In this document: positions 1 through 6,689 of the stretch, piece after piece | Layout of the letters: each line of letters starts with the position of its first letter | Position numbering within the stretch: position 1 is the stretch's first letter | IMG/VR virus record: IMGVR_UViG_2667527657_000005 | DNA: 6,689 nt | Origin: a virus | Lineage: Duplodnaviria > Heunggongvirae > Uroviricota > Caudoviricetes | Direction: 5' to 3' (one strand) | Position numbers and translations under genes: made by a program | The notes under the pieces: model-generated | What the model saw: only the letters and a program-made list of their open reading frames with translations | Database searches by the model: none | What the model was told of the DNA's origin: nothing

Positions 1-45
1 CAATGGGAAATTGTTGTCGCCATTGTTCGATTAACGCGTATTTTT
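1..45 (-). CDS. IS3-family transposase OrfB, 5' end only (reached by -1 frameshift from orfA); partial at window edge
   Basis: The -1 frame relative to orfA is open from the A-run (plus ~40-46) to the window start and reads ...KKYALIEQWRQQFPI..., as expected for the start of an OrfAB fusion. Too short to confirm by itself. Confidence 0.4.
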
Positions 46-333
46 CAGCGACTCCTGTGCAAAATACGCTGTTGCTTTTTTTAATATATCGCGCTCAAGG
101 CGAGCTTCATTTAACGCCTTACGCAGTTGCAGAATTTCAGATTCCAGTTCAGCCACCGTGCGGGAACCAGGAGTACCGAGCCCTTTTCTGGCGGCGGTAA
201 CCCATTGTCCTAAAGTGCCTTCAGGAAGAGATAATCGGGAAGCGCCTTCACTGATCGAAAGTTGATTTTCAAGAACCGTTCTGACAGCTTCGGCTTTGAA
301 CTCTTTAGAGTAACGTTGGGTTTTTCTGCTCAT
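31..333 (-). CDS. IS3-family transposase OrfA (HTH DNA-binding plus leucine-zipper subunit)
   Basis: 100-aa ORF MSRKTQRYSKEFKAEAVRTV... with ATG at 333 and TAA at 31-33. N-terminal helix-turn-helix-like region and C-terminal heptad-like stretch (LESEILQLRKALNEARLERDILKKA) typical of IS3-family OrfA. An A-run (CTG AAA AAT) sits just before the stop, where -1 frameshifting into orfB normally occurs. Confidence 0.85.
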   Translation of the reverse strand: MSRKTQRYSKEFKAEAVRTVLENQLSISEGASRLSLPEGTLGQWVTAARKGLGTPGSRTVAELESEILQLRKALNEARLERDILKKATAYFAQESLKNTR

Positions 334-384
334 TATTAGCTCCTTCTGATGCCATTCTATTTCAGGAAGGAGTGTCCGTTAAAC

Positions 385-579
385 TCAGGCTACCTCACCC
401 GTCCCGGATACCGAGAACGTTTCGTCCAGCAACTGGAGAGAGTTCGACGGTGGCATCATTGCCCATGCCGGAGGCGCTGGAGGTTTCGGCTGAGGATGGC
501 ACAGGGCATTTTCCTTTGACGAGCACCCGACCACCATTATCAAGCTTGCGCCGAAGAGCATCATTTTCAGCTTTCGCAT
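385..579 (-). CDS. Rz1: Rz1-like o-spanin (outer-membrane lipoprotein) embedded in the +1 frame of Rz; 3' end runs into the IS
   Basis: ATG at 577-579. Product [44 protein letters not shown]... has a lipoprotein signal with lipobox VVGC and a proline-rich mature region, matching lambda Rz1 (MLKLKMML...VVGC...PPPPPAW). It lies wholly inside Rz in another frame. Only codons up to ~398 are native; the last ~4 codons and the stop come from IS sequence. Confidence 0.7.
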
Positions 580-799
580 CAGCTAACTCCTTCGTGTATT
601 TAGCATCGAGTGCATCAGCATCACGCTGGCGCTGCTGCATGTCAGTAATGGTTGCGTTCGCCAGCTTCAGTTCTCCGGCGTTTTTGTCGCGCTGCTCTTT
701 GTAGGTAATGGCGTTATCACGGTAATGATTAACAGCCCATGACAGGCAGACGATGATGCAGATAACCAGAGCGGAGATAATCGCGGTGACTCTGCTCAT
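395..799 (-). CDS. Rz: Rz-like i-spanin (inner-membrane spanin subunit), C-terminally truncated by the IS insertion
   Basis: ATG at 797-799 overlaps the endolysin stop (ATGA). Product [83 protein letters not shown]... has an N-terminal TM anchor and a coiled-coil periplasmic domain closely resembling lambda Rz (lambda sequence recalled from memory). The ORF ends in a TGA at 395-397 supplied by the first three bases of the IS terminus, so the native C-terminus (roughly 15-20 aa by comparison with lambda Rz, 153 aa) is missing. The six-frame track's upstream extension to 814 uses a TTG and is not favoured. Confidence 0.8.
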
Positions 800-1329
800 T
801 GATCTATCCCCCAACAGGCTAATGCGCTTTCCTGGTCACGACGAATAACCTGTCCATAGCAGTTATTTGAACGTATGCGGCAATCGCGCCCAACATCTTT
901 TATCCACCAGCGAATCGCCTCGCATGCGCCCTTACGATCACCGGCATTCAGCCGCTTATAAAACGTCGACGGGAAACACTTACCGGGGCCAATGTTATAG
1001 GGGCAAAATGACGCTATACCCGCTTTCTGGGGTTCGGTCAGAGGTACTTTAATATTGCGCTCCACCCATGCCAGCGCCTTATCACGTTCAATAGCGTTAA
1101 CCTGGTCACATTTTTCCTTCGACAGCTTCATTCCCGGTATGACAGGCTTACCATCCACCATTGTGGCACCACGACAGATGGTCCATATGCCAGAACCATC
1201 ACGGTATGCCGTTGTGTGATTACCCTCTTTTTCGTTCAGAAACTGGTCAAGTATCTGGGGAGCAGACGCGCCTGCGGCAATCAGCGCCAGAACAGCAGCC
1301 GACAGGCCGTATTTGATTTTTGCGCTCAT
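796..1329 (-). CDS. R: Phage endolysin, T4-lysozyme-like (GH24) muramidase with N-terminal signal-anchor-release (SAR) domain
   Basis: 177-aa ORF, ATG at 1327-1329. N-terminus [25 protein letters not shown] is a weakly hydrophobic Gly/Ala/Ser-rich segment typical of SAR endolysins (P21 R type). It is followed by a catalytic E...D...T arrangement ([18 protein letters not shown]) as in lysozyme-family endolysins. From memory it strongly resembles the E. coli cryptic-prophage lysozyme RrrQ; unverified. Sits between holin and Rz as expected. Confidence 0.9.
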
Positions 1330-1394
1330 GGATATTTATCAGGATTTATCGGCAACAAATAACGAGCCAACTTATATACGCCTTTTAAGATAAG

Positions 1395-2024
1395 TCAGCC
1401 CCGGCTGGATCCAGTCATCAGGCTCTTTCTTAAAGGGGGAGTATTGAAATCACGAAGAAGAGCCTCCCGCACCGCAGCATCCATGTCTGCACCACTGGCA
1501 AGTGCTTCAATCTCTGCCGCCACCTGCAAATACCCCATGCAACGGCCAATGCGTTTCATAACTCTGGTGTTTTCGTCTTTCAGGCATCTGATAGCGAGAT
1601 TAATAATTTTCAGGCAGTGATGATGCGATGCCCGGACAGGTTTTCCGTTCTCATAAACGACGAACTCACCCTCTTCACAGGAAACCCTGAAAGGCCGATG
1701 GGGTTCCTGGTCTTTATCCGGTGCAGACGCAATAAAATCACTTTTATGCTCTTCCTCTCCGGCACTGTTAACCGTAATGACGTACTCAGGCCGCAGGTAA
1801 GCCGCCTCTTTTTCTGACAATGCGGCCGGTAAAAACTTTTCCTGCAAAAACTTCATAAAAGTCTCGTGAGCGACTTTGTGGCAGTAATCGTAAATCGCCG
1901 CATAATGCTCATCGCGGCGTTTGTTTTCATCTTCAGAACTCACCAACGCCGACAATTTTTTATTAAGCTCAGTGATTTCATTTTCCAGGTGATTGAATCG
2001 CTGATTCATTTCTTCATGCTTCAT
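1395..2024 (-). CDS. Hypothetical protein (209 aa), no family recognised; inserted between holin and endolysin
   Basis: ATG at 2022-2024 lies 3 nt after the holin TAA (2028-2030) and is preceded by GGGGAGAG, giving a Shine-Dalgarno with 6-nt spacing. Uninterrupted 209-codon frame with TGA at 1395-1397. Predicted N-terminal coiled coil (MKHEEMNQRFNHLENEITELNKKLSALV...), no TM segment, His/Cys-containing C-terminal half (RASHHHCLKIINLAIRCLK). I recognise no catalytic motif. Confidence 0.7.
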   Translation of the reverse strand: MKHEEMNQRFNHLENEITELNKKLSALVSSEDENKRRDEHYAAIYDYCHKVAHETFMKFLQEKFLPAALSEKEAAYLRPEYVITVNSAGEEEHKSDFIASAPDKDQEPHRPFRVSCEEGEFVVYENGKPVRASHHHCLKIINLAIRCLKDENTRVMKRIGRCMGYLQVAAEIEALASGADMDAAVREALLRDFNTPPLRKSLMTGSSRG

Positions 2025-2027
2025 TAT

Positions 2028-2243
2028 TTACTCTCCCCGTGCAGCCTTACGCTTGTCTTCTCTTATTTTGAAATACAGATTCGTCAGATAAGTCAGAAGC
2101 CCCAGAAGCAGACTTCCCAGCACACCAATCGCAGCCCACTGTGATGGCCTGACCTGATCCAACCACTGCAAAAACCAGTAGCCGGCACTGCCGGCGGAGG
2201 TGCCGTAGGCAATGCCCGTTGAAATTTTGTCCATGGATTTCAT
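2028..2243 (-). CDS. S: Class II holin / pinholin of the phage 21 S (S21) family, with dual-start motif
   Basis: 71-aa [74 protein letters not shown]. Two hydrophobic helices and a charged C-terminal tail. Starts at Met1 and Met4 (MKSM) match the S21-71 antiholin / S21-68 holin arrangement. Strong Shine-Dalgarno GGAGGTGA upstream of the ATG at 2241-2243. Pairs with the SAR endolysin downstream. Confidence 0.88.
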
Positions 2244-2403
2244 AGCCTCACCTCCGCAAATAACGGATGGCGTAGTTTTACACTGAGAAATGAAAGGGAT
2301 TTGAAAAGAAAAAAACGCAAAAGCGGGCGAAACGATATATACAGTAAGGAAAGCACTCTATCCAACAAACCACCCACAGTTAATCGGAATAAAAGCAGAG
2401 TGC

Positions 2404-2476
2404 TTATGAATGATCGCACGCCCGAAGGTTAGTATTTCTGCACAGCAATTTTGCAAAAAAAGGCGATCATTCATAA
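2404..2476. repeat. Perfect 14-bp inverted repeat (TTATGAATGATCGC / GCGATCATTCATAA) with 45-bp spacer, in non-coding DNA
   Basis: Read directly: arms at 2404-2417 and 2463-2476, each containing a GATC. Flanked by two further hairpin-capable inverted repeats (2351-2359/2397-2405 and 2484-2494/2519-2529). Confidence 0.65.
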
Positions 2477-2535
2477 CTTAAACGTCTTTCAGTCACTCCG
2501 GGATTTCCCATCATCGCAGACTGAAAGACTCTGAC

Positions 2536-2610
<75 letters not shown>

Positions 2611-2613
2611 ATA

Positions 2614-2689
<76 letters not shown>

Positions 2690-2691
2690 GC

Positions 2692-2768
2692 TGGCCCACC
2701 ACCGAGGACTCGAACCTCGCACCGTCAACTTAGAAGGTTGATGCTCTATCCGGATGAGCTAGTGGTGG
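2692..2768 (-). tRNA. tRNA-Arg (anticodon UCU, reads AGA)
   Basis: Reverse complement CCACCACTAGCTCATCCGGATAGAGCATCAACCTTCTAAGTTGACGGTGCGAGGTTCGAGTCCTCGGTGGTGGGCCA. Perfect 7-bp acceptor stem (C1-G72), anticodon stem TCAAC/GTTGA with loop CTTCTAA, T stem CGAGG/CCTCG, encoded CCA. A rare-codon tRNA of the kind carried by lambdoid/Stx-type phages downstream of Q. Confidence 0.8.
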
Positions 2769-2769
2769 T

Positions 2770-2846
2770 TGGTGGCCCTTGCTGGACTTGAACCAGCGAC
2801 CTGGCGATTATGAGTCGCTCGCTCTGACCAACTGAGCTAAAGGGCC
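2770..2846 (-). tRNA. tRNA with CAU anticodon, most likely tRNA-Ile2 (lysidine-modified, reads AUA); tRNA-Met not excluded
   Basis: Reverse complement GGCCCTTTAGCTCAGTTGGTCAGAGCGAGCGACTCATAATCGCCAGGTCGCTGGTTCAAGTCCAGCAAGGGCCACCA. Acceptor GGCCCTT/AAGGGCC, anticodon loop CTCATAA, T-loop TTCAAGT, encoded CCA. Very similar to E. coli ileX/ileY-type tRNA-Ile2 from memory, and in the position of ileZ in Stx-type phages. Confidence 0.8.
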
Positions 2847-2865
2847 GGAGGCAGAATAATAACCA

Positions 2866-2904
2866 TATGTCATCACATCTGCAAACTCATCTGACCACCA
2901 GCGT
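2866..2904 (-). promoter_or_regulatory. Putative sigma70 promoter for the tRNA array
   Basis: Minus strand reads TTGCAG - 17 nt (ATGTGATGACATATGGT) - TATTAT - 9 nt - tRNA 5' end. The -35 matches TTGACA at 4/6 and the -10 matches TATAAT at 5/6 with ideal spacing. Sequence-only prediction. Confidence 0.4.
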
Positions 2905-2932
2905 GTTTAACGTCCTGTACCGTTTTTCAGGC

Positions 2933-2960
2933 ATAAAAAACCCGCCCGGAGGCGGGTTTA
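2933..2960 (-). terminator. Rho-independent terminator, candidate tR' (late terminator downstream of Q)
   Basis: Perfect 6-bp GC stem CCCGCC/GGCGGG (2941-2946 / 2951-2956) with 4-nt loop, followed on the minus strand by a six-U run (plus 2935-2940 AAAAAA). Located ~85 nt downstream of the Q stop, where lambdoid phages place tR'. Confidence 0.6.
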
Positions 2961-3045
2961 AGCTGTGTGGCGAAGCAACCACTCTTAACAGAATATCCCG
3001 TTTTTTACGTACGTAAAATATTTTCTAGAAAGTCGCCCCTTACCA

Positions 3046-3426
3046 TCAGGGATGTTCAATATATTTGTCCATTTCTAACCGGACACCCAACATCATCAAC
3101 ATTCCTTCCACCACCCCCTCGGCTTTTTGTAGCTTCTTTCCTATATAACCATCTGAGCATCCATGCTTCCGCGCCAGCGTCATGAATGTCATCCCAAACA
3201 CGTAGTAGTCAACCAGCAAGTCATGTAGATCGTTGTTGTTCCGGTTAAGGCGGGCCATACACCCACATATAACCATCGCGTCATCGTCACAGCATTGCGG
3301 GCGGGATTTTACTTTTGAAGGGATTAATCCCTTAAAACCGGCAGCAATGGACGACCAGGTCACATCCTCATGATTATTAGCCACCCACGCGCCCCAGCGC
3401 TCAAGAACCTGCTGAATATCACGCAT
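3046..3426 (-). CDS. Q: Late-gene antiterminator Q (phage 82 / QuuD-like family)
   Basis: Product [60 protein letters not shown]... carries the conserved PQCCDDDA segment and ~126-aa length of 82-type Q proteins; resembles E. coli QuuD as I remember it. ATG at 3424-3426 overlaps the end of ninH (ATGCGTGA). The six-frame extension to 3462 starts at a TTG with no Shine-Dalgarno and is not favoured. Confidence 0.85.
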
Positions 3427-3619
3427 CACTGTCTTTACCCCTGTCCCATCCACGATGAACAATCAGAACACCATCAACAATGGCGTGCCCTTTGCCCTCT
3501 TTATCTTCAGCATATTTTCTTACCGTGGCGCGATTACAGTTCAGCATTCGTGAAACTTCGGTCATATTACCTCGTGTCTGGATAAGCAGTTCCGGTATCG
3601 TTTGAATTTTGACGCTCAT
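3419..3619 (-). CDS. ninH: NinH-like small DNA-binding protein
   Basis: Product [61 protein letters not shown]... is closely similar to lambda NinH (MTFSVKTIPDMLVEAYGNQTEVARRLKCSRGTVRKYVDDKDGKMHAIVNDVLMVHRGW, recalled) and has the same position immediately upstream of Q. ATG at 3617-3619 preceded by GGAGAG; the track's start at 3622 is a TTG. Confidence 0.82.
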
Positions 3620-3713
3620 CAAATACTCTCCGGTTCGGTGATTTTTATCCCGGGCTTTCCACCAGGGACATAATGATCGCGCACAAGCCAGGGCAAAACA
3701 AACTCATGGCGCA

Positions 3714-3971
3714 TCAGCGCAGCGCCTCCTGCACCAGTTTTTCAAACTTTCCGACTCTGGTTTCCAGCTCTGCCACACAGTCCACCAGCTCATCTACTGC
3801 TTTCTGTGCGCGATGCTTCGCCTGCATCAGTTCCCGAAGCGCGGGTACCATATCTTTACGGATAGCATCTTTTGTTATGCCCGTTTTTTCGAGTTGTTCA
3901 GCATGACGCAGCATTTCCTGCGCGTGTTTACGCAATTGTTCAGGGGTAAAAGTCATTGTCTGGTTGTTCAA
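3714..3971 (-). CDS. Hypothetical small protein (80-85 aa), predicted all-helical; nin-region gene of unknown function
   Basis: ORF MNNQTMTFTPEQLRKHAQEMLRHAEQLEKTGITKDAIRKDMVPALRELMQAKHRAQKAVDELVDCVAELETRVGKFEKLVQEALR. A TTG start at 3969-3971 overlaps the helicase TGA (TTGA) and has GGAG 7 nt upstream; an alternative ATG at 3954-3956 lacks a Shine-Dalgarno. No family recognised. Real coding status is moderately supported by operon context only. Confidence 0.55.
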   Translation of the reverse strand: MNNQTMTFTPEQLRKHAQEMLRHAEQLEKTGITKDAIRKDMVPALRELMQAKHRAQKAVDELVDCVAELETRVGKFEKLVQEALR

Positions 3972-5359
3972 AAGAAACGCTCCATCTTACTGCTGTCAGT
4001 TCGTTTATTACTGTATCTGCGCGGATTGCCGGGCTTCATGGGAGTGGAAAGCACCCGTGCACTTTCCTGGTCCACAGGCAGAAAATGTCCGTTATAAAAA
4101 CGCCGGTAAATCGTTCCCAGAGAACCGTTACGTTGTTTCGTGATATTGATTTCTGCGATGCCCCTGGCCTGCGTATCCGGGTTGTACACTTCATCCCTGT
4201 AAAGCATCAGAATGATGTCTGCATCCGCCTCTATTTCTCCGGAATTTTTCAGGTCTGAGTTCATGGGACGTTTATTGGGTCTGGACTCCACACCGCGGGA
4301 GAGCTGGCTCAGCGCAATCAACGGAAAACCACCGGATTTTGCCAGGCCTTTAAGCCCCTTTGAGATTTCACCCACGGCAAGGTCATGACGCCCCGTGGTT
4401 CGGGTTTTTATCAGCCCGAGATAATCAACCACCACCAGCGCCGTTTCCGGATATTTAATCAGGTGGTGTTTCGTTGTTGCGCATATCTCATCAATGGCCA
4501 GGTTCGCCTGGTCCACCATCCAGATATTGCGCCCGGTCATCCGCCCCACCCCTTGTGAGAAACGCGTCCAGTCTTCATCTTCAAAGTGAGCCACAGATTT
4601 CAGGCGTGATACTGGCATCCCTCCAGCCGCAGACACCATACGTTCACCAATCTGGATGTTCGCCATCTCCATGGTGAACAGAAGCACACCATGCCCCTGC
4701 TCAGTCACCTTGTCGATGATGTCCAGCGCAAGTTCGGTTTTCCCCATCGAAGGACGGGCGGCAATGAATACCAGGTCTCCGGGCTCCATACCGCCTGTTT
4801 TTGCGTCCAGTTCATCAATACCGGTCATCAACGTCCTGGATTTCTCCAGCCCCTGATTCCGGCATTCAACACGCTCAACCACTTCCGGAAGCACATCATC
4901 AATATGTACCGGCTGAATGACGCCCTTTCCTGTCGACAGTGTGACCATCATGTTCTGCGCATCCTTCAGGGCATCTTCAGCTGCTTCACAGGTATGCGCA
5001 TCACGTAATTTCTGCAGCGCCTCATTCAGTGTTTTTTCTGCATCGCGCAGTGCGGCATTGCGCCGCAACGCTGCAACATAGTGCTCCAGTGAAGACTTCA
5101 CCCAGGTTTTACGCCCGGTATCAGTAATCACCGGGGCAAGTTCCGGCATCTCATTACACAACAGCACGGGGTCAATCACTCCTGAAACACGGGCCTGTCT
5201 GCAGATGCCTGTATAGATATCCTGATACGCTCGTACAGAAAAAACGTCCGCTGGCAGTGTGGCCAGAATATCCATCACTTCAGGATCTGCTCCGCGCAGA
5301 AAGAACGCGCCGATGACAGCGCCTTCAAGGTCATCGTTACGCCATACTGGAGTTGTCAT
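3968..5359 (-). CDS. dnaB: Replicative DNA helicase, DnaB family (phage-encoded, P22 gene 12-like)
   Basis: 463-aa ORF with Walker A FIAARPSMGKTELALD, Walker B-like LVVVDYLGLI and DnaB-type N-terminal and C-terminal RecA-like domains. ATG at 5357-5359 overlaps the dnaC-like stop (ATGA). Confidence 0.9.
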   Translation of the reverse strand: MTTPVWRNDDLEGAVIGAFFLRGADPEVMDILATLPADVFSVRAYQDIYTGICRQARVSGVIDPVLLCNEMPELAPVITDTGRKTWVKSSLEHYVAALRRNAALRDAEKTLNEALQKLRDAHTCEAAEDALKDAQNMMVTLSTGKGVIQPVHIDDVLPEVVERVECRNQGLEKSRTLMTGIDELDAKTGGMEPGDLVFIAARPSMGKTELALDIIDKVTEQGHGVLLFTMEMANIQIGERMVSAAGGMPVSRLKSVAHFEDEDWTRFSQGVGRMTGRNIWMVDQANLAIDEICATTKHHLIKYPETALVVVDYLGLIKTRTTGRHDLAVGEISKGLKGLAKSGGFPLIALSQLSRGVESRPNKRPMNSDLKNSGEIEADADIILMLYRDEVYNPDTQARGIAEINITKQRNGSLGTIYRRFYNGHFLPVDQESARVLSTPMKPGNPRRYSNKRTDSSKMERFF

Positions 5360-6234
5360 GCAGCCACACCTCTGATACGAGAACGGTAACTGGGCCAGTT
5401 AAACGACAACCAGTTGCGTCCCCCGTCTGTGATCCTGTCGGCAATTCGGGGACTGATGAACGCCCACAACTCTTCCGGTGAGAGGTTACTGATCAGAATG
5501 GTGGGCAAGATACTTTCGTACCTGGCGTTGATAATTTCCTGCAAAATAGCCATTTCAGCCGCGCTGCCAAACTGAACGCCAACTTCGTCGATGATCAGCA
5601 AATCCATTGACGCATAACGCTCAATAACTTCATCCGCTGTTTTTTCGCTGTCATTCCGCCAGCAATTTTTCACAGCACGGGTAAGGCGCATCACGTCGGT
5701 GATCTCCACACTGGCCAGATAGTTACGGATGATGTGTTTTGCCATAGCCACAGCCAGATGATTTTTTCCGGTACCACAACTGCCGGTCATAACAAGACTG
5801 GTACCGTTCTCCAGCATATCTGGCCAGTTCTCCGCATAGCGGCGACAGGCCGCAAGATTTCTGGCTGCGCCAGGATTAACCTCCAGATAATTATCAAACT
5901 CGCAGTCCCGAAAACGCAGGGCAATTCCGGCGTTATCAGTCAGCTCTTCCGCCTTGATGGACGACAGCTCCATGGTCAAATCGTTGGCCTCAGCGATTAA
6001 GCAGTCAGGGCAGCATGAAATTTCTTCTCTGTCCTCGCCATTACGATCGCTCCACACCAGTATATGCGTGTGATATTCGCCATGTTTTTCGCAATATCCG
6101 CGACCTTCACGCATCAGGCAGGAACGATAAGGCCATGGCTTTTCGCCCTTCTGAGCAAATGCAATCTCTGCCCGTAACTCATCCATTCGCGCCTGTAGTC
6201 TTTTTTGTTGTTCACGCAGGTTAAACGTCATCAT
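5356..6234 (-). CDS. dnaC: DnaC-like helicase loader (AAA+ ATPase, DnaC/IstB family) with Cys-rich N-terminal module
   Basis: Walker A GSCGTGKNHLAVAMA shares the unusual GTGKNHLA P-loop of E. coli DnaC. Walker B DLLIIDEVGVQ and C-terminal LSFNWPSYRSRI closely resemble DnaC (IFNWDSYRSRV, recalled). Start assigned to the ATG at 6232-6234, preceded by GAGGTG with 7-nt spacing. The longer ORF to 6327 in the track crosses into IS sequence and is an artefact. Confidence 0.85.
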   Translation of the reverse strand: MMTFNLREQQKRLQARMDELRAEIAFAQKGEKPWPYRSCLMREGRGYCEKHGEYHTHILVWSDRNGEDREEISCCPDCLIAEANDLTMELSSIKAEELTDNAGIALRFRDCEFDNYLEVNPGAARNLAACRRYAENWPDMLENGTSLVMTGSCGTGKNHLAVAMAKHIIRNYLASVEITDVMRLTRAVKNCWRNDSEKTADEVIERYASMDLLIIDEVGVQFGSAAEMAILQEIINARYESILPTILISNLSPEELWAFISPRIADRITDGGRNWLSFNWPSYRSRIRGVAA

Positions 6235-6254
6235 CGCTGTCACCTCAGAATGTC

Positions 6255-6689
6255 TGAAGTGGCACACTGAATTTGGCCACCTGAACAGAGGTGATATGCT
6301 CACCTCAGAACAACACAGGTGCTCCAATGAAAAAAAGAAATTTTAGCGCAGAGTTTAAACGCGAATCCGCTCAACTGGTTGTTGACCAGAAATACACGGT
6401 GGCAGATGCCGCCAAAGCTATGGATGTTGGCCTTTCCACAATGACAAGATGGGTCAAACAACTGCGTGATGAGCGTCAGGGCAAAACACCAAAAGCCTCC
6501 CCCATTACCCCGGAACAAATTGAAATCCGTGTGGGCATTTCAGGCATGAGAACAGACTCGCGTTTTTCCGGAGTATCAGCGGAATTATTGATTAAGAAAC
6601 ACTCGACGCAGAGCGAAATTTTATGCAACAGCGGCTGCACTGCACAGGGATTATTTATCAGTTGATATGCTGTGCCATGATACGTCCTA
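6255..6689 (+). mobile_element. IS3-family insertion sequence (IS911-like), left end and rearranged orfA; continues to or beyond the window end
   Basis: Terminus begins TGAAGTGGCACACTGAATTTGGCCACC at ~6255 (TG-initiated IS3-family end), followed 72 nt later by an orfA whose first 67 residues match IS911 OrfA as remembered. Sequence after ~6528 no longer matches OrfA, so there is an internal deletion or a second rearrangement. Confidence 0.7.
6327..6665 (+). pseudogene. IS911-like transposase OrfA, disrupted: N-terminal ~67 aa intact, C-terminus replaced by unrelated sequence
   Basis: [68 protein letters not shown] matches IS911 OrfA (recalled). It then continues [14 protein letters not shown]... 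instead of the expected leucine-zipper segment (ELRKKLQRIEMENEILKKA...). The track's ORF start at 6291 is a GTG upstream of the authentic ATG at 6327. Confidence 0.6.

Follow-up and report, generated by a model that had tools for sequence, protein, structure and literature searches.

We analysed a stretch of 6,689 nucleotides from a Caudoviricetes record of IMG/VR (IMGVR_UViG_2667527657_000005), referred to below as the window, which carries a run of phage genes on the minus strand with insertion-sequence (IS) DNA on either side. In minus-strand order, these are a DnaC-like gene (5356-6327), a DnaB-like helicase gene (3968-5359), NinH (3419-3622), the antiterminator Q (3046-3462), four tRNA genes (2536-2846) and a lysis cassette made up of a holin gene (S), an open reading frame of 209 codons (orf209), an endolysin gene (R) and the nested spanin genes Rz and Rz1. 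Next to these genes lie the left 397 bases of an IS3-family element, IS600 (1-397, minus strand). We compared the window with ten assemblies fetched by an exact look-up of its 134-aa Rz product, together with 10-kb flanks; individual loci are given L numbers where they need to be told apart. Window bases 1-6531 were 99.97% identical to two of these loci, L006 and L013.

The part of the cassette upstream of the spanin genes appears undamaged, in agreement with the original prediction that the pinholin and the endolysin had stayed intact. S (2028-2243, minus strand; PF04971, 5.5e-35) is full length and belongs with the class II holins (pinholin/antipinholin) of the phage 21 type; it matched S21-71 of that phage at 94% identity across 71 of 71 residues, and the dual start, MKSM, is shared. 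R (796-1329, minus strand; PF00959) is a full-length phage lysozyme with the motif E35-x8-D44-x5-T50 and no amino-acid difference from the R of an intact E. coli relative, FDAARGOS_944. It was 33% identical to the SAR endolysin of phage 21, with the catalytic Glu aligned and a homologous catalytic domain, and its N-terminus (22 residues) is Gly/Ala/Ser-rich, as in R21. We consider R a putative SAR endolysin, on the composition of this SAR-like segment and the pairing with a pinholin. Between S and R lies orf209 (1395-2024, minus strand), which matched PHROG 1085 (‘unknown function’; 1.2e-73), returned no match in Pfam, NCBIfam or PADLOC and none below E = 0.049 in the PDB, and occupies the slot held by YdfR/DUF1327 in related phages. 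It had been proposed that the IS insertion fixed this gene in place. We found instead that six E. coli prophages carry orf209 with at least 99% conservation, and that the same gene stands between S and R in E. coli prophages with an intact Rz; next to one such 155-aa Rz, the E. coli copy differs from the window product by a single residue. The presence of orf209 therefore owes nothing to the IS. As a whole, the window cassette was 99.4% identical to that of E. coli FDAARGOS_944. One of the fetched sequences (L004/L010, CP178302.1) looks like an indel-rich assembly, since its endolysin gene is frameshifted.

The tRNA genes between Q and S were called by ARAGORN as Gly-TCC, Thr-TGT, Arg-TCT and one with a CAT anticodon, and an Rfam scan of the window returned these four tRNAs and nothing else. 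ARAGORN assigns the CAT tRNA to Met, RefSeq assigns its counterpart in the E. coli relative to tRNA-Ile, and phage PhiR47_1 has a tRNA-Lys at the position of the Arg gene. Some strains, but not others, have group II intron-type genes (RVT_1 and GIIM reverse transcriptase) in this part of the locus or beyond it: one separates Q from the tRNA genes (L005 5950-7869, at the equivalent of window 2930/2931), another sits inside an IS911 copy (L007, about 1400-4160). Upstream of the replication genes, the prophage is cut off by IS911. An IS911-type left end lies at window 6257, about 22 bp upstream of the DnaC-like start, with its orfA running from 6327 on the plus strand; the early region is replaced, and the sequence past this IS911 varies between strains. 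Related Shigella-type loci all match the window up to 6531 only. Here, the IS911 orfA breaks off at about 6530, where small-plasmid-like DNA takes over; window 6529-6689 matches, at 100% identity, a stretch without annotation in 3.2-kb Rop-type E. coli plasmids (e.g., NZ_CP033853.1). This join could be either a real rearrangement or an assembly chimera.

At the other edge, window 1-397 shared about 99% identity with elements entered in RefSeq as ‘IS3-like element IS600 family transposase’, with the note ‘programmed frameshift’. The window holds the 100-aa orfA (31-333, minus strand; HTH_Tnp_1, PF01527, 1.5e-20) and a terminal inverted repeat that starts at 397 with TGAGGTAGCCTGAGTTTAACGGACAC..., and the Pfam families HTH_Tnp_1 and rve were both found for IS600 orfA/orfB. 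A full copy of 1264 bp is present in L006 and L013, the L006 copy running from TGAGGTAG to ACACCTCA. Judged by its sequence, the element is IS600 by every test but target duplication, and the absent duplication is evidence for a deletion (see below), not against this identity. In three assemblies the IS600 copy at the junction is itself interrupted just past orfA by another IS3-family element (L004 1928-3220, as well as L003 and L010, in the latter two at the position of window 20/21), which we take to be IS629/IS1203-like from its orfA (MTKNTRFSPEVRQRAVRMV...).

The boundary between IS600 and prophage DNA falls at 397/398. Window base 397 is the last with IS600 homology (minus strand, ...CCGGGACGGG|TGAGGTAGCCTGAG), and the matches to phage and E. 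coli sequences all begin at window 399. When aligned on the minus strand with PhiR47_1 and mEp460, the window was nearly identical up to ...CCGGGACGG; there the similarity broke off abruptly, and the window went on as G|TGAGGTAGCCTGAG. This confirmed that, as originally predicted, an IS600 terminus sits inside the nested Rz/Rz1 pair, with the left end of the element at window base 397. Far from mapping downstream of the native stop codons, the IS boundary lies 21 codons upstream of the native stop of Rz and 8 codons upstream of that of Rz1. The junction DNA was identical in all Shigella-type loci fetched (L003-L014), with matches both in CP182556.1, a chromosome of Shigella flexneri, and in one of 4.44 Mb that is labelled E. 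coli ECMA0423. A search of 5,426 complete E. coli genomes for either junction found neither, with no place covering at least 80% of the query. The single base between the two homologies, a minus-strand G at window 398, makes the last Rz codon GGG; the codon is GGA in every relative examined, i.e., in phages, in E. coli prophages and in a second Shigella Rz fragment. We rejected the idea that this G belongs to IS600, as another IS600 copy is preceded by C, and also that it is a lineage polymorphism, as the relatives and the second Rz fragment of the same Shigella genomes all have GGA. A private SNP is one possible source, an imprecise joint another.

What remains of the i-spanin gene Rz (PF03245) is an open reading frame of 134 codons, which spans 395-799 on the minus strand when read from the ATG that matches the MSRV start of lambda Rz, or 395-814 from an upstream TTG. 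The suggestion that its stop codon is the TGA of the IS end proved correct, as bases 397-395 are the first three bases of the element. Intact Rz is 155 aa long in PhiR47_1, mEp460 and E. coli FDAARGOS_944, 153 aa in lambda and 157 aa in PhiR12_1, and the intact homologues all finish in ...Y-I-x-x-Q-C-(L)-R/N. Alignment with intact relatives thus bore out the predicted loss of the Rz C-terminus, but not its size, which is 21 residues (IIRDQTALRTLQEYIRTQCLR) rather than the estimated 15-20. The N-terminal transmembrane domain and Rz homology are present, with a 19-residue segment identical to lambda, and the 134 residues as a whole were 70% identical to lambda Rz. What Rz lacks is a complete periplasmic domain (distal CC2 and the o-spanin-binding C-terminus): it ends at the equivalent of lambda residue 133, and its match to Pfam PF03245 (Phage_lysis; 2.2e-23) covers profile positions 1-104 of 126. 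The lost segment aligns with lambda residues 134-153 and takes in, besides the distal half of CC2, the C-terminal domain that bears the equivalent of Cys C152.

Nonsense alleles of lambda Rz at 34 positions across the periplasmic domain are lysis-defective, the engineered Q151X and C152X products are lysis-defective and fail to accumulate, and R153 was the sole dispensable residue in a saturating screen (PMC5295617). In lambda, Rz touches Rz1 through CC2 residues 143-151, and E150 of Rz forms a salt bridge with R59 of Rz1, which agrees with the earlier suggestion that the lost C-terminus is the part that contacts Rz1 (PMC5295617). Since nonsense alleles as late as codons 151 and 152 are enough to block lysis in lambda, the window Rz is almost certainly null, a call extrapolated from a lambda protein with 70% identity to it. 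A truncated Rz devoid of the Rz1-contact segment would form no spanin complex, and outer-membrane disruption would then fail even if the cassette were expressed. A spanin defect blocks this last step of lysis, and gives rise to spherical cells when divalent cations stabilise the outer membrane.

The o-spanin gene Rz1 (385-579, minus strand) was recognised from PF06085 and from alignment with homologues and lambda Rz1. We found in it what defines an o-spanin, namely a proline-rich lipoprotein encoded in the +1 frame inside the i-spanin gene: its signal sequence, lipobox Cys19 (VVGC) and PPAPPAW proline-rich region are all intact, and PF06085 matched over profile positions 1-40 of 41. As had been anticipated, the gene reads into the IS, being native through T60, with codon 61 spanning the junction and three IS codons completing the ending GEVA before a stop. 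Intact Rz1 has 68 aa and ends ...SVSGTESSETRQH; the window Rz1 has 64 aa and has lost 8 native residues. The view that both spanin genes are damaged therefore held in that a cut at one nucleotide affects both, but not in that the damage is equal. Rz1 is barely affected, because its native part extends to the counterpart of residue 59 of the 60 in lambda Rz1, and lambda Rz1 truncated to 54 residues (S55X) is still functional (PMC5295617). On this reasoning the window Rz1 is probably still competent, and we expect the damage to be asymmetric, with Rz null and Rz1 competent.

Twelve differences separate the window from the closest E. coli cassette, and 8 of the 12 fall in Rz. At no fewer than 3 of the 6 sites of amino-acid difference the window agrees with phage PhiR47_1, which places those changes on the E. 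coli side; the pattern gives no evidence for accelerated decay or relaxed selection in the truncated gene. A second, inverted 3' fragment of Rz/Rz1 was found at L009 3051-3322, as well as in L008, L011, L012 and L014, where its 5' side is cut by the IS911 that borders the DnaC-like gene. This fragment was 100% identical to the window Rz over an overlap of 177 nt and retains both full C-termini (...GIRDGIISDQTALRMLQEYIRIQCLGG for Rz and ...SVSGTESSATRQH for Rz1). Recombination between the two Rz copies could in principle rebuild an intact spanin.

The window ends inside the IS, and we read its far junction from the near-identical genomes. In the ten assemblies with the exact Rz product, the order of the locus is S, orf209, R, Rz (134 aa), IS600 orfA/orfB, a fragment of the small terminase gene Nu1, terminase A, W and the portal gene, with head and tail genes continuing past the portal. 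The fragment right of IS600 is called as a 107-aa Phage_Nu1 product. With the PhiR12_1 Nu1 (169 aa) as a tblastn query, only residues 68-169 matched right of the IS, and the DNA alignment agrees. The locus had been read as a plain IS insertion; the other end of IS600, once located, turned out to abut codon 68 of Nu1, and there is no target-site duplication. Specifically, the flanks read GGG|IS600|AAC, whereas three control simple insertions of IS600 in E. coli carried 3-bp duplications (GAG, GAC and GTT). In PhiR12_1, a lambda-type cosN (identical to lambda bp 1-17) lies between Rz and Nu1; this sequence was absent from every Shigella-type locus fetched. The arrangement points to a deletion that took away codons 135-155 of Rz, 61-68 of Rz1 and 1-67 of Nu1, along with the spacer that contains cos. 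Its size, estimated from a PhiR12_1-like layout, would be about 0.83 kb. No intact ancestor of the prophage was recovered; the closest relative on the Nu1 side, PhiR12_1, is only 88% identical, and the closest on the Rz side, E. coli FDAARGOS_944, has a different terminase module. We also considered an inversion or translocation instead of a deletion, and rejected both on the evidence of the fetched loci, in which Rz, IS600 and the 3' part of Nu1 are collinear and in the same orientation.

The remainder of the prophage has decayed as well. The portal gene is split over two reading frames near residue 325-331 (L006 14057-15650), and terminase A changes frame for about its final 26 residues (L006 13793-13870). 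The prophage had been called cryptic from the state of its lysis genes, and the wider locus confirmed this: cos and the N-terminus of Nu1 are lost, the portal is frameshifted and the early region is cut off by IS911. The losses of cos and of the Nu1 N-terminus matter more than the spanin lesion. Since the early region upstream of the DnaC-like gene has been replaced by IS911, the induction phenotype that had been proposed as a check is probably untestable in the native strain.

Taken together, we consider it highly likely that the window derives from a cryptic lambdoid prophage of the Shigella flexneri type, in which IS600 sits at a deletion in the late operon, Rz is null, Rz1 is probably competent and the phage is dead. 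A full-length IS600 (1264 bp) would here join Rz codon 134 (equivalent to Rz1 codon 60/61) on its left to Nu1 codon 68 on its right. This could have arisen by a single IS600 insertion followed by an adjacent deletion, or by recombination of two directly repeated IS600 copies. Either route leaves one IS copy without a target-site duplication, so the flanks fit both, and an intermediate that would distinguish the routes was sought in 5,426 complete E. coli genomes and not found. Both routes have documented precedents among IS in Shigella and IS3-family elements. IS600 is one of the five IS expanded in all Shigella species, IS911 being another; IS cause deletions in Shigella, where truncation, deletion and rearrangement are recognised forms of genome decay (PMC7373316); and IS3-family elements have been found to generate deletions of flanking DNA (PMC9397093).

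Several other explanations of the junction can be envisaged. The left junction by itself looks like an ordinary insertion, with a clean IS terminus within open reading frames, and a simple insertion of IS600 into Rz/Rz1 would have both genes and the late region resume past the element behind a 3-bp duplication. What lies on the far side is Nu1 codon 68 and not Rz codon 135, the GGG and AAC flanks carry no duplication although all three control insertions do, and cos is absent; a simple insertion is already refuted for the ten assemblies read, and we regard it as highly improbable for the window. It is extremely unlikely that the short Rz and Rz1 are natural, functional variants which IS600 adjoins by chance. 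Gene callers do treat the 134-aa product as they would any protein with a Phage_lysis domain, yet the homologues examined all extend 19-23 residues further, to a conserved ...Y-I-x-x-Q-C motif, the Pfam match halts at position 104 of 126, the Rz stop codon is that of the IS, and truncations of lambda Rz by as few as 2 residues abolish lysis. Multicopy elements such as IS600 can also mislead assembly, and the window does contain, at 6529-6689, a join to small-plasmid-like DNA that no related genome shares. The IS600 junctions, by contrast, recur on both the left and the right in complete chromosomes from independent projects (CP182556.1, CP178302.1, LR213455.1, CP012735.1, CP007037.1 and others), and the exact 134-aa protein occurs in 311 blocks of the assembly collection in which it was indexed, which makes an assembly or chimera artefact at the junction exceedingly improbable.

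Alternatively, the module of pinholin, orf209 and endolysin, once rid of its spanin, may have been domesticated, i.e., kept by selection for a host function such as controlled, non-explosive permeabilisation of the envelope or the release of vesicles or proteins, with the loss of Rz being adaptive. Removal of the Rz C-terminus would, if this were true, have made lysis something the cell can tolerate. In 8 of the 10 assemblies, S, orf209 and R are all complete and show no sequence difference (R differs in two, one of them error-prone), and the Q antiterminator and the four tRNA genes have also been kept. These assemblies are, however, about 99.9% identical overall, meaning that intactness reflects recent common ancestry and not selection; moreover, R is shortened to 165 aa in L007, and the early region that would drive expression of Q is gone. 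We thus find co-option very unlikely, and favour the decay of a dead prophage around an IS600-associated deletion.

The locus is an instance of ordinary prophage decay driven by IS600 and IS911 in Shigella, already known in kind, and this specific IS600 junction may never have been described on its own. Its main importance is for annotation. The IS terminus supplies an immediate stop, as a result of which gene callers report a 134-aa Rz and a 64-aa Rz1 as ordinary proteins in hundreds of assemblies. Predictions of prophage completeness and of lysis cassettes in Shigella should treat the locus as a remnant.

With the spanin pair of lambda the window pair shares its placement directly downstream of the endolysin gene with an ATGA stop/start overlap, the N-terminal transmembrane segment of Rz (70% identity over 134 residues), and an Rz1 embedded in the +1 frame that carries the lipobox Cys and PPxPPAW. 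Unlike lambda, it lacks the equivalent of Rz residues 134-153 and has a foreign tail of 4 residues on Rz1. The phage 21 cassette is similar in its order (S, R, Rz/Rz1), in its holin (94% identical to S21-71) and in an endolysin of the same lysozyme family with a Gly/Ala-rich N-terminus. By contrast with phage 21, the window prophage has an additional gene of 209 aa separating S from R, an endolysin with only 33% identity to R21 and a truncated Rz, and it has lost cos and the beginning of the small terminase gene.

IS-driven decay in Shigella, marked by expansion of IS1, IS2, IS4, IS600 and IS911, offers the closest parallel: IS600 and IS911 bound the surviving segment, and truncation of genes by IS ends, deletion next to an IS and strain-to-strain rearrangement at IS911 are all seen here (PMC7373316). 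We found no difference in kind. IS600 has also entered a lambdoid lysis cassette in E. coli CFSAN004176 (L023), where it splits a prophage lysozyme gene at about 791.6-793.4 kb of NZ_CP014583.1. That is a simple insertion with a clean GAC duplication and both gene halves kept, whereas at the Shigella junction the flanks are non-contiguous and there is no duplication. As this insertion is independent, the presence of IS600 in lysis genes is not unique to Shigella.

Follow-up and report, generated by a model that had tools for sequence, protein, structure and literature searches.

Several phages carry accessory, non-essential regulators in or next to their holin-endolysin cassette, such as LydB in P1, LysA/LysB in P2 and RI in T4. 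The gene described here shares this non-essential cassette position, but in its 209-aa product no sequence or fold similarity to these accessory lysis regulators was detected, nor any membrane or periplasmic targeting signal. It lies in the window, i.e., the whole 6,689-nt stretch of Caudoviricetes DNA that was analysed (IMG/VR record IMGVR_UViG_2667527657_000005).

A closer parallel is found in the Qin prophage of Escherichia coli K-12, where ydfR is located between the S21-type holin gene essQ and the SAR lysozyme gene rrrQ, the same slot as that of the 209-aa gene. This arrangement had been mentioned in a sequence-only reading of the window, and the K-12 reference layout confirms it. YdfR-type loci start 3-4 nt after the holin stop, which is also the junction used by the 209-aa gene. 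K-12 YdfR consists of DUF1327 alone (103 aa); it was recovered in a two-hybrid (BACTH) screen and binds the N-terminal half of RNase E (PMC13232886). [quoted passage not shown] These RNase E-binding residues are without counterpart in the 209-aa protein.

Phages carrying Shiga toxin (Stx) genes have homologues in the same slot, including BCI98956.1 (213 aa, Stx2a phage Stx2_12E129) and gp05 of Stx2 phage 86 (268 aa). All are annotated as hypothetical, and their coiled-coil and conserved C-terminal domain (CTD) modules are 57-63% identical to the 209-aa protein. The Stx-phage copies retain a C-terminal helix that the window copy lacks. A convergent 104-aa ORF comes after them, and their distance to the lysozyme gene R is longer; the window copy shows neither feature. 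Literature searches on DUF1327, on ydfR/essQ/rrrQ and on Stx lysis cassettes turned up no study of the slot gene, and two papers on Stx-phage genomics make no mention of it.

Gene organization and prophage context

The ORF occupies exactly positions 1395 to 2024, as the sequence-only reading had placed it, and lies on the minus strand, which that reading had left unstated. Its neighbours are on the minus strand too, and the following features were identified around it:

1395..2024, minus strand: 209-aa ORF with an ATG start; soluble product with a pI of about 6.1 and about 24 kDa; short form without DUF1327
2028..2243, minus strand: S21-type pinholin (PF04971, 5.5e-35; phrog_9876 and phrog_20, holin) with the dual-start motif MKSM
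796..1329, minus strand: SAR-type lysozyme, R21-like (PF00959, 5e-24), with a hydrophobic N-terminus (Kyte-Doolittle 1.78)
395..799, minus strand: Rz i-spanin (PF03245), truncated by IS600 at its 3' end, near position 399
385..579, minus strand: Rz1 (PF06085), embedded in Rz
1..398, no strand assigned: end of IS600 (IS3 family) bounding the prophage remnant; positions 1-410 match IS600
2536-2846, minus strand: four tRNAs, further upstream of the pinholin
3046..3462, minus strand: antiterminator Q, further upstream

NinH, a DnaB-like helicase and a DnaC-like loader are encoded further upstream, likewise on the minus strand. The TAA stop of the pinholin is followed by 3 nt (ATA) and then by the ATG of the 209-aa ORF, with GGGGAGAG as its Shine-Dalgarno sequence 7-8 nt 5' of that ATG, while the spacer between the ORF stop and the lysozyme ATG measures 65 nt. 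The DNA therefore agrees with the earlier description of a gene at the holin-endolysin junction that begins 3 nt past the holin stop behind a Shine-Dalgarno sequence of its own. Because of this 3-nt distance, translation of the pinholin and the 209-aa ORF is probably coupled. Judged by position, late co-expression with the lysis genes and release upon lysis are plausible, and a consensus scan detected no promoter-like or terminator-like site separating the ORF from the late operon.

Similarity to intact prophages spans window positions 399 to 6254 only, and the right end is another IS3-family orfA. The same IS junction is present in Shigella flexneri SFBU1023, which is 99.7% identical to the window over positions 21-5024. 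By these comparisons, the window prophage is an IS-bounded remnant with a truncated Rz, located at a Shigella flexneri-type locus.

Relationship to the YdfR family

The description of the gene as uncharacterised holds. The 209-aa ORF matches phrog_1085 strongly (PHROGs v4, unknown function; 1.2e-73), but only at positions 117-288 of the 296 in the profile. Profile positions 1-116, which represent DUF1327, are absent from the protein, and the last eight are lost through a frameshift. A word-indexed search of 5.8 billion proteins returned 132 relatives at E<=1e-3. One group of these comprises proteins of 185-222 aa with the architecture of the 209-aa protein, and another comprises "YdfR family" proteins of 259-333 aa with an N-terminal PF07041 (DUF1327) domain, such as P0004 (333 aa), whose alignment spans 94% of the 209-aa protein at 82% identity.

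DUF1327 is confined to residues 1-100 of the long forms (Pfam, 1e-35 to 1e-44) and leaves their remaining ~200 residues unmodelled; aligned with them, the 209-aa protein therefore equals this unmodelled C-terminal two-thirds, its modules being up to 82% identical to those of the long proteins (268-333 aa). The homology is full-length and extends over the coiled-coil, linker and CTD modules, as seen with phrog_1085, with P0004 and in the alignments. The suggestion that DUF1327-type families be searched gave a negative answer for the 209-aa protein itself, in which PF07041 was without a match even at E<=0.1, and BLASTP against K-12 YdfR gave no significant alignment. Since PF07041 was searched for and not found, the 209-aa protein stands outside the DUF1327/YdfR family as Pfam defines that family.

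Architectures and companion genes were counted in 92 loci fetched by the conserved CTD. Short forms without DUF1327 (185, 209, 213, 217 or 222 aa) are the commonest architecture and account for 77 of these loci, while a DUF1327 or DUF1327-like N-terminus is present in 13; the Salmonella relatives keep a DUF1327-like N-terminus together with the coiled coil and the CTD. The short forms share a conserved start of their own, MNHEEMNQRF..., located 3 nt after the holin stop as in the long forms.

Selection was assessed at the codon level by comparing the frame-repaired 209-aa gene with 12 diverged alleles. The dN/dS ratio was 0.2-0.35 overall, with values of 0.19-0.30 in the CTD, 0.23-0.50 in the N-terminal module and 0.4-1.3 in the linker, and the low ratios imply that the protein is under purifying selection. 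More than 130 homologues (E<=1e-3), the phrog_1085 match at 1e-73 and the overall dN/dS together show the 209-aa ORF to be a genuine protein-coding gene and more than a chance ORF. The comparisons likewise show the family to be modular: a conserved CTD of ~110 aa that has no known relatives is preceded by a variable linker and a helical-hairpin/coiled-coil module and, optionally, by an N-terminal DUF1327, the sole domain of K-12 YdfR.

Domain architecture and conservation

An AlphaFold2 model was built for P0002, the closest intact relative, from an alignment of 51 sequences including the Salmonella relatives. An earlier model from a shallow, E. coli-only alignment had a pLDDT of 49 and was unusable. 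The predicted modules map onto the window as follows:

1833..2018, minus strand: N-terminal helical hairpin/coiled-coil module (aa 3-64), with predicted helices 3-26 and 31-64
1698..1832, minus strand: variable linker (aa 65-109), of low confidence (pLDDT <50 for residues 74-109) and with alignment gaps
1425..1697, minus strand: in-frame part of the conserved CTD (aa 110-200), with pLDDT 77-87 and invariant columns

The N-terminal coiled coil proposed from the sequence is supported by the two predicted helices and by a heptad-like pattern (F10/L13/I17/L20/L24). This hairpin module occurs fused behind DUF1327 in other prophages; matches to it alone were found in Stx1a/Stx2a and PhiR12 phages, and its PHROG matches are phrog_2091, phrog_36381 and phrog_15975. 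Indels in the linker tell apart the 185-, 209-, 213- and 217-aa forms.

The CTD (residues 110-217 of P0002) is predicted at pLDDT 77-87 to contain a beta-meander of three strands together with four helices; the final helix comprises residues 203-216. Its motifs include H136, GRCMGYLQVAAEIE and NTPP, and the invariant or near-invariant residues among the 51 members are H136, G160, R161, G164, L166, Q167, P197, W205, P208, G209, Y212, L213 and R216. The family can be defined by a coiled coil and a CTD of ~110 aa carrying H-x23-GRCMGYLQVAAEIE and NPPFK-x4-W-x2-PG-x2-YLK-x-R. The structural prediction and search that had been suggested thus gave a confident CTD model for which Foldseek found no fold relative in the PDB (best E 1.4) or in BFVD (best E 0.25). 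The best match of a sequence-profile search of the PDB, a PARP-1 fragment at E 0.048, was dismissed as noise.

Absence of a membrane segment, also claimed earlier, was confirmed by a maximum 19-residue Kyte-Doolittle average of 0.76, compared with 1.75 in the holin; the 209-aa protein has no transmembrane segment, SAR/signal sequence or lipobox, and no lysis-category match in Pfam or PHROGs. The HHHC sequence (residues 134-137) and the five cysteines pointed out in the sequence-only reading are present, but they do not form a conserved motif. Across the 51 diverse members position 137 is mostly S/R and position 162 is C, S or A, so that HHHC and the cysteines are kept just in close E. coli alleles; because H136 alone is invariant, we rejected metal binding. 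Scans of the 209-aa protein against Pfam, NCBIfam and PADLOC gave no match, and the same scans of the 51 members individually gave nothing consistent besides DUF1327 in the long forms. Weak matches to EzrA, Relaxase_C, ABC_tran_CTD and EAD9 were rejected as generic coiled-coil noise.

The frameshifted 3' end

The window copy differs from the rest of the family at its 3' end, where two features were mapped:

1429..1439, minus strand: frameshift site CCCCCTTTAAG, in which the T4 run of the family is short by one T (T-run at 1432-1434)
1372..1431, minus strand: ancestral 3' end, now out of frame, which still encodes KKEPDDWIQPGLTYLKRRI* and with it the terminal helix of the CTD

Due to the 1-nt deletion in the T-run at 1432-1434, which the sequence-only reading had overlooked, the protein ends in nine residues (SLMTGSSRG) unlike the family tail. 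That tail, FKKEPDDWIQPGLTYLKRRI*, is intact in the adjacent frame and ends at the TAA at 1372-1374. All other alleles, including those of Salmonella, keep the tail FKKxPxxWxxPGxxYLKxRI with the motif W..PG..YLK.R even at 25-35% identity; the motif is absent from the reading frame of the 209-aa protein and is encoded out of frame. The segment lost corresponds to the terminal CTD helix predicted in intact P0002 (residues 203-216).

The same frameshifted allele was present in 16 fetched loci. Its site is identical in 15 other copies, with at most one other substitution among the 15 compared base by base, and carriers include E. coli FDAARGOS_944, E. coli ECMA0423 and S. flexneri SFBU1023. The locus was found in just six of 5,426 complete E. 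coli genomes. Because the identical frameshift recurs in 16 loci, it is not a sequencing error; the allele has become fixed in a single prophage lineage.

The loss of a conserved terminal helix within an IS-bounded remnant with a truncated Rz leads us to infer that the 209-aa copy is most probably hypomorphic or dead and is hitch-hiking in a lineage of the Shigella flexneri type. The allele could also retain function, or the deletion could simply be recent, because it is fixed in 16 loci from several strains and its out-of-frame tail is still perfect. Programmed -1 frameshifting was kept just as a low-probability note. The zero-frame heptamer C CCT TTA fits X XXY YYZ, and the -1 frame yields KKEPDDWIQPGLTYLKRRI*, but no structure that would stimulate a -1 shift was detected, as the downstream folds scored z -0.04 to +0.28 against shuffled sequences.

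The sequence-only reading had allowed for a decayed fragment of a larger gene. The frameshifted 3' end, the remnant prophage and the cut Rz agree with decay, but the absence of DUF1327 does not, because the short form is the majority architecture with a conserved N-terminus of its own. That the ORF is spurious, or is a mere pseudogene left by N-terminal truncation of a long YdfR-family gene, might be read from a phrog_1085 match limited to positions 117-288, from DUF1327-containing long forms at 82% identity and from the 3' frameshift of the window copy. The family-specific short-form start at the same 3-nt distance from the holin stop as in the long forms, the 77 short forms among 92 loci and a dN/dS of 0.23-0.50 in the N-terminal module argue against it. 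Truncation was thus rejected for the 5' end and decay accepted for the 3' frameshift, and as an account of the whole gene this explanation is largely refuted and hardly credible.

The holin-lysozyme slot

Slot occupancy was surveyed in 74 viral contigs with a holin at least 90% identical to the S21-type holin of the window. The holin and lysozyme genes are directly adjacent in 27 of them, and a DUF1327-family gene is present in the other 47. Longer slots contain DUF1327 followed by various C-terminal modules, often together with a small convergent ORF. Because 27 of these 74 close cassettes lack a slot gene, the gene appears to be dispensable for lysis.

The replaced segment is sharply delimited in the window:

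1353..2020, minus strand: cassette-specific DNA, which differs from that of YdfR-type loci and has flanks on both sides that are about 95% identical

Consistent with this, blastn of the window against loci L005 and L006 found homology at 399-1352 and 2021-2863 only. From these ~95% identical flanks around unrelated DNA, it follows that the slot occupant is swapped as a sharp-edged cassette reaching from the holin stop to ~23 nt upstream of the lysozyme start. The idea that the slot is recurrently occupied in enterobacterial prophages is borne out by the 47 occupied contigs and the 92 CTD loci. Its proposed role as a variable cargo site is contradicted by the synteny survey, in which sampled cassettes were either empty or held one modular family; within these cassettes, the slot is not a general cargo site.

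Such a cassette-like replacement, the patchy distribution and a place in the zone of the late region in which the morons of lambdoid phages (stx, nanS-p) are concentrated would suit a moron that acts in the lysogen, for example by excluding superinfecting phages or in defence against phages, or else a factor directed against the host that has nothing to do with lysis. One Salmonella homologue follows pertussis-like (ArtAB-type) toxin genes, which adds ArtAB-like toxins to the morons of this zone. The defence role suggested earlier found no support, as PADLOC-DB 2.0 gave no match for the 209-aa protein and the 51 members gave scattered matches at E>0.01, considered noise. Furthermore, the gene is not isolated from the late operon by any promoter- or terminator-like site, and a start coupled to the stop of the holin implies that it is expressed late and at no other time. 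We regard a moron as quite improbable.

Distribution and the convergent companion gene

Run without filters, a profile search across 1.84 billion representative proteins gave just 43 matches at E<=1e-3. When 185,579 species were scanned with one genome each, the CTD turned up in three, namely E. coli, S. flexneri and an Escherichia sp., and a profile search of a larger collection added many Salmonella enterica proteins, all annotated "hypothetical". These searches show a family confined to Escherichia, Shigella and Salmonella, where it occurs in lambdoid prophages with an S21-type pinholin and a SAR lysozyme.

Linkage to the pinholin cassette was seen in every locus examined. The order holin-gene-lysozyme holds in all E. 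coli and Shigella CTD loci, whereas in Salmonella the gene lies upstream of the holin, in the order gene, small convergent ORF, PF04971 holin, lysozyme, Rz. Pinholin linkage therefore persists while the exact junction does not, and because the Salmonella relatives sit upstream of the holin, the S-R junction itself is not essential to the slot gene.

A convergent ORF of ~104 aa, which we call compA, follows the CTD gene on its 3' side in 26 of the 92 loci, from Stx phages to Salmonella. Its product is soluble and its dN/dS is 0.14-0.27. No convergent partner gene is present at the window locus, where just 65 nt lie between the ORF stop and the lysozyme ATG. compA is missing from all copies of the window allele and from nearly all 185-aa forms as well and is, because of these absences, not obligatory.

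Pore-forming colicin operons consist of a colicin gene, a convergent immunity gene and a lysis gene, a layout echoed here. The slot gene could accordingly encode an effector that is released by lysis and acts on neighbouring cells, with the small convergent ORF as an immunity-like partner. The wide occurrence of compA and its low dN/dS are compatible with this, as are other C-terminal modules followed by other small convergent ORFs and the superficially colicin-like order of N-domain, helical hairpin and C-domain. On the other hand, the companion is missing in the window, wherever else the window allele occurs and in almost every 185-aa form; Pfam and Foldseek searches found no toxin, translocation or receptor-binding domain; compA is soluble, unlike the immunity proteins of pore-formers; and the apparent co-variation may be mere linkage. 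We consider such an effector very improbable.

Proposed function

The explanation that we lean towards, by a small measure, is that the 209-aa ORF is a genuine gene of a modular family, present in the window as an impaired copy, and that the family encodes a late accessory protein in a host-takeover/RNA-metabolism module. The intact protein would be a cytoplasmic accessory, expressed from the same late (Q-dependent) transcript as the lysis genes. It would oligomerise via its helical hairpin, and the CTD would act as a protein-binding module. It would be dispensable for lysis itself, and the family would form part of a late host-takeover/RNA-metabolism module outside the envelope-disruption machinery.

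The role in host or RNA-metabolism takeover, beside or in place of DUF1327, is by itself a tentative proposal based on domain association: fusions of this module to DUF1327 have arisen repeatedly, and the K-12 representative of DUF1327 binds RNase E. Overexpression of YdfR altered few transcripts (PMC13232886), which counts against an RNA-metabolism reading, and the RNase E link may not apply to the 209-aa protein because DUF1327 is entirely missing there. The strict linkage to the pinholin cassette, kept despite the shift of position in Salmonella, is at least equally compatible with a role in lysis.

Soluble antagonists are known to tune other holins, e.g., LydB in P1. By analogy, a cytoplasmic slot protein could regulate lysis timing by binding S21, or the antiholin form of S21, at the charged C-terminal tail and thereby tune triggering. 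All members found adjoin a PF04971 pinholin, in the order S-[X]-R in E. coli and [X]-S-R in Salmonella, and the start 3 nt after the holin stop makes translational coupling probable; the protein is soluble and cytoplasmic, and the slot gene is accessory and non-essential, as a regulator should be. However, the protein resembles no known lysis protein and no PHROG lysis category, its linkage could mirror shared recombination modules rather than function, its fusion partner DUF1327 points to RNase E and away from the membrane, and a convergent companion, present in many forms, is unexpected for a simple timing factor. A lysis-timing regulator is rather unlikely in our view.

A broader proposal would make the CTD a new class of late prophage effector tied to pinholin/SAR-endolysin cassettes, those of Stx phages included. 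It would act either as a cytoplasmic regulator of pinholin triggering or as a lysis-released or host-takeover effector countered by compA, and in the window allele occasional -1 slippage at C CCT TTA might still produce some full-length protein. We consider this proposal decidedly unlikely, and the late accessory protein of a host-takeover/RNA-metabolism module remains the reading that we prefer.

Implications for prophage lysis cassettes

The analysis identifies the 209-aa gene as a DUF1327-less form of the slot gene and provides a domain definition, the taxonomic range, the link to DUF1327/YdfR and the conserved convergent partner. Nearly every Stx-converting phage relies on the pinholin/SAR-endolysin pair for lysis (PMC8136144), and toxin release depends on when lysis occurs. 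Most of these cassettes contain or adjoin a gene of this conserved family, which evolves under purifying selection.

Being frameshifted and part of a dead prophage, the window copy is poorly suited to experiments, for which the intact alleles of Stx2a phages or of E. coli prophages are preferable. Since the slot family occurs in many prophages of E. coli, Shigella and Salmonella and in some Stx phages, it is a reasonable target for a simple genetic test.

Prophage segment and lysis cassette

The prophage segment is bounded at both edges by IS3-family elements (window 1-398 and ~6255-6689). The left one, an IS600, truncates the 3' end of Rz at ~399, where it also removes the last Rz1 codons, and the same junction is present in Shigella flexneri SFBU1023, which makes a genome of the Shigella flexneri type the probable source of the window. 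At the right edge, a second IS3-type gene begins just beyond the truncated DnaC-like gene. Between Q and the holin lies a tRNA cluster, an arrangement typical of the late regions of lambdoid and Stx prophages.

2536-2846, (-): four-tRNA cluster between Q and holin
6291..6665, (+): second IS3-type orfA

The cluster comprises Gly-tcc, Thr-tgt, Arg-tct, and one tRNA with a CAT anticodon, whose counterpart in the related locus L001 carries the annotation tRNA-Ile. The holin (2028-2243, -) begins MKSMDK..., the dual-start (Met1/Met4) arrangement of the phage 21 S21 71/68 antiholin/holin, and the cassette thus has an antiholin of its own already.

Disruption of the slot gene

In the window allele of the slot gene, the ORF between holin and SAR lysozyme, a 1-nt deletion (site 1429-1439, -) leaves a zero frame that reads C CCT TTA and so matches the pattern of a -1 slippery heptamer. 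Slippage by -1 at this point would bring back the conserved tail, ...TPPL-KKEPDDWIQPGLTYLKRRI*. As no stimulatory structure was found downstream of the heptamer (z ~0), its slippery form is probably a coincidence. Further alleles of the same gene in the related prophage loci L007 (1660-2268; E. coli 2012C-4221) and L124 are each independently disrupted, one carrying a frameshift annotation and the other reduced to a 62-aa terminal ORF. Resident prophages thus show repeated decay of this family.

Neighboring genes

In one Salmonella prophage, L090, the family gene lies directly downstream of an ADP-ribosyltransferase gene and a 106-aa ORF, which resemble an ArtAB-type toxin pair. This layout places the family in a toxin-moron neighborhood.

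L090 2157-3469, (+): pertussis-like ADP-ribosyltransferase gene (PF02917/Scabin-like, E ~2e-5) and 106-aa ORF

In 26 of the 92 loci, the C-terminal-domain gene is followed by a convergent ORF of ~104 aa, as in these:

L002 2993-3307, (-): convergent ~104-aa ORF
L003 3154-3468, (-): convergent ~104-aa ORF
L090 4599-4916, (-): convergent ~104-aa ORF

The window lacks this ORF, 1330-1394 being a mere 65-nt spacer. Its product is soluble and has no Pfam match, and the Stx-phage and Salmonella versions show conservation (~50% identity, dN/dS 0.14-0.27). Slot genes with other C-terminal modules have different small convergent ORFs downstream:

L004, L006, L017, L018, L035, L088: convergent ORFs of 86-93 aa
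L023: convergent ORF of a 90-aa type

This pairing of different modules with different ORFs suggests that the convergent partner co-varies with the C-terminal module of the slot gene.

Follow-up and report, generated by a model that had tools for sequence, protein, structure and literature searches.

In Escherichia coli, the trailer of the glyW-cysT-leuZ tRNA operon is said to release an sRNA sponge, 3'ETS-leuZ, in work attributed to Lalaouna and colleagues in 2015. Phage T4 makes two stable RNAs, C and D (species 1 and 2), which are structured, are not tRNAs, and are co-transcribed with the phage tRNA cluster and processed from it, and the put RNAs of phages HK022 and HK639 are cis-encoded antiterminators of the early pL and pR operons. 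In lambdoid prophages, several sRNAs are encoded at the moron site between pR' and S, namely AgvB and AsxR (PMC4104026) and PasA, PasC and PasD (PMC8550237; bioRxiv 10.64898/2026.05.13.724894). STnc100 and the StxS/IsrJ-like pR' leader RNAs (PMC7547250) are other prophage RNAs of this site. AgvB and AsxR (RF02702 and RF02703) are 51-60 nt long, convergent with pR' transcription and conserved over their 3' 42 nt (PMC4104026).

In this work, the 292 nt separating a tRNA-Gly gene from the start of a holin gene (positions 2244-2535) were studied in a viral DNA of 6,689 nt (IMG/VR record IMGVR_UViG_2667527657_000005), hereafter called the window. An initial annotation had noticed three inverted repeats in this interval and had proposed a structured RNA, the operator of a dimeric regulator or the scar of an excised element. 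Our comparative analysis shows a predicted RNA structure that is strand-specific, modular and conserved, joined to a tRNA operon with promoter-like and terminator signals. The element is most likely a phage-made regulatory RNA and, as judged from its sequence, it is another prophage late-leader non-coding RNA, here in tRNA-trailer form.

Results

Genetic context of the interval

The window carries, on its minus strand, the late-control and lysis region of a lambdoid prophage which is interrupted at both ends by IS elements (Table 1). The tRNA operon is located between the Q/pR'/tR' unit and the gene of a phage-21-type holin. Its four tRNAs are Met/Ile2 (CAT), Arg (TCT), Thr (TGT) and Gly (TCC), and the CCA end is encoded in all of them. 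The anticodon loop of the adjacent tRNA differs between copies of the locus.

Table 1. Features of the window, with the basis of each assignment.
Feature	Position	Strand	Basis
DnaB-type helicase	5359..3968	minus	Pfam
NinH	3622..3419	minus	Pfam
Antiterminator Q	3462..3046	minus	Pfam Phage_antitermQ, E = 5.8e-54
tR'-like intrinsic terminator, AAACCCGCCTCCGGGCGGGTTTTTT	2934..2958	minus	sequence; 9-bp inverted repeat 2938/2951
Predicted sigma-70 promoter, tRNA operon	2856..2885	minus	promoter scan
Four tRNA genes	2536..2846	minus	ARAGORN; Rfam tRNA model 56-70 bits; RefSeq annotation at identical locus
tRNA-Gly(TCC)	2536-2610	minus	ARAGORN
Hairpin H1	2484..2529	minus	inverted repeat, folding, covariation
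Hairpin H2	2404..2476	minus	inverted repeat, folding, covariation
Hairpin H3	2351..2405	minus	covariation; covariance model R1 = 74.7 bits here
Candidate intrinsic terminator of the tRNA operon, weakened allele	2304..2328	minus	comparison with homologues
Holin-proximal leader	2244..2289	minus	megablast and phage 21 annotation
Holin, phage-21-type class II	2243..2028	minus	Pfam Phage_holin_2_1, E = 5.5e-35
Lysozyme	1329..796	minus	Pfam
Rz	814..395	minus	Pfam
IS transposase fragments	31-333 and 6291-6665		Pfam

As judged from its sequence pattern, the tR'-like terminator is the end of the short pR' leader RNA downstream of Q, and it forms the upstream border of the inserted tRNA module. On the other side, the holin-proximal leader contains a ribosome-binding site (GGAGG) and a dual-start motif (Met-Lys-Ser-Met). 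In megablast, the matches to phage 21, to SfI and to numerous isolates of lambda stop at query positions 275-290, which correspond to window positions 2274-2289. This leader is common to phage 21 and lambda-type phages and lies outside the RNA module. Phage 21 itself has a Q-pR'-tR'-tRNA-S21 layout, annotated from experiments, with 107 nt before S, and the element is absent from this layout.

The inverted repeats are predicted stems of three conserved hairpins

The three repeats described in the initial annotation were all recovered by a repeat search. The 14-bp pair (2404-2417/2463-2476) is matched at 14 of 14 positions with arms 45 nt apart, the 11-bp pair (2484-2494/2519-2529) at 11 of 11 with 24 nt between the arms, and the 9-bp pair (2351-2359/2397-2405) at 9 of 9 with a distance of 37 nt and a 2-nt overlap with the left arm of the 14-bp pair. 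The 11-bp repeat does start 6 nt past the 3' end of tRNA-Gly. In 300 dinucleotide-preserving shuffles of the whole window, perfect inverted repeats of 14 nt or longer, with loops of up to 60 nt, occurred 0.003 times per shuffled window, in agreement with the claim that the 14-bp repeat is improbable by chance, and those of at least 11 nt occurred 0.083 times. All the real inverted repeats of at least 11 nt in the window fall within 2244-2535.

The minus-strand RNA of the interval folds into three consecutive hairpins (z = -3.3, versus -2.0 for the plus strand). The same three hairpins were obtained with RNAalifold from 43 distinct full-length copies, with 57 pairs, 12 of which show compensatory double changes; since two clades dominate the alignments, few of the compensatory events in H1 and H2 are independent. 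In these 43 copies, 98.4% of the paired cells are complementary, versus 40-47% when the partners are slid by 1-3 columns, and the observed covariation score was reached in none of 500 shuffles. Furthermore, the homologue alignment contains 353 G-U cells versus 16 A-C cells. This excess indicates that the pairing exists only on the strand of late transcription and, therefore, that the repeats do not form a symmetric site in double-stranded DNA. On this comparative evidence, the three inverted repeats are the predicted stems of three conserved hairpins in the late-sense (minus-strand) RNA. Folding and covariance analysis of the minus strand thus recovered three hairpins across homologues, and the structured-RNA option of the initial annotation, a tRNA-linked transcript of the minus strand, is supported by the conservation, the compensatory changes and the asymmetry between G-U and A-C.

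The same alignments bear on the proposal that the repeats act at the DNA level, as operators of a dimeric regulator or as sites sensitive to Dam methylation. The arms are perfect palindromes in the window and each 14-bp arm contains a GATC, as had been pointed out; this part of the claim is correct for the window and does not extend to the homologues. The reading of the alignments revealed that GATC is missing from the HK639-type copies, whose arms contain GGGCGC/GCGCTC, and that some E. coli copies lack it in one arm, with GAGCG on the 5' side. The arm sequences differ between homologues while the RNA pairing is kept, the symmetry is restricted to one strand by the G-U excess described above, since such pairs become A-C mismatches when a DNA palindrome is read from the opposite strand, and spacers of 24-45 nt are atypical for operators. 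With arms that covary, a G-U excess and a lost GATC, a palindromic operator or Dam-regulated site was rejected; we consider a DNA-level role next to impossible, and this option of the initial annotation is left without support.

Anatomy of H1, H2 and H3

H1 is a hairpin of 46 nt composed of an 11-bp outer stem, an internal loop, a GGG/CCC stem and a variable terminal loop. Its helices 1 and 2 are paired at 98-99%, with compensatory changes at two pairs. At the sequence level, the internal loop C-GAU-GA...GA-G matches the kink-turn (K-turn) consensus, with C2512, the bulge GAU, G2508 A2507 and, on the opposite strand, G2494 A2493 and G2492 as its elements in the window. The putative motif has the canonical stem, the 3-nt bulge, the tandem G-A/A-G pairs and the non-canonical stem of a kink-turn. 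As in the kink-turn of the box C/D type (RUGAUGA opposite CUGA), the stem and the 3-nt bulge are followed by tandem G-A/A-G pairs and by U-G and G-C pairs; the guide region and the C'/D' boxes of box C/D RNAs are lacking in H1. Nearly all the listed H1 variants keep the tandem GA/GA, while the bulge, the third pair (3b-3n) and the terminal loop vary. We know of no L7Ae-type protein in E. coli.

H2 has a basal stem of 14-16 bp, which is the 14-bp perfect repeat in the window. It bears an inner hairpin, H2a, with 8 bp and a conserved 9-nt loop AAAUUGCUG, and also a small CC-UUCG-GG hairpin. Helix 3 is paired at 97.3%, with five compensatory pairs, and helix 4 at 99.4%.

H3 is made of a covarying outer stem (the 9-bp repeat), a 7-nt bulge on the 5' side, two wobble-rich inner helices (UCCGAU/GUUGGA and AACU/GGUU) and a NNGGGU loop. 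In 45 distinct copies from varied contexts, it is paired at 94.3%, versus at most 52% with slid partners, and the pairing is maintained with different stem sequences in other contexts. Its GU-rich 3' strand, GGGUGGUUUGUUGG, is near-invariant, including in loci fetched through the H2 anchor. As the loci were fetched by exact anchors within the H2 and H3 loops, the apparent conservation of both segments is inflated; the H3 strand was still kept in the loci obtained via H2, and the H2 loop was mostly kept in those obtained via H3.

The modules are separable. Some copies are devoid of H1 and others of H3, and H3 was also found alone. In the copies without H1, H2 starts 1-2 nt after tRNA-Gly, the gap to H1 being otherwise 6 nt.

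Distribution of the element

BLAST searches detected the element in about 530 of 5426 complete E. coli genomes (~10%), with 95-99% identity among the matches listed, in four coliphages (~97%) and in HK639 (~75% identity to the interval). Copies from other lineages are about 75% conserved over the interval and show compensatory changes. An identical sequence is present in E. coli CFSAN029787, E. coli ECMA0423 and Shigella flexneri SFBU1023, and the interval is unannotated in these records. Further homologues were collected with exact anchors (H2 loop and H3 strand) from IMG/VR and from one genome per species; the species scan added Enterobacter hormaechei, Citrobacter sedlakii, Yokenella regensburgei and Phytobacter ursingii. 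Searches of the literature and of sequence records found no paper describing the element and no annotation of an RNA element.

In HK639, only the 3' half of tRNA-Gly precedes the copy of the element, and a copy of STnc100 (52.6 bits) follows it directly. This arrangement shows a leader built from successive RNA modules which recombination has reshuffled. The HK639 copy has no space for a separate tRNA promoter and its RNA would therefore be made by late read-through only, a situation which speaks against the release of the RNA from a tRNA operon with its own promoter.

These data were compared with the idea that the interval is an excision scar, an empty cargo site, a junk spacer with chance repeats or the gene of a small protein. 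The interval had been described as free of ORFs; in fact, ORFs of 31-59 aa are found on both strands and a 43-aa ORF of the plus strand is annotated in two phage records. The position is that of the classical moron and Stx slot, and the truncated tRNA-Gly of HK639 is a sign of past recombination. However, repeats of such quality are not expected by chance, the interval is conserved in the E. coli genomes and, with compensatory changes, elsewhere, and the ORFs are broken by lost start codons and altered length. The 38-aa ORF of the minus strand is intact in only 10 of the 43 distinct homologues and its ATG is replaced by TTG in 18 of them, and a small protein was dropped as a candidate for these reasons. 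The locus does occupy the slot between the late-leader tRNAs and S where Stx-type phages carry cargo, as the initial annotation had proposed. It is not empty, since a conserved module occupies the position and travels with the tRNA genes, and this slot filled by a module with tRNAs, promoter and terminator gives no support to a scar or an empty cargo site. We hold all the explanations of this kind to be extremely improbable.

Among 129 loci, wherever a neighbouring gene could be recognised (31% to 100% identity to the proteins of the window), the element shares the orientation of that gene and lies after Q and before the holin or lysozyme gene. It directly follows tRNA-Gly(TCC) in about 100 of these loci. 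Copies of H3 alone, with neither tRNA nor downstream terminator, lie in mRNA leaders, either behind a pR'/tR'-like unit or directly 5' of an ORF. These lone copies are upstream of lysis cassettes with unrelated holins in loci L132, L136, L162, L175, L195 and L199, and 5' of another ORF in L160, L179 and L194. With the L136-type lone H3 and its pR'-like unit as the query, blastn found nothing among the INPHARED phages, and the H3 covariance model R1 had no match at E up to 10 in phage lambda or in the E2348/69 loci.

The main rival to a released RNA is a cis-acting element, since leaders of lysis cassettes can also contain H3 on its own. The hairpins would then be processing or stability elements of the late transcript, with no separate trans-acting RNA. 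The excision of the tRNAs from the Q-antiterminated RNA would leave a lysis and structural mRNA with a new monophosphorylated 5' end, and the hairpins, as RNase III or RNase E sites or as protective 5' stem-loops, would set the stability and dosage of the holin-endolysin message. The lone copies of H3, in front of unrelated holins or of another ORF, fit such a role at least as well as they fit a trailer RNA. The element is always co-oriented with the recognised lysis genes and upstream of them, which is also in agreement with it, and H1, H2 and H3 shuffle independently, like interchangeable processing signals. The long hairpins (17-19 bp, with internal loops) resemble in outline the phage RNase III sites, those of T7 and lambda being the comparison. 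However, most of the copies linked to tRNAs have a strong terminator between the hairpins and the holin gene, and the start codon lies at a highly variable distance. Near-invariant loop and strand sequences would not be needed by pure stabilisers, and lambda and phage 21 express a lysis cassette of the same type without the element. We regard this reading as possible, though rather unlikely.

Promoter and terminator signals of the tRNA operon

The promoter predicted in the window is composed of TTGCAG, a 17-nt spacer, TATTAT and a GC-rich discriminator of 9 nt, followed by the first tRNA. Of the 51 distinct upstream contexts, 33 contain a TTGNNN-17 nt-TANNNT pattern 8-10 nt before the first tRNA. 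The spacing of the promoter-like hexamers is always 17 nt across 24 different spacer sequences, and a GC-rich discriminator follows.

Downstream of H3, an AU-rich spacer precedes a terminator with a U run, which is the usual 3' module of Hfq-dependent sRNAs. An intrinsic terminator was detected at most 120 nt downstream in 47 of 69 distinct H3 copies, with more than six unrelated sequences. Most homologues have GCCCGC-UUUU-GCGGGC and a U run (6 bp, -12.3 kcal/mol). In the window, the candidate terminator is GCCCGC-UUUU-GCGUUU (at most 3 bp, -3.3 kcal/mol) followed by a 12-nt U-rich run, and it was missed by the terminator scan. The right arm thus exists as an allele series, GCGGGC (-12.3 kcal/mol), GCGGGT (-10.9), GCGGTT (-6.6) and GCGTTT (-3.3), of which the window carries the weakest member.

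By its sequence pattern, the operon would have its own promoter upstream and its own terminator downstream, as is the case for a moron. The succession of promoter, tRNAs, three-hairpin trailer and terminator therefore suggests a moron unit inserted in the late leader. Likewise, the interval has the predicted position of a 3'ETS, between the last tRNA of an operon and its terminator, with H1 located 6 nt after the CCA of tRNA-Gly and the terminator, a weak candidate allele in the window, located after H3.

The order structured RNA, terminator and lysis genes would also fit a cis-regulatory leader controlling read-through of the terminator. Such a leader would modify the polymerase, as put of HK022, or sense a ligand or the state of a tRNA, as a T-box, and the entry into S of transcription started at the tRNA promoter or at pR' would depend on it. 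H1 has a K-turn-like motif of the sort found in many leaders of the riboswitch and T-box types, the alleles of the terminator form a series from strong to weak, and H3 contains GGGUGGU, which we take to be the core of the T-box sequence. On the other hand, the interval has no match to an Rfam T-box (RF00230) or riboswitch model at E up to 10, and H3 shares no sequence with the terminator, so that no mutually exclusive fold can form. The terminators are unrelated between variants and absent in some copies, and H1 is dispensable in several lineages. A T-box riboswitch was rejected on the model result, the unshared strands and the differing terminators. The put RNAs are, like the element, adjacent phage stem-loops upstream of terminators, and HK639 also carries a copy of the element; no similarity between the two was seen. 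It would be harmful if a prophage promoter in front of the lysis genes gave rise to a terminator-proof polymerase, and constitutive antitermination into these genes would be lethal to the lysogen. In our opinion, a read-through leader is very improbable.

Comparison with known RNAs

A search of the whole window against Rfam 15 at E up to 1 returned only the four tRNAs and terminator-driven noise. With the interval alone and E up to 10, three models of box C/D RNAs, which have the kink-turn as their basic motif, were obtained at 10-13 bits, versus gathering scores of 37-70; these were the only weak matches in the interval. In six related loci (HK639 and lone-H3 loci), only istR (26 bits, E = 0.35) and isrK (23 bits, E = 0.68) overlapped H1-H3. 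As far as these models tell, H1-H3 belong to no Rfam family.

The Pas sRNAs are defined by blastn similarity to the E2348/69 genes (PMC8550237). PasA, PasC and PasD sequences were taken from NC_011601.1 with the coordinates of Table S6 of PMC8550237. When PasA, PasC, PasD2 and the E2348/69 esterase-holin spacer were compared with window positions 2200-2560 by blastn-short, only T-runs of at most 10 nt were found, and by this comparison the element would not be a member of the PasA, PasC or PasD sRNAs. An identity with AgvB/AsxR was also rejected, as there is no Rfam match and the G-U asymmetry makes the RNA co-directional with late transcription. The terminator scan detected no terminator-like site on the plus strand within the interval.

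The element resembles the pR'-to-S prophage sRNAs as non-coding, terminator-ended cargo in the same Q/pR'-holin niche, and it differs from them by the absence of sequence or Rfam-model similarity. These sRNAs have their own transcription starts and no tRNA fusion, unlike the element, and AgvB/AsxR and PasA converge on late transcription, with which the element is co-directional. 3'ETS-leuZ, which appears as 3'ESTleuZ in the supplement of PMC8550237, is also located between a last tRNA and an intrinsic terminator, is non-coding and has a terminator hairpin with a U run, and the element would likewise be freed by the 3' maturation of a tRNA. However, 3'ETS-leuZ is 53 nt long, whereas the element, of about 230 nt, is approximately four times longer and highly structured, with three modular hairpins; moreover, the latter is encoded by a prophage inside a late leader. 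The element shares with RNAs C and D of T4 the nature of a structured non-tRNA RNA joined to a phage tRNA cluster. In contrast, T4 is virulent and its tRNA cluster is outside a late leader.

Two short resemblances to sRNAs were discarded. The one to GcvB (10 nt) was judged to be within chance, and so was a 12-nt identity between RprA and the HK639-type H2a loop (about 0.1 expected by estimate). The H1 loop, the H2a loop and the H3 strand were also scanned with RNAduplex against the late-sense window, and the best energies were no better than those of shuffled probes, a result which speaks against the base-pairing of a trailer RNA with a target in the window.

A further possibility is that H1-H2-H3 do not work as a base-pairing sRNA and instead form a compact domain, with a K-turn, that belongs to a new class of RNA and targets a host defence or the machinery of transcription or translation, with H3 as a widespread leader element timing the lysis cassettes. 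Such a domain might couple read-through of the pre-holin terminator to tRNA or translation status, or might decoy a host nuclease together with the neighbouring tRNA. We see only a slim chance for this reading.

Discussion

The explanation that we favour is that the interval is the 3' external transcribed spacer and terminator of a prophage tRNA operon and gives rise to a regulatory RNA; we put its chances at about even. Its two parts differ in strength, the structured RNA and the operon standing on much firmer ground than a trans-acting role. The logic of trailer release matches both 3'ETS-leuZ and the known pR'-S sRNAs, and the following model is therefore proposed by analogy.

The moron would be a self-contained tRNA operon that has entered the late-gene leader, with pR'/tR' on one side and the holin gene on the other. 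In lysogens, it would be transcribed from its own promoter and, late in infection, by Q-mediated read-through. The 3' maturation of tRNA-Gly, by a cleavage of the RNase E type after the CCA, would free a stable trailer RNA of about 200-230 nt. The H2a loop and the 3' strand of H3, which are conserved and unpaired or weakly paired, would be its working parts, and they may pair with or bind a host or phage partner, as do the 3'ETS-type and other prophage sRNAs. The terminator would bar the transcription of the operon from the lysis genes.

A conserved RNA element is thus carried by about one in ten complete E. coli genomes, as well as by Shigella and several enterobacterial genera, in a part of lambdoid prophages from which pathogens are already known to obtain regulatory RNAs and toxins. 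The release of a stable RNA, if it takes place, would make the element the first example in phages of a regulator of the tRNA-trailer (3'ETS) type, and prophage tRNA morons would deliver more than tRNAs. If the hairpins act in cis, they would constitute an unrecognised control element of lysis-gene expression. In either case, the element is a defined RNA: its three modules are separable, it has a K-turn-like motif and two segments that hardly vary, and its terminator exists as a series of natural alleles.

Anticodon variation in the second tRNA gene

In the second of the four minus-strand tRNA genes lying 5' of the element (the hairpins H1, H2 with its inner hairpin H2a, and H3, between tRNA-Gly and the holin), a single scaffold, CCGCCACTAGCTCATC...GGTGGCGGxCCA, was common to about 60 related loci and the anticodon loop was not constant between copies. 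The anticodon is Lys-TTT in most copies and Arg-TCT in the window; Phe-AAA, Leu-TAA and the "Stop" TTA were found more rarely, and some copies are shortened forms of 73-74 nt with loops that ARAGORN could not read. The pattern suggests a tRNA whose anticodon is hypervariable.

Features in the surroundings of the hairpins

Coordinates of features in and around the hairpin element
Feature	Sequence	Position	Strand	Remark
Second tRNA of cluster	window	2692-2768	minus	compared across ~60 related loci
Chi site GCTGGTGG, perfect	window	2895-2902	minus (late strand)	between tR' and tRNA promoter
Box C/D-like kink-turn signature	window	2492-2512		H1 internal loop
RprA identity, 10 nt	window	2441-2450
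Terminator 3' of H3	window	2304-2328		same position in E. coli-type homologues
209-aa ORF	window	1395-2024	minus	inserted between holin and lysozyme
RprA-like 12 nt	HK639 (L003)	2590-2601	minus
STnc100 match (RF02076)	HK639 (L003)	2206-2411	minus	52.6 bits, above gathering score
Partial tRNA-Gly	HK639 (L003)	2675-2722	minus	upstream of element
42-aa hydrophobic ORF MTQDNQTLKFKPIQVALIGVICVVVSLCGTVFLVRSILFNSF	L137	219 to 91 nt upstream of H3 anchor	element-oriented

Between the terminator of the late leader RNA (tR') and the tRNA promoter, the Chi octamer was retained in other sequence variants of the spacer. Lambdoid phages with many Chi sites were reported in 2025 (PMC12315714).

The internal loop of H1 in the window places AUGAUGG opposite CGGA, with tandem G-A/A-G pairs, and this signature was kept in nearly all of the H1 variants listed. 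The weak Rfam matches within the interval were to archaeal and eukaryotic C/D RNA models only. In copies of the HK639 type, the sequence of the H2a loop together with its flank is identical over 12 nt, AAUUGCUGUGUG, to part of the single-stranded region of E. coli RprA, and in the window over 10 nt; by estimate, about 0.1 matches of this kind are expected by chance. In phage HK639 itself, the STnc100 match lies directly 3' of the element and the tRNA-Gly upstream is reduced to its 3' 47 nt, neither being annotated in the record.

The terminator following H3 forms a graded allelic series among the E. coli-type homologues, the variation being in its 3' arm (distinct copies: GGC, n=6; GGT, n=5; GTT, n=6; TTT, n=1). 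The hairpin loses stability along this series, its energy being -12.3 kcal/mol at the strong end and -3.3 kcal/mol at the weak end, and the U run becomes longer; the allele of the window is the weakest one.

Loci with a lone H3, and neighbouring ORFs

Where H3 occurs without tRNA or other hairpins, a conserved unit about 60-150 nt upstream was common to five loci (L132, L136, L178, L193 and L195). Its promoter-like sequence is TTGCAA-17 nt-CATATT, and a short RNA and a terminator complete it. The unit is matched by Rfam isrK only weakly (25 bits) and is preceded in L132, L136 and L165 by an ORF of 219-229 aa (MNAQQ(L/M)EYVRIQLR...). It looks like the late promoter and leader terminator (pR'/tR') of another lambdoid lineage.

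No Pfam family was found by Pfam search for the 209-aa ORF of the window; other carriers have different inserts, or none, at the holin-lysozyme position. In L137, the end of the small hydrophobic ORF coincides exactly with the start of H2, and the arrangement is similar in L142 and L046. In such phages the hairpins would therefore make up the 3' untranslated region of a gene encoding a small membrane peptide.
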